DNA of 64,000 nt from a bacterium (GCA_963693055.1 OY843751.1:3936001-4000000), one strand, 5' to 3'; shown: positions 1 to 64,000, counted from the first letter of the stretch. Program-made: numbers and translations. The notes: generated by a model not told the origin, from the letters alone.

Positions 1-2
1 TA

Positions 3-2033
3 CAGATACACACCATTATCACCAGTGTAGAAACCATAGATACTCTGAATCAGAAAATATTTGAACAAATACTGCCAACATTTCAGGACCCACGTTCCAT
101 GCTTGAAGACGCATTGAACAAATTCAAAGATATGGAACAAAATCCCAATGCTGAACTGAAAAAAGAGATTCTCACCGAAAACCGGTTGACAATCCGCACA
201 CTGCGTAGAGAAAAAATCCCCAAAATTGTGGATACTATGCAGCATGCACAAATCCTGAAAACCCTTGAGAATTATATTTCCCGCATACGATATAACGCAG
301 AAAAACTGCCTGAACGGCAAAGTATACTGGATGTGCGCGAGAAAAAAAGTGCCATGGTCCCACTGAAAGCCTTGATGATGGAAGAAGTCTTTCCGGGATT
401 GGCACAATCGCATACGCGTTTAATATCAGATATTCAGCAAAAAACAGACAAGATCGTTCGTGATATCTCTGAAGTTGATCAAATTGTGGAATTTAACTTT
501 ATTGCCGCGCTGGATGTGCTTGAGCAGGAACAAACGGGCAGCCAGGAATCCATCAAAGTTGTTATTGATGGCCTTACCCGGGCAAACAACCAGTTTTCCA
601 TGCTTTCCGAGCATTGTACAGAAATTAATCAAATCGCTCGTGAATGGCTTTTAAAATCTACATTTTCCTTTCAATCTCAGGTCCATGAACTGGAAAACAG
701 CGAAAAGATCAATGAACTACAAATTCGGGTTGCCAAAGCCCACACCCGCGACAAGTTCCGTCAATACAAAAACGATTTTTTCACCGGTATTAAAAAGCTG
801 CTGCCTGCAATTCTTTTGCTTATCAAGAATACCTTTCAGCGTATCAATACCAATTATCAGAATATTAAAAAGATAACAGGACTGGGTACCATTCAACCGG
901 ACAGTGAGCAGCGCATTACCCGTTTTCTGCACGATTCGCAAAAACAACTGGATAAAATGCCATATGTCTATCAGCGTTTGTTCAGACCCGCTCCGCTCGA
1001 TGATGAACGTTTTTTCGCCGGCAGAGACACCGAGCTTGAAAAGATCAAAGAAATCTTTGCAAACTGGAAAACCCATCCCTATTCCGCAACCGCAATTGTG
1101 GGTGAAAACGGCAGTGGCAGGACTACTCTATTATATTTTGCGGAATCGCAGGTCTTTCGGGGATACCCGGTAATGAAACTGGAATTAAACAAAACCATAA
1201 CCAAAACAGCAGACCTCTTTACCCGCCTGTCAGAAACGCTGACCCAGTATGACACAGAAAATCTGGATACACTGGAAACAGAGATCAACGGCTCTGAGAA
1301 TCGTCTTGTATGTATTGTTGAAAATGCACATAAATTGTTTTTACGCACGGTGAATGGATTTGAAGCGCTTGAACGCTTTATGTTATTTGTCTCGCGCACT
1401 CAGCAAAAGATATTCTGGGTTATCACATTTGGAATTTACAGTTGGAAATACCTAAACAAATCCATAGGTATATCCAGATATTTGGGGAATATTATTACAC
1501 TTTCAGATATGCCCTTGTCCCAGATCGAAGCGATCATTTTAAAAAGGCATCGGGTGAGTGGGTATCGCCTGCAATTTGAAGGTGAACCGGCATTGCTCGA
1601 ATCCAGAAGATACAAAAAACTGGCAACCGAAGAATTACAACAGGATTTTTTGAAAAACATTTATTTTGAACAACTCAATCGCCAATCTTTGGGCAACATA
1701 ACCGTAGCGCTGCTGCTCTGGCTTTTATCAATCCGTGAAATAAAAGAAGACAAACTGATAATCTCCCCCATTATCGAGTTTGATGTTTCATTCCTACAGC
1801 AGATTTCTCAGGATATTGTATTTACCTTTGCTGCATTTCTACAGCACCACATCCTGAATGAAGCTGAATATGCAGCCATCTTTCGCGCCAATATTCAAAC
1901 CAGCACCATGCAGCTTGAGAACCTCCGCAACAAGGGATTGTTGACCAAAGGGCCAAATGGATATCAGTTACACCACTTGATTTACAGGCCGGTTGTAAAA
2001 AACTTGAAAATGAATAACATATTGCAGGAATAA
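3..2033 (+). CDS. Large coiled-coil protein with C-terminal degenerate P-loop (AAA-like) domain; 5'-truncated by window edge
   Basis: Frame is open from base 3, upstream of the ORF-track ATG at 99; FAGR motif, Walker A-like GENGSGRTT, Walker B-like LVCIVENAH; 5 nt upstream of an MscS gene. Confidence 0.65.
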   Translation, partial: QIHTIITSVETIDTLNQKIFEQILPTFQDPRSMLEDALNKFKDMEQNPNAELKKEILTENRLTIRTLRREKIPKIVDTMQHAQILKTLENYISRIRYNAEKLPERQSILDVREKKSAMVPLKALMMEEVFPGLAQSHTRLISDIQQKTDKIVRDISEVDQIVEFNFIAALDVLEQEQTGSQESIKVVIDGLTRANNQFSMLSEHCTEINQIAREWLLKSTFSFQSQVHELENSEKINELQIRVAKAHTRDKFRQYKNDFFTGIKKLLPAILLLIKNTFQRINTNYQNIKKITGLGTIQPDSEQRITRFLHDSQKQLDKMPYVYQRLFRPAPLDDERFFAGRDTELEKIKEIFANWKTHPYSATAIVGENGSGRTTLLYFAESQVFRGYPVMKLELNKTITKTADLFTRLSETLTQYDTENLDTLETEINGSENRLVCIVENAHKLFLRTVNGFEALERFMLFVSRTQQKIFWVITFGIYSWKYLNKSIGISRYLGNIITLSDMPLSQIEAIILKRHRVSGYRLQFEGEPALLESRRYKKLATEELQQDFLKNIYFEQLNRQSLGNITVALLLWLLSIREIKEDKLIISPIIEFDVSFLQQISQDIVFTFAAFLQHHILNEAEYAAIFRANIQTSTMQLENLRNKGLLTKGPNGYQLHHLIYRPVVKNLKMNNILQE

Positions 2034-2038
2034 AAAAA

Positions 2039-2995
2039 GTGTCTCGTCATGTATTAACACTATTGATTTTTCTAATATCTGCAAGTGCATTCGCACAACC
2101 CCAGGCAGACGCCACGGTTCAGGATACTGTGAAAATCAAATCCCAGTTATCACAAGAGCAAGAAAATCTCACAACAGTCATACAGGAAACCCAACCGGAA
2201 TGGTCTATATCCGTTGGCAAGATTTTCTGGGCTTTGATTGTATTCCTGATTGGATTTATAATAATAAAATATTTAACGCGGCTACTGGAGTTGATGGGAG
2301 AACGCTGGAACCGTTTTCGATTGTCCATTATGGGCTTTATACCCATCATTCGGATTACCGGCTGGACATTTGTGGCCTATATCATCATTGCAGATATTTT
2401 TGCGCCTCCCATAGCCACATTGGTTGCACTGACAGCTTCCGCGGGTATTGCCATTGGCTTTGCATCACAGGATATTCTAAAAAATATATTCGGCGGAGTA
2501 ATGATTTTATTTGACCGGCCATTTCAGGTTGGCGATAAAATAGAAATCGGCAGTTATTACGGCGAAGTGATCAGCATCGGCCTTCGCACGGTACGTATTG
2601 TAACTCCGGACGATTCTCAGGTTGCCATCCCCAACAGTGAGATTGTAAATCAATCGGTTTCCAACGCAAACGTGGGAGAATCCAACTGTCAGGTAGTTGC
2701 AGAGTTTTATCTGCCTGCAAACATTGATATTGCCCGGGTCAAAAAAATTGCATATCGTGCCGCAGTGGTTTCAAGATATATTTATCTCAACAAGCCTGTT
2801 GCTGTTATTTTCAAAAACGAGATCCATGAAGGGCGTTCCATGCTGAAAATGCGTCTCAAAGCCTATGTGCTGGATATCCGTTACGAATTCCCCTTTGCCA
2901 GTGAAATGACAGAAATTGTTATTGACGAATTGTTAAAACAGAAACTTTTGACTGTAGAAGATTTGAGCTTTTCACATTATCGTAATATGAATTAA
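2039..2995 (+). CDS. MscS-family small-conductance mechanosensitive channel
   Basis: Signal peptide, TM helices, GIAIGFASQDILKNIFGG and DRPFQVGDKIEIG...IGLRTVRI...IPNS motifs. Confidence 0.92.
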   Translation: MSRHVLTLLIFLISASAFAQPQADATVQDTVKIKSQLSQEQENLTTVIQETQPEWSISVGKIFWALIVFLIGFIIIKYLTRLLELMGERWNRFRLSIMGFIPIIRITGWTFVAYIIIADIFAPPIATLVALTASAGIAIGFASQDILKNIFGGVMILFDRPFQVGDKIEIGSYYGEVISIGLRTVRIVTPDDSQVAIPNSEIVNQSVSNANVGESNCQVVAEFYLPANIDIARVKKIAYRAAVVSRYIYLNKPVAVIFKNEIHEGRSMLKMRLKAYVLDIRYEFPFASEMTEIVIDELLKQKLLTVEDLSFSHYRNMN

Positions 2996-3118
2996 AACAA
3001 AATAAAAGAACTGACGTAACTCTTTATAAACAGTCCCCGCACACTATTTGACAATTTCTTTATTTGACTATTTTGTTACAATTTTTGAGTTTCTAAATCA
3101 CATAAAAACTTTAGAAAT

Positions 3119-3345
3119 ATGTTTCATCGAATAAATATTCTTTTAAAACAGCCGTATCCCTTTGATACCAGACCCAAAGTAATTTTCAACCACTCTTAAA
3201 GCATTGGATTTGTTTATCTTTTAATTATTGTTTATTTTTCAACCCTTTGAACTGCAACCCATAAACGAATCGCTCTATGCCAAAACACTGGTATATTTTG
3301 GAGATGGTATAATCAGCTTTGTCTCCTTTTTTATTTCTTGTTTGT
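3119..3345 (+). pseudogene. Decayed N-terminus of a membrane-anchored LytTR-type regulator
   Basis: MFHRINILLKQPYPFDT..., then in-frame TAA, then frameshift to LFIFQPFEL...FGDGIISF; resembles the 'QPYPF...FLFIFQPFG' N-terminus of FCB membrane LytTR proteins from memory. Confidence 0.4.
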
Positions 3346-3412
3346 ATATTTACGAATTCCTATCTTTTGAAAAACGATACCCTAATCTCTACATCATTCT
3401 CCGGAGGAAAAC

Positions 3413-4870
3413 ATGTTGAGGGGATTCTCAAGAATCACACTTTTAATTATCCTAACAGTATTATTTGTACAACCTGCTCGTCTCAAATCTGCGGATAAAT
3501 CAGATTACCTTCAATATGTCCAATCCTATGCAATTGCCATGATCGAAAAAGGACGCGATGTGTATGGTGCAGAGCATTCCCCCCTCTTTGCCGCTGCTCT
3601 GGATCGGTCAACCATGCGTATTGGTGAATTCCCCGCCATTGAGGGCATTCGTGCAGGAGACCGCACACAAACCGGCGCCAACCCCTATCATGATATGGCA
3701 TTGTACTCGATACTCTATGGACTGTCAGAAATAACAGGTAATAAACTGTATAGTGCTGAAGCAGACAAGGCCCTCAATTTTTTCATTACCCACTGTTCAA
3801 GTCCTGAAACCCATCTTTTCACCTGGGGCGAACATTTGTTTTGGGATTTTAATACAGAAACGCAAGGCAATTCCTTTGACAAGCACGAGATTAATGGCCC
3901 CTGGCCATTCTGGGACCAGTGCTATACATTTAATCCGGTAGCCTGTAAACAGTTTGCATTGGGATTGTGGCAGCATCAGGTCGCGGACCACGAAACCGGG
4001 GATTTTAGCAGACATGCCCGCTGGTCATCACACGGACCGAACAAGGGCTCGGACTTTCCCCGTTACGCGGGACAAATGATCGAGATTTGGGCGGACGCAT
4101 ATTCACGTCCCGGTATCACAGAACAGGATAAAGCAGAGCTGGTACGCGCAATTACCTGTATTGTAAATCGCATGGAAGAAAATTCAAAATCCACTGCAAC
4201 CGGGTATCTGCCAGCGCTGCGGGGAGCGGATTATGCCTGGCCTTCAAGCAACCTTGAACTGGCGCGATGTTTATGGGGTGCCGCGGGCAATATGGGGCCT
4301 GAACTTGCTGAACGGATGAAAACGCTTGCAACCCAACAGGATACGGATTTTCTACGCGCTCCACACAAGGTGCTTTCAGGTGGTGGATTTGCCGCTACTC
4401 TGCATACCGAAACCGGAGAACCCCGGGACCGCTCCATGAACAAGCCTTATACTGCGCTGTGGGCTTCCGGCTATGGATATGGTACACATGCCGCCATGGC
4501 TAACCGAAGTTATCAACGTTATTTGCAATTGCAAAAGGCAGAACCGGAAAAAGCCGGTCAATATCATCAACTCATCATTGCCGCTGCAGACCAATACCTG
4601 CATGCGGAACCCGATACTACTAGTGGCGTCAAACCCGATGCAGTTTCAGATATCATTAACCTGATGTTAAATACATACGAAATGACAGATGACAAAATAT
4701 ATCTGGATCGTGCTAATGAATTCGCGCAATGGGGAATATCTCTCTTTCTGGATAACGGATTACCGCTTCCCAAAGCCAGCAGCCGGCATACCCATTACGA
4801 AGCCCTCACCGGCGGCCCGGATTTCATGTATGCGTTATTAAGAATCTATGATCAAAATTCAAATAAATAA
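3413..4870 (+). CDS. Secreted hypothetical protein, probable (alpha/alpha)-barrel polysaccharide lyase/hydrolase-like
   Basis: GGAGG RBS, signal peptide, Trp/His-rich helical repeats (WGEHLFWD, FSRHA, YLDRANEFA). Confidence 0.55.
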   Translation: MLRGFSRITLLIILTVLFVQPARLKSADKSDYLQYVQSYAIAMIEKGRDVYGAEHSPLFAAALDRSTMRIGEFPAIEGIRAGDRTQTGANPYHDMALYSILYGLSEITGNKLYSAEADKALNFFITHCSSPETHLFTWGEHLFWDFNTETQGNSFDKHEINGPWPFWDQCYTFNPVACKQFALGLWQHQVADHETGDFSRHARWSSHGPNKGSDFPRYAGQMIEIWADAYSRPGITEQDKAELVRAITCIVNRMEENSKSTATGYLPALRGADYAWPSSNLELARCLWGAAGNMGPELAERMKTLATQQDTDFLRAPHKVLSGGGFAATLHTETGEPRDRSMNKPYTALWASGYGYGTHAAMANRSYQRYLQLQKAEPEKAGQYHQLIIAAADQYLHAEPDTTSGVKPDAVSDIINLMLNTYEMTDDKIYLDRANEFAQWGISLFLDNGLPLPKASSRHTHYEALTGGPDFMYALLRIYDQNSNK

Positions 4871-5087
4871 AAAATATCTTGTAAAAAAGAGCAGGTATCC
4901 AATCCTTTTGTTGCAATCCCCCTTGTTAAATACGGATTCAGATTTCTGATAATAAATTAACGTATTAAAACAAAAATCAAAAAGCTTGAATAATTCTATA
5001 AATTTTAGTAATATATCAAGATATACCTGAATTAAATCTTTTCTATTATTCGTAAAATTCAAAAATCTAAAATTTTAAACCATAATT

Positions 5088-6527
5088 ATGCTATTTAATT
5101 CTTTTCAATTTCTTATATTTTTTCCAATTTCGGTAGCGCTCTATTTTAGCACTCCTGCCAAATATCGGTGGACAATTTTACTGGCAGCCAGCTATTATTT
5201 TTACATGTCCTGGCGTCCTGAATATGCAATACTCATCCTTGGCTCAACGATCATAGACTATTTTGCAGCCCTCAAGATGAGCAAATACCAAGATAAAAAA
5301 AAACGTACACCTATTCTGTTATTCAGCCTGTTCACCAACCTGGGATTGTTGTTTACATTTAAATATTTTAATTTTTTTAGTGAATCATTTTATCATATTT
5401 TGAAGCAATTCAGCCATAGTGCAACTCCTTTTGAACTCAATGTGCTGCTACCGGTTGGCATTTCCTTTTATACATTTCAAACGCTGAGCTATACCATTGA
5501 TGTCTATCGGGGCGACCGTGAGCCTGAACGACATTTTGGAATATTTGCGGTATATGTATCATTCTTTCCCCAGCTGGTTGCCGGGCCCATTGAACGCTCT
5601 ACAACACTATTACCCCAGTTTCACAAAACGTTTGAACCCAATTACAATAACATGAAATACGGTTTACAGCTTGCTGCGTGGGGTATGTTTAAAAAGGTTG
5701 CCATTGCCGATCAATTGGCGCTGTATGTAAACCGGGTTTATTCCAATCCAACGGGCTATACCGGCTTTGATATATTGCTTGCAACCTACTTTTTTGCTTT
5801 TCAAATCTATTGCGACTTTTCAGGATATTCGGATATTGCAATTGGTGTTGCTCGTGTTTTTGGTTACAAGTTTATGAAGAATTTTGATCGGCCCTATTTC
5901 TCACAATCTATTCATGAATTCTGGAAACGCTGGCATATTTCGCTTTCCAGTTGGTTTCGGGACTATTTGTATATACCGCTGGGAGGTAACCGGGTTTCAA
6001 AAAGCAGGCTGCATTTCAATCTTTTGGCTGTTTTCCTCACAAGTGGGTTGTGGCATGGTGCCAACTGGACTTTTGTAGTTTGGGGTGGCTTACATGGACT
6101 ATTTTTGATCTTTGAAAGATGGAGCCACAAAGCCAGGGAAAAACTTTATACAATTAGCGGAATTGGCAAACATACACCCATACAAAAATTTATAAATATC
6201 ATTATCACTTTTCACCTGGTCTTGTTTTCATGGGTATTCTTTAGAGCACAATCCCTTCAAAAGGTTTTTCTATATTTCAAAGAAATTGCAAAATCATTTA
6301 TTTATTTTGATCCAAACAAAATATTTAAAGATCCAATAAATCCATTATATTTTCTTGTGATCATTTTACTTATTATGGTAGAGATTTTACAAAGCCGGTA
6401 CAAACTGCGTGAAACCATTGCAAAGTTTCCAACCTGGCTTCGTTGGTCAATCTATTTTATTGGATTATTTTCAATTTATTATCTGGGGGAATTTAACGAA
6501 CAGGAATTTATCTATTTTCAATTTTAA
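5088..6527 (+). CDS. MBOAT family O-acyltransferase (AlgI/DltB-like), copy 1
   Basis: MLFNS start, LPVGISFYTFQ, FPQLVAGPIER, DFSGYSD, FWKRWHISLS, GLWHGANW, FIYFQF end. Confidence 0.95.
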   Translation: MLFNSFQFLIFFPISVALYFSTPAKYRWTILLAASYYFYMSWRPEYAILILGSTIIDYFAALKMSKYQDKKKRTPILLFSLFTNLGLLFTFKYFNFFSESFYHILKQFSHSATPFELNVLLPVGISFYTFQTLSYTIDVYRGDREPERHFGIFAVYVSFFPQLVAGPIERSTTLLPQFHKTFEPNYNNMKYGLQLAAWGMFKKVAIADQLALYVNRVYSNPTGYTGFDILLATYFFAFQIYCDFSGYSDIAIGVARVFGYKFMKNFDRPYFSQSIHEFWKRWHISLSSWFRDYLYIPLGGNRVSKSRLHFNLLAVFLTSGLWHGANWTFVVWGGLHGLFLIFERWSHKAREKLYTISGIGKHTPIQKFINIIITFHLVLFSWVFFRAQSLQKVFLYFKEIAKSFIYFDPNKIFKDPINPLYFLVIILLIMVEILQSRYKLRETIAKFPTWLRWSIYFIGLFSIYYLGEFNEQEFIYFQF

Positions 6528-6544
6528 TTTTGAAATTTTAAATT

Positions 6545-7600
6545 ATGAAAAAAATAATAATTAAAATATGCTTTTTCATCCCCCTGCTAGTGTTCATAAT
6601 TACACCGATTGTATGGGTTGATCCCTTACATCTGTTTGGCCGTACTCATGGATTGAACACAGAGTATTTCTATAACCAGAGATTGATTAAAACCAATATA
6701 CTTCGGTATGAAACTCCGGATTATAACTCTATTATTATAGGCAGCAGTCGTATCCGATACATGTCAGATCTTGAAATTGGTAAATATAAAATTTTAAATT
6801 TGGGCATGGATGGCCTCAAACTTGTCGACTTTCCAGGATTTATAGACCTTGCCAATGAAAGAGTGCCGGATTCTCTCGAATGTATTATTGTTGCCATGGA
6901 TATGTTTGGAACAAGAAAACCCGATTCCACTCGCACCTATTGGGGATCAACCGATGAATATTTGAGAAATTCTCAAGACATTTCTTATCTTTTACAAATC
7001 ATGATGGGCCCAAACAGCTTTAAATACAGTACCAAATCTATTGCAAATTATATTCTTCACGGAAAAAGTGCAGCTACGTCATGGAAAAAATTGAATTTAC
7101 CTGTTCCACCGTCCAAATCAGTACATGCAAGGCGTATAAGAAACGCATTCTCAACCTGGGAATTTGATGAAAACAGCTTGACAGCGCTTGAATACATTAA
7201 AACCACTTTTAAAAATCAACGGTTAATTTTCATTGTGAATCCGGTATCCGTGGAACTGTTTAAACTCATTGATGACCAAAATCGAACATCCGATTTCCTG
7301 ATCTGGTTACACACACTTGCTCAAACACTGGATGGTTATTACAATTTCATGGATATTACTCCATTAACGAGTACTCCACAAAATTGGCGCGATGTTAATC
7401 ACGCTCATCCTGATACGATGAAACTCCAAATCGAGTCTATTGTATTAAATAAAACCGACAATCCCAATTTCACATTTATCACCAGCGAAAATGCGGATAG
7501 TTTAATTAGCTGCATCGGAAACAGATTAAAAGAATATAATTTCCCACAATATAGAATAAATTATGAAAATGATAAACCCTGCCCACTCATAAAAAAGTAA
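6545..7600 (+). CDS. Membrane-anchored SGNH-like acyl-transfer partner (DltD/AlgJ-like), copy 1
   Basis: N-terminal TM with VDP motif, IIIGSSR block, C-terminal DxxH (DVNH); follows MBOAT. Confidence 0.7.
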   Translation: MKKIIIKICFFIPLLVFIITPIVWVDPLHLFGRTHGLNTEYFYNQRLIKTNILRYETPDYNSIIIGSSRIRYMSDLEIGKYKILNLGMDGLKLVDFPGFIDLANERVPDSLECIIVAMDMFGTRKPDSTRTYWGSTDEYLRNSQDISYLLQIMMGPNSFKYSTKSIANYILHGKSAATSWKKLNLPVPPSKSVHARRIRNAFSTWEFDENSLTALEYIKTTFKNQRLIFIVNPVSVELFKLIDDQNRTSDFLIWLHTLAQTLDGYYNFMDITPLTSTPQNWRDVNHAHPDTMKLQIESIVLNKTDNPNFTFITSENADSLISCIGNRLKEYNFPQYRINYENDKPCPLIKK

Positions 7601-7828
7601 CTGCCATAGACAGGGATAATCAGGGAGATCCCTAATCCCATACAAGATTTTCAGTTTAAAACGATCACCAGGTTGCACGGATAGAATATCAATACCCCCC
7701 CCCAAATAGTTAACCTGCCAGTTGCAAAGCATTTCTCCTCATCGATGGAATCAAACCTATATTATAGATATTATTAAAAGATGATTTTTTTTGTAGAAAG
7801 GTAAGTCTTGAAATGGGATCATATTCCA

Positions 7829-8161
7829 TTATTCGTGGTCGATATCCGGTTTCCAGCCATATTTCTGCATGTCAATTTGTCCACGTGCATTGATCTCTAT
7901 GCCTTCACTCTCGAGCAGATTCTTTTGAATTTCTCCGGAAGCACACATATCCCCCAGACTGATTTGTCCTTTCGAGTTGATTACCCGGTGCCAGGGAATA
8001 TCCATTTCTTTCGGTGTACTGCTTAGCGCCCAACCCACCGTACGCGCTGCACGTGGATTGCCCAGCATGGCAGCGATCTGTCCATATGACGCAACTTTGC
8101 CGTAAGGAATTCGCGCCACCAACGCCCATACCTTTTCAAAAAATCCGGTTGACATACTCAT
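7829..8161 (-). CDS. atl: Alkyltransferase-like protein (ATL/YbaZ, MGMT DNA-binding family)
   Basis: IPYGKVASYGQIA, ARTVGWAL, PWHRV (Trp in place of catalytic Cys); ATGA overlap with upstream activator gene. Confidence 0.9.
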   Translation of the reverse strand: MSMSTGFFEKVWALVARIPYGKVASYGQIAAMLGNPRAARTVGWALSSTPKEMDIPWHRVINSKGQISLGDMCASGEIQKNLLESEGIEINARGQIDMQKYGWKPDIDHE

Positions 8162-9666
8162 CCTTTAAATTCTTTTGCTGTTATACCCAGTTTTTTCATG
8201 CGGCTTTGCAGTGTGGTAGGTTTCAAATCAAGAAGTTCAGCAGTTCCTCCGTCTCCATAGATACGTCCATTACAATGGCGCAGTGCTTTGAGTATGTGAC
8301 TGCGGGTAGCCTGCTCCAGAGTAGCAATATCGATTTCTGAATCTGCAAATTCTCGCACTTTATCTCCACGGTCGTCCGGACCAAAATGCTCAACATCAAT
8401 CACATCTCCTCTGGCAACTATGGCTGCACGTTCAAGGGCATTTTGCAACTCGCGAACATTGCCGGGCCAGGTGTATCCGCGTAAATATTCCACTGCACTA
8501 ACCGTTAACCGCAATTGACGTTCAAATTTAGAGGACAATCGCTGTAAAAAATAATTTGCCAAAAGGATCACATCATCATCCCTGTCCCGTAATGCCGGCA
8601 ATGTAATGGGAAACACATTGAGACGGTAATACAAATCCTCGCGAAAGCGTCCTTCTTTAATGGCCTGGTCGAGTTTGACATTAGTTGCACAAATGATACG
8701 CACATCCGCGGACAAGGTCTTTTCTCCACCAACACGCTCAAAGGTTTGCTCTTGCAACGCGCGTAATAGTTTGGGCTGGATCTCCATGGGCAGATCGCCA
8801 ATCTCATCTAAAAACAGAGTGCCTGTATTCGCCAGTTCAAAACGTCCTTTGCGCATGGAAACTGCACCGGTAAAAGCACCGCGTTCATGCCCAAACAGCT
8901 CACTCTCTACGAGTCCGCTTGCCAGCGCTGAACAGTTGAGCGCTACAAAGGGTCTGCCTGAGCGTGGGGACAATGCATGTACTGCCTTGGCAACCTGTTC
9001 TTTGCCAGTTCCTGTCTCGCCGGTTATGAATACCGGCGTATCCGTAGAGGCAACCACCTGTACCTGCTCCAAGACATTTATCCAGGTTCGCGAATGACCA
9101 ATCAGATCCTCCAGCGCGCGCGGTAAATCTTTGAGCAGTGTATTGCGCTCAAGCACCAGGGCATCACGCTCGGTCAGTAACGAATCCGCAGCAAGAGATT
9201 GGGCCAGCGCCAGGGCAATCAAGCGGGAAAGGATCTCAGTCAACTGAACTACCGAAGGCGTAAACATGTCGCAGGCACGATGATCAAGAGTTAGAACACC
9301 CAGGGTATTGCCCTCAACATGCAGAGGTGCAACCAGGCACGAATGCCCATCCGGTAGTTCAAGTATGTCCTCATATGTGTCCAGATGTACCTCTCCGTCA
9401 TCAGGATGGTCTTCAAACAAATGCACCCTGCCTCGTTCAATGATTTCGGCAATTTCTTGGTGCTTGTCCAGCGATAGACGATAATCTCTGAGTTTGGGGG
9501 TATTTAAGGGCCCCTGTGCCTTGCGGACACGTAAAAGTTTGTCCGATTCCAGACTCAGCACAACCGCAAGTTCGTAATTCACTACCTCGCTCAAAGCTTC
9601 AAGTACAATTTCCATCGTCCGCTCAGGACTTAATAAAGGTGTCAGAGTAGAACTGAACTCCTGCAT
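8158..9666 (-). CDS. Sigma54-dependent activator, GAF-AAA+-HTH (NorR-like)
   Basis: GAF domain, GETGTGKE, ESELFGHERGAFTGA, FLDEIGD, WPGNVRELQN, C-terminal Fis-like HTH; ATG at 9666 has GAGG RBS. Confidence 0.93.
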   Translation of the reverse strand: MQEFSSTLTPLLSPERTMEIVLEALSEVVNYELAVVLSLESDKLLRVRKAQGPLNTPKLRDYRLSLDKHQEIAEIIERGRVHLFEDHPDDGEVHLDTYEDILELPDGHSCLVAPLHVEGNTLGVLTLDHRACDMFTPSVVQLTEILSRLIALALAQSLAADSLLTERDALVLERNTLLKDLPRALEDLIGHSRTWINVLEQVQVVASTDTPVFITGETGTGKEQVAKAVHALSPRSGRPFVALNCSALASGLVESELFGHERGAFTGAVSMRKGRFELANTGTLFLDEIGDLPMEIQPKLLRALQEQTFERVGGEKTLSADVRIICATNVKLDQAIKEGRFREDLYYRLNVFPITLPALRDRDDDVILLANYFLQRLSSKFERQLRLTVSAVEYLRGYTWPGNVRELQNALERAAIVARGDVIDVEHFGPDDRGDKVREFADSEIDIATLEQATRSHILKALRHCNGRIYGDGGTAELLDLKPTTLQSRMKKLGITAKEFKG

Positions 9667-9681
9667 GGTGACCTCAATCAA

Positions 9682-9713
9682 CAACGATATTTAGTTGCAA
9701 CGATATTTAGTTG
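9682..9713. promoter_or_regulatory. Tandem 16-bp repeat (CAACGATATTTAGTTG x2), candidate enhancer-binding-protein UAS
   Basis: Exact direct repeat 9682-9697 and 9698-9713, each an imperfect palindrome CAAC-N8-GTTG, ~100 bp upstream of a sigma54 promoter. Confidence 0.6.
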
Positions 9714-9808
9714 TATATTATAACGCAATATCGGTATTTTTTGTTCCGCAAAATATTATCAGCAGCGCAAATCCAATAAAATCAATATATTAAAAGCATA
9801 GAAAATTC

Positions 9809-9824
9809 TGGCACAATCCTTGAA
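9809..9824 (+). promoter_or_regulatory. Sigma54 -24/-12 promoter for dps
   Basis: TGGCAC-AATCC-TTGAA versus consensus TGGCAC-N5-TTGC(A/T); adjacent divergent sigma54 activator. Confidence 0.75.
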
Positions 9825-9872
9825 TATAAAGATAGTAAATTAACAATAATTGATATGAAAAAGGAGAAAAAA

Positions 9873-10316
9873 ATGAACAAGGCTGAATTGATAAAAAAAA
9901 TGAATGTACTATTAGCTGATTTACAGGTTGAATATGTCAAATTGCACAATTATCACTGGAATGTCAAAGGTCAACTGTTCTTTAGCATCCATAATGTAAC
10001 CGAAGAGTATTATGAATACATGACCGGTCAATATGACGAGGTCGCTGAGCGCATCTTACAGTTGGGTGGAAAGCCGCTTGCAACCATGGCAGAATATCTT
10101 GAAAACGCAAACCTGAAAGAAGAGAGCAATAACGAATTCAATGCTGGACAAGTGATTGAGGCACTGTTGAGCGATTTCAGTTCCCTGCTTGAATCTTTTA
10201 AATCCGTTTCAGAGGCAGCCGGAGAAGCCGGTGATGTTTCAACCGCCAACATTGCGGATGATAACATCCAGTGGTTTGAAAAAGCAATCTGGATGCTCAA
10301 AGCACACCAAAGTTAA
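9873..10316 (+). CDS. dps: Dps family DNA-protection / ferritin-like protein
   Basis: KLHNYHWNVKG, F..IH...EEYY, DEVAERILQLGG, EKAIWML; AGGAG RBS before ATG 9873. Confidence 0.95.
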   Translation: MNKAELIKKMNVLLADLQVEYVKLHNYHWNVKGQLFFSIHNVTEEYYEYMTGQYDEVAERILQLGGKPLATMAEYLENANLKEESNNEFNAGQVIEALLSDFSSLLESFKSVSEAAGEAGDVSTANIADDNIQWFEKAIWMLKAHQS

Positions 10317-10321
10317 TATTC

Positions 10322-10349
10322 AAGCCCGCTCTTTTGAGCGGGCTTTTCT
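10322..10349 (+). terminator. Rho-independent terminator after dps
   Basis: AAGCCCGCTC-TTTT-GAGCGGGCTT followed by TT. Confidence 0.85.
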
Positions 10350-10587
10350 CATCTTCCCCCAAATTACATTTTAAAGTTACCCCAAATTTTTATTCAATCT
10401 TTTTTAACACTAAAAATAATTCCAAATCCTTGTTTTATAAGAATTTTCAAACCAGGTAAAATAAATTCCTGTTCTTTTAAGAAACTTGACTTGTATTATT
10501 ACTAAATTTTTACTATATTAGTTTAACAACTCCGAGACAAATCCCAATTACAATTTTAATTTTTTAATTTAACACAGAACGATTACT

Positions 10588-12027
10588 ATGTTATTTAATT
10601 CTGTGCAGTTTCTTATATTTTTTCCACTATCGGTGGCATTCTATTTCAGTACACCTGCCAAATACCGATGGACAATTTTACTGGCAGCCAGCTACTATTT
10701 TTACATGTCATGGAGGCCTGAATACGCGATCCTGATTCTTGGCTCGACTATAGTGGACTATATTGCCGCTATAAAAATGAGCAATTATGCGGACAAAAAA
10801 AAGCGTACGCTCATATTGATGTTCAGCCTGATCACCAACCTGGGCTTGCTGTTTACATTTAAATACTTGAATTTCTTTAGTGATTCTTTTTACAATATAT
10901 TCAAGTTATTTAACCACAATGCTACACCTTTTGAGCTCAATGTATTACTACCGGTTGGTATTTCCTTTTATACATTTCAAACCCTGAGCTATACCATTGA
11001 TGTCTATCGTGGGGACCGCGAGCCTGAACGTCATTTTGGGATATTTGCGGTGTATGTATCTTTTTTTCCCCAATTGGTTGCCGGACCTATTGAACGGTCC
11101 ACAACACTTTTACCCCAGTTTCACAAAACTTTTGAACCCCGGTACGATAATATGAAATACGGATTGCAGCTTGCTGCATGGGGTATGTTTAAAAAAGTGG
11201 TCATTGCAGATCGATTGGCATTGTTTGTAAACCAGGCCTACTCCCTGCCCAATAATTACACAGGGTTTGACACTTTACTGGCAACCTATTTTTTCGCTTT
11301 TCAAATTTATTGTGACTTTTCAGGTTATTCGGATATTGCTATTGGCGTTGCGCGTGTTTTCGGCTACAAGTTTATGAAAAATTTTGATCGTCCCTATTTC
11401 TCACAATCTATTCACGAATTCTGGAAACGTTGGCACATCTCACTTTCCAGTTGGTTCAGAGACTATTTGTACATTCCCCTTGGAGGTAACCGGGTTTCAA
11501 AAAACAGACTGCATTTCAACACAATGGCTGTCTTTTTAACAAGTGGGTTGTGGCATGGCGCCAACTGGACATTTGTAGTGTGGGGGGGCTTGCATGGAAT
11601 ATTTTTAATCTTTGAAAAATGGAGCCAAAAAACCAGGGGAAAAATATATGCACTCACCGGAATTAACAAAATTTCTCATTTGCAACAATTTATCAATATC
11701 ATAATTACTTTTCACCTGGTCTTGTTTTCATGGGTATTCTTTAGAGCCCAATCCCTTGGCTTTGTATTTATGATTTTTAAAAAAATTGCCAAATCAATTA
11801 TTTACTTTAATCCCAACAAATTGTTTGTACATCCAATAAGCCCGATTTATTTCTTTGTTATCTTTTTACTCATCATTGTGGAAATTTTACAAAGCCATTA
11901 TCGGTTGCGTGAAACCATTGCCAGATTTCCGGCATGGCTTCGCTGGACAATCTATTATGTTGGTTTGTTTTCTTTGTATTACCTGGGTGAATTTAACGAA
12001 CAGGAATTTATCTATTTTCAATTTTAA
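10588..12027 (+). CDS. MBOAT family O-acyltransferase (AlgI/DltB-like), copy 2
   Basis: Same motifs and same length (479 aa) as 5088-6527. Confidence 0.95.
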   Translation: MLFNSVQFLIFFPLSVAFYFSTPAKYRWTILLAASYYFYMSWRPEYAILILGSTIVDYIAAIKMSNYADKKKRTLILMFSLITNLGLLFTFKYLNFFSDSFYNIFKLFNHNATPFELNVLLPVGISFYTFQTLSYTIDVYRGDREPERHFGIFAVYVSFFPQLVAGPIERSTTLLPQFHKTFEPRYDNMKYGLQLAAWGMFKKVVIADRLALFVNQAYSLPNNYTGFDTLLATYFFAFQIYCDFSGYSDIAIGVARVFGYKFMKNFDRPYFSQSIHEFWKRWHISLSSWFRDYLYIPLGGNRVSKNRLHFNTMAVFLTSGLWHGANWTFVVWGGLHGIFLIFEKWSQKTRGKIYALTGINKISHLQQFINIIITFHLVLFSWVFFRAQSLGFVFMIFKKIAKSIIYFNPNKLFVHPISPIYFFVIFLLIIVEILQSHYRLRETIARFPAWLRWTIYYVGLFSLYYLGEFNEQEFIYFQF

Positions 12028-12030
12028 ATT

Positions 12031-13059
12031 ATGAAAAAAATAATAATAAAACTTTTATTCTTTATACCCGTGATCATCATTATTATCACGCCTATTATTA
12101 TAGTTGATCCATTACACTTGTTTGGATATGACCATGGATTAAACACAAAATGTTTTTATGACCAACGGTTGGTTAAAGCCAATATACTTCAATATGAGAA
12201 TCCGGATTATAATGCTATCATCATTGGCAGCAGCCGGACCCGGTATATGGGAAATATGCAAATTGGCAAGTATAAAATACTCAACATTAGCCTAGAAGGC
12301 CTGGGACTTGAAGACTTTCAGGGATTTATGGATCTTGCCAGAGATAATGCGCCAGATTCGCTTGATTGTGTTATTGTTGCTTTGGATATGTTTGGCGTCA
12401 ATATAAACCGCCAAAGCCGGAATCAGTTTAAAACTACAGACGAATACCTGCAAGATTCCCAAGACTTTTCTTATCTTGCCGGTATCATGATCAGTCCAAA
12501 GAGCTTTAAATACAGTGTGAAATATTTATCAAATTATATTTTTAACGGACGGGATGCAGTAAAATCATGGACTGAGCTCAATGTACCTGCTCCCCCAAAC
12601 AAAAAATGGCACCTCAAACGCATAAACAAAGCCTTTGCCGGTTGGGAGTTTGATGAAAAAAGTATAGCAATACTTGAAAAAATGAAAAACGATTATAAAG
12701 ACTATAACATAATATACATTGTAAATCCGGTTTCTGTTGAAATGTTACAAATCATTGAAAAACAGAATCGTACAACCGATTTCTTGAACTGGCTGCGCAT
12801 GCTTGCACAAAAACTGGATGGATATTATAATTTTATGGATATTACCCCATTAACAACAACTCCAAACAAATGGCGAGACATTAGTCACGCCTTGCCCGAT
12901 TCCATGAAACAACAAATTCAGTCAGTTGTATTAAATGAAACTGACAATCCCAATTTCACATTTATCACCAGTCAAAATGTTGATAGTATTTTGACCTGCA
13001 TCCAAAACAGAATTGATGAATTTGATTACTCACAAAAAGGATATCATGTAAAGTATTGA
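12031..13059 (+). CDS. Membrane-anchored SGNH-like acyl-transfer partner, copy 2
   Basis: Paralogue of 6545-7600: IIIGSSR, DISH, TDNPNFTFITS. Confidence 0.7.
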   Translation: MKKIIIKLLFFIPVIIIIITPIIIVDPLHLFGYDHGLNTKCFYDQRLVKANILQYENPDYNAIIIGSSRTRYMGNMQIGKYKILNISLEGLGLEDFQGFMDLARDNAPDSLDCVIVALDMFGVNINRQSRNQFKTTDEYLQDSQDFSYLAGIMISPKSFKYSVKYLSNYIFNGRDAVKSWTELNVPAPPNKKWHLKRINKAFAGWEFDEKSIAILEKMKNDYKDYNIIYIVNPVSVEMLQIIEKQNRTTDFLNWLRMLAQKLDGYYNFMDITPLTTTPNKWRDISHALPDSMKQQIQSVVLNETDNPNFTFITSQNVDSILTCIQNRIDEFDYSQKGYHVKY

Positions 13060-13120
13060 GTATCTCTGTTTTTTGCTAAATCAATATTTTTTCAAACATC
13101 TTAAAACTATCTATACTAAC

Positions 13121-13163
13121 AAAAAGAGGCCCGAACGATAATCATCCGGACCTCTTTTTTTTT
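13121..13163. terminator. Bidirectional terminator between convergent genes
   Basis: AAAAAGAGG-CCCGA...TCCGGA-CCTCTTTTTTTTT. Confidence 0.7.
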
Positions 13164-13183
13164 GGAGTGTAATTGGGTATTTA

Positions 13184-13573
13184 TTACAGGGATTCTATAA
13201 CATTTTTCAATTTCTGTTGTATTGTGGTTGCCACCTCGGCCAGGCTTTCATTCTTGACAGCCTGCATTGACGCTGCCGGGTCAACAGCAGTGACTTCAGT
13301 CTTGCCACCATCCGCATCCTGTACAATCACATTACAGGGCAACATGGCTCCAATCATTCTTTCGGTCTGTAGCGCTTTATAAGCATTAGGGGGATTGCAA
13401 GCACCCAGGATCTTGTACTTGCGAAAATCTACATCCAGTTTATTTTTCAAAGTGGCCTGAACATCAATTTCAGTTAAAACACCAAAACCTTCGGTTTTCA
13501 ACTGTTCTGTTACATATTCAACTGCCTCATCAAAAGGCTTGTCAATTACTTTAGTATAATAATAACTCATCAT
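13184..13573 (-). CDS. DUF302 family protein
   Basis: GFGVLTEIDVQATLK, YKILGACNP, IGAMLPCNVIV. Confidence 0.9.
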   Translation of the reverse strand: MMSYYYTKVIDKPFDEAVEYVTEQLKTEGFGVLTEIDVQATLKNKLDVDFRKYKILGACNPPNAYKALQTERMIGAMLPCNVIVQDADGGKTEVTAVDPAASMQAVKNESLAEVATTIQQKLKNVIESL

Positions 13574-13741
13574 GTTCTCCCAAAATTATTTCATCCGATA
13601 ATTATACCGGATTTGTTACCTCTATACATTGGATGCCGCAAAGAACGTTTGGGTTCAAAAATTCAAACATCTTTTTTATCTAGTATAATTTTTTTTTACA
13701 TTCTTTACAAAATTTCAGACTTTTTTTAAAATATCATTCAT

Positions 13742-15628
13742 TTATTCAGGTACAACATTTATAGTAATTAAAGAAGAATATTGACTGCATCTAAAAATAC
13801 GCTGTACAGATTTTTGAAAATCATTCGATTCCGCTTTATTAATATTACAAAATTTTTGTGGATTAATATCAAAAAGTGGAAACCATGTACTCTGGATTTG
13901 TACCATGATCCGATGACCCTTTAAAAAACGATGATTTATATCAGGCAGTTCAAACTTGACTCTTGTTATCTGGTCTGGAACAAAAGGTTGTGGATCTTTA
14001 AAGCTGCTTCTGAATTTGCCTCGCATTATTTCACCTCTTACCAACATCTGGTATCCTCCCATATGCGTTCCGGATGGAAGCTCTTCAGGATCACGAGTTG
14101 AATCAGGAAAAACATCAACAAGCTTAACAATCCAGTCCGAATCCGTTCCAGATGTTGAAACATACAAATCAGCGACAATAGGTCCTGATACAACCATATC
14201 TTTATCCAGCTCTTGACTAGAATAAAACAAAACATCCGGGCGCCTTGCAGCAAACCTTTGATCTTCAACCATATAGGTTTTAGGAACCCGATTTGTTATT
14301 TCTTGTGTAAAAGGAACCGGTTTTTGAGGGTCGCTTATATATTCATCAAAACCATTCAAATTAGAACCAACCGGTTTTTGCATAACCAACTTGTTATTAG
14401 ATTCAAGATAGAGTGTTTTTTTAACTATATTCTCAGGTGGCCAGTTATTGTAAAATTTCCATATATTGGATCCGGTTTCAAAAGCGGTAACCTTTTGCAA
14501 TTCTTTTAAATCACCTTTTCCTTTTAAATAATAATTAAAAAAGGGTAATTCAATTTCTTTTTGAAAAAAACCCCCTGCTTTTGTTTTGAAATCAAAAATT
14601 CCCAAAGATGTATCTCCGGTATTGGACCAATTGCCATGTGTCCAGGGCCCCATAACAAAATAACATTCTACATTCCGGTTTTGATTTTTGATATGATAAA
14701 AAGTTTGCAATGTTCCCAGCAAATCTTCTGCATCATACCATCCTCCGGCAACTAAAACAGCAGGAGAAATCCCTTTCAAATGGGGATATATGGATCGCTC
14801 CTGCCAAAACGTATCATAGGTATCATGTTCAAGAACCTGCTGCCACCATTCATTATTTTTAAAATAATTCAGAATATTTCCAACTGGTCCCATTTTCATA
14901 AAAAAGGAATATGCATCGGGTTCAGGAAATTGAAAACCAGAAGGTTTAGACTGCTCTAATCCAGATCGTGGTGTTCCCATACTTCCGAAAAAAGTAAAGG
15001 CATGATTTAAATAGAGAGCACCATAATGATGGCCATCATCTCCCAAAAATAAATCGGACATGGGTGCCTGTGGTGAAACGGCAACAAGAGCCGGATGAGA
15101 ATTTACAAGCGACATGGCAGCATAAAATCCAGGGTAAGAGGTCCCATATATTCCAACTTTACCATTGTGATTAGGAATGTTTTCGAGTAACCATTCTATA
15201 GTATCATAAGCATCTGTTGATTCATCCGCAACCAAATCATTATTACTGATTGGACGCATATTTTCAAACGTACCTTCTGACATGTAACGACCACGAACAT
15301 CCTGAAAAACAAAAATAAACTTTTCTTGTGCAAAATGCATTGAAGGGCCTAACATTGTATCATAAGCTTCTCCATAAGGCTTTATGCTATAAGGGGTTCT
15401 TTCAAATAAAATAGGATATTTTTGATCAAGATTATTAGGTAAGTAGACTTGGGTGAATAAGGTTTTCCCATCCCGCATAGGTATTCGATATTCATTTTTA
15501 GTATAATTTTCATGAATAAATTCAGCCAATTCACTTTTGACAGAATCTGCGAGAACTGATGTACTGATTAAAATCAAAGTAATTAAATTAAGTAAAACTT
15601 TATTTAAAAGACGAATAGCACAGAACAC
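13742..15628 (-). CDS. CocE/NonD family serine hydrolase (peptidase S15 / glutaryl-7-ACA acylase-like)
   Basis: IPMRDG, RTPY, QDVRGRYMSEG, GTSYPG nucleophile motif, GGWYDAED, GPWTHG. Confidence 0.92.
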   Translation of the reverse strand: MFCAIRLLNKVLLNLITLILISTSVLADSVKSELAEFIHENYTKNEYRIPMRDGKTLFTQVYLPNNLDQKYPILFERTPYSIKPYGEAYDTMLGPSMHFAQEKFIFVFQDVRGRYMSEGTFENMRPISNNDLVADESTDAYDTIEWLLENIPNHNGKVGIYGTSYPGFYAAMSLVNSHPALVAVSPQAPMSDLFLGDDGHHYGALYLNHAFTFFGSMGTPRSGLEQSKPSGFQFPEPDAYSFFMKMGPVGNILNYFKNNEWWQQVLEHDTYDTFWQERSIYPHLKGISPAVLVAGGWYDAEDLLGTLQTFYHIKNQNRNVECYFVMGPWTHGNWSNTGDTSLGIFDFKTKAGGFFQKEIELPFFNYYLKGKGDLKELQKVTAFETGSNIWKFYNNWPPENIVKKTLYLESNNKLVMQKPVGSNLNGFDEYISDPQKPVPFTQEITNRVPKTYMVEDQRFAARRPDVLFYSSQELDKDMVVSGPIVADLYVSTSGTDSDWIVKLVDVFPDSTRDPEELPSGTHMGGYQMLVRGEIMRGKFRSSFKDPQPFVPDQITRVKFELPDINHRFLKGHRIMVQIQSTWFPLFDINPQKFCNINKAESNDFQKSVQRIFRCSQYSSLITINVVPE

Positions 15629-15893
15629 AAAACCTCCAATTTTTTACATCAAATATAATAACAAGAATTAAAAAAGCCAGGATAATATTTCATTAAAACA
15701 AACTGAAAAAAACAAACCCTGCTTTTACCAATATTGGGCTAGTGGATTATAAAATCGAATTTAAATCATGGCAACTCAAACTTGAAATCTGAATCTTGGC
15801 AGAAATTTACGGGGAATTGCTTTAATGGTACAGCAAATTATGCACGTATAACGGGTGGGAACCACATGTCAAATCAGATATCACTGTCAATGC

Positions 15894-16055
15894 TTACCAA
15901 CGATTTATCTGTTCATATTTGCGTACCTTTCTCAATCCCTCGCGAGTAAAGTTCGCCTGTAAATCCCTGCGGTCCTCCCCAAACAGGTCCCGATATACCC
16001 GGTACTGTATGGAGACATCGCCACCCAAGAGCCAGGTAATTACATCAGATATCAT
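15894..16055 (-). pseudogene. Truncated N-terminus of a prenyltransferase/squalene-cyclase-like hypothetical protein
   Basis: 53-aa ORF MISDVITWLLGGDVSIQYRVYRDLFGEDRRDLQANFTREG... ending prematurely; resembles 'WLLEGDVSIQYQVYRDL' family N-terminus from memory. Confidence 0.5.
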
Positions 16056-16134
16056 AGAATATACCTTTAGTACAATATCCTTTTATATATACAAAGGTAT
16101 AGAATGAAATTCAAGAGAAAATTTATCAATCGAT

Positions 16135-16160
16135 TGAAACCTCCTCTCCATTTAAACGTA
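16135..16160 (+). promoter_or_regulatory. ECF sigma (SigW-like) promoter upstream of M16 peptidase pair
   Basis: TGAAAC-N16-CGTA. Confidence 0.55.
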
Positions 16161-16254
16161 TGTATTATATTACCCCGGCGTATGGAATGACTACCCAAAT
16201 TTTGTTGTTCCATAATTCATATCAAATCGACCTCAACCCATGCATGGAGGATGT

Positions 16255-17577
16255 ATGAAGCTTTTGAAAACCTTTCTGCTTGTATTGCTGACAGTTTCCG
16301 CTGTTACCGCAATGACGCAGGAAAAAGACATTCAAACCTTTACTCTGGACAATGGAATGAAATTCATTGTTCTGGAAGATCACGACATTCCAAACGCAAC
16401 ATTTTATATCTTTTGGAAAGTAGGGTCCCGTAACGAGGTGCCGGGCATTACCGGACTGTCCCACTTTTTTGAGCACATGATGTTCCTGGGCTCTGAAAAT
16501 TACGGTCCCGGTGAGTTTGACCGCGTCATGGAAGCCAATGGCGGCGCAAACAATGCCTATACTACCGAAGATGTTACCGTGTATATGGAATGGTTTCCCG
16601 CCCAGGCGCTTGAAACCATTTTCACGCTTGAAAGCGATCGTGTTGGCAAACTCGAATTCAATGACGAACGCATTGAGAGCGAACGCGCGGTTGTAACTTC
16701 CGAGCGCGTCACCCGTCTCGAAAACAGCAATTTTTCGCGATTAAACAGCACAGTCAAACCCACAGCCATGAGCGCGCATCCTTACAGATGGCCGGTCATT
16801 GGTCACGAGTCTGACATACGCAACTGGGTAAAATCTGATCTGCAAAACTATTTCAAAACCTATTATGCACCCAACAATGGCGTTGCGGTAGTAGTTGGTG
16901 ATTTGGGACTCGAAAAAGTCAAAAAGCTGGCTCAGGAATACTTTGGGCCCATACCCGCGCAGGAACCCGCACGCCCCATTCATACGGTTGAACCTGAACA
17001 AAACGGAGAGAAACGGGTAATTGAGCACAAGGAGGTATCTACTCCCAATTTGATGATGGTGCATCATGTTCCCAATGCAAAACATGAGGACTATTACGCG
17101 TTGGACATGCTGCAGGCTATATTGTCGGATGGTCGTTCATCCCGACTGTACAGCAGTCTGGTGGACCAACAGCAAAAAGCGGTTGAAATTTTCAGCTATT
17201 ATCCCACTTCGTTTGATCCTTTTCTGTTTTACATTTATGGTGTATGTAATCAGGATGTGTCAGAATCCGAGTTGGAAACTGCTATCCTTGACGAGCTCGA
17301 AATGATCAAAACCGATGGTGTAACCGAGCAGGAACTGCAAAAAATCAAAAACCGCAAACTGGTTTCATTCTATAAAAACATGGCAACGATTGACGGTAAA
17401 GCCTCTACCATTGGAGATTACGAGATTTATTTCGGGGACTATAAAAAATTGTTTAGCGCCCCCAAAGCGTATCAGGCAGTGACCGTCGACGATATCAAAC
17501 GCGTAGCCAATACCTATTTCACCAAAAGTAACCGTACCGTGGGCATTTTAATACCGGCAGAGGAGGACCCGTTATGA
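16255..17577 (+). CDS. M16 (insulinase/pitrilysin) zinc peptidase, catalytic subunit
   Basis: Signal peptide, VGSRNE..GITGLSHFFEHMMF (HxxEH), GG..NAYT, YYAPNN; GGAGG RBS. Confidence 0.95.
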   Translation: MKLLKTFLLVLLTVSAVTAMTQEKDIQTFTLDNGMKFIVLEDHDIPNATFYIFWKVGSRNEVPGITGLSHFFEHMMFLGSENYGPGEFDRVMEANGGANNAYTTEDVTVYMEWFPAQALETIFTLESDRVGKLEFNDERIESERAVVTSERVTRLENSNFSRLNSTVKPTAMSAHPYRWPVIGHESDIRNWVKSDLQNYFKTYYAPNNGVAVVVGDLGLEKVKKLAQEYFGPIPAQEPARPIHTVEPEQNGEKRVIEHKEVSTPNLMMVHHVPNAKHEDYYALDMLQAILSDGRSSRLYSSLVDQQQKAVEIFSYYPTSFDPFLFYIYGVCNQDVSESELETAILDELEMIKTDGVTEQELQKIKNRKLVSFYKNMATIDGKASTIGDYEIYFGDYKKLFSAPKAYQAVTVDDIKRVANTYFTKSNRTVGILIPAEEDPL

Positions 17578-18971
17578 GATCACGAATAGCATGGATATTT
17601 GCCGCAGTGCTGTTACTCCTTTTAACACTGCAATTGCCTCTTATGGCAGCAGGGACCTTTCAACTGCCCAAATATGATAAAGTAACCCTCAAAAACGGTT
17701 TGACCGTTTATTTATTAGAACAAAAAGAAGTGCCGCTGGTATACATCTCGATGGTCTTCCCGGCTGGTTCTGTCAAAGATGGCGAGCAATATGGATTGGC
17801 CTCACTAACCGCTGACGGACTATTATTCGGTACTGAAAATTACAGTAAAAAAGAGATTGAAGAACAATTGGATTTTATCGGTGCGTCTTTTGGTACCTCG
17901 GCCAGCAAGGAATATTCAAGACTCACCATGTCTTTTTTAAACAGCGATCAGGACAAGGTTTTTCCTCTGTTGAAAGAGATTGTGATGCATCCGGTTTTTG
18001 ATGAACAGGAATATGACAAAGCCAAATCCCGGTTACTGGTAAACCTTGAACGCGCGAAAGAGAATCCCCGCCAGGTGATGGGCAGTTATTATTACAAATT
18101 CCTGTTCGGAGATCATGTATATGGTAACCCTACAACGGGTACAGTTTCAAGCGTTACCAATCTGGGCGTAGATAACCTGAAATCATTTTACAAAGACAAT
18201 TATACACCCAAAGGCTCTGCTATTGCCATTGCCGGCGATTTTAATACCAAAGATATGAAAAAAGCGATTGAAGCCTTGTTCAAAGACTGGAACAACAAGG
18301 GCAAATCCGTTGATACAAAAAATGCAGACATTCCCAAACTCGATAAATCGCGAGTTCTGCTGGTAAACAAGGACGATGCAACCGAAACCCGGTTCATGAT
18401 CGGTCAACAGGGAATCAAACGCAGTAATCCCGATTATATCCCCATTCAGGTGGTCAATACCATCTTTGGCGGACGGTTTACATCGTGGTTGATGGATGAG
18501 CTACGCACCAAACGCGGACTTACCTATGGTGCATACAGCTATTTTCAACCGTTAAAGAACTCTGGTATTTTTGCTATCAGCAGCTTTACCCCCACAGATT
18601 CTACTGCCAAAGCGCTGGATGTGGCATTGTCAATTGTAGACAAACTCCATGACGAGGGTGTGGACGAAGAGACACTCCAGTCCGCAAAGAATTACATAAA
18701 GGGTCAATATCCCCCGGAATACGAAACATCGGGACAACTGGCCGATTTATTGACCGACATGTTTATCTATGACTTTGACGAATCATTCATCAATACATTT
18801 GAAAAAAATGTAGACAATATGACCACCGCCAAAGCCAAAGAGATTATTCAAAAATATTTCCCGCAAAAAAATTTACAGTTTGTACTTGTAGGCAAAGCAG
18901 ATGAGATCCGGGATATTGTAAAGGATTTTGGCGAAGTAACAGAAAAAGACATCAAAGCGGATGGGTTTTGA
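17574..18971 (+). CDS. M16 peptidase non-catalytic subunit
   Basis: M16 fold motifs (LKNGLTV, GLASLTA, FGGRFTSWL..ELRTKRGLTYG) but no HxxEH; ATGA overlap. Confidence 0.92.
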   Translation: MRSRIAWIFAAVLLLLLTLQLPLMAAGTFQLPKYDKVTLKNGLTVYLLEQKEVPLVYISMVFPAGSVKDGEQYGLASLTADGLLFGTENYSKKEIEEQLDFIGASFGTSASKEYSRLTMSFLNSDQDKVFPLLKEIVMHPVFDEQEYDKAKSRLLVNLERAKENPRQVMGSYYYKFLFGDHVYGNPTTGTVSSVTNLGVDNLKSFYKDNYTPKGSAIAIAGDFNTKDMKKAIEALFKDWNNKGKSVDTKNADIPKLDKSRVLLVNKDDATETRFMIGQQGIKRSNPDYIPIQVVNTIFGGRFTSWLMDELRTKRGLTYGAYSYFQPLKNSGIFAISSFTPTDSTAKALDVALSIVDKLHDEGVDEETLQSAKNYIKGQYPPEYETSGQLADLLTDMFIYDFDESFINTFEKNVDNMTTAKAKEIIQKYFPQKNLQFVLVGKADEIRDIVKDFGEVTEKDIKADGF

Positions 18972-19181
18972 TTGATTTGATAAAAGTTGTCAGTTTTCAG
19001 TAATCAGTTTTCAATCGGGTTCCTGGGCACTGCCCGGGGATATCAACATTACGATCGTGACAGAGATAATCTCTGTCACGTTTTTTTTGTCAATTATCCA
19101 CTTCCGTTTCCGAGACTCTGCCTTTGTACCTTTCTAGTCCGAGTTAGGATTTTCAGGCTTAAAAGATGACAAGATTCACAC

Positions 19182-19916
19182 TCAACGCCCCCTTCTTGAA
19201 GTATTCTCACGTGATCGGGATGCGGTCCTTTGCGTTTTCACCTGCTCTTGGTCATGGCTTGAATTATCTCTTATTGTTTTCCTCGTTTCCGCTTTATACG
19301 TCTGTGCCTGGTCACGTCTGGAACTATCTCTTTGGGTTTTTCTTGAATCCGTTGTATTCGCCTGCTCTTGTCCCCGCCGGGTATGAGGTCTTTGCTTTTG
19401 CGTTGTATGCGTTTTAGGTTTAGGATCTGTATTATGTGTATAATCCGGTTTGGGTTTTGGCGGTTTAGGTGGGTGTGGCGGATGTGGTGGTGGTGGCGGA
19501 GGTACAGGAACATCATGATATTTATCCATATATGCCTGTCGAAACATATACTCAAAATTACGGCCCCAAATATATTCAAACTCTGCAAACATGGCATCAT
19601 TATATCCCAAAGCGTATGGGGATAAACGTCCGTCTAATATGCCGGAATCTTTTTTTTCATCAATATCAAATTCTACCCATAAAAAATAACTGTACCCTTG
19701 TGTCAAAATACTACTCGCCGGATAAAAAAGAAACAACCTACCGCGCTCAAGGTCTTTATCCGCATCCATCATTCCCCGTTCATATTCCGCATCAAAAAAC
19801 ACCTGACGACTCGTATTATAGCGTGCAGAGTTTTGATTAGCATAATACACAGGTGCACAAGAGTAAAACAGGGGTACAATCAAGAGGGTCCACAACACTG
19901 TTAAATTCCGTTTCAT
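19182..19916 (-). CDS. Hypothetical lipoprotein with Pro/His-rich linker and basic disordered tail
   Basis: Lipobox-like FYSC, PPPPPPHPPHPPKPPKP, Arg/Gln/Thr-rich C-terminus. Confidence 0.7.
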   Translation of the reverse strand: MKRNLTVLWTLLIVPLFYSCAPVYYANQNSARYNTSRQVFFDAEYERGMMDADKDLERGRLFLFYPASSILTQGYSYFLWVEFDIDEKKDSGILDGRLSPYALGYNDAMFAEFEYIWGRNFEYMFRQAYMDKYHDVPVPPPPPPHPPHPPKPPKPKPDYTHNTDPKPKTHTTQKQRPHTRRGQEQANTTDSRKTQRDSSRRDQAQTYKAETRKTIRDNSSHDQEQVKTQRTASRSRENTSRRGR

Positions 19917-19990
19917 ACCAGCTCCATATTATTTGATGTGGCTTTCTATATATTTGACGTAACGTATTAAAGTGGTGTTTACAGCCGAAT

Positions 19991-20033
19991 AAAAAAAACC
20001 GCGGCAATACTATTTTAATATTACCGCGGTTTC
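19991..20033 (-). terminator. Rho-independent terminator after MCP
   Basis: AAACCGCGG...CCGCGGTTT stem with A8 on + strand (U tract on - strand). Confidence 0.8.
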
Positions 20034-20063
20034 AATCTATGTTAAGAGGATGAGAGAAGAAAC

Positions 20064-21944
20064 TTACTTTTGAGATATTTGATATTCCTCCACCAGTGCC
20101 TTCATTTCCTGAATATCACTTGCCATTTCACTGGCAGCCGCTGCCGATTCTTCCGAATTGGCGGCATTGTCTTGCGTTACTTTATTAAGCTGCTCAACGG
20201 CATCATTAATCTGTTCAATACCGCGATTATGTTCAATAGAAGCAACCGCAATCAATTTCACCACATCATTTGCTTTTTGTATTTGTTCCGCAATCTCTTT
20301 TAAATCACTTGATACCTGTATATTCAGCTGCACTCCGTCTTCCGCATTTTTGACAGATTCCGAAACCAAATCTGCCGTATCCTTAGCCGCTTCGGCACTA
20401 CGAATGGCCAGATTACGGACTTCTTCCGCAACCACAGCAAATCCTTTACCGGCTTCTCCCGCGCGTGCCGCCTCAACAGCAGCGTTCAATGCCAAAAGAT
20501 TGGTCTGGAATGCTATTTCATCAATATTTTTCACAATTGCGGTTGTCTGGTCTGATGATGATTTTATACTCTCTATCGCATCAGAAAGCTTTTTCATGCT
20601 ATTCTGACCTTTGCGGGTGGTACTGAATGAAGATTCAGAAATGGAAATGGCTTCATTGGCATGAGACGCGTTTTCAGTTGAAGACGCTGTCAGCTCTTGC
20701 AATTTACTACCAATCTCCTGCAACGTACCGGCCTGCTCGGTTGCACCCTGGGCAACAGCCTGATTAGTAGAGTCAATTTGCCGTGATGCAGTGACAACAC
20801 TTTCTGTTTTACGAATGATATTATACAATCCTTCATCCAGATTATTAACAGCAGTATTGAGCGCGATTTTTATCTTTTCATAATCACCTTTGTAAAGACC
20901 ATTCATTTGAACAGTAAGGTCTTTATTTGAAATTCGTTCCATAACCTGAGCGGCATCGTTAATAGGTCCAATCACGGCATCCAGGGTTTTATTGAAATTT
21001 TCAACAATTTTAGCAAAATCGCCTTCATGCCTGCTTTCATCCGCACGTGTTTGCAGATCACCATTAACAGCAGAGGAAGCAAGAGTGTTGGCATCATCAA
21101 CCAATGCGGAAATTCGTTCTTTCATGCTTACCATGGCTCTGCCCAGGATATCTTGCTCAGAAAGAACATTTATATTTTGAGACAAATCTCCTCGGGCTAT
21201 TTGCTCTGCATTTGCGGCTTTGGCCAAAAGGCTTTGCTGTAGTACTTTTAAAGAGTCTTTTGCTGCGCCAATTTCGCAATCGCCATTCACACAAATATCT
21301 GCTTCTATATTACCTTTAGAAAATTTTTCAAGATAGGTAGTTATCTGTAATAAACCCCGCAAAACCTGTCGTTTCAAGAGTAATATAATAACCAGACAGG
21401 TAATAAAAATTGTAAAGAGCGAAATCAGCGTTAAAATCTTTGCCTGGCTGGTGATGGACTTTTTCACTTTATGAATTGAAGTCCTAACACTGATGGTCCC
21501 ATAGCTGTCCCCGGCATTGCCTTCATGGCAATCCAGACAGTTTTCGGCTGCAATGATTGGGACAATGAAACGGATAACAGGCTCATCCTGAAATGTTTCG
21601 GAAATAACCATATTTGTTTTTGAAGCAAGAACAGACGATTCTTCCGCATCCATTTCCTTTTCACTGTTTTCAATAACAAGGTTCGAAGGAACAACCCTGA
21701 TCTCCTGGGTGTTACCGACGTTCTGAACATCTTTAATATAGGGTTCTACATCATCAACCCCCTGTGCCATAATAAACATTAAAGATTTTGTAACAAAAGT
21801 TGCCGCGTCATGAATATTTTCTTCCGCGGTTGCCATCTCTCGTTTTTCCATAGTAGATTGCAATAATATCATCATCAGGCTCATTATAACGACAAGAACA
21901 ATGGCAACAATCAATCCGATTTTTTTGGATATCGAGTTACCCAC
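20064..21944 (-). CDS. Methyl-accepting chemotaxis protein with periplasmic CxxCH heme-c motif
   Basis: Two TMs, CLDCH in sensor domain, HAMPs, [37 protein letters not shown]. Confidence 0.95.
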   Translation of the reverse strand: MGNSISKKIGLIVAIVLVVIMSLMMILLQSTMEKREMATAEENIHDAATFVTKSLMFIMAQGVDDVEPYIKDVQNVGNTQEIRVVPSNLVIENSEKEMDAEESSVLASKTNMVISETFQDEPVIRFIVPIIAAENCLDCHEGNAGDSYGTISVRTSIHKVKKSITSQAKILTLISLFTIFITCLVIILLLKRQVLRGLLQITTYLEKFSKGNIEADICVNGDCEIGAAKDSLKVLQQSLLAKAANAEQIARGDLSQNINVLSEQDILGRAMVSMKERISALVDDANTLASSAVNGDLQTRADESRHEGDFAKIVENFNKTLDAVIGPINDAAQVMERISNKDLTVQMNGLYKGDYEKIKIALNTAVNNLDEGLYNIIRKTESVVTASRQIDSTNQAVAQGATEQAGTLQEIGSKLQELTASSTENASHANEAISISESSFSTTRKGQNSMKKLSDAIESIKSSSDQTTAIVKNIDEIAFQTNLLALNAAVEAARAGEAGKGFAVVAEEVRNLAIRSAEAAKDTADLVSESVKNAEDGVQLNIQVSSDLKEIAEQIQKANDVVKLIAVASIEHNRGIEQINDAVEQLNKVTQDNAANSEESAAAASEMASDIQEMKALVEEYQISQK

Positions 21945-22416
21945 AATACTACCCTTTCACTACTTTACTACTTGTTTACTACATAATATGATTATCAAAC
22001 AAATTTAGTACCAAAACATTATAAATTGAATCAAAATTCAATAAAACATGCATTTTACGTAAAAATCTGTGACTTTTTTCACAACACGATTTTTTAATAC
22101 TTTGACAAAGCTTTGATAAAATTCTAAATAATGTAATATTGATTATTTTTAACAAATAGGACGAGATACACTCTAATTTAACAACAATAAAAACAAAATG
22201 TTGCACTTAAATACAATCATATAAAAATTAAGAACTTATAGTCTGACTCTATAATTCGTATCGAATTCCCCAAGGATAGAACAATTACAACTGAGCTAAA
22301 GACTCACCAATAAAAATGAGAGTCAAATGAAAATTTAACATTCATGTTGAATTTCCTTTAAAGTGGGAATAAATTACTCACAAACAGATATAACTGAATT
22401 TGAATTTAGAGTTAAA

Positions 22417-22449
22417 TCAGCGGTAGTATTTTGATAAAATACTACCGCC
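22417..22449 (-). terminator. Hairpin downstream of 22485-22880
   Basis: GCGGTAGTATTTT-GAT-AAAATACTACCGC perfect stem. Confidence 0.7.
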
Positions 22450-22484
22450 ATGCAATATTTCCAGTAGAATAATATTGAAAGAAA

Positions 22485-22880
22485 CTAGTCAGAAATGCGT
22501 TTGTTCAAAATCTGAATCAATATAAACCAGCAAACAAGTGCAACCAGCAATGTGATTATTCCATAAATAGTAGAAAAGAATGAAATCCTAAAGCCCATTA
22601 ATACAATTTCAGGACTCACATCCGTAGCTACGATAATGGCTGCAATAGCCTGCCACAATCCCAAAATTTGACCAATGAATCCCAACATTGCAGTCAAGCT
22701 TGCAAAAAATGGAATTGCATGCATTTCCCGATAAATTTTTTCTGGTTTTTTTTCAGCCTTAATCACATCTATTGTACCCTTAACTATTGCATACAAGGTA
22801 ATCAGTGAAAATGGAAGAACAACCCATAACCAGGGTCCCATCGCTTGAAAAAAGAAAACCAGTGACATCTCTTGTTGCAT
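22485..22880 (-). CDS. Small membrane protein, MotA/TolQ/ExbB-channel-like
   Basis: LGFIGQILGL.QA..AI....DVSP....GFRISF.STIYG; GGAGG RBS; divergent from LytS/LytTR. Confidence 0.7.
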   Translation of the reverse strand: MQQEMSLVFFFQAMGPWLWVVLPFSLITLYAIVKGTIDVIKAEKKPEKIYREMHAIPFFASLTAMLGFIGQILGLWQAIAAIIVATDVSPEIVLMGFRISFFSTIYGIITLLVALVCWFILIQILNKRISD

Positions 22881-23113
22881 AACAACCTCCTATTAATATG
22901 TTAGAATGAACAACAACAATCTAACATAACCAATTGAGGAATTTATCATTATTAGACAATCTGCTGTATTTAAGACATATACAACAACATGGAACCTAAA
23001 GGTCATTAATACAATATTAGGCCTCATTTATACTGAAATATCTGTTGTTTGTCGATTTTTATAGACATTCAAAATGAAAAACCATATCTTTTATTACAAC
23101 AAAGAGGATATGT

Positions 23114-24211
23114 TTGAAATATAAAATAAAAAATATAAATCTTTTTGCAATAGAAATAAGCCACAAACAAAAACAGATTGTGAGAATTTTAACACATATC
23201 TTTTATTGGACACTGGCTCTTTTCTTTTATATCTTTTATTTTGGACACTGGGAAGGCAATTATTTTTACACATTTAAATTTGTAATTTCACTGTTACCCA
23301 TTTCTATGGGTACCTGCTATTTGATTATATACTTTCTTTTCCCCAGGTATCTTTTTAATCCGCAAAAACGCTCAATCCCCAAACTATTGTACCTCCTTTT
23401 AAACACACTTGTACTATTCGCATACCTGAACTGTATGGTCATTGCTATATTTATGATCAAAAGCGCACTGGGGAAAGGACTTTTGGATAGCAAAATGGAC
23501 CTCTCAACGATAGACATGACTATTGTGATGTTGAGCATGTTGTTTTCGGTGATGCTGGCCGTTGCTATCAAATTGATCAAATACTGGTACCGGGAACAAA
23601 ACCGTTCTCAGCAACTGTTGCAGGAGAAAATTGAAACCGAGCTGCGTATGCTGAAAATGCAGTTAAATCCGCATTTTTTATTCAACACCTTGAACAGTAT
23701 TTATGCATTATCACTCTCACGGTCAGAGCAAACACCGGATGTGGTTCTTAAACTCTCGGCCATGCTCGATTATGTTTTGTACGAGTGTAAAACCAAACAG
23801 GTTGAACTGTCCAAAGAAGTATTATTTTTGCAAAACTATATCGAACTTGAAAAATACAGATTTGCAGATCGGGTAAATGTTTCATTCAAAACCGAATTGC
23901 CTGACAAACCAGTCAACATACCTCCCATGATGTTAATGCCTTTTGTGGAAAACAGTTTTAAACATGGCGCGGGTAAAAGCCGTAAACAAAGCAATATCGA
24001 GATATCACTTTCTGTTGCAAATACAACTCTTAATTTTAACATCCAAAATGATCATCCCGGCTCAGGACCGATTGAATTTAATGGTATTGGGCTCAAGAGT
24101 GCAAAAAAACAACTTGAGCTGATGTATCCACAAAATCACACGTTAACCATAACGGACCAGGATGGAAAGTTTAACGTAGATCTATCATTTCCGGTACAGG
24201 TAAGTCCATGA
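23114..24211 (+). CDS. LytS/YehU-type sensor histidine kinase
   Basis: 4 TMs, LKMQLNPHFLFNTLNSIY, PFVENSFKHG, GIGL. Confidence 0.93.
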   Translation: MKYKIKNINLFAIEISHKQKQIVRILTHIFYWTLALFFYIFYFGHWEGNYFYTFKFVISLLPISMGTCYLIIYFLFPRYLFNPQKRSIPKLLYLLLNTLVLFAYLNCMVIAIFMIKSALGKGLLDSKMDLSTIDMTIVMLSMLFSVMLAVAIKLIKYWYREQNRSQQLLQEKIETELRMLKMQLNPHFLFNTLNSIYALSLSRSEQTPDVVLKLSAMLDYVLYECKTKQVELSKEVLFLQNYIELEKYRFADRVNVSFKTELPDKPVNIPPMMLMPFVENSFKHGAGKSRKQSNIEISLSVANTTLNFNIQNDHPGSGPIEFNGIGLKSAKKQLELMYPQNHTLTITDQDGKFNVDLSFPVQVSP

Positions 24212-24918
24212 AAATTAAATGTATGCTTGTTGATGATGAACCCCTGGCCATTCAGGCCTTGAGCAGTTTGCTTGATCGAATGGATAATATCGAGATTACG
24301 GCTGGGTGTAACGATGCCTTGTCCGCATTTCAGCACATAAAATCAAACCCGGTTGATCTGTTGTTCCTCGACATAGAGATGCCTGAACTGTCGGGACTCG
24401 ATTTCATCAAATCCCTGAAACACCCGCCTAAAATCATTCTGGTTACAGCTTACCGGGATTACGCGTTAGATGCCTTTGATCTGGATGTATTGGATTATCT
24501 GCTCAAACCGGTATCTTTTGAACGACTGCTGCAAGCTTTGGATAAATTTTACGAGTCTTTTCAATCCCGCGAAAACGTTATACCGTCTACAAATGAGAGC
24601 AATACAAACACTGCTCAATTTCTGCAAATCAAAGCGGATAAAAAAACGGTTCGCATTCCCCTGCAAAACATTCTCTATATTGAAAGCATGAAAGATTATC
24701 AAAAGATACACACCGTTGGTGGAAATACGGTTACGCAGATGTCTCTTAAATCCATTTTGGAGAAACTGCCGGATAATCTGTTTATGCAAATCCATCGCTC
24801 GTTTATCATCAATCTTGATAAAATCGACTCTTTCACCTCAAACAGTATAGAAATAAAAAAACAAGAGCTGCCCATAGGCAGAATGTACAGGGCCGCGCTT
24901 TTTGCGCAGTTGAACTAG
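24208..24918 (+). CDS. LytTR family response regulator
   Basis: LVDDEPLA, FLDIEMP, DYLLKP, ILYIES, QIHRSFIIN. Confidence 0.95.
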   Translation: MKIKCMLVDDEPLAIQALSSLLDRMDNIEITAGCNDALSAFQHIKSNPVDLLFLDIEMPELSGLDFIKSLKHPPKIILVTAYRDYALDAFDLDVLDYLLKPVSFERLLQALDKFYESFQSRENVIPSTNESNTNTAQFLQIKADKKTVRIPLQNILYIESMKDYQKIHTVGGNTVTQMSLKSILEKLPDNLFMQIHRSFIINLDKIDSFTSNSIEIKKQELPIGRMYRAALFAQLN

Positions 24919-25040
24919 GCATCCCCTCTCCTGTTTCTGTATTCCTTAACAAAAAATCCATTGCAAAAGAATGCAATTCTTGCTATTGTATACGGGTTGT
25001 ATTTTATCTATTATCTAAACTTTTTTAATCCGAGGAACCT

Positions 25041-27053
25041 ATGCAAAAAGTCATTGCAGTGTTGCTGTTATCGTTATTCATCCTGCTTGCCGGATGCAGT
25101 AAACCCAGTCAAAACAAACTCGAAAACTCTTATATCACAATAAATCTTAGTTATAACGAAAATGGCATACCGGTCATTCAAAAATTTTCCAGCGTAAAAT
25201 ATACGATTATCAGCAATACAGATAAATCAACCATTAATGACTGGCTTCCCGAGATTGAAAAAGATGCCAGTATCAGCAAATGGAAAGTTGAACGGGACAG
25301 CAAATTTATCAAAGCCCGGGCAACTGCAACCTCTAATAATTTGACAATTACCTGGAATGTGGAATTGCCGAAAAACGGAGGCTTGTTTCGTACATATATA
25401 GATCTAAAAAATAATGGACAATCAAAGCAATCCATTGTCAGCTATCCGGTTTGGATTGCGCAATGGAATTATAATAGTGACAAGCTGTGTAAACTTGATT
25501 ACTGGCAGCCATTGACCTATACACCCTTCAGACAATCTCTCAATACCGGTACAAAAATCAATTTAAATTCTGCGGTATACAGTTCTGACAAACACAAACC
25601 AGACGGCAAGCTTCCCTTTTGGCAGGTTGAGCATGAAAACGGGTCTGTATTTTACAGCATTGGTTGGAGCGGCGGCTGGAATGCCGATATTTCACAAAAA
25701 ACAGATGGCACAAATATGCACGTATTTCTGCCACCTGCCGAGACCCAGTTGGTCCTTGAACCGGGCGAGTCGGTTACCGGACCCATGCTCTACATCATGC
25801 CCAGTCCTGAAACACTGAAAGCTGATGCACGAAAAGATTGGTTAACACAGCGCAATGACTTTAGCAACCTACTGTACGAAAAACCCGACAACTGGTATCC
25901 TTTTTTGTACAATCACTGGTACTCGGTACGCTTTGATCTCAGCAGCACATTCATCAAAAACCAGATCGATACCATGCTGCCGTACAACTTTGATCTGTTT
26001 GTGGTAGATGCGGGATGGTACGCGAGTCCAGGCGATTGGGTGCCGGACCCTGAAAAATTCAAACCGGGTGAGTTTGAAAAAGCCCTGAAATATGTGAAAG
26101 ACAATGGCATTCTTGCCGGCATCTGGAGTTGTCCCTGGTTGCTGCGGGTTGATGGAGAAACGCTCCCTCCTGAAATTGACAATCCCCCCTTTTATCGCGA
26201 TTTTATGGATGCATACGGAATGGACCTCGCTGGCACTGATTTTACAAAGTATCTGCACAACCATATTGAACATTTGACAGACCAATTTTACATGGACTGG
26301 TGGAAGTATGACCAGGAACTGTTTGGGGACAATTCGCGACACGGTAAAATGAAAAACATTATTGCCCTGCAGGATGCGCTTGAGGCAGTACGAATAGATT
26401 TCCCTAAACTCAATATTGAGAATTGTATGAGCGGCGGCAGAATGATTAATGAATTTACAGACCAGATTGCCCAGAGCCACTGGATACGCGACGGCAGCCG
26501 GAATGGTATGCAGCATGCGCAATCGAACATCAGTGAAGCGCTGGGGGCCATCCAATTGCTGGATCCTGCCAAAGTGCAGCGCTGGACCAATCGCATTAAC
26601 GAACTGGATGAAAACGATACCGAATTGATCAAGCTCTATTGCCGGAGCTGCATGATTGGGGTGTGGGGAATATCCACGGACATGGCTAAAGTGACTGAGA
26701 AACAAAAACAGATCATTCTTGAACAGATCAAGATCTATCGCAAGCTGAATGCACTCAAATCCGCACTCGATTATGACATTTGGTACCCCAATGAAAACTC
26801 TGATTTTGCGGGCGCCATCTATTATGATCAACTGCATGAAAATGCTGCGGTCTTGTTGTATAATCGCAAACCGGGTAACGAGATCAACGCGGAACTCAAA
26901 GTCCGGCTCAATTCGGATACATCCTATATACTGTACAATGCGGACACGGAAACAAACACAGAGATATCCGGCAAATCATTGATAAATGGCGAATATGTTT
27001 TTCATTTGAATAAAGGTGAGCTTTCCGGGGTATATTTTATTACCGGGAAATAA
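25041..27053 (+). CDS. GH36-like alpha-galactosidase family lipoprotein
   Basis: LAGC lipobox, YNHW, FVVDAGWY, WKYD nucleophile region, IENCMSGGR. Confidence 0.8.
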   Translation: MQKVIAVLLLSLFILLAGCSKPSQNKLENSYITINLSYNENGIPVIQKFSSVKYTIISNTDKSTINDWLPEIEKDASISKWKVERDSKFIKARATATSNNLTITWNVELPKNGGLFRTYIDLKNNGQSKQSIVSYPVWIAQWNYNSDKLCKLDYWQPLTYTPFRQSLNTGTKINLNSAVYSSDKHKPDGKLPFWQVEHENGSVFYSIGWSGGWNADISQKTDGTNMHVFLPPAETQLVLEPGESVTGPMLYIMPSPETLKADARKDWLTQRNDFSNLLYEKPDNWYPFLYNHWYSVRFDLSSTFIKNQIDTMLPYNFDLFVVDAGWYASPGDWVPDPEKFKPGEFEKALKYVKDNGILAGIWSCPWLLRVDGETLPPEIDNPPFYRDFMDAYGMDLAGTDFTKYLHNHIEHLTDQFYMDWWKYDQELFGDNSRHGKMKNIIALQDALEAVRIDFPKLNIENCMSGGRMINEFTDQIAQSHWIRDGSRNGMQHAQSNISEALGAIQLLDPAKVQRWTNRINELDENDTELIKLYCRSCMIGVWGISTDMAKVTEKQKQIILEQIKIYRKLNALKSALDYDIWYPNENSDFAGAIYYDQLHENAAVLLYNRKPGNEINAELKVRLNSDTSYILYNADTETNTEISGKSLINGEYVFHLNKGELSGVYFITGK

Positions 27054-27172
27054 AAAAGAGGAAAAAGGGGAAAAGCATGTCAATCACCTCCAGTCACAGA
27101 AAACCGCGTTACAAAAAAGAAATTAAAAACAGGTTCCCGGACCTGGTACAACAATAAAAAAAAGGTGAAAAA

Positions 27173-28270
27173 ATGCAAGTAAACAAGCGCAATTCATTTC
27201 TGATCATTACAATCATCATCTCTGTTCTGGCTACATGCCCGCTCTGGGGACAACCAAAGAGAGATTTTACAAAATATGACCTGCTGACCCTGGCCCATCC
27301 TGCAGTCATGGTAAACGGGCTTCCGGGTTGGGACGCGGACAAAAAAATGTATCGTCTGCCGTTAAAGATGGAAGGTAACATCCGGGACAAACTGTGGAAT
27401 CTGGGTACTCAACCTTCGGGTGGGCGTGTACGCTTTCACAGTACCACTACAGTGCTGGGCATTGTTGCGCATGGCAACGGTCCTGCCACCCCCCATCACA
27501 TGACCAGCATTATGAAAAACGGCATAGATGTATATGTGAATGACCAGTATGCCGGCAGCGCCTGGCCGGATAAAACAGGCAAGGTCACAAGGCTTATTTA
27601 TCTCCATCCTGATGAGCCGGAGAATGATATAACCATTTATCTCCCCCTCTACGGTACTATTGAAATTGACAGCATCTTTGTGGACAAGGGAGCTGAAATC
27701 TCTGCCCCAACCGATCTCAAGGATATGCCGCCCATCATCTATTACGGCTCCAGCATAACCCAGGGTGGATGCGCGTCTAATCCCGGCGCCAGCTATCAGG
27801 CGTTTATTGGTCGTGAAAACCATATCGATTTTATCAATTTGGGCTTTAGTGGAAACGGCATTGGCGATATCGAGATTGCGCAATTCATCAGCGAGCTTGA
27901 TGCCTCAATGATCGTTCTGGACCACTGGGCGAATCCCAAACTGGATGTCTACAAAAAGACCATGGCGCCCTTTGTTGAGGCCATTCGATCAACACACAAG
28001 GAAACGCCAATACTATTGATCAGTCCTTTTTTCAGCACACACGATGATTCGATACACGCAGGCAAACGTGAATTCGCCATGGAATTTGTAGAATCTGCCC
28101 GGACTGCCGGAGATAAAAACATTTACTTTTTTGAGGGCACCAACATGTTTTCAAAAGAACATGCCTACGGTGCAGTGGATGGCGAGCATCTCAATTCTCT
28201 GGGATTCTGGTTTTGCGCACAGGGTCTGGCGCCGGAGATTGACAGGATATTGGCGATAAAACCGGAATAA
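27173..28270 (+). CDS. SGNH/GDSL hydrolase with N-terminal GxDLY-like domain
   Basis: SGGRVRF, GIDVY, YGSSITQGGCAS, NLGFSGN, DGEHLN. Confidence 0.88.
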   Translation: MQVNKRNSFLIITIIISVLATCPLWGQPKRDFTKYDLLTLAHPAVMVNGLPGWDADKKMYRLPLKMEGNIRDKLWNLGTQPSGGRVRFHSTTTVLGIVAHGNGPATPHHMTSIMKNGIDVYVNDQYAGSAWPDKTGKVTRLIYLHPDEPENDITIYLPLYGTIEIDSIFVDKGAEISAPTDLKDMPPIIYYGSSITQGGCASNPGASYQAFIGRENHIDFINLGFSGNGIGDIEIAQFISELDASMIVLDHWANPKLDVYKKTMAPFVEAIRSTHKETPILLISPFFSTHDDSIHAGKREFAMEFVESARTAGDKNIYFFEGTNMFSKEHAYGAVDGEHLNSLGFWFCAQGLAPEIDRILAIKPE

Positions 28271-28621
28271 ATAAATTGATCTGGTTCCCAGGCTCTGACT
28301 GGTGACCTTGAGAGAAAACACAGAGGAAGCAGAGACAGCGCAAAGAGCGCAATGAAAAACAAATCCTCCTAAAAAAGGATTGAAACGAAATTTACATTAT
28401 AAATGCAATCAATGGATTCGAAAAAACAATCAATCCAGCTATGAACTTTCTCCCTCTGCGTTCTGTTAACTTGCGTTCTTTGCGTTTTGCTTTTGAATGC
28501 ATGGAATCCGCAATACAGCATACAAATCCTTCCCAAATGTATAAATCAAAAAATATCATTTTTCCCTTGCATTGCATCCAACTCCTCAATATCTTGAAAT
28601 AACCAACCCGGAGGAGTTATT

Positions 28622-29107
28622 ATGTCAAGATTTATCAGTTTTATTGTTATTTCTCTGTTCATCCTTCCCCTCAGTCTATTGGCAGCCGATAAAGGCACCG
28701 AGCTTTACGGAACCTGGCAAATAAACAAAGAAAAAAGCAATCTGCCCGCCGAGCAAATGTACATGAACAAAATCAAGATAAACATAATTAATGACAGCCT
28801 GTATACCACCCGTACGTATTACAACAGCTGGGAAGAATATCCCTTTGATGAAAAAGTCAAAATCGGTGGCCCGGAATATGAATTCTATGTCTATAATATG
28901 CCCAGAAAAGTCAAAGCGTATTGGTCAAATGACAACCTTTTGACAATAGAATCTATTACAACGTTTTATGGAGATAATGGAGAGTTTGATTTTATCAATA
29001 CAGAAACCTGGACTATTAATAACGATAATGATTTGACAATCAGCTTTAAAAACAACTCTCCCCGGGGAGACAGCACAGGTACCTGGTTTTATCAAAAAAC
29101 GCAATGA
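28622..29107 (+). CDS. Secreted hypothetical beta-barrel (lipocalin-like) protein
   Basis: Signal peptide, GTWQINKEKS motif, GGAGGAG RBS. Confidence 0.65.
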   Translation: MSRFISFIVISLFILPLSLLAADKGTELYGTWQINKEKSNLPAEQMYMNKIKINIINDSLYTTRTYYNSWEEYPFDEKVKIGGPEYEFYVYNMPRKVKAYWSNDNLLTIESITTFYGDNGEFDFINTETWTINNDNDLTISFKNNSPRGDSTGTWFYQKTQ

Positions 29108-29174
29108 GAATTTATATTGGAACCCGGGTCTGTTTATGTTTATTAAATAAAACAGATAAACCGCGGAGTTAAAA

Positions 29175-29942
29175 ATGCGAAAAAAAATAATAACATCAAG
29201 TTTGCTGCTCTTTTTCATCATAACAGCAGCCTGGGGGCAGAAATTTACTGTGGAAGCAGTATCTAACGAAACAGCAGATGCACTGGATATTGAAGCCGTT
29301 GCAGACCTGTTTGCCGAAACCGAAAGTCTGGAAGCTTTTGAACTGGCCCTGAATGATACCGACAAAGGTATTAACAACCTGGATCTGGACGATGACGGGT
29401 ATGTGGATTATCTTGTAGTCAATGAAGAGGTAAATGACAACACCCACCTTGTAGTAATACAAGCGCTATTGGGAGAGAATGAAATTCAGGATGTTGCAGT
29501 CATTGAAATTGAACAAACCGGTGAAAATGAATACAACATGTATGTACAGGGCGATGAAACCCTGTACGGGCCCGATTTCTATTACATCCCGGCGACCACA
29601 CATATTTACACGTGGCCAATCGTAATCAGATTGTACAGACCGGCATATAAACCATATCGCACAGTTTATTATTATGGACATTATCACCCCACCTGGCATG
29701 CACGTAAACCTGTCCCGGCCAAAGCTTATCATATGAAAACAGCAAAAATAAAAAGGCATGTATTTGTAAGACACAATGCCAAGGTCATTCATACTAATAA
29801 AATCAAACGTGAGGTCAAAAGATCGGAAAGAGTTAAAACGCGGAAAACAGTCCGGGCTGAAAAACCGGTAAAAACAAGAACCAAATCAACTCCCAAATCA
29901 CACTCCACACCTCAAAAACAACGTGATACCAACAGACGATAA
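29175..29942 (+). CDS. Secreted hypothetical protein with EF-hand-like loop and basic tail
   Basis: Signal peptide, INNLDLDDDGYVDY, QDVAVIE, GDETLYG. Confidence 0.7.
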   Translation: MRKKIITSSLLLFFIITAAWGQKFTVEAVSNETADALDIEAVADLFAETESLEAFELALNDTDKGINNLDLDDDGYVDYLVVNEEVNDNTHLVVIQALLGENEIQDVAVIEIEQTGENEYNMYVQGDETLYGPDFYYIPATTHIYTWPIVIRLYRPAYKPYRTVYYYGHYHPTWHARKPVPAKAYHMKTAKIKRHVFVRHNAKVIHTNKIKREVKRSERVKTRKTVRAEKPVKTRTKSTPKSHSTPQKQRDTNRR

Positions 29943-29960
29943 CCGGATTTCGTTATCAGA

Positions 29961-31598
29961 ATGCGCATTTTAAATCACAATATATTCCTGTTGCTGCTCT
30001 TCATGCTATCCACATTGCGGGCAGCAACATTTATCGTTGACACGCAACACCCTCAAGCGGACGATACAAATCCCGGCACGCTTTTACTTCCCTGGGCAAC
30101 GATTTCTCATGCTGTTGAAACCGCAATTGCAGGAGATTCGGTATTGATACGGACCGGCACCTATCACGAGCACATTGTCTTTGCGAACAGCGGCTCCTCA
30201 GAAAATGGTCCTATTGTTTATTCCGGATACAAGAACGAGATCCCTATTGTTGATGGTACTGATGTTCAGGAATCACAAAACGGCATTATAATTGACAAGG
30301 ATTATATTGTACTTCAGGGACTTGAAATCCAAAACTGGCAGGGCAACGGCATTTGGATCACTCATGCAGCAAACACAATACTGAATGACTGTGAGGTGCA
30401 TGATATAACGTTTGGTATAGGCGTGTCTGATGGATCACACGATTTTCAGTTCAACCGGGTTGAGGTGCACCATTTTACTTTTTACGGATTCGATGTCTCT
30501 CCTTCCGGCGGTGCGGACTGTTACAATGGCACATTCAACAACTGTATTGCGCACACCGGTAACGATCCCGAGCAGAATGTAGACGGATTCGCTTTGGGAC
30601 ATGGTTCTCAACACCATTTCACCTTTAACCACTGTATTACCTACAATGTATATGACGGATTTGATATCAGTTCAGCGCAATCCACGTTAAATGCATGCCT
30701 GGCTTATAACTGTGGCAATGGTTGCTATAAATTGTGGCAGGACCAGTTAGAGCTTGTCAACTGCATCGGATACAATGGCAATATCACTGTGGTAGAACTG
30801 GACTGGGACGGTGAACCAGGCAAGAGTTCGCTAACCAATTGCACTTTTTTCAACAGCGGCACATTTACCATTTGGATTGAAAACGCGGCAGACACCCTAA
30901 ATATGCACAATTGCATTGTTGCCGGTGGTGATAACATCGGGCTGGCATTTGAACAGCCGGGCATTGGCAATTATATTGGCGATTATAACCTGTTCCAGAA
31001 TGATAATCCCTCTCGCGCTATTGCCGTGGCGTATTCGGACGAGTTTAGTATCAGCCAGTTAGCAGATAGCTCCTGGAACAGCTATAGCGGTCAGGATGCC
31101 CATTCACTCACCACGGAAATGGATACCGATATATTTATGGCTCCGGCAGATAATAACCTGCATTTAGGTGCAAACTCTCCCGCTCTGGATAGCGGAACCT
31201 CTGTGGGTGCACCGGAAATCGATTTTGATGGAAAAGCTCGTCCCGTAGAAAACGGATACGATATGGGAGCATTCGAGTATGGCTTGTCAACCGGAATAAA
31301 AAATACAGAGAATACTACAGACCATTATAGCCTATTTGGTAATTATCCCAATCCTTTTAATGCGACTACACGGATCCAATTTAACCTGCCCAAGTCGGAA
31401 CAGGTACAATTGACCCTATACAACATTCGGGGCAACAAAATCAGAACGTTAATCAACAAGCAATTGACCGCCGGACAGCATACAATACAGTGGAATGGAC
31501 TGGACGATCAGGGGAACGCTGTTGCAAGCGGAATTTATTTCTGTAAACTCGAATGCGCCAATATGCAACAGGTTATCAGGATGATACTTGAAAAGTGA
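29961..31598 (+). CDS. Secreted right-handed beta-helix protein with choice-of-anchor-Q-like segment and C-terminal sorting/FlgD-Ig domain
   Basis: PWATI..A...AGDSVLIRTGTY, Asn-rich repeats, SPALDSG...DMGAFE, NYPNPFN...SGIYF. Confidence 0.85.
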   Translation: MRILNHNIFLLLLFMLSTLRAATFIVDTQHPQADDTNPGTLLLPWATISHAVETAIAGDSVLIRTGTYHEHIVFANSGSSENGPIVYSGYKNEIPIVDGTDVQESQNGIIIDKDYIVLQGLEIQNWQGNGIWITHAANTILNDCEVHDITFGIGVSDGSHDFQFNRVEVHHFTFYGFDVSPSGGADCYNGTFNNCIAHTGNDPEQNVDGFALGHGSQHHFTFNHCITYNVYDGFDISSAQSTLNACLAYNCGNGCYKLWQDQLELVNCIGYNGNITVVELDWDGEPGKSSLTNCTFFNSGTFTIWIENAADTLNMHNCIVAGGDNIGLAFEQPGIGNYIGDYNLFQNDNPSRAIAVAYSDEFSISQLADSSWNSYSGQDAHSLTTEMDTDIFMAPADNNLHLGANSPALDSGTSVGAPEIDFDGKARPVENGYDMGAFEYGLSTGIKNTENTTDHYSLFGNYPNPFNATTRIQFNLPKSEQVQLTLYNIRGNKIRTLINKQLTAGQHTIQWNGLDDQGNAVASGIYFCKLECANMQQVIRMILEK

Positions 31599-31700
31599 GA
31601 TCATGCTGATAGCTAAAAGCTATCAGCTTTTAGCTAATTTCCAACTTACAGTTTTAATAACTTGTCATACTCATCAATCATTTTCATTATAAACTTGAAT

Positions 31701-31729
31701 AAAAAAAAGCCCGGCATCTCTACCGGGCT
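31701..31729 (-). terminator. Rho-independent terminator of ECF operon
   Basis: A8-GCCCGG-CATCTCTA-CCGGGC. Confidence 0.75.
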
Positions 31730-31773
31730 AATATAATTCTCTGATTACGGAGTACTGAAAACTGATCATCTGC

Positions 31774-32364
31774 CTACCATCTCAACGTATCTGTTTCTCC
31801 CAGCAACTCGTTCAAGCGTCTTTCAATAATCAGTGGCTTTTGTTCTTTGCGTTCCGAAACCATTTCACGGAGTTTGGTAAGTTCTTTTTCAAGACGTTCA
31901 ATTTTACGTTCCTTATCTGCTTCACGAAGTACAAACAGCTCGTTTAAAAGGCCCTGCAATTCCGAACGGATCTCTTTTTTGCGGGTATCGTCTTCACTTT
32001 TACGGAATTCGCGGGACAATGAGCGGCACTGTTTTTCGAGCTCGCTCTTGCGTTTTTGCTCTTCGTATTGCTCGGGATCGCGTTCTTTGAGCAGATTCCA
32101 TCGGTTCATTTCATTTTCCAACCTAAACAATTCCAGCTCATAACGCTCGGGTCGGCGTTCTCTTAACAGTATGAGTTCATCATACATGTCTTCACTTTCT
32201 TTGGCATATTCCAGCACTTCATCCTCGTTGACCTCAATCTCCCGAACCTTGTCTGCTGTCTTTATTTTTTCCTTAACCTTTACCGGTTCGGGCTTTGGCT
32301 GCGCATAGACAAAAGAAACTGAAAGCAAAGCCAGCATCGTCCCTAAAATCAATGTTTTTTTCAT
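31774..32364 (-). CDS. Secreted charged coiled-coil protein (third gene of ECF operon)
   Basis: Signal peptide, E/K/R-rich helices. Confidence 0.7.
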   Translation of the reverse strand: MKKTLILGTMLALLSVSFVYAQPKPEPVKVKEKIKTADKVREIEVNEDEVLEYAKESEDMYDELILLRERRPERYELELFRLENEMNRWNLLKERDPEQYEEQKRKSELEKQCRSLSREFRKSEDDTRKKEIRSELQGLLNELFVLREADKERKIERLEKELTKLREMVSERKEQKPLIIERRLNELLGETDTLRW

Positions 32365-32384
32365 GGTGTTCTCCTGTATGTTAT

Positions 32385-32987
32385 TTAAAATGATGTTAAC
32401 GATAATTCACGCGAGAGATTATAAATCTCTTGCTCAATCCTGTCCAATTGCTGCTCGGTTTGAGATTTGACAATACCCAAAACCAAATTCCCATAATCAT
32501 CCAGCTCCTGATCGCCATTCGGTACCTGAATATCATCAATCTGATCTTCCAGATATTCCAGAGAATCGTCTACCCCGGTGTTCCAGGCCAGATTGTGAAT
32601 TTCGGAATTTGTATTTATATCCTGTTCCGGAACGGGGGCCCAAACCGCAAACAAGATGATCACCACAGCCAGGCCAGCAAGCGCCGGTGACCATACCGGG
32701 TGTACCCCGGCAGTTCGGAGCTTGGTTAAAAATTGATATAGAAAACTCTGTTTCTTGATGTGGGGCTGTACTATGGGTGCATTATCAACCAATACATGAA
32801 TGTGATTTTCATCAATGAGTTCCGGTTCCAATGAACGGTATGTACCCAAAGTTTCCTTTAATTCATCTACTGCACGCTGGCAGGATTCACATGTTTCAAG
32901 GTGTTCCTGAAACGCAAAACGCTCATTATCATCCAGTTCTTTATATACATAAAGCAAAGGATACTCTTTAATATATTTACAAGACAT
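32385..32987 (-). CDS. Anti-sigma factor with zf-HC2 zinc finger
   Basis: C...HLETCESC (HxxxCxxC), single TM; overlaps sigma gene. Confidence 0.88.
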   Translation of the reverse strand: MSCKYIKEYPLLYVYKELDDNERFAFQEHLETCESCQRAVDELKETLGTYRSLEPELIDENHIHVLVDNAPIVQPHIKKQSFLYQFLTKLRTAGVHPVWSPALAGLAVVIILFAVWAPVPEQDINTNSEIHNLAWNTGVDDSLEYLEDQIDDIQVPNGDQELDDYGNLVLGIVKSQTEQQLDRIEQEIYNLSRELSLTSF

Positions 32988-33582
32988 CTTTTACCTCAAC
33001 GCCTAAATTTTGTTGCAAATGTTCTCTAAGGTGCTGCATGGCATACCGCATTCGTCCTAAAACCGTATTTACCGAACAATGATGAATTGCAGCAATTTCT
33101 TTGAATGACAATCCACCATGCTCTCTCATCAAATAAACTTCTCTCAACTTTGCGGGAAGTGCCAGCACCGCTTTTTCAATCCATTCTTTTTGTTCCTGCT
33201 TTTCGAGTTCTTGCAGTGGAGTGTCATCAGAAATAGCAGAGCAATTTTCAAAATCCACATAACCATCAGAATCACCATCCATGTACTTGAATCTTGTTTT
33301 CTTTTTTCGTACTGAATCGATCATCGCATTACGAGCGATTCGAAATAACCACGCCTGAAAACTTCCCCTGTCGCGATAGTTTGCAAGATCATTAATAACC
33401 CTTACAAAAACATCCTGAGTAATATCTACAGATGTTTCTCGGTTTCCGCACATGCGCAAGACATAGGTGAACACGGAGGAATAATAACGCCTCACCAGAC
33501 AATCCAGTGCAGATTTTGATCCATTCCTATACTGTTCAATCAGTACAGAATCCGTTGAAATTTCCAGTTTTTGTTTTTCCAT
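32977..33582 (-). CDS. ECF RNA polymerase sigma-70 factor
   Basis: DITQDVF, FQAWLFRIARN, LP...REV...GLSFKEIA....VNTVLGRMRYA. Confidence 0.95.
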   Translation of the reverse strand: MEKQKLEISTDSVLIEQYRNGSKSALDCLVRRYYSSVFTYVLRMCGNRETSVDITQDVFVRVINDLANYRDRGSFQAWLFRIARNAMIDSVRKKKTRFKYMDGDSDGYVDFENCSAISDDTPLQELEKQEQKEWIEKAVLALPAKLREVYLMREHGGLSFKEIAAIHHCSVNTVLGRMRYAMQHLREHLQQNLGVEVKDVL

Positions 33583-33722
33583 CTAATAATATAAACGCAC
33601 TATCGTTAAATTTATTGTGTAAAATTTTCGTTTTTAAAAAATATTTTGTATATTCTTACGCCTTGGAACACTCTTAATAATTATAATCATTAGAATATCC
33701 ATTATCAAGTTAAGGATAAAAA

Positions 33723-35612
33723 ATGAAGTATATATTTATCTTACTAATGCTTGTTTCTGTAACTGTATCTGCATTTGAGCTTGCCTCACCGGACCAGTCA
33801 TTAAATATAGAAATTCAAATGGACAAAGAATATTCCGGGTATGCTGCACCAACCTATACATTACATAAAGGCAACACGCTGCTAATGCCCCCTTCCCGTT
33901 TGGGATTTACCCTAGACAATTCACAAAAATCTACAAATCCGGTTAAAATCATTTCCAAACAAGAGACCCGTCAGAATAACAGTTGGCAACCGGTTTATGG
34001 TGAACGAGCAGAAATCCCGGATGTATATAATGAATTAACATTAAACGTTCAGGAAAAAGATACCAATCTTGAATACCAAATCATCTTTCGGGCCTATAAT
34101 GAAGGTATAGCATTCTGCTACCATTTCCCGGAACAACCAGGACTCGAAACTCTACATATCGAAAAAGAATTGACAGAATTTTCCTTTAATAATAACCACA
34201 CAATCTGGGCAGCATATAAAGCCCAGGCAGAATATGAAAAAACTACCATCAATGAAATAAAACCGGGATGTGAACGCCCCCTGGTGATTGAGCAAGATGA
34301 AACCACCTATTTAGCCATTGCAGAAGCCAGACTGGTAGATTACGCGCGCATGAAACTCATGCCGCAGGGTGAAAAGCCCAATACGCTGCTCAGCGATCTG
34401 GCAGGTCCGGTAACACTTGCACTTCCCTGCTCTACACCCTGGAGGGTTGTCATGGTGGGTGACAGTCCCGGAGAACTGCTTGAGAAGAATTATTTGATTC
34501 TGAATCTCAATGATCCCTGTGAGATCAAAGACACCTCATGGATCAAACCCGGCAAGGTAATTCGGGAAACAACATTGACAACTCGTGGTGGCCTCGCTTG
34601 TGTAGATTTTGCAGTGAAGCACAATCTGCAATATGTTGAATTCGATGCCGGCTGGTATGGACATGAATATGATGAGAAATCAGATGCGACAACCATCACT
34701 GTAGATCCCAAACGCTCACCCGGACCATTGGATTTGCATAAAGTTATAAAATACGCCAAAGAACGCAACATTGGCATCATTGTTTACGTTAATCGCAGAG
34801 CGCTTGAAAAGCAACTCGATGAAATACTACCTTTATATGTTCAATGGGGAATCAGCGGAGTCAAATACGGTTTTGTAAACGTTGGTACACAGGAATGGAC
34901 AACCTGGCTGCACATGGCTGTTCGAAAAGCAGCCCAATACAAACTCATGGTAGATGTTCACGATGAATACCGCCCAACCGGCTATACTCGTACCTATCCC
35001 AATTTCATGACACAGGAAGGCATTCGCGGTGATGAAGTACGTCAGCCAAATGAACTAACATTGACGACTTTATTTACTCGCATGATAGCGGGAGCTGGTG
35101 ATAATACTCTCTGCTATTTTAACCCTCGTGTTCCCAAATACAATTCACACGCTTATCAGTTGGCCAAAGCCGTTTGCTTTTACAGTCCCTGGCAATTCCT
35201 GTATTGGTATGACAGGCCCAAAGCTTCTTCTGATCAGATAGATGAGAGCGAGCCAATGAACGGTGTCATTGGTGATGAACCGGAATTGGAATTTTATGAT
35301 GCCATACCCACGGTATGGGATGAAACACAGGTAATTGATGGAAAAATCGGAGAATATGCCATCATAGCCAGACAAAGTGGCAAAACATGGTTTGTAGGCT
35401 GTATGAATAGTGGCAAGGAAAGAGAATTTAATGTTCCATTGACATTCTTATCTCCAAATACAAAATGGTCAGCAACGGTATACAGTAACAATACATCAAT
35501 AAAAACACGTACACAGGTCAAAATCGAAAATATTAAAGTCAGTTCAAAAGATGTAATTACGAAAAGTATTTCCGCACAAGGAGGTTTTGCCATCAGGTTA
35601 GAGTCTCTATAA
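33723..35612 (+). CDS. Glycoside hydrolase family 97
   Basis: FRAYNEGIAF, TPWRV, SWIKPGK, DAGWY, RTYPN..TQEGIRG.E, PTVWDET. Confidence 0.92.
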   Translation: MKYIFILLMLVSVTVSAFELASPDQSLNIEIQMDKEYSGYAAPTYTLHKGNTLLMPPSRLGFTLDNSQKSTNPVKIISKQETRQNNSWQPVYGERAEIPDVYNELTLNVQEKDTNLEYQIIFRAYNEGIAFCYHFPEQPGLETLHIEKELTEFSFNNNHTIWAAYKAQAEYEKTTINEIKPGCERPLVIEQDETTYLAIAEARLVDYARMKLMPQGEKPNTLLSDLAGPVTLALPCSTPWRVVMVGDSPGELLEKNYLILNLNDPCEIKDTSWIKPGKVIRETTLTTRGGLACVDFAVKHNLQYVEFDAGWYGHEYDEKSDATTITVDPKRSPGPLDLHKVIKYAKERNIGIIVYVNRRALEKQLDEILPLYVQWGISGVKYGFVNVGTQEWTTWLHMAVRKAAQYKLMVDVHDEYRPTGYTRTYPNFMTQEGIRGDEVRQPNELTLTTLFTRMIAGAGDNTLCYFNPRVPKYNSHAYQLAKAVCFYSPWQFLYWYDRPKASSDQIDESEPMNGVIGDEPELEFYDAIPTVWDETQVIDGKIGEYAIIARQSGKTWFVGCMNSGKEREFNVPLTFLSPNTKWSATVYSNNTSIKTRTQVKIENIKVSSKDVITKSISAQGGFAIRLESL

Positions 35613-35686
35613 TAAGAGACAAATCTCCTAATACCCATCAGTATCTACGATGGGGATAAATACTCGCAAATACATGCGAAAACAGC

Positions 35687-35715
35687 TTGACTTTGCATAT
35701 TTTTTTTATTAAAAT
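35687..35715 (+). promoter_or_regulatory. Sigma70-type promoter
   Basis: TTGACT-N17-TAAAAT upstream of sensor kinase. Confidence 0.55.
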
Positions 35716-35742
35716 AAATTTCGAGTGCAGTATTTTTAGGCA

Positions 35743-37077
35743 ATGCAATGCATGAGATCAGGGTTGGAATTGAGGGTTAAATTGGGAAAAACTAGAAACA
35801 ATTGGTTTGATACAGAATATCAACCGGAATTTGAAAAATTAATAGACAAACTCGTAACCAATAGTATATATATTATTCTATTGCTTGGAATACCAGCCAT
35901 CGTCAACTCTGTCATAGAGTTTATATATTCTGATATATTCCCGCTTTTCTTTTATTTTGCTCCCGCATTTCTATGCTTGTTTGCTGTGGAAATTTGGAAA
36001 AAAAAGATCCCCCTGGCTACCCGTATTCATATATTCCTATCGTTTATCTACATTACTGGTATTTTATCATTACTGGTATTCAAATTAAATGGTATGGGTA
36101 TTGTTATTTTAACAGCTTTTACAATTATGGCAACCCTTTTCGGTGGTAAACTTAGGGGATATTATATATTCTTCTTATCTCTTGCCAGCATAGTAATCAT
36201 AGCAGCCATGTCATCTTTTCAATGGCTTCCACAAAGTGAAACCACACAACTGGCCAGTTCAACCAGATGGATCATGGCAATAATTGTTTTTAGTATTACT
36301 GGGCTTTGTATTGTTACAACAATAGGAACAATACAAGAGTATCTCATGTCTTCAATAGCAGCTGTAAATGAAAAGAACCAAAAAATAAACGAAACCAACA
36401 AAGTATTAATACAGCAACTTTGGGAACGAAAACAGCAGGAACGCATTATTAAACAAAACAAGGAAGAAAAGATTTTTGTACTTAAAGAACTTCACCATCG
36501 CGTTAAAAACAATCTTCAATTTATACAGAGCCTGTTGGCATTACAATCAAAACAGGTCAAAGATCCCCAAACATTGTCCATGTTTTCAGAGAGCTGTAAC
36601 CGTATCCGTTCTATTGCCATGGTCCATGAAGAGTTGTACCATACCAACAACTTTGCCCATGTCGACCTCACTCAATATATGAACAGAATGATCTATCATC
36701 TCAAGCATCAATATCTGCCAAACAGTATTCCCATTCAGGTCAATGTCAACATTCAACAAGTTACAATGGGTATAGATAAAGCCATCCCCTGTGGATTGAT
36801 TGTCAATGAACTTGTAACCAACGCTATGCAGCATGCATTTAAAATAGAACATCCTACACAACCTTCAATTGATATCATGTTGTATGAAACAGAAGAAAAT
36901 ATTGTACTGAGTGTCAGCGATAACGGGGTTGGAATACCGGTAGAAACCGATATCAAAAATACAACGTCACTGGGATTACAACTTGTACGGGTATTATCAG
37001 TTGATCAACTGGATGGTTCCTTGACTATTTCACGTACCGGCGGAACACAGTTTACTGTAAAATTCCAACACTCTTGA
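35743..37077 (+). CDS. Membrane sensor histidine kinase, HisKA_2 type
   Basis: Multiple TMs, KELHHRVKNNLQ, GLIVNELVTNA, VSDNGVG, SLGL; true start may be downstream. Confidence 0.92.
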   Translation: MQCMRSGLELRVKLGKTRNNWFDTEYQPEFEKLIDKLVTNSIYIILLLGIPAIVNSVIEFIYSDIFPLFFYFAPAFLCLFAVEIWKKKIPLATRIHIFLSFIYITGILSLLVFKLNGMGIVILTAFTIMATLFGGKLRGYYIFFLSLASIVIIAAMSSFQWLPQSETTQLASSTRWIMAIIVFSITGLCIVTTIGTIQEYLMSSIAAVNEKNQKINETNKVLIQQLWERKQQERIIKQNKEEKIFVLKELHHRVKNNLQFIQSLLALQSKQVKDPQTLSMFSESCNRIRSIAMVHEELYHTNNFAHVDLTQYMNRMIYHLKHQYLPNSIPIQVNVNIQQVTMGIDKAIPCGLIVNELVTNAMQHAFKIEHPTQPSIDIMLYETEENIVLSVSDNGVGIPVETDIKNTTSLGLQLVRVLSVDQLDGSLTISRTGGTQFTVKFQHS

Positions 37078-37095
37078 CATTAACCCATTGTTACC

Positions 37096-37262
37096 CCCAC
37101 TTTGGGACATTTTTACCTGCAAATAAAAATGTTTCAAAATTTTATCATTTATCATCACATCATCAATTCCCCACTATGGGCAATCTACTAATATTATTGC
37201 ACTTGTAAACAAGCTTATCATACAAAATAAAATTACTTGTCTTAAATTGGTATGAAATTTGT
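37096..37262 (+). promoter_or_regulatory. Two CCCA-N3-TGGG palindromes plus sigma54-like -24/-12 element upstream of MCP
   Basis: CCCACTTTGGG 37096-37106, CCCACTATGGG 37170-37180, TGGTATGAAATTTGT 37248-37262 (GG-N10-GT). Confidence 0.5.
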
Positions 37263-37492
37263 TATTGATGTATATTTAAAATTCAGAAAAGAATTAATTG
37301 AAATAAACACTCTTGTTAATGATTGATTCAAAAAAGATCAATATACATGTCGGAAAAATCTGACATAATGAAATCACTTGTTAATATCAATTAAAAGTAA
37401 AACCGTCATTACTTTTAATTCAAGTCTGAAGAGATGCAAATATATTAAATAATATATTTATGTTATACTAACAATAAGAAAGGGAACGACTG

Positions 37493-39832
37493 ATGAATCT
37501 TGGGTCTATCAAGTCTAGAATTTCAATTTGGGCGGGAAGCAGTCTGTTATTAGCAGTATTAGCTATTATGATTGTAGGGGCTGTATATGTAAGAAAAGAA
37601 GCAATCAACAGCGCTACACAATTCACTAAAGGTGAAGCGGAAATCAATTCTTCAGGCATTCAAGAAGAGATAAACAAAGCTTTTAATGCAGCAAATACAT
37701 TAGCATATTCTTTGGCTGCATTAAAGAATAATGAAATTGAAAACGAGCTATCGCGTAGTTCTGTTAACAAAATATTAGAAAATATTTTAAAGAACAATAC
37801 TCAATTTCTGGGAATTTATACATGCTGGGAACCTAATGCATTTGATGGCAATGATCAGGAATATATCAATACAGATGGTCATGACAGCAGTGGCAGATAT
37901 ATCCCCTATCTTGTTAGATCAAATGGATCTATTATTTTAGAGCCGTTGCTTGATTATGATTCTTCCGATTATTATCTATTACCCAAAGAATCGAAAAAGG
38001 CAAATATAATTGAGCCCTATATTTACCCTATCAACAATAAAGATGTCTTGTTAACGTCTATTGTTGTACCTATCATGGTAAATGGGACTTTTTATGGTAT
38101 TACAGGTATTGATATAGAACTTGATTTTCTTCAACACATAACAGATGAATTCAACATTTACAACAATAGTGGAGAGTTAATTTTAATCAGTAACAATTAT
38201 ACTCTGGCCGGAATTACAAATCATGCGAATTTGGTGGGTAAACATATGCAAGAATATATTCCCAACTGGCAAGATTATTCAACCGCAATCAACAAGGGTG
38301 AAACATCCATCATCCAAAATTCAGAAAAGCTTACTATTACTGTACCTTTACAGCTGGGCAATACAGATACCCCTTGGGCTGCTATGGTAAATGTGCCTAT
38401 GAACAATATAACAAAACAAGCTAGTTCATTAATGTGGCGGCAATTGGTACTGGGGCTCGTGTTTATTCTACTTGGAGTTGGAATAATCTGGTTCATATCC
38501 GGTCAAATTGCAGAACCCATTAAAACCATTTCAGATGGTGCAAAAGCAATAGCCAAGGGAGATGCCGAGCTGTCTGAAATTGATGATAATATTATTAAAA
38601 AAATATTAAAACGTAAAGATGAACTGGGCGACATCGGTAAGGCATTTGTAGAACTGGTTGAATATTTTAAATATATGGCAGAAAACGCCCAAAAAATTGG
38701 CAATGGCGATCTATCTGCTGATGTTACTCCCAAAAGCGATAAAGATATTTTGGGTCAGTCAATGGTCATGATGAAACAAAGCATTAATTCTATGGCCACT
38801 GACATCAAACTATTGGGTTCCAATTCAATTGATGGTAAACTCGATTCCAGAGTGGATGTATCAAAGCACAAAGGCGAATATGCTGTTATAATTGATGGCA
38901 TTAACAAAACACTCGATTCTATCATTGAACCTATAAATGAAGCAACAGCAGTATTGGAAAAAGTGGCACAACGAGATTTGTCCGTTCGCCTGTCCGGCAA
39001 CTATAAGGGCGATCATGCTAAAATTAAAAAAGCAATCAATACAGCAATGGAGATTTTAGATAATCGAATGCAACAAATTGCATCAGGTGCAGATCAGGTT
39101 TCTTCAGCATCTGAGCAGATTAGCAGAGGTAGCCAGGATATTGCTCAATCTTCAACAGAACAAGCTGGTAATTTGCAAGAGATTTCCAGCAACCTTACAG
39201 AAACATCCTCTCTGACAGAGGCCAACACCCAAAATGCACAACAAGCTAAAATCATGACAGACTCTTCTCTGGAAAGCGCAAAACAAGGTGTAGATAATAT
39301 GAATAAACTATCTGATGCCATCGAAAGGATTAAAAGTTCTGCAGACGAAACCAACAAAATTGTAAAAACAATTGATGAAATTGCCTTTCAAACCAACCTG
39401 CTCGCACTTAACGCAGCCGTTGAGGCGGCCAGAGCCGGAGAATCAGGCAAAGGTTTTGCTGTGGTTGCAGAAGAAGTTAGAAGTCTGGCAATACGAAGTG
39501 CAGAAGCTGCCAAAGATACCGCCAACCTTATTCAAGAATCTGTAACAAATGCAAGTACAGGAGTAACTTTAAACACTCGGGTAATAAGCAGCCTCAACAC
39601 AATGAACGATCAAATAACAAAAATTGGTGAAATGATGAGCGACATTGCTGCCGGATCAGAACAACAGCGCGATGGTATACTTCAAGTCAACGGTGCAATT
39701 GAACAATTAAACCAGCTCACACAACAAAATGCAGCCAACACAGAAGAATCTGCAAGCGCGGCCGAAGAGCTAAGCAGCCAGGCTCAAGAAATGCGTTCTA
39801 TAGCAAACGAGTTTAAGCTAAGTACACTCTAA
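37493..39832 (+). CDS. Methyl-accepting chemotaxis protein with dCache sensor domain
   Basis: [30 protein letters not shown]; HAMP; [21 protein letters not shown]. Confidence 0.95.
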
Positions 39833-39843
39833 AAAAACATGAT

Positions 39844-39876
39844 ATACTCACCTCGTCCTAAATGCGGGGTGAGTAT
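39844..39876. terminator. Hairpin between convergent MCP and trpF
   Basis: ATACTCACCTCGT...GCGGGGTGAGTAT. Confidence 0.65.
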
Positions 39877-40523
39877 TAATAAACAGCATTCATAAATTTT
39901 TTAACCTGCTCTTCATCCAATTCACCATTCGTACGCAATCCACTGCAAACATCCAGTCCAAAGGGCTTTACATACGCTACAGCTTTGGTAGCATTTTCGG
40001 AATTCAATCCACCAGCAAGATAAACCGGTTTTGAAACCGATTCTACAATTTCCCGGCTCAGGTCCCAGTTGTGAACGCGCCCTGTCCCACCCAATTCTTT
40101 GATCTCTTTATTGGGATCTCCGGAATCAAGCAGAATTGCATCCACAAGGTCCGCCGCTTTTACCGCTTGTTCAACGGATTCTTTGCCGGTCACATGCACC
40201 ACCTGCACAATAGAGATACCGGGCAATGCTTCTTTTAAACGAAGATGACTGAATGGCGGCAGCATATCCACCAACTGGATGGTGTTGCAGCGACAATAAC
40301 GCTGCTGACGAATTATGTCCAACACATCAATTTTGCTTGTTAATAAAAATGAAGCAACACCGGGAGGAACCGTTCCGGCAATCTCGCGTATTTTCTCTTC
40401 CGAGATCACCCCCGGTCCACTCGGCATTTCAGAAACGAATCCCAAAGCAGATGCCCCATACCGAACAGCCATCTCTGTTTCCTGAACAGAATTGATACAG
40501 CAAATTTTAACGCGCATTCTCAT
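39876..40523 (-). CDS. trpF: Phosphoribosylanthranilate isomerase
   Basis: VKICC, LLDS, GGTGRVHNW, LAGGL, P.GLDVCSG. Confidence 0.9.
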   Translation of the reverse strand: MRMRVKICCINSVQETEMAVRYGASALGFVSEMPSGPGVISEEKIREIAGTVPPGVASFLLTSKIDVLDIIRQQRYCRCNTIQLVDMLPPFSHLRLKEALPGISIVQVVHVTGKESVEQAVKAADLVDAILLDSGDPNKEIKELGGTGRVHNWDLSREIVESVSKPVYLAGGLNSENATKAVAYVKPFGLDVCSGLRTNGELDEEQVKKFMNAVY

Positions 40524-40658
40524 GTCTTTCCATTCTAAAATTGTATCAATTTCAATTTTTTTTTATATTCCAGTATTAAAAGGTGTTTTAATTTAATTTA
40601 TTATTATATTAAGAACAACCCTAAACTACAATAGCATCAGTATCCGGAGGTTCATCAG

Positions 40659-41708
40659 ATGAACGCAAATCCAATACTCGGAATTTTCTTTCATGCAGTT
40701 GGCGGATTTGCCGCCGGTAGTTTTTACATCCCCCTGAAAAAAGTCAAAGAATGGTCCTGGGAAAGTTATTGGCTGGTTAACGGCTTTTTCGCATGGATCA
40801 TTATTCCATGGATCGTTGCCATGATTGCGGTACCCGATCTCTGGGCACTGCTAAAACAAGCCCCGGTCAACAGTATCATCTGGAGCTATATCTTTGGTGT
40901 GCTATGGGGAATTGGCGGATTGACCTTTGGTCTTACTATGCGTTACCTGGGTATGTCCTTGGGAATGGCAATGGCATTGGGATTAACAGCAACATTTGGG
41001 ACGATCGTCCCCCCTGTCTATTTTGGCAATTTCGGGTACCTGCTGGCCCACGCATCGGGATTGGTCACGTTGGGTGGCGTGGCAGTATGTATTGGAGGCA
41101 TTGCGGTTTGCGGTCTGGCCGGCATAAAAAAAGACCGGGAGCTTCCGCAAGAGGTCAAACAAGCAAGCATTCAGGAATTCAGCTTTAAAAAAGGTCTTTG
41201 GGTTGCTATTCTTTCCGGCGTTATGAGTGCCTGTTTTGCCTTTGGTATTGCCGCCGGTAAACCGATTGCAGATCTTGCCGTTGCTCAAAACACCCCGGTT
41301 CTTTTCCAAAACAGTCCTATATTTGTTGTTATCCTGCTGGGCGGTTTTACCACCAACGTTATCTGGTGCCTTATTCTGAACAATAAGAACAAATCCGGTG
41401 GCGATTATTTGAATAAACAAACACCACTGCTTACGAATTATATTTTCTCGGCACTGGCGGGTACCACCTGGTATTTTCAGTTCATGTTTTATGGAATGGG
41501 TACAACCCAAATGGGGAAATATGATTTTGCCAGTTGGAGCATCCATATGGCATTTATCATCACTTTCAGCAATATGTGGGGATTAATATTACATGAATGG
41601 CGAGGTTCAGGGAAAAACACTATTCGGACGATCCTGTTAGGGCTGGCTGTCCTGGTATTGTCTACAATCATTATCGGCGCCGGCAGTTATATTCAACAAT
41701 TCGAATAA
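40659..41708 (+). CDS. rhaT: L-rhamnose/proton symporter family protein
   Basis: FYIPLKKVKEWSWE, LWGIGGLTFGLTMRYLGMSLG, WYFQFMFYGMG. Confidence 0.9.
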   Translation: MNANPILGIFFHAVGGFAAGSFYIPLKKVKEWSWESYWLVNGFFAWIIIPWIVAMIAVPDLWALLKQAPVNSIIWSYIFGVLWGIGGLTFGLTMRYLGMSLGMAMALGLTATFGTIVPPVYFGNFGYLLAHASGLVTLGGVAVCIGGIAVCGLAGIKKDRELPQEVKQASIQEFSFKKGLWVAILSGVMSACFAFGIAAGKPIADLAVAQNTPVLFQNSPIFVVILLGGFTTNVIWCLILNNKNKSGGDYLNKQTPLLTNYIFSALAGTTWYFQFMFYGMGTTQMGKYDFASWSIHMAFIITFSNMWGLILHEWRGSGKNTIRTILLGLAVLVLSTIIIGAGSYIQQFE

Positions 41709-41724
41709 TACGGGAGAATCAATT

Positions 41725-43152
41725 ATGAAACCGGAATTAAAATTGGGTTTATTTGCAATAGGGCTGGATGCGTATTGGCCGCAGTTTGAGGGTTTGCACG
41801 ATAAACTTTTAAATAATATAAAACACGTTGAAAAACAAATGTTACGCGAAAACATAGAGATTGTGAATATGGGAATGATCGATAATCCTGAAAAGGCGCT
41901 TGAGGCTGGCCATACGTTCAGACAAGCCGATGTAGATGCGATATTTTTATATGTAAGCACCTATGCCCTGTCTTCCACAGTGCTGCCGGTTGTACAGCGG
42001 GCCAAAGTACCGGTAATCATTCTCAACCTGCAAATGGATGCGGCAATAGATTATAACACATTCAACAAACTGGCTGACCGTACAAAAATGACCGGTGAAT
42101 GGCTTGCCAACTGTTCCGCGTGCCCGGTGCCCGAGATTGCCAATGTGTTCAACCGAGCGGGCATCCGCTTTCATCAAATTACCGGAGCACTATATGACGA
42201 TCCTGTTGTATGGCAAGAGGTCGACGAATGGATAGATGCCGCACAAACCGCTCACACCATGTTTCACAACAGATTGGGCTGCATGGGACATTATTATGGC
42301 GGTATGCTTGATGTTTATTCAGATATGACCCAGCATTGCGCCCAGTTTGGAGGTCACTTTGAACTTGTAGAAGTAGAAGAACTGGCAGGGTTACGTAAAG
42401 AGGTAACAGGTACTGAAATCAATTCCAGACTCGATTTATTCAGTGATGAATTTGATATTCAACAAGACTGCTCACCCACAGATCTGAAAGAAGCAGCAAT
42501 TACATCCCTGGCACTGGACAAATTGATACAAAAGCATGACCTGGGATCAATGGCTTATTACTACCAGGGTACAGGAAATTCAGAGCATGAACTGGCTATC
42601 AGTTCTATCATTCTAGGCAACTCGCTATTGACCGCCCGTGGCATTCCCGTAGCCGGAGAATACGAAATTAAAAATGTACAGGCAATGAAAATTATGGATT
42701 GCTTTGGCACCGGTGGTTCGTTTACCGAATATTATGCCATGGATTATAAAGACGATATTGTTCTGATGGGGCACGATGGTCCCGGGCACATTGCCATTGC
42801 AGAAGGTAAAACCCGGGTAAGACCGTTAGAGGTTTATCATGGCAAAGTGGGTAAAGGATTGTCCGTTGAAATGTCTGTTAAACACGGTCCGGTTACATTA
42901 TTAGCAGTAGTTCAAAACACAGCAGGCAAACTCTTTTTATTGACAGCAGAAGCAGAATCAGTAGCCGGCCCCATTCTGGAAATCGGCAACACCAACAGTC
43001 GTTATCGTTTTTCTATTGGTGCAAGAGAATTTGTAAACAAGTGGAATGAACAAGGGCCTGCACACCATTGCGCAGTGGGAATTGGTCATATAGCATCCAA
43101 AATTCATAAACTGGGACAATTATTAGACATGGATGTGGTACAGATTTGCTAA
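41725..43152 (+). CDS. L-fucose/L-arabinose isomerase family protein
   Basis: YWPQFEGL, PVAGEYE, GSFTE, MGHDGPGH, GPAHHCA. Confidence 0.85.
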   Translation: MKPELKLGLFAIGLDAYWPQFEGLHDKLLNNIKHVEKQMLRENIEIVNMGMIDNPEKALEAGHTFRQADVDAIFLYVSTYALSSTVLPVVQRAKVPVIILNLQMDAAIDYNTFNKLADRTKMTGEWLANCSACPVPEIANVFNRAGIRFHQITGALYDDPVVWQEVDEWIDAAQTAHTMFHNRLGCMGHYYGGMLDVYSDMTQHCAQFGGHFELVEVEELAGLRKEVTGTEINSRLDLFSDEFDIQQDCSPTDLKEAAITSLALDKLIQKHDLGSMAYYYQGTGNSEHELAISSIILGNSLLTARGIPVAGEYEIKNVQAMKIMDCFGTGGSFTEYYAMDYKDDIVLMGHDGPGHIAIAEGKTRVRPLEVYHGKVGKGLSVEMSVKHGPVTLLAVVQNTAGKLFLLTAEAESVAGPILEIGNTNSRYRFSIGAREFVNKWNEQGPAHHCAVGIGHIASKIHKLGQLLDMDVVQIC

Positions 43153-43372
43153 AAATATAATATTTTTCATGAAATAAAAAAAAGAACACGGATGAGGCTA
43201 ATAACACGGATTATCAAGAGTTCTAGATCATTAAGGCTCCATCAAATCAGACGCCTTCAAGTGCAGAATAAAATGTTGTGAAAATTCGTTTCATTGGTGT
43301 CATTCGTGTTCATTAAAGTTCAACACAAAACAACGACCAAAGTAATTTTTATGGAAATTTTTTATATCCAAA

Positions 43373-44599
43373 TCAAGTCACCCAGGATTTAAGCTGCTCT
43401 TTGCCTTTATCAGAGACCGAAAATCCGTCTGATGTATCGATCCACCCTTTTTCTAGCAAATTATCAATACTGTTTTGCAATTGTTCCTGAACATTGATTT
43501 CTTTCATGAGACCCATTTCGCGTAGCAGAATGTTACCGCTGAAATCCAGTGATTTATTGCAATGTTCCTCAAGCTTTTGCTGTGTATTCAACCGTTCAGC
43601 ATCAATCAGATACAGCAGCCATAAATGATAATGCTTGTCCTGCCAGTCCCTGACCTTGTCTGAGAGAAACATGTTGTATCTTTCAAAATCGGGACTGTAT
43701 TCTTCTTCCTGCTGAAACAACTCCCAGGTCATTTCTACTGCGCTTTTTAAAATGATACCGGCTACAACCAATCCAATTATGCTGTCGATATAGTGGAAAC
43801 CGAAATATGAAGCAATCAGACCAAAAATCACACTGGCCGCAATAATGATATGATTACGAGAATCCACAGAAAGAGTTATAAGCGCAATGTTGCCGCTTTT
43901 AACACCAATAAAACGCTGGTACAGTGCCAACAATATAGATATGATGATAGATAGAATAACGGCGACATAGGCAAAAACCGTATATTTCAAATCAGAGGGA
44001 AAAAAGAACTGCTGCATTGCTCTGTAAAATGCGTAAAACCCCGTAATCAACATGGTCCCCACCATAACCGAGTTGGATAGTCTTTGTGTGTTACGCTGAA
44101 TACCGGTAGTAACCAAAATTCTTGAAAAAACATCCAGCAATGTATCGATAGCATCATTTAACAAGCCCACACTTCCAGATAATATGGCAGCGGGGAGTTT
44201 AATAAATCCCAAAACAATATAACTGATCAATGAAACAATAGAAACAGTCTCGGGCCGCGCGGCACGTTTAAGCACATTGCTAAACTTGTTAATTTCTTCA
44301 ATAGCTTTTTCTGCTTCATAACGACCGCTTTTGGTCAACTCGTATCGGTCTTTAATATTCTCAATTAATCCACGTTTTATAAGAACCGGGAGTTGCTTAT
44401 TCAGGTGTTCATCCATATCTTCTTCATCTTTGAGCCAATGCGACAACTGGTGCTCAAAAACGCCAAAACGGCGCAAAACACCGGTAAACTGTTCATTCAT
44501 CTCAGAGATTGTTAACGGACCATCCCACAAGCAGGCCAGTATCATCTGCTCACTATCGTGATCATTATTCTCTTTACGTTTTTTGCACTTTTTTGACAA
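43373..44599 (-). CDS. Cation diffusion facilitator-like transporter flanked by winged-helix-like domains
   Basis: SGSVGLLNDAIDT, SVDSRNH, IDSIIGLVVA TM core; N-terminal RGLIE....YELTKSG and C-terminal KGWI......SDKG wing motifs. Confidence 0.75.
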   Translation of the reverse strand: MSKKCKKRKENNDHDSEQMILACLWDGPLTISEMNEQFTGVLRRFGVFEHQLSHWLKDEEDMDEHLNKQLPVLIKRGLIENIKDRYELTKSGRYEAEKAIEEINKFSNVLKRAARPETVSIVSLISYIVLGFIKLPAAILSGSVGLLNDAIDTLLDVFSRILVTTGIQRNTQRLSNSVMVGTMLITGFYAFYRAMQQFFFPSDLKYTVFAYVAVILSIIISILLALYQRFIGVKSGNIALITLSVDSRNHIIIAASVIFGLIASYFGFHYIDSIIGLVVAGIILKSAVEMTWELFQQEEEYSPDFERYNMFLSDKVRDWQDKHYHLWLLYLIDAERLNTQQKLEEHCNKSLDFSGNILLREMGLMKEINVQEQLQNSIDNLLEKGWIDTSDGFSVSDKGKEQLKSWVT

Positions 44600-44891
44600 G
44601 ACGTCACCTGAAATTGTTTATATAAATATAATCTATTGTACCCCGAAAAGCAACACATGCTTGAAAATTTGAATATTATACGATTGAAATAATAAACGGT
44701 TTCGAGAAAAAAATCATGGTGTGGGAATGAATTTACAATACAGATGTCTAATTATTAGTACGACCCAACCTGTCTGACTGGATCGATGAACAGGACAGGT
44801 TAAAACCTCTTACCGATTCCTTTTCAAATGTAACATCACACAACTCTGGTCACAGGTGCAGGAACCCGAGGCCAGAGATTTTTTTCAAATT

Positions 44892-45149
44892 TTATTGATA
44901 ACTTAAAACATACACACCGGTTACAATAATCAATACAGCCAAAATTATTGTAACAATACTCACTATTCTTTGGGGGAATTTAAACAATGTATGCTGCAAA
45001 AAATCAAATAGAAACAACAGTCCCAGCAAAAAAAGCCAAATTCCTTTTAACACATTGGATTGGACAATCAAGATTATTCCTACGGTGCTGAAAAACAAGC
45101 CCATAAGAATATGAAAATAATACAATGCCTTGTTTGAATTTCTAATCAT
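44892..45149 (-). CDS. Small 3-TM hypothetical membrane protein
   Basis: Three hydrophobic segments; downstream of TonB receptor. Confidence 0.6.
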   Translation of the reverse strand: MIRNSNKALYYFHILMGLFFSTVGIILIVQSNVLKGIWLFLLGLLFLFDFLQHTLFKFPQRIVSIVTIILAVLIIVTGVYVLSYQ

Positions 45150-45192
45150 AACATTCTCAATACTAGATCTAATATATCAACACTTTTCAAAC

Positions 45193-48100
45193 TTAAATAT
45201 TCACCTGAATATTCAAACCCCAGAATATATCACGTTTATTTAAAAAAGTCCAGGGAGTAAATTTCGGCATTTCGATATATTCTTTTTCGCCGTTGTGGGG
45301 ATAATCGCCAGGCCGATCACCGCCATCAATATCCAGAGAATTCATATATTCCACAAATTCTCTATTCCACCATCTATGATCATTCCAGGTCAAATTCCCA
45401 CTTGCCCCAATGAGATGTTTTTTGCCAAAACTGGCTGTATAAATATACCCATCCGATTTTACCATATTCTTATTGTTGAACAGATTGTTTACATCCATAT
45501 AAACAATTGCTTTTGCTCCCGCAAAGGAAAACAGTGTTTTGCTGATTCGCATATCTGTATTTTGATAGGGTCGCCAATTGATCTCGTTACCCTCCCAATA
45601 CACACATTCTCCTTTTTTCCAATAATACAATATGGACATATTCCAGTCGCCAACAGGATAAAGCGGCCCTATTCCCGGACCAAATGCATGGGGTGTTGCA
45701 GTGAACAATTTAAAACGAATTAATGGCTGTGTACTGTATTCTACGAGTTGAATATTGAATTTGGGGTTGTGTAATTTTTCATCCTGATAATATCGTGAAT
45801 ATCCGTACCGGCCTCGTTCCAGCGCTGTATATGAAAAACTGGTACTAGCTGTAAACCAGGGTGATGGGATATAATCCAGTTCAACATCATAACCGGTTTT
45901 ATAAATGTATGTATTGTTTTCAATATAATCGATACCATTACCAGACATGGGATAATATGTTACCCCAGAATAGAGATCCGTCTCATCTGTATAATACATG
46001 GAAGCTTTGAGGGTTAATTGGTTCAATATATCTTGGGTGAATCCGGCCTCGGTTCTGATAGTATAAGGCGCTTTTAACATGGGATTACATAAATCACTTA
46101 CCAAATACCCCCGTGCTGTGCTACGGGTAAAAGCATATAAATCTTTGGCATCTGCCCATTCAGAAAATTTACCATGATTCATAAAAAATTGTGTGCTGCT
46201 AAAGGGCTGAAAAATAACTCCCAAACGATAGCTCAACTCTGACATGGAACGGTCAGCAGTTGCAAGTTCATAATCAACATAACCCGGTTGCAACATATGA
46301 CTATAGATGCTTGAGGTACTATCATCCGACGTATCATGATATGCCAAAACATCATCATGCTTTAACATGTCGTACCGTATTCCCGCGTATAGCATAAATT
46401 TTTCATCCGGTTTCCAGGTGTCAGCCAGGTAAATACTGCCAGTCAGGGGTTTAATATTGGCAGAATGAAAATACCCTCCGCCGACTGAGGGATCCATTAT
46501 TTCATAATCAACATAATAATGATTACGCATCCATTCAAATCCCAGTTCCAGCTTGTGTTTTGGATGAAAAGTATAATTCAGTTTACCTTTTACAGTAAAT
46601 CTGCGGTCCATTGACTCATTTGACCGAAATGAACCAGATTCCATTCGATACTCACCTGTAACATCCAGCCAGTTAATAGGACCGTATCCCGCAGGTGCCT
46701 CATCGTATAGATAATTTCCAATTCTTATTCTGGCCCAATTACGCCAGTTTTCCCATCCATAGTCCCCGTTTTCAACATGTGCATAAATTTCTTCCAATGT
46801 ACCTAAACGGCCGTATCTCAAATGTGTTGCATTCCATTCGTTACTATATATAGGGGCAGTATTCCTGTTGTCTATTTGCAAGTTCTGTTCTGAAATAGCA
46901 TAACCAATATCCAGATGGTAATTTATTTTTTCAGTTACTTTATGATTAAATCTGACTTGTCCCTGGCGATGCAGATACTCTACCGGTGTATAAAAATCAG
47001 GATACCAGAGTTTGTTAGCTGAACCACCAATAGTGAAAGCATTAAAGGCAATTGGAGAATAATAATTACCATTTAGATTGTCTGTCATACCATTTTGACG
47101 ATTATTCTGGAATGTAACATCCAGATTCATATTTTTAGTAAAACTCGTATTCAAATTGACACGTGTGGTACGTTCATAATAGGTACTACTGGCCACTTTT
47201 CTGGCATACTCTAATTGATCCTGACTGTGATACACAGACCATCGAATCCAGGGTAAATAAGGGACAATGCCACCTGTAAAGACTTCGCCCTGCCAATCCG
47301 GTATATCGTTCCCATAATCCATAAAAGCGTCATCATCATTAACGTTGATCAAGCTTATATCAACAAGTCCCTTGTCTCCCAGTTCCCGTAACAAATCAAG
47401 ATTATCGCCCGATCGGTGACGCCACAGATACAGTGCTAAATTTTCATATGGCTTTCCATAATGCGGATCACCCGGATATAGCCCCCCTTCCTCTCCCAAC
47501 ACCCATTGAGAATCATCCCAGATATCTTCCAGTACATCTCCATTTATATCAACAGGCATACCATATTCATTGACATTAATACCCGAATACTTGAACCAGC
47601 CTTCAGTAAACTGGCTTTGGGTACCCGAGTCTTCCATTCCACCTTGTCCATAATAACCGGTCCATGCACCATCAGCCAGTGTCGTAAAAGGAGTAACAAT
47701 AGGCGAGTCTTTACCATACATCATGGGGCCAAAATGCTTTAATCCCGGTGCACTGTATCGGGTATTCACCTTTAAAATGAAATTTTGAGCAGATTTACGG
47801 GTAGTGATCTTGATAATGGCATTTCTGGCGTTACCATATTCTACTCCAAACCAGCCGGGCAGCACTTCAATTTTCTCAATATTGCCAAGATCCATATAGT
47901 AATAAGGCGTTTCCGTCAACAAATCAGACATTTCCATACCGTCAATAATGATGCGGGTATCATCCAGGCTCTCGCCACGAAAAACAGGATCAGTTAAATT
48001 TTTGTCAAAAGCATCAAATCCAGGTAGCGTATTCAACAACGAAGCAAGATCCCGATATGGCATTTTGGCAATATCCTGCCGGGTGATTATATAGGTATTG

Positions 48101-48282
48101 GTCTTGTATTCAATTTGACTTTTGTTATCAACAATCAACGGTTCGTTATCTGACATGCTTATACTACTTTTCACCAAAGTCGATTGTGTATCAGCTCCCC
48201 ATAATTTACCAGTACCAGAAAATAGTATTACTAAAACAAACAACCAATTAACAACCTGCAAAAGATTGTATTCAACTTTCAC
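45193..48282 (-). CDS. TonB-dependent receptor
   Basis: Plug motifs (LNTLPG, FRG, IIDG, IEV..G.FGVEYGNA...II.ITT), GIRYD, NPMLK, VNNLFN, terminal beta strand. Confidence 0.85.
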   Translation of the reverse strand: MKVEYNLLQVVNWLFVLVILFSGTGKLWGADTQSTLVKSSISMSDNEPLIVDNKSQIEYKTNTYIITRQDIAKMPYRDLASLLNTLPGFDAFDKNLTDPVFRGESLDDTRIIIDGMEMSDLLTETPYYYMDLGNIEKIEVLPGWFGVEYGNARNAIIKITTRKSAQNFILKVNTRYSAPGLKHFGPMMYGKDSPIVTPFTTLADGAWTGYYGQGGMEDSGTQSQFTEGWFKYSGINVNEYGMPVDINGDVLEDIWDDSQWVLGEEGGLYPGDPHYGKPYENLALYLWRHRSGDNLDLLRELGDKGLVDISLINVNDDDAFMDYGNDIPDWQGEVFTGGIVPYLPWIRWSVYHSQDQLEYARKVASSTYYERTTRVNLNTSFTKNMNLDVTFQNNRQNGMTDNLNGNYYSPIAFNAFTIGGSANKLWYPDFYTPVEYLHRQGQVRFNHKVTEKINYHLDIGYAISEQNLQIDNRNTAPIYSNEWNATHLRYGRLGTLEEIYAHVENGDYGWENWRNWARIRIGNYLYDEAPAGYGPINWLDVTGEYRMESGSFRSNESMDRRFTVKGKLNYTFHPKHKLELGFEWMRNHYYVDYEIMDPSVGGGYFHSANIKPLTGSIYLADTWKPDEKFMLYAGIRYDMLKHDDVLAYHDTSDDSTSSIYSHMLQPGYVDYELATADRSMSELSYRLGVIFQPFSSTQFFMNHGKFSEWADAKDLYAFTRSTARGYLVSDLCNPMLKAPYTIRTEAGFTQDILNQLTLKASMYYTDETDLYSGVTYYPMSGNGIDYIENNTYIYKTGYDVELDYIPSPWFTASTSFSYTALERGRYGYSRYYQDEKLHNPKFNIQLVEYSTQPLIRFKLFTATPHAFGPGIGPLYPVGDWNMSILYYWKKGECVYWEGNEINWRPYQNTDMRISKTLFSFAGAKAIVYMDVNNLFNNKNMVKSDGYIYTASFGKKHLIGASGNLTWNDHRWWNREFVEYMNSLDIDGGDRPGDYPHNGEKEYIEMPKFTPWTFLNKRDIFWGLNIQVNI

Positions 48283-48412
48283 AGTCCCTCCTGTTACAGA
48301 TTAATTCAGAAATTCATTTCGATAGTTAATTATAAATGCCTGATCATTTTTTTTGATTAGCTTTGTAAAAACAGGGCCCAAAAACCTGAAAATAAACATC
48401 ACTTGACAATTA

Positions 48413-49387
48413 TTATTCAGATGGCAACACCCAAAGTTGCCCATTTTTATCAAAAGCCATGTCCCTGATCTGTGCAATCCGGTTATTATCCTTATCCACA
48501 AAAACAAAATATCCGGTAATATTTAGCTCATTATCAAATCGTATACAGATTTTTTGCGCATTGTCAAATACATACAATTGATTATAAAATGCCATTGCCT
48601 GAAAGCCTTCTGCATCAGTCAAATGGATCTCCCCTGCCTGCAAGGGGTCCCGAGTAAATTCTATAATCATGGTTCTGCTGCAACCCCACAAGGCATTACT
48701 TTTTTTATCCAGGGTCAGGCCCACCAGATTCACCCCATCTATAAAGAATCGGTCCAGGACAGAATTATTTTCAATATCCACAACAACAACAGAATCCGGG
48801 AAATGGCAGGCAAATAAAATAGAATCATTAGCAGTAATTGTGCTTATATATATATCACCCAAGGGATTACCGGGGGTTTCCTGCAGCTCCCAGTTAATTG
48901 AATTACTTTTAAATATTTTTAAGGGATTGTCCCAAGCAATTGCAAGAGAATCATTTATTGCAAGCGGCAGATCGGCATATTCACCGGCAATATCTTTAAA
49001 CCTCTTGACTGAAAACTTGGTTGGCAAACTGTATTCTCTTGTAGTATCGCCATGTTCTATTTGCAGAGGTACACTGCTTACAGGCAGATCATATCGGTAA
49101 AGGGTTACCGTATATAAACCGGGATAAATGGGATCAACCGTAAAGGTACCGTTTTCATCGGTCATCGTTTCCAGTGGAGAAAACACTACATCATACATCA
49201 TATTATTTGCAGAAACAACCACTTTTAAATCCGCCAGTAAATTGCCGGAAAAGCGATCTGTTACCGTTCCAGTAAAAATATACTGCGGAGCATCTGGTCT
49301 TACTACATTGTTATCCTGTTTTCCCCAGCAAGAGAGCAGAATCAGAGTAAAAAAAGTAATCACCCAGAATAACTTTTTAAAAGACAT
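48413..49387 (-). CDS. Lipoprotein with carboxypeptidase-regulatory-like domain and beta-propeller
   Basis: LLSC lipobox, GTVTD..SG..L, TDENGTF, PGLY; propeller repeats ending MAFDKNGQLWV. Confidence 0.7.
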   Translation of the reverse strand: MSFKKLFWVITFFTLILLSCWGKQDNNVVRPDAPQYIFTGTVTDRFSGNLLADLKVVVSANNMMYDVVFSPLETMTDENGTFTVDPIYPGLYTVTLYRYDLPVSSVPLQIEHGDTTREYSLPTKFSVKRFKDIAGEYADLPLAINDSLAIAWDNPLKIFKSNSINWELQETPGNPLGDIYISTITANDSILFACHFPDSVVVVDIENNSVLDRFFIDGVNLVGLTLDKKSNALWGCSRTMIIEFTRDPLQAGEIHLTDAEGFQAMAFYNQLYVFDNAQKICIRFDNELNITGYFVFVDKDNNRIAQIRDMAFDKNGQLWVLPSE

Positions 49388-49544
49388 AACCTTCCCCTTT
49401 TTATCATGAATGAAACAGGAATATCCCATAATATCATCAATTTGATCCCTGTAAACGGATTTATTACAAATAAATAATTGAAATATATGATAAAAAATAG
49501 TTATTATGTATACTGTATGTTAATCTATTTTTAGGAGAATTACA

Positions 49545-50441
49545 ATGGAAAAAATACTGACATACCTTGAAGAATCCGGAGACTGGATACTGACAACGGG
49601 ATTAAAAATAGTATTAATCATTATCGGTATGATTATCATGTTCAAGCTGACCAAAATCTTGTCTGACAGGTTTGCTCAGTTGCTGACAAAAAGCAAAAGG
49701 TTGGATGCCGAATATAAAAAAAGAACAAACACACTTTCATCTGTCGTTAAACATGTTGCCAATGTTTTTATTTTAACTTTTTCAATCATAACAATTTTAG
49801 CACAACTGGGGTTGGAAATTGGTCCCATTCTGGCTGCAGCAGGTGTAGTAGGATTGGCTGTAGGTTTTGGTGCGCAAAGCCTGGTTAAAGATGTTATTAA
49901 CGGATTTTTTATTTTGCTCGAAGATCAGGTACGGGTGGGTGATGTAGTGAATATAGGTGGTCATGGTGGACTGGTTGAAAAAGTCAATCTGCGCATGGTT
50001 ATCTTGCGCGACCTTGCAGGCAATGTTCATTATATACCCAACAGTACCATAGATATTGTTACCAATATGACAAAAGATTTTTCACGATATGTGTTCGATA
50101 TCGGTGTGGCCTACCGTGAGAATGTGGATGAGGTTATTGAGCTCATTAAAAAAGTAGATGAAAACCTGCGCGCAGATGAAGAATATGCAAGTGACATCTT
50201 GGAACCTATCGAAATTCTGGGGCTTGATCAGTTTGCAGATTCCGCAATTATCATCAAGGCCAGAATTAAAACCAAACCCATTCAACAATGGAAAGTAGGA
50301 CGCGAATTTAACCGCCGGTTAAAAATGGTCTTTGATCAAAACAATATCGAGATCCCCTTTCCGCATGTTACATTGTATATGGGACAAGATAAAGACAATA
50401 GCGCGCCGCCATTGTTCATTAAACAAGAACAGCAACAATGA
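49545..50441 (+). CDS. MscS-family mechanosensitive channel (YbiO-like)
   Basis: AGVVGLAVGFGAQSLVKDVINGFFILLEDQVRVGD, IPNS, IEIPFP. Confidence 0.93.
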   Translation: MEKILTYLEESGDWILTTGLKIVLIIIGMIIMFKLTKILSDRFAQLLTKSKRLDAEYKKRTNTLSSVVKHVANVFILTFSIITILAQLGLEIGPILAAAGVVGLAVGFGAQSLVKDVINGFFILLEDQVRVGDVVNIGGHGGLVEKVNLRMVILRDLAGNVHYIPNSTIDIVTNMTKDFSRYVFDIGVAYRENVDEVIELIKKVDENLRADEEYASDILEPIEILGLDQFADSAIIIKARIKTKPIQQWKVGREFNRRLKMVFDQNNIEIPFPHVTLYMGQDKDNSAPPLFIKQEQQQ

Positions 50442-50467
50442 AGTCAAAAAAGATCAGGAGAAAACCT

Positions 50468-51529
50468 ATGGCCCGTCTTTTAAAAAAAAGAACCCATACA
50501 ACGGGCACGGTTCCGGGTACCCCGGTTTTTGTGGGGGAACAAAAAGAGCAATCTGTTAATCTTCGGTTGATTGATTATGACGAGCCCAGTATTAAAGAAA
50601 TCAATTTAACATCCATCGAAGAGATAAGTGAATATCTTAAAACACCATCAATATCATGGGTTAATATTGATGGCCTTCACGATACGGATGTAATTAAAAA
50701 GACAGGTGAATTATTCAACCTGCATCCGCTCATCATTGAAGATATTACCAATACAGACCAGCGTTCAAAGATTGAAGAATATGACAACTGCATCCTGATC
50801 ATTGCCAAAATGCTGTTCCATGACAAAGAAAAAGGCATTATTTCTGAACAATTCAGCCTGGTTTTGGGCAGTAATTATGTGCTTACATTTCAAGAGCGCA
50901 TAGGGCATGTATTTGATCCTGTACGAGAACGGATCCGCAAATCTATGGGCCGTGTACGAAAAATGGGAGCAGATTATCTGGCTTATATATTGCTGGATAC
51001 GATTATAGACAACTATTTTGTACTGTTGGAAAAGATGGGTGAACAAATTGAAGATATGGAACTGGATCTTACATCTTCGGTAAAACCAGATTTTTTGAAC
51101 GATCTTAATTTTTTCAAACGTGAGATTAATTACATCCAAAAGATGGTCCGCCCCATTCGTGACAGCATTTCCAAAATGGCACGAATGGATTCTGACCTGC
51201 TGGGTGATTCCATTTCCATCTATCTCAAAGACCTTGAAGACCTGATCATTCAGGTATACGATGCCGTAGAAAGTTATCGTGAGCTGCTGGTAGACCAGTG
51301 GGATATATACAACACACATATCAGCAACAAATTGAATGATATTATCAAAGTGCTTACAATATTCTCTGTTATTTTTATTCCGCTCACGTTCATTGCAGGT
51401 ATATACGGGACGAATTTTGAATATCTACCCGAATTACATTTCAGATACAGTTATTTTATTTTCTGGATTGCATTAATAACCATTGCAATCTCTATGTTGT
51501 TCTTTTTCAAGAAAAAAAACTGGCTTTAA
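50468..51529 (+). CDS. corA: CorA magnesium/cobalt transporter
   Basis: WVNIDGLHD, LHPL..EDI, TFQE, FIPLTFIAGIYGTNF (GMN signature appears as GTN); AGGAG RBS before 50468. Confidence 0.92.
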   Translation: MARLLKKRTHTTGTVPGTPVFVGEQKEQSVNLRLIDYDEPSIKEINLTSIEEISEYLKTPSISWVNIDGLHDTDVIKKTGELFNLHPLIIEDITNTDQRSKIEEYDNCILIIAKMLFHDKEKGIISEQFSLVLGSNYVLTFQERIGHVFDPVRERIRKSMGRVRKMGADYLAYILLDTIIDNYFVLLEKMGEQIEDMELDLTSSVKPDFLNDLNFFKREINYIQKMVRPIRDSISKMARMDSDLLGDSISIYLKDLEDLIIQVYDAVESYRELLVDQWDIYNTHISNKLNDIIKVLTIFSVIFIPLTFIAGIYGTNFEYLPELHFRYSYFIFWIALITIAISMLFFFKKKNWL

Positions 51530-51710
51530 TTGCCGGCTAAATCATAAAATTGTTAGAAAAGGATTTCAAAATGGAATCCTTTTTTTATTGACTATTATCT
51601 AATAATTATTAAATTTAGTAAGCCAAGTAAAGCCTTCCTTTATAATAATAACATTTCACTGCAGTTTCAAGTCTTTATAGATTATTATATACAAGTTATA
51701 TTGGAGTTAC

Positions 51711-53174
51711 TTGATGTTAAAAAAGTTTTTATTAATATTATGTTTAATATATTCAAGTGTCATATTTGGTGATAATGTTTTATTACTGGATGGCGACGGG
51801 GATTATATTTCATTTTCACAACCGATTATCAATACAAATACGTTTACCATTGAAGGACGTGCGCTTTTACATGACAGTGGTGGCGGCTTTTACAATGAAA
51901 GTCCGCTCTTTTGTCAAAATTCAGGAACCAACGACCTGCAAGGATCATTGATAAACATGATTCTGGAGAATCCGGATGGTGTTATTAAATTTTCTCTCGC
52001 TTCTGCAGACAGTCCTGGTGTATCGTACGAGCTACCCCGTGCACCCTATGGCCAATGGTACCACTATGCCTGCGTAGTTGATCCTGACAGCATCAAACTT
52101 TATGTGAATGGCGTACTGGAATCCAGAACTGTCAATACCCAACCGGGGGCTTTTAATCAAAACATTAATCACATCGAAATCGGTCGTCATCGCGTAAATG
52201 AAACAGATTACGGCTATTTGAATGGAATGATCAATGAAGTACGAATCTGGAAAACAGCTCTGAGCGATACATTGATCAGACAGCATATGCACGGTACAAT
52301 TAATTTGTCATCTGTTGATCCAAATCTGACTGCCTACTGGCGTTTTGATGATATTGTATATGATACAACAAACGACAACAGGGATAAAAGAGTTAAAGAT
52401 CTAACCGGAAATGGCAATGATGGTATTTTGCATGGAGATGCCGCACTTGTTCAATACAGATCTGACCAATACGATGGCATTGTAAGAATAGGGTCTGCTA
52501 CCGCATCTAACAGGCAGGGCATGTATGCTCCCCTGCATATAGATATTCCCATTGAAATAAACAATATTACAGTTAGTATTGAATGCGATACAACACTTGC
52601 CAAACTGGTCACCGTTGTGCCCAATCCTGAAATGATTTTTTTAAATTCATCCTATATTCCTTATGAACAATCCGGTAACAATTGGATCATTTCGGTAACC
52701 AGCCCCTACAATTTTGGTTCTTTGGGAAACTTGTTGTGGTTAAAATGGGAAGCAACCAACCCAACCTCTGAAGTTATTCCATTGACTTTAAAAACCGCTG
52801 AATATAGCGGCCAAAGAGAATCGCTGGTACTGGTTTCCGGTGAAATCTATGTTGAACCAGATATTACGAATATTGTATCTGATGAAAAATCACCAACTCA
52901 ATTTAAAATATTACAAAATTATCCAAATCCTTTTAACCCATTTACAATTATAGAATATCAACTTGAAAATCAATCAGAAATTGATCTTTCTATCTATAAT
53001 GTAAATGGAGAACGGGTAGCCACACTGCTACATGATTTCAGATTGGCCGGCACCCATGCAGTCCAGTGGAACGCACAAAATCAGGCAGGCAACAAGGTTG
53101 CCTCGGGCATTTATTTTGTCAGATTACAAACAAATGATTTTGTAAAGATACATAAAATTGTTTTACAGAAATAA
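51711..53174 (+). CDS. Secreted LamG-like + cohesin-like + C-terminal sorting/FlgD-Ig domain protein
   Basis: LDGDGDY, WYHYACV, LYVNG, GMINEVRIW, AYWRFD, DLTGNGNDG; NYPNPFN. Confidence 0.85.
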   Translation: MMLKKFLLILCLIYSSVIFGDNVLLLDGDGDYISFSQPIINTNTFTIEGRALLHDSGGGFYNESPLFCQNSGTNDLQGSLINMILENPDGVIKFSLASADSPGVSYELPRAPYGQWYHYACVVDPDSIKLYVNGVLESRTVNTQPGAFNQNINHIEIGRHRVNETDYGYLNGMINEVRIWKTALSDTLIRQHMHGTINLSSVDPNLTAYWRFDDIVYDTTNDNRDKRVKDLTGNGNDGILHGDAALVQYRSDQYDGIVRIGSATASNRQGMYAPLHIDIPIEINNITVSIECDTTLAKLVTVVPNPEMIFLNSSYIPYEQSGNNWIISVTSPYNFGSLGNLLWLKWEATNPTSEVIPLTLKTAEYSGQRESLVLVSGEIYVEPDITNIVSDEKSPTQFKILQNYPNPFNPFTIIEYQLENQSEIDLSIYNVNGERVATLLHDFRLAGTHAVQWNAQNQAGNKVASGIYFVRLQTNDFVKIHKIVLQK

Positions 53175-53234
53175 ATATTGACTTGAATCTTTTTTATTTC
53201 TAAATTTAAAAAACTTAAAACAAGGGGTGAAAAA

Positions 53235-55022
53235 ATGTTAAAAAAGATGGTAGTTGCAGTATTCATTCTCAGCACTATACTCATGGCAGAGCCGTATGTT
53301 GACAAAGTATTACTATTAAGTGGGGATGGTGATTTTGTAAAACTACCCAAACCTGTCATTGAATCAAACGTATTTACCATAGAAGCCTTTGCGTATATGC
53401 ATGCCAAAGGTGGCGGTTATTATCATCAAAATCCTTTATTTCAACAACGTGATATGGCTACAGAATATAACGATGGCAAATCTGCAATTGTTTTCTGTGC
53501 TGACATGCAATACAATGAAACGTATCTGGCAGTAAGAGATGAAAATCAACTGGTTTATCGTCTAACCTGCCCTTCTCCTGATTTTGGTCAATGGAACCAC
53601 TATGCAGTAGTTGTTCTCCATGATGTTATGTATCTCTATATCAATGGACAGTTGAAGGATATACAGGAACGTGCCGACCAGGGATCTTTTCTGGAATCTC
53701 TTGACTATATTGACATTGGCAGAAGCAGAAGCAAAGAGATTGATACCGGTTTTTTTAACGGAATGATCAATGAAATGCGAATTTGGGACCATGCTATGAG
53801 CGGTTCTCAAATTCAGGAATTAAGTACCATTAACAATCTGGAAGCCCAGGTAGAACAAACAAATAGCATAGGCCTGGCAGCTTATTGGGATTTCAATAAC
53901 GTAAAATATGTTATGAATAATCAAGATGTATTGGAAAGTTACGTTATTGACAAATCAGGGAATGGAAATGATGGCTTGATGATTGATAAAGCAGCCATCG
54001 TTCCTTATACCGATCAACTTGAAGATAACAAAATCCAATTTTCAACAGTTCCCTATTTTAACGGACAAAGCCATGTTATTACACCTGTTTATATCGACCT
54101 TGACAACCAGGACGATATAAATAAAATCAGAATCACATGCGATGGATTTGCTGGCAATGCAATAGCTAAAGGTGCAAACTTTAATCCCGAAATGGTTGAT
54201 CCCTCCAATTCATCAGTATACTGTTGGATGGAAGGTGATGAAATGATATTAAAGGTTATGAGTTCCAGTCCCATTAAGCCCAAAGGAGAGCTTGCATATG
54301 TCGCATGGGAAATACAACCGCAAGCCAGTGGTCTTGTTCCCATCACAACCAACAAATGCCAAATAAATGATCTTGATATATCTGCAACTTTTGTAGAAGG
54401 TGGAATTTATATTCTTGAAAACGATGATACCAATCCCGTTACTTTTGCAAATTTGAGTGCTTCATACAATCCTGATCAAGGTGTTGTTGTGGAATGGCAA
54501 ACCCATTCAGAGACCAACAACCTGGGCTTTAATATCTATTCAAGCGCATTCGCAAATGGCCCCTGGACTAGAGTTAACAGTACTCTCATTCCTGGCGCAG
54601 GTACGTCAGCAGACAAGAAACAGTACAACTTTACAGATGAAACCAATAGCAGCAATAATACTTTATATTATAAAGTTGAACAAATGGATACAGACGGCAC
54701 CTCTACTTTTTATGGCCCCGTTCAATTGAGTGGAGCACTTGCCACCTATTACAGTCTGAGACGTAACTATCCCAATCCATTTAACCCGACTACCAATATC
54801 GAGTATACTATTGCCAAAGAAGGCAATGTTGATGTTTCCATTTACAACATTCAAGGCCAGTTGATCAAAAATCTGGTCAATACTCAACAGGCTGCCGGCT
54901 ATTACAACCTCAAATGGGATGCTACCGATATGTATGGTAATTCAGTATCCACAGGTATCTATTTTGTGAAAATGCAATCAGGTGATTTTACCAAAATACA
55001 CAAAATGACATTTGAAAAATAA
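53235..55022 (+). CDS. Secreted LamG-like + cohesin-like + C-terminal sorting/FlgD-Ig domain protein (paralogue)
   Basis: Same LamG motifs; W.T.SETNNLGFNIY domain; NYPNPFN. Confidence 0.85.
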   Translation: MLKKMVVAVFILSTILMAEPYVDKVLLLSGDGDFVKLPKPVIESNVFTIEAFAYMHAKGGGYYHQNPLFQQRDMATEYNDGKSAIVFCADMQYNETYLAVRDENQLVYRLTCPSPDFGQWNHYAVVVLHDVMYLYINGQLKDIQERADQGSFLESLDYIDIGRSRSKEIDTGFFNGMINEMRIWDHAMSGSQIQELSTINNLEAQVEQTNSIGLAAYWDFNNVKYVMNNQDVLESYVIDKSGNGNDGLMIDKAAIVPYTDQLEDNKIQFSTVPYFNGQSHVITPVYIDLDNQDDINKIRITCDGFAGNAIAKGANFNPEMVDPSNSSVYCWMEGDEMILKVMSSSPIKPKGELAYVAWEIQPQASGLVPITTNKCQINDLDISATFVEGGIYILENDDTNPVTFANLSASYNPDQGVVVEWQTHSETNNLGFNIYSSAFANGPWTRVNSTLIPGAGTSADKKQYNFTDETNSSNNTLYYKVEQMDTDGTSTFYGPVQLSGALATYYSLRRNYPNPFNPTTNIEYTIAKEGNVDVSIYNIQGQLIKNLVNTQQAAGYYNLKWDATDMYGNSVSTGIYFVKMQSGDFTKIHKMTFEK

Positions 55023-55030
55023 AATTAGTC

Positions 55031-55063
55031 ATCCCCGGTATTATAATTATACCGGGGATTTTT
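55031..55063. terminator. Terminator between convergent genes
   Basis: ATCCCCGGTA...TACCGGGGAT-TTTT. Confidence 0.8.
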
Positions 55064-55863
55064 TATACACCTACCTCTAAATTAGTATATTTTTCCAGCA
55101 CTGGCACCACGTTAAATTCATTTCGCAAAGCCAGATACTCGGTTTCAATCTCTTGAATATTTCTGAGATTACTTTTTTGCGCCCGCAGCATAATATTCTT
55201 GTCCGTATACCGGGATGATACAAATTCAAGTATATCTGTTCTGTATCCGTGCATTTCAAGCAGTAATGCACGCAAAGAATCACCCACCATGTATACCAAT
55301 CTTTCTTTGAATATACGATGTTTGGTAATACCCGTATAATGATGTCTGCGTAAATGCTTCTTGATAGAATGCTGACAACAGGAAACCGATAAAATACAGG
55401 TCGCCTTGTGCCTCAGCCCCAGATGCAGGGTCTTGTCTGTTGCCATATCGCAGGCATGCAGAGAATAGACCAGATCTACATTCCCGTCAATCTGAAAATC
55501 AGCAATATCACTGGCATGAAAATGCATATTGGTAAATCCAAATTCTGTTGCCTGTCGATGGCATTTTTCCATCAAACGGGCATTTATATCCACACAATGA
55601 ATTGTGAGTTTACGTGAATTTATAAAGGTATAATAATAGTTTACCAGATAACTCAAATAACAGTTACCCGCACCGCAATCAATAAATACCAGACTCCGCT
55701 TTGGGGAATAGTTTTTTACACGGGCTTGCACCATTTCCAGATAAGCCAGTATCTGCTCAATCTTGGCCGCCTTGTCCATGCTGGACTCGTTTTCAACATT
55801 TAAAAGTTTGAGTTTTTGGAAAAATGCGTTTAGCTTTTCCTTTTCATCACGTTCATAAAACAT
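55063..55863 (-). CDS. SAM-dependent methyltransferase (Methyltransf_32-like)
   Basis: IDCGAGNCYLS, SLHACDMATD, VSCCQH, EFVSSRYTDKN; GGAG RBS before ATG 55863. Confidence 0.88.
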   Translation of the reverse strand: MFYERDEKEKLNAFFQKLKLLNVENESSMDKAAKIEQILAYLEMVQARVKNYSPKRSLVFIDCGAGNCYLSYLVNYYYTFINSRKLTIHCVDINARLMEKCHRQATEFGFTNMHFHASDIADFQIDGNVDLVYSLHACDMATDKTLHLGLRHKATCILSVSCCQHSIKKHLRRHHYTGITKHRIFKERLVYMVGDSLRALLLEMHGYRTDILEFVSSRYTDKNIMLRAQKSNLRNIQEIETEYLALRNEFNVVPVLEKYTNLEVGV

Positions 55864-56388
55864 AACAGTCTCCAATAAATGACAGAGGTGCGTTATGTAT
55901 TATGTGATGGGAAAATAATTAAGAAATGTAGAAATACCATCCTGTAGATAGACCAATTACACAACTCACCCCTGGTGAGTAAATAAAAATTAAAAATTGT
56001 GTAAGGTTTTTTTCTACAGATCCAATTTTGCCAACAGGCTCCGGCAAAAATGGAAAGGCATCTCCGTTTATTTGATTGTTGCTAAAAGATATGAAATTTT
56101 TTAAAAAATCACAAAAGGATTTTGTTTTTTTTTATATCCAGGTTCTCCAGACTCATCACCCCATCCTTCGACTGGCTCAGGAACCTCATCGATACTCAAA
56201 TCCGCTCTCAAAACAGGACGGATTTGTACTTGGGTTCCACAGCCACCAAGTTATTGGCTTGATCTTTTTAAAAAGGGTCTGTAAAACATCTATTCACCAA
56301 TTTTTCGATGATAGAGTTTTATATATTCCACAACGCGATCCAAAACCTCACTGGTATGAATACTCACACCCTTGAACACTCTATGCTC

Positions 56389-56826
56389 ATGTCTGAAAAT
56401 CTGTACCTGGTAATGCATATTACAGGAGTAATTTGCGCGGGTTTGGGACTATTTGAGATTGTTTCAGAATTTTATATGGGCTTGTCGCCGCAAAACCGTC
56501 AATGGTTTGTTTTACCCATTTTATTAATCACCGTTGCTCCCTATTTGCTGGTGGCAGCAGGATGGTATTTTAACACCATTCGAGAGCACAAGGCCGGCAA
56601 CATTGATGAGAAACAAAAAATGGATATGGTTCTTGCAGGAAATACAGCCTGGCTGGTCTCCATACCCATCATGTTAATTTTATATATTTCTCAATATAAT
56701 AATATACAGGGATTAATCAGTATATTCTGGCTGCCAATATATATTTTTACAACGCTTCTCATCTTTTCCGCTTGCAGTCTGCTTTATTATAAAAAAGGTT
56801 CATTTTCTCTAACCGCAATGGAATAA
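56389..56826 (+). CDS. Hypothetical membrane protein (possibly 5'-truncated)
   Basis: Four hydrophobic segments with DEKQ motif; no clear RBS, start uncertain. Confidence 0.5.
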   Translation: MSENLYLVMHITGVICAGLGLFEIVSEFYMGLSPQNRQWFVLPILLITVAPYLLVAAGWYFNTIREHKAGNIDEKQKMDMVLAGNTAWLVSIPIMLILYISQYNNIQGLISIFWLPIYIFTTLLIFSACSLLYYKKGSFSLTAME

Positions 56827-56834
56827 ACTCTTCT

Positions 56835-56881
56835 CCCGGACTGTATTATAAATATATTTTAGATACAGTCCGGGAATTTTT
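56835..56881 (+). terminator. Rho-independent terminator
   Basis: TCCCGGACTGTAT...ATACAGTCCGGGA-ATTTTT. Confidence 0.8.
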
Positions 56882-57166
56882 ATTAACATTTTCTCTTTCT
56901 TTTCTAAAATACAACCCGTCTTTTTTTTATACAAATCTCGTAAATTTTACTTGAATATAAAATAAATCATTTATATTTTCCAAAAGCAGTATAATCAGCA
57001 TGTTAATTATTTAAGGGGATCCAATCGGCAAGATTAAACACCATTAACACAAATTAATTCATATTTAAACAGATTACAAACTAAAACCTTTTGGTATTAT
57101 AGATATATTTCCTCCATATTGTAATATCAAAGTTTCATCTCAATCATACCAGATGTTGGAGGCTTT

Positions 57167-60100
57167 ATGATTAAAAAGCTACTGTATGTTTTAATTGCAC
57201 TATTCGCATTTCTTCTCTTTTCAGGCTTTACCAATAACGACAACTCGATCACTTTACTCACCCAGGAACAATTGGGACGAATTGACGGCAGGCTGCACAC
57301 GTTGTTTAAAAACCAGTCAAGTGCCAGCCTTAGGACCCAGGCAATGACCAAAGATTCATTTCTTGCTACGCAAACTTCTGTTATAGAGAGAAAAGATGGT
57401 TCAATTGCTTATGGCGTTATTATTCGCACAGATGATCCCGATGCATTGATCAATGCGGGTGTGCCGGTTAACTCTGTTATTACCGGTTATGTTACGGCAC
57501 ATTTATCTCCACAACAAATGATCTCAACCCTGGAATTATCACAGGTAATAAAAATTAGTCTGGGTTCAGTATGTTATCCTAAAAACGATCTGGCAGTTGG
57601 TAGTATTGGAGCGGATTTGCTGAATAACAGCTATTTGAACAATACCGAATACAAAGGCAGCGGTGTACTGGTTTGTATTATAGATACTGGTATAGACTGG
57701 GAGCATTTGGATTTCCGTGATCCTGTAGACAATACAAAAAGCCGCATTCTCTATATCTGGGACCAAACACTAACAGCAACCGGTGGAGAAGGTACCCCGG
57801 CAGACAGAGACCCTGCTAATTTTGGTACATTAGACACCGGGGTTGAATATACACAAGCGGACATTGAAGATGAAATTGACGGTTCACCCGCAGGTTTTGT
57901 AAGAGAAGCAGACATTAACGGACACGGTACCCACGTAGCAGGCTCCGCGGCGGGTAATGGTGTTGCGTATTCAAACAAAAGTTTTGCCGGAGTAGCACCG
58001 GAAGCGGATATCATAGTGGTTAAAGCCGGTAACGGCAGTTTTCCAAGCAGCAATACCATTAATGCATTGACCTATGCACAAAAAATGTCAGAAACGCTTG
58101 GTAAACCAATCGTCGTTAACATGAGTCTGGGTGGTCACGCATCGGCTCATGATGGTACAGGGCCGAAAGAAGTCGCTGTTGATGATTTTACCGGTGCAGG
58201 ACGCGTGGCGGTGATTTCCGCGGGCAATGAAGGCAGCGATCTTATTCATTTTTCCGGTACCGTACTTGGGAGTGGTAATACAAGTGTAACAATCAGCATC
58301 CCTGATTATACAAGCAATATTAATTCAGGTACAGATAATGATGTTTTTGGTGTTGATATCTGGTATGACGATTTTACCGATGTTACCATGACCATTGATT
58401 CACCCAATCTTGCCCCCTTTGATGTAATCCATGGCGATGATGATACTCATGGTGTTGAAACAGATGGTACAATCTATTACTATAACAATTCGGATGGGAC
58501 ATATACAAATGGTGACAGAAGAAATTACTTGTACGTTTATGATGATACTGAAGCCAATGTTCCCGCATGGGGTACATGGACTCTAACACTTACCAACAAT
58601 ACCGGGTCAGCTGTTGATTTTCACGGTTGGCTATTCACCAATTCTATGCCAGTCAACATCACCGGCGCTAATTCAAATTATACGGTGGGTGATCCCGGTA
58701 CCGCTTCCAGCGCAATAACTGTAGGTGCATATACCAGCCGCTGGCGTTGGTCAGATTATTTAGGTAATGGTTACAGTTATGGTGCTGGTGAAACTTCAGA
58801 TGACATGGCTAGTTTTAGCAGCATTGGCCCCCGTCGTGATGATGTGCAAAAACCCGATATCGTCGCACCTGGCATGGGTATTTTCTCATCCCTGTCACAG
58901 GATTGTACTCCATCAGCTAGTCGCATTGCTCCGGGTGAGCAGCATCACATGATACAGGGTACCAGCATGTCATGCCCCATAACCACAGGTGCAGTTGCCT
59001 TGTTATTGGAAGCCAACCCAAACCTGACTGCTGCTGAAGTAAAATCTTTGATCACCAGTACAGCCATGACAGACACATATACCGGCGGTTCATTACCGGA
59101 TTATGAATGGGGATACGGCAAGCTGGATATTTTCAAAGCCGCTGCTAAATTACAGGATTCCGGTACTACATTGGACCGGGAAATATTGGCATACGATACC
59201 TGGAGTGGTGATGCATCACAAAATATTTTCGTAAATGAAAAAATTGCTACACGGTTTACACCTTCATTGAGTGGTAAAGTAACAGGTTTTTTCTTCCATC
59301 CTTCATCAACGGTTACCATAACAGGCCCCTTGTATGCAGAAATTTGGTCAGATAATGGTGGTCTTCCTAATGCTAAACTGGGAAGTACCGTTACAATTAA
59401 TCAAAATGCTTTTCTCCCTTATTCTTGGAATTTTGTAGATCTGACTTCCACCGGTGTAAGTGTTGCAAACGGTACAGACTATCATATTGTACTCTATTTC
59501 ACCTCAGGTACAGAAATATATATCCGATATGATGGGGGCTCTATTGATAACCGTTCGTCTTGGGATACCGGAGGTGGCTGGGCAGCTTTTAGTTCTGGCG
59601 ATTTCCGCATGCGCCCGGTTATCACGACGGATGAAAACGCATTGCTTGCAGCCAAAGTATTTCTGCAAGGTCCTTATGATACTGTGAATGATGAAATGAC
59701 AACCAGCCTTAACGCGTCAGACATTCCTACAACTTCACCCTATAGTGAAGATGCAAGAACGGTCTCTTCTATCCCAACTGATATTACCGATTGGGTGCTG
59801 GTACAGCTCCGCAGTACGATTGACGGCAGTGCGGTTGTCTCTCACAGTGCATTTTTACACAAAGACGGACGAATTGTTGCAGATAATGGCACTTCCGGTG
59901 ATATTCCACTGGCTGTTGACGCAGGAAGTTATTATATTGTTGTAAAACATCGCAATCATATTGCGGTGATGAGCGACGAAACCCACGGTCTAGCAACCAG
60001 CAGTTCTACCCTGTATGATTTTACAACAGGAACAGACAAATACAGGGACGCGGCAGGTAAAGAACTGGAAACAGGAGTTTACGGCATGTATTCAGGAGAT

Positions 60101-60265
60101 ACGGATGCTTCGGGAACTGTTGATGCCAGTGACAGAGCTGCAACCTGGAATGACAGAAATAATACAGGTTACCAGGACAGTGATTGCGACCTTTCCGGCA
60201 CTGTAGACGCCAGCGACAGAGCAACAACCTGGAACAATCGTAATGTTACCACTCACATTCAGTAA
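57167..60265 (+). CDS. Secreted S8 (subtilisin-like, CspA-type) serine protease with C-terminal dockerin-like repeats
   Basis: IIDTGID, GHGTHVAG, SAGNEG, QGTSMS catalytic motifs; two D-x-[DN]-x-SGTVDASD repeats at C-terminus. Confidence 0.92.
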   Translation: MIKKLLYVLIALFAFLLFSGFTNNDNSITLLTQEQLGRIDGRLHTLFKNQSSASLRTQAMTKDSFLATQTSVIERKDGSIAYGVIIRTDDPDALINAGVPVNSVITGYVTAHLSPQQMISTLELSQVIKISLGSVCYPKNDLAVGSIGADLLNNSYLNNTEYKGSGVLVCIIDTGIDWEHLDFRDPVDNTKSRILYIWDQTLTATGGEGTPADRDPANFGTLDTGVEYTQADIEDEIDGSPAGFVREADINGHGTHVAGSAAGNGVAYSNKSFAGVAPEADIIVVKAGNGSFPSSNTINALTYAQKMSETLGKPIVVNMSLGGHASAHDGTGPKEVAVDDFTGAGRVAVISAGNEGSDLIHFSGTVLGSGNTSVTISIPDYTSNINSGTDNDVFGVDIWYDDFTDVTMTIDSPNLAPFDVIHGDDDTHGVETDGTIYYYNNSDGTYTNGDRRNYLYVYDDTEANVPAWGTWTLTLTNNTGSAVDFHGWLFTNSMPVNITGANSNYTVGDPGTASSAITVGAYTSRWRWSDYLGNGYSYGAGETSDDMASFSSIGPRRDDVQKPDIVAPGMGIFSSLSQDCTPSASRIAPGEQHHMIQGTSMSCPITTGAVALLLEANPNLTAAEVKSLITSTAMTDTYTGGSLPDYEWGYGKLDIFKAAAKLQDSGTTLDREILAYDTWSGDASQNIFVNEKIATRFTPSLSGKVTGFFFHPSSTVTITGPLYAEIWSDNGGLPNAKLGSTVTINQNAFLPYSWNFVDLTSTGVSVANGTDYHIVLYFTSGTEIYIRYDGGSIDNRSSWDTGGGWAAFSSGDFRMRPVITTDENALLAAKVFLQGPYDTVNDEMTTSLNASDIPTTSPYSEDARTVSSIPTDITDWVLVQLRSTIDGSAVVSHSAFLHKDGRIVADNGTSGDIPLAVDAGSYYIVVKHRNHIAVMSDETHGLATSSSTLYDFTTGTDKYRDAAGKELETGVYGMYSGDTDASGTVDASDRAATWNDRNNTGYQDSDCDLSGTVDASDRATTWNNRNVTTHIQ

Positions 60266-60289
60266 CGATATACCGGAGGATAGATAAAA

Positions 60290-61447
60290 ATGAAAAAATT
60301 ATTAATTCTATTATTATTATTCGCAAGTATCACTGCCGCGCAAACCTATGATTTCACCCTGACAGTTCAAAATCAACAGGTTAGTGGTTCTGATTTCATT
60401 TTTGATATTTATATGTTAAGGACCGGTTCGGCAGATATTTATTTGGGTGAATGTGATTTCGTTCTTACGTTTAACAATGGTAATTTTACCAGTCCGGTTG
60501 CTTCTGTTGTAACTGCGGAATCAAGAATAGCCACTTGGTATACATTATCCCCAACTATTGAAGCTACGAACAGGATAATATTAAATGTCCAAAAAGCACC
60601 ATTTAGCAACCAAACCGATTTTGATAATCGAGTACAGGTTATTGGTACATCCGGGAATGGTACGCTGATTGCGCAAATAAAGATCACCAACATTAGCAAC
60701 GCCGGTGGTACTGCGGGATTACAGTGGAGAACATCTGATCTTAATAAAACAAATATTCAGAGACTTGATAATACAGATCCCTGGGCGCTGGTTAATATTA
60801 CATCAAGCGGTACCTATACCAATCCATCGGATGCAAGTCTGCCGGTTAGTCTGGCTTCTTTTAATGCAACCAGCACCCCGCAAGGTGTATTGCTGACATG
60901 GGCAACCGAGAGCGAAATGAACAACCTGGGTTATATTCTGGAGAAACAATTGATCGGTGAAACCCAGTGGACACAGGTAGCCAACTATAAAACCCATGAC
61001 GAATTGAAAGGTCAGGACAATTCGACAACCCGGCATGATTATTCTTTTACCGATAAAAATGTACAGGCCAACAGTGAATATACCTATCGTCTCTCAGATG
61101 TAGACAAGGATGGAAATAGATCAGTTAAAAAAAGTATTGATGTAACGGTTACCGCAATTGTACCCAAAACTACAGCATTGCTGCATCCATATCCAAATCC
61201 ATTCAACCCCGAAACAAAAATCAGATACGACCTTGCAAAAGATGCCAATGTAGATCTGTTTATTGTAGATATATTAGGCCGCTCAGTGGTTAAACTGATT
61301 GACAATCAGCAAACTCAAGCGGGTTCTTATCATATCACCTGGAATGGTCAGTCTGCTGCAGGCAATTATGCAGCCAGCGGCACCTACTTTGTGGTATTTA
61401 ATGCTGATAATGTAAGACACATCCAAAAAGTTGTATTTTTGAAATAG
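60290..61447 (+). CDS. Secreted cohesin-like + 'LPV...W.T.SE.NN.G' domain + C-terminal sorting/FlgD-Ig protein
   Basis: Signal peptide, beta-sandwich N-domain (FDIY...LG..DFVLTFN), YPNPFNP...SGTYF; GGAGG RBS. Confidence 0.75.
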   Translation: MKKLLILLLLFASITAAQTYDFTLTVQNQQVSGSDFIFDIYMLRTGSADIYLGECDFVLTFNNGNFTSPVASVVTAESRIATWYTLSPTIEATNRIILNVQKAPFSNQTDFDNRVQVIGTSGNGTLIAQIKITNISNAGGTAGLQWRTSDLNKTNIQRLDNTDPWALVNITSSGTYTNPSDASLPVSLASFNATSTPQGVLLTWATESEMNNLGYILEKQLIGETQWTQVANYKTHDELKGQDNSTTRHDYSFTDKNVQANSEYTYRLSDVDKDGNRSVKKSIDVTVTAIVPKTTALLHPYPNPFNPETKIRYDLAKDANVDLFIVDILGRSVVKLIDNQQTQAGSYHITWNGQSAAGNYAASGTYFVVFNADNVRHIQKVVFLK

Positions 61448-61450
61448 TAT

Positions 61451-61465
61451 CATATGACCAGAGGA
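61451..61465 (+). repeat. Left terminal inverted repeat
   Basis: CATATGACCAGAGGA. Confidence 0.7.
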
Positions 61466-61572
61466 GAAAAAGAAATTTATAAAACCCCCTAAAAATACAA
61501 CGGAGCGTCAGATCATTAATAAATTTGGTGATCTGTCATTCTGAAAGTAATAAAAGGGAAATATAAAAGCAA

Positions 61573-62397
61573 CTAATTGTTCTTTGAAAGATTCAACTGA
61601 CTCCTTTGATTTTTAATTTTATCAGGCAAAAGATCAACATATTGTTGTATGACACGTTTGGAAAGTCTTGCCAGCTGGCTGATTTGATCAAGGTTTTTAA
61701 TGTCATGCTTCCAAAGTAATTCAACACGATGGTAATCTTTGATATACCTGTCAACCGCTTCGTTGCTGTGTTTGGTTTTCAAAGCGATTTCGGGAGTGAG
61801 ATATCCCTCAAGATACAGAGTGATAATTTCGCGTTTATGAGTAATAGCGCCGGAAAGATCATGGATGTTGCCACGCGTTGGTAAGAGATGCCCTTCTTTT
61901 TGGATTTCATTTACATATTTACTGACAACGGCATCACAGACACCGAGTAACATAGCCAGGTCAAGTTGAGTAAGCAGAGCACCTTGATCAAAAGCTTCAT
62001 CAACCCAACGTTTGAGGCGTCTTTTCCTTAAAGTTTTGGAATCAAAACCATGCGCGATATGAGAAGTATCCTGATCAGTAATGAAAGAGAGGACAACGGG
62101 TTTCATTCGGGTAGCGGCAATACTTTTTCCGCGTTTGGGGTATTCATCGACAGGAACAGCCATCCAGACGAGTTGCCCATAGTGAATATGGTGCAAGTCA
62201 TCATCAATAGAGGAGACAAGGAAATAGTCATCAATGATTTTAAGGATATCATCAATGATGGCATTGGCAGTGATGGCTCCTTTGTCATAGCCATAGCTAT
62301 TCAAAAAGTTGTACAGTAGTAACTGCTTGAGATCTTTATCTTTAAGTCGTCTCATTTTTTTGAGTTGAATTTGTTCTTTAGTCAAAGGTTTACTCAT
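61573..62397 (-). CDS. DUF1670-like protein B
   Basis: EAFDQGALLTQLDLAMLL, LPTRGNIHD, HKREII.LYL.G, HS..AVDRY; GGAGG RBS before ATG 62397 that overlaps the stop of gene A (ATGAGTAA). Confidence 0.8.
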   Translation of the reverse strand: MSKPLTKEQIQLKKMRRLKDKDLKQLLLYNFLNSYGYDKGAITANAIIDDILKIIDDYFLVSSIDDDLHHIHYGQLVWMAVPVDEYPKRGKSIAATRMKPVVLSFITDQDTSHIAHGFDSKTLRKRRLKRWVDEAFDQGALLTQLDLAMLLGVCDAVVSKYVNEIQKEGHLLPTRGNIHDLSGAITHKREIITLYLEGYLTPEIALKTKHSNEAVDRYIKDYHRVELLWKHDIKNLDQISQLARLSKRVIQQYVDLLPDKIKNQRSQLNLSKNN

Positions 62398-63229
62398 TTT
62401 CTTTGCCTCCTGATAGATGTTGAGGAATGGATTTTTTTTTCGCGTCGCCACCAGGTTCCGCAGGAGATAACAGATCGTTTAATCGCGTATTGTTTTGTTG
62501 AAGATAGGTTTGGTAGAGTTGGATATACTCGCGCACCAGGCGGTCGGATTTCTTTGCAATGAGTCGAATCTGGTTCGGAGAGAAATTTTCCTTGTATAAA
62601 AGGGCGATCTGCATAAAGTCAGCGAGGTAACGTTTGATGCTGGTTTCAGAATGATTGGTTTTTTGTTCTATTTCTGAAAAGGTATAACCTTTAAGATACA
62701 GATCAATAATGATGGTTTTATGAGACAGTCCGGGACCCATGTCATGTTTCATACCTCGTGTCATGATAAACATACCGTGATGACGGAGATGATAAATGTC
62801 ACGTTTAACAGTGGCCGGACTGGTGGTTAAAAGCATTGCCAGGTCTTCATAGCTGAGTAAAGCACCCTGATCATAGGCTTGTCGAGTCAGACGGGCGATC
62901 CGGTGTCGTCTAAGTCCGGCAAGGCCATAATTAGCCAGGGCTTGCAGATCTGTATTAAAGTCAATTAGTTTGAGACGGACCGTAAGCTTTCGGGTTAATC
63001 TGATATGTTTGCCGGCTGGTTCTTCAGCGGCAACAGCTTCATAAGCGACTTCACCTCCTGATAATGAAATGTTGGAATGTTCCTGAAAGTATTGGTCAAA
63101 TTGTTGATAGTAAGCTTCGGCAATAATAGGAGTCAAATTGAAATCCTGAGACAGTTTTTGGACAATAGCGTTTTTAGCTGTCTTGGATTCGAGTCTTTTT
63201 AAACCATAATTATTTTTAACATCTGCCAT
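62390..63229 (-). CDS. DUF1670-like protein A
   Basis: QAYDQGALLSYEDLAMLL, TRGMKHDMGPGLSHK, HSETSIKRY; AAGGAG RBS before ATG 63229 (ORF-track start at 63427 lies outside the element). Confidence 0.8.
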   Translation of the reverse strand: MADVKNNYGLKRLESKTAKNAIVQKLSQDFNLTPIIAEAYYQQFDQYFQEHSNISLSGGEVAYEAVAAEEPAGKHIRLTRKLTVRLKLIDFNTDLQALANYGLAGLRRHRIARLTRQAYDQGALLSYEDLAMLLTTSPATVKRDIYHLRHHGMFIMTRGMKHDMGPGLSHKTIIIDLYLKGYTFSEIEQKTNHSETSIKRYLADFMQIALLYKENFSPNQIRLIAKKSDRLVREYIQLYQTYLQQNNTRLNDLLSPAEPGGDAKKKSIPQHLSGGKENE

Positions 63230-63267
63230 AAGAATCTCCTTATTTCTGTTTTTATTAAAACAATGAT

Positions 63268-63282
63268 TCCTATGGTCATATG
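63268..63282 (-). repeat. Right terminal inverted repeat
   Basis: TCCTATGGTCATATG = reverse complement CATATGACCATAGGA. Confidence 0.7.
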
Positions 63283-63307
63283 CACTAAACTTTAAATAAT
63301 AAAATCC

Positions 63308-63341
63308 GGCTGGCAGAAATCTAAACTGCCAGCCTTTCCTT
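63308..63341 (+). terminator. Terminator hairpin, probably the displaced terminator of the S8/cohesin operon
   Basis: GGCTGGCAG-AAATCTAAA-CTGCCAGCC-TTTCCTT with no + strand gene immediately upstream in the present arrangement. Confidence 0.65.
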
Positions 63342-63374
63342 GCCTCTCGCATCTCTCTTACTCTCAATTTCTTC

Positions 63375-63403
63375 TTGACATTCAAACAATAAAATCCTAT
63401 AAT
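63375..63403 (+). promoter_or_regulatory. Consensus sigma70 promoter
   Basis: TTGACA-N17-TATAAT, ~90 bp upstream of ATG 63495. Confidence 0.8.
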
Positions 63404-63494
63404 TACAAGGGAAAAGAAAAAGAACAATATTTCTAGTATGTAAACCGGCGCAAACCTAATTCATAAAATTGTAGTTATCAAAAACAGGCAAACC

Positions 63495-64000
63495 ATGCAT
63501 TTCAAATCTTTTTTTCTTGTCTTTTTTCTCCTGGTTCTGTTCGTTGCCGGTTGTAATGTTGCCACACGTGGGGATTACAGCATAGCCAAAGCTGATGTTT
63601 ATTATCGCTCAGGTCAATTGGAAGAAGCCCTTAAACACCTCAAAAAACTCGTTTCCTTTGAATACGACAATGTTAAAGCGCATCTGCGTATTGCAGAAAT
63701 TTATGATGAAATGGAAAACTGGGAATATGCCAGACTTTGGGCCGAACGCACAATGAAACTGGATTATAACAATCCGGGTGCGCGACTCATCTATGCAAAA
63801 TCCTGTCGTGAACGTGGCTATATGCGTCCGCAGCCCTTGCGTTATTTTGACTGGAAAGATGCAAAGAAAAAGTTCCTGCAAGTTATAGAAATAGATTCAT
63901 CATTTAATAAAGTATTATACGAATATGCTATATTCCAGGGATATAAAAATGAGTTTATGGACGGAATCAAAACCCTGGAAGCGCACCGAAAATTTTATCC
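63495..64000 (+). CDS. TPR-containing lipoprotein, 3'-truncated by window edge (not in ORF track)
   Basis: MHFKSFFLVFFLLVLFVAGC lipobox, then TPR-like helices (YYRSGQLEEALKHLKK, AHLRIAEIY); open to the window end. Confidence 0.8.
   Translation, partial: MHFKSFFLVFFLLVLFVAGCNVATRGDYSIAKADVYYRSGQLEEALKHLKKLVSFEYDNVKAHLRIAEIYDEMENWEYARLWAERTMKLDYNNPGARLIYAKSCRERGYMRPQPLRYFDWKDAKKKFLQVIEIDSSFNKVLYEYAIFQGYKNEFMDGIKTLEAHRKFY

Follow-up and report, generated by a model that had tools for sequence, protein, structure and literature searches.

To our knowledge, prokaryotic transposition relies on few known chemistries, those of the DDE, DEDD, HUH, serine and tyrosine enzymes. Features of Tn916, Tn554, CTnDOT and XerC/D, as well as those of IS630/Tc1-mariner, IS3/IS1, IS200/IS605 and the topoisomerase/Spo11 enzymes, are used below for comparison as general background. 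For the IS1111 group, published work describes subterminal inverted repeats of 11-13 bp, extensions of 7/3 or 6/3 bp and specific, oriented targets (PMC11187229). The element described here, found in a 64-kb stretch of bacterial DNA (the window), has a comparable geometry, contains two paralogous DUF1670 genes, and lies outside the known transposase classes that could be tested.

A recently multiplied insertion element

The source genome consists of a single contig of 6.54 Mb (G000:C1) and is 100% complete. A search for extra copies recovered six copies of the element, identical across 1852 bp (family A; Table 1). The same genome contains a second DUF1670-pair family of 1886 bp (family B) in seven copies, six of them within 4 differences and one ~93% identical. 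The repeats of family B differ from those of family A and its genes are oppositely oriented relative to the ends; the target class is the same. The family B copy at 507851 has a family A copy inserted into its right end. The depth of the family A element is ~5-7x that of its flanks, as estimated from contigs of the same sample, which do not constitute independent evidence.

Empty sequences were predicted for seven sites, representing 8 of the 13 copies, and all seven were found empty in a genome of the same genus (G001), aligning without gaps through the junction in each case. Two of these sites show small gaps 7-10 bp downstream of the junction; the predicted AAG TAG is present at one site, and one ortholog reads AAA versus the predicted AAG. 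A 97% identical ortholog of the host gene in the window, without the element, terminates in AAA TAA. Dispersed near-identical copies, fixed ends and empty sites, the characteristics of an insertion sequence, are all in evidence: the family A element is a recently multiplied, site-specific insertion element.

The initial annotation had already read the locus as an IS-like element. Orthologous loci do not always contain the pair, the G001 ortholog being empty, and in that ortholog the gene followed by its hairpin, the arrangement that removal of the element was expected to give back, is directly visible. The terminator hairpin noted past the right end is present (folding energy -17.9 kcal/mol for 63301-63345), as is the inverted repeat at 61451-61465 and 63268-63282, with 1 mismatch in 15. 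By itself this repeat is unremarkable, falling outside the 25 longest of 204 inverted pairs between 58000 and 64000; what shows it to be real is that all six copies terminate there and that 47 full elements have the same ends. The extent first proposed, 61447..63285, was sound with respect to the repeat and the genes but not the borders, the right end lying 9 bp past 63285. Similarly, the start of the element, first placed at the stop codon of the upstream gene, is inside the last (Lys) codon. The initial annotation had also missed which targets are used, where the element truly ends and that the genome has a second family.

Table 1. Coordinates of the features discussed (positions in the window, unless the source-genome contig G000:C1 is named)
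Feature	Coordinates	Strand	Basis or remark
DUF1670-pair insertion element, family A	61443..63294	.	six identical copies; ortholog in G001 empty
AA common to both family A element borders	61442-61443 and 63294-63295		sequence
Host gene, 385 aa, FlgD-Ig / Por secretion C-terminal sorting domain	60290..61447	+	
Lys codon of host gene; stop TAG, which comes from the family A element	61442-61444; 61445-61447	+	
Short-extension end: core A, 3-bp extension ATA, then subterminal repeat	61443..61465	+	sequence; 58 left junctions
Dyad TCATATGA within subterminal repeat of short-extension end	61450-61457	+	
3' non-coding region	61466..61572	-	not conserved in relatives; no guide-like target match
ORF2, DUF1670, 274 aa	61573..62397	-	Pfam; purifying selection
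ORF1, DUF1670, 279 aa	62390..63229	-	Pfam; predicted structure
Candidate active site (inferred), ORF1 residues 158-201	62627..62758	-	R158, D163, H170, K171, H193, R200, Y201
A9 run near ORF1 end	62432..62440	-	ORF2 frame open from upstream of run
Long-extension end: subterminal repeat (63268-63286), 7-bp extension AAACTTT (63287-63293), core A	63268..63294	+	
Leftover of original target: final two Lys-codon bases and original TAA stop	63295..63299	+	
Terminator-like hairpin of host gene, displaced by insertion	63308..63334	+	also at empty G001 site
Family B copies	G000:C1 507851, 987154, 1350138, 2174033, 2264852, 5212790, 6168691		
26-bp match, family B hairpin / IS3-like element end	G000:C1 2227121-2227146 and 2152972-2152997		

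Natural ORF-less miniatures of ~130-150 bp, which bear both A-type ends at the same targets (L112, L179 and L182), appear to move in trans. Decayed single family B ends are found at the stop codons of genes for C-terminal sorting domains (CTD; G000:C1 1730452, 3844070, 5684744 and 5975653; L095), and at G000:C1 333440 a deletion fuses a CTD gene to a family B right end; these are traces of older insertions. Two other loci (L106 and L156) present a solo-dyad relic and two long ends joined back to back. At L073, the first part of ORF1 is fused to the last part of ORF2 at a shared THS motif, with both ends intact, apparently through internal deletion. The genome designated G127 harbors another multicopy DUF1670-pair family with ends of its own, located beside CTD genes (L232, L236, L240 and L242), together with A-type copies. 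Family B shares 26 bp of its 3' hairpin region with one end region of an IS3-like (integrase-core) element that is present in two copies. The contigs listed for one sample show neither a circle nor an excision joint, and tblastn gave no match in plasmid and phage collections.

Target choice and junctions

The terminal Lys codon of CTD genes, the products of which end in a type-IX-like sorting domain of the YPNPFNP...KMxLLK type, is the site of 11 of the 13 family A and family B copies. The remaining two comprise one copy nested in a family B end and one in a non-coding repeat. The latter, the sole insertion that is neither nested nor in a CTD gene, is positioned at the end of a dispersed repeat (L344, L335; G000:C1 ~6088040-6088450), many partial copies of which occur in G001. 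By regular expression, the source genome contains ~224 CTD genes, 158 of them Lys-ending, and CTD Lys-stop sites are enriched with P 1e-24 versus all 34,668 AAR-TRR sites and P 7e-7 versus Lys-ending ORFs. The host protein remains unchanged, because a new Lys codon and stop come with the element, and the insertion displaces the terminator of the host gene. A-type elements with the same target are present in records titled Ignavibacteria, Poribacteria, Cloacimonadota and Bacteroidota. Between positions 53235 and 61447 of the window, features of the Ig-like or C-terminal sorting type are seen in three genes; one of them, coding for 1032 aa, would by its motifs specify a subtilisin-like protease.

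Other subfamilies, represented by few and mostly single-copy loci, have different targets: for L007 and L010 the GAA loop of a hairpin, for L314 an AT-rich site, and for L310 and L312 a site that codes for Ile-Glu-Glu. All of these appear to cross over at AA, in a reading that leaves out three further four-module loci.

The last codon at the 58 left junctions is AAA in 55 cases, CAA in two and AGA in one, and never AAG; the left flanks are always target-derived. Among 114 right ends, a few of which are chance matches, 106 read TTTA or TATA, the two bases that follow are AA in 78, AG in 28 and GA in two, and a stop codon is next at 105. It follows from the left and right counts that the third codon base is not duplicated and that flanking target is not carried over. 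The two junctions have at most AA in common, and no TA.

A shared dinucleotide would also be expected of a cut-and-paste element with a cryptic metal-dependent site and a 2-bp AA target duplication. AA does occur at both junctions, the empty sites fit a 2-bp duplication or a shared core alike, L002 has AG at both junctions, and residues D94, E128, D129 and D163 are fairly conserved. The repeats, however, are subterminal, the AlphaFold2 model contains no RNase H-like sheet, and the two junctions may differ, with CA at the left and AA at the right in L082 and L135, and AA at one and TG at the other in L003 (same record as L035). Taken together, the four cases of variant junctions seem to fit exchange within the dinucleotide better than strict 2-bp duplication, and we give the cut-and-paste element with a metal-dependent site next to no weight.

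Each end includes a dyad of ~12 bp inside a subterminal repeat of 13-19 bp, with extensions around the AA of 7+AA+3 in family A and 6+AA+3 in family B. This is the geometry of IS1111-type elements (11-13 bp subterminal repeats, 7/3 or 6/3 bp extensions; PMC11187229), and the copies might thus be non-autonomous members of that group, in which the DUF1670 genes are passengers and a DEDD transposase acts in trans. Against this, PF02371 (IS110 family) was not found in the complete genome with its 13 recent copies, the non-coding region is neither conserved nor provides a guide-like match, and end type follows the DUF1670 clade; we consider such passengers extremely unlikely. A guide RNA found no support, the target match being 7.09 versus 6.90 nt, with no excess, in 45 elements (some with mis-delimited non-coding regions), and Rfam gave no match.

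The 12 multicopy-repeat representatives scanned include 10 DDE transposases, one Ig-domain gene and one without a Pfam match, and the other IS ends inspected in the source genome are unlike those of the DUF1670 elements. A multicopy 1.47-kb IS-like repeat (L354, G000:C1:1489160-1490626) contains a 384-aa ORF without a Pfam match at E 1e-5. In an end-first test, which is a weak one, 17 of 41 long matches to a 20-mer end pattern held both genes; on reading, most of the others are chance 20-mer matches without target continuation. The ends of four-module elements contain TTGACA and TATAAT, at first sight a promoter at the circle junction, but the target reading frame in few loci would place the two 7 bp apart. 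The best promoter consensus score at the predicted junction is 8-9 of 12.

The DUF1670 proteins and their candidate active site

As first annotated, the two minus-strand genes are paralogous: both belong to Pfam DUF1670 (E 9.8e-59 and 198.8 bits for ORF1, E 2.1e-62 and 210.8 bits for ORF2; gathering cut-off 25) and they are 34% identical over 196 aa. The family (PF07900) is, as had been noted, assigned no function by Pfam. One search yielded 980 DUF1670 homologues, many on element-sized contigs, and another 1230 cluster representatives. DUF1670 occurs in 16 of 61 relatives and 25 of 113 genomes of the phylum, in 37 of 401 and 2 of 301 genomes of the phyla of G126 and G125, respectively, and in atlas clusters that include archaea. 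Other DUF1670 pairs likewise have flanking subterminal repeats, though these are unclear at some single-copy loci. Neither DUF1670 nor PF07900 was found by name, and no description of a DUF1670-type element was found, in the literature searched, which lay mostly outside the subscription journals and, for the element, outside ISfinder.

Both ORFs are under purifying selection (dN/dS ~0.03-0.12 in 20 comparisons), which would also fit an accessory role for the pair. In a quick tree, built from 59 modules that represent 30 chosen loci, ORF1 separates from ORF2 (SH-aLRT 98/98) with mirrored subclades; on this tree the two are ancient sister clades, and end type tracks the DUF1670 clade. Natural fusions of 2 to 4 DUF1670 modules exist, and of 17 long proteins scanned, 16 have no Pfam domain besides DUF1670 and HTH and one has EamA. 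Of 40 junctions, 38 have an A run of at least 7 close to where ORF1 ends, a count made with no control and with both shift directions, and the A9 run of the family A element is a possible slippage site for an ORF1-ORF2 fusion.

The absence of a known transposase or recombinase signature, noted at the outset, extends to all Pfam and NCBIfam families at E up to 1, and no known IS-family transposase is among the sequence and structure matches listed for the two proteins. No DDE domain was identified by sequence in either ORF or in the long fused proteins (Pfam, NCBIfam), nor any catalytic Ser or resolvase domain by Pfam, the only Ser conserved at >=80% being S228 at the start of an HTH helix. The H-hydrophobic-H motif of HUH enzymes does not occur, as the conserved His residues are 23 apart. 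The AlphaFold2 model of ORF1 (pLDDT 88.7, pTM 0.61) comprises N-terminal helices and a beta hairpin, a winged HTH at residues 91-157, and HTH units at 170-213 and 218-244. Only ordinary DNA-binding HTH or regulator folds are among the matches listed (best Z 6.5 and 7.3), and no recombinase catalytic domain is among those listed in four PDB fold searches, which barely cover residues 1-100. A match to the Topo VI-A fold (Z 5.5) covers residues 100-160, is tied with many regulators and leaves Y201 outside. PDB sequence searches with DUF1670 gave nothing under E 0.04, PHROGs matches are mostly to regulator or DNA-binding families, viral folds gave no match at E 0.001, and an atlas search excluding DUF1670 reached 0.81 at best.

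Of 96 sequences selected for their length, all have R158, and 91, 90 and 93 have H170, H193 and Y201, respectively. We rely on this set and on 59 non-redundant modules collected with no motif filter, the invariance in alignment A2 being partly circular (fragments picked by motif). The 59 modules all contain R113, and 51 of them combine H170, H193 and Y201; R158 (35/59) and R200 (36/59) are not universal. Of the eight modules in which the triad is missing, two are unexplained by fusion duplication. In fused proteins, neither His is present in six extra modules, five of which are without the Tyr as well, and these modules retain R113 and G159. Residues that are dispensable for the fold in duplicates and kept in both main modules behave, we infer, like an active site, and their concerted loss speaks against a role in structure alone. 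HTH cores usually have an aromatic residue where Y201 stands, and its conservation could therefore be structural or related to DNA binding; catalysis by tyrosine chemistry is a guess, to which we give not quite equal chances. A Spo11-like RDIY motif in ORF1 was discarded, Y146 not being conserved.

The pair had been proposed as the mobilisation machinery of the element. Mobility itself is now established, and the role of the pair as catalyst is strongly suggested, not demonstrated; we believe that the two proteins probably form a new, HTH-built recombinase that catalyses movement of the element. They might otherwise serve only as an adaptor that binds the ends and target, with cutting and joining performed by host XerC/D, another recombinase, a topoisomerase or a repair nuclease. 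Elements that hijack XerCD provide a precedent, only HTH folds are predicted, and each of the 13 genomes searched has host tyrosine recombinases, the source genome having 7 tyrosine recombinase matches and 1 resolvase. Such a division of labor is nevertheless unlikely, given that the family spans bacteria and archaea, has several end sequences unrelated to one another and uses three or more types of target, that the triad is disrupted in extra modules where the wHTH residues remain, and that the targets do not resemble dif.

DUF1670 could also be a highly diverged tyrosine recombinase, the pair being akin to XerC/D or to TnpA/TnpB of Tn554. There are indeed two paralogues and dyad-containing ends with an 11-12 bp spacer, and in one cropped alignment the G...H...Y spacing is in register with box II. 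Conversely, the hhalign probability versus 6-34 recombinase sequences is 0.3-1.8%, box I TGxR, HxxR and a PF00589 match are lacking, and there is neither 6-8 bp overlap homology nor coupling-sequence carry-over (right ends TTTA/TATA in 106/114). We regard this origin as very unlikely, and homology to tyrosine recombinases was rejected at the sequence level by the negative profile comparison.

Proposed mechanism and comparison with known systems

With the DUF1670 pair as recombinase, ORF1 and ORF2 would act together, as a heterodimer or a slippage fusion, their HTH units binding the ~12-bp dyad in each end. The two proteins would pair the ends, probably via a circular intermediate, and would themselves recognize the degenerate target (AA at -15/-14; T at -11, -8, -5 and -2; then AAR-TRR). 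Strands would be exchanged inside the AA, at cuts no more than 2 nt apart. The catalytic residues, placed on an HTH scaffold, would be H170, K171, H193, R200 and, as the nucleophile, Y201, a speculative assignment held with somewhat less than even confidence. In its full form, the proposal would define a new recombinase class composed of HTH modules only, with a His-Lys/His/Arg-Tyr site and an obligate paralogue pair, capable of guide-free, precise integration at a degenerate coding motif or hairpin loops, the target being evolvable and the AA core kept; our judgment on this complete version is evenly balanced.

A widespread, recently active element without the domains of the known chemistries points to another chemistry, and DUF1670 gains a testable function. 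The choice of target, the ends of a ~224-member gene family with the stop codon rebuilt, illustrates how an element can spare its host. With its two 275-aa proteins, its short ends and its miniatures, the system is compact; it is testable in E. coli and could become a scarless integrase. Annotation tools keyed on known transposases would overlook DUF1670 elements.

Families A and B match the IS1111 group (IS110 family) in repeat and extension geometry and in their specific, oriented targets (PMC11187229). Some DUF1670 subfamilies also target hairpin loops, as in IS1111. Unlike IS1111, the DUF1670 element has two genes and no DEDD transposase, and it has no conserved long non-coding region or guide match and no strong predicted junction promoter.

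With Tn916, Tn554, CTnDOT and XerC/D the DUF1670 elements have in common paired paralogues, no clear target duplication and a conserved His...Tyr in a three-helix unit; profile similarity, the TGxR and HxxR motifs and coupling-sequence exchange set those systems apart. The likeness to IS630/Tc1-mariner and IS3/IS1 concerns the approximate IS size, HTH end-binding domains, a junction dinucleotide, and overlapping ORFs with an A run. In contrast to these, DUF1670 has no DDE domain, both ORFs are paralogues, and the dinucleotide is AA, located within a long degenerate target and not always duplicated. The H-hydrophobic-H motif distinguishes IS200/IS605 (HUH Y1) elements, which would otherwise resemble DUF1670 in His/His/Tyr chemistry and do so in the lack of target duplication. 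Finally, type II topoisomerases and Spo11 (5Y-CAP) differ from DUF1670 in possessing a Toprim domain, and would share with it a catalytic Tyr on an HTH scaffold.
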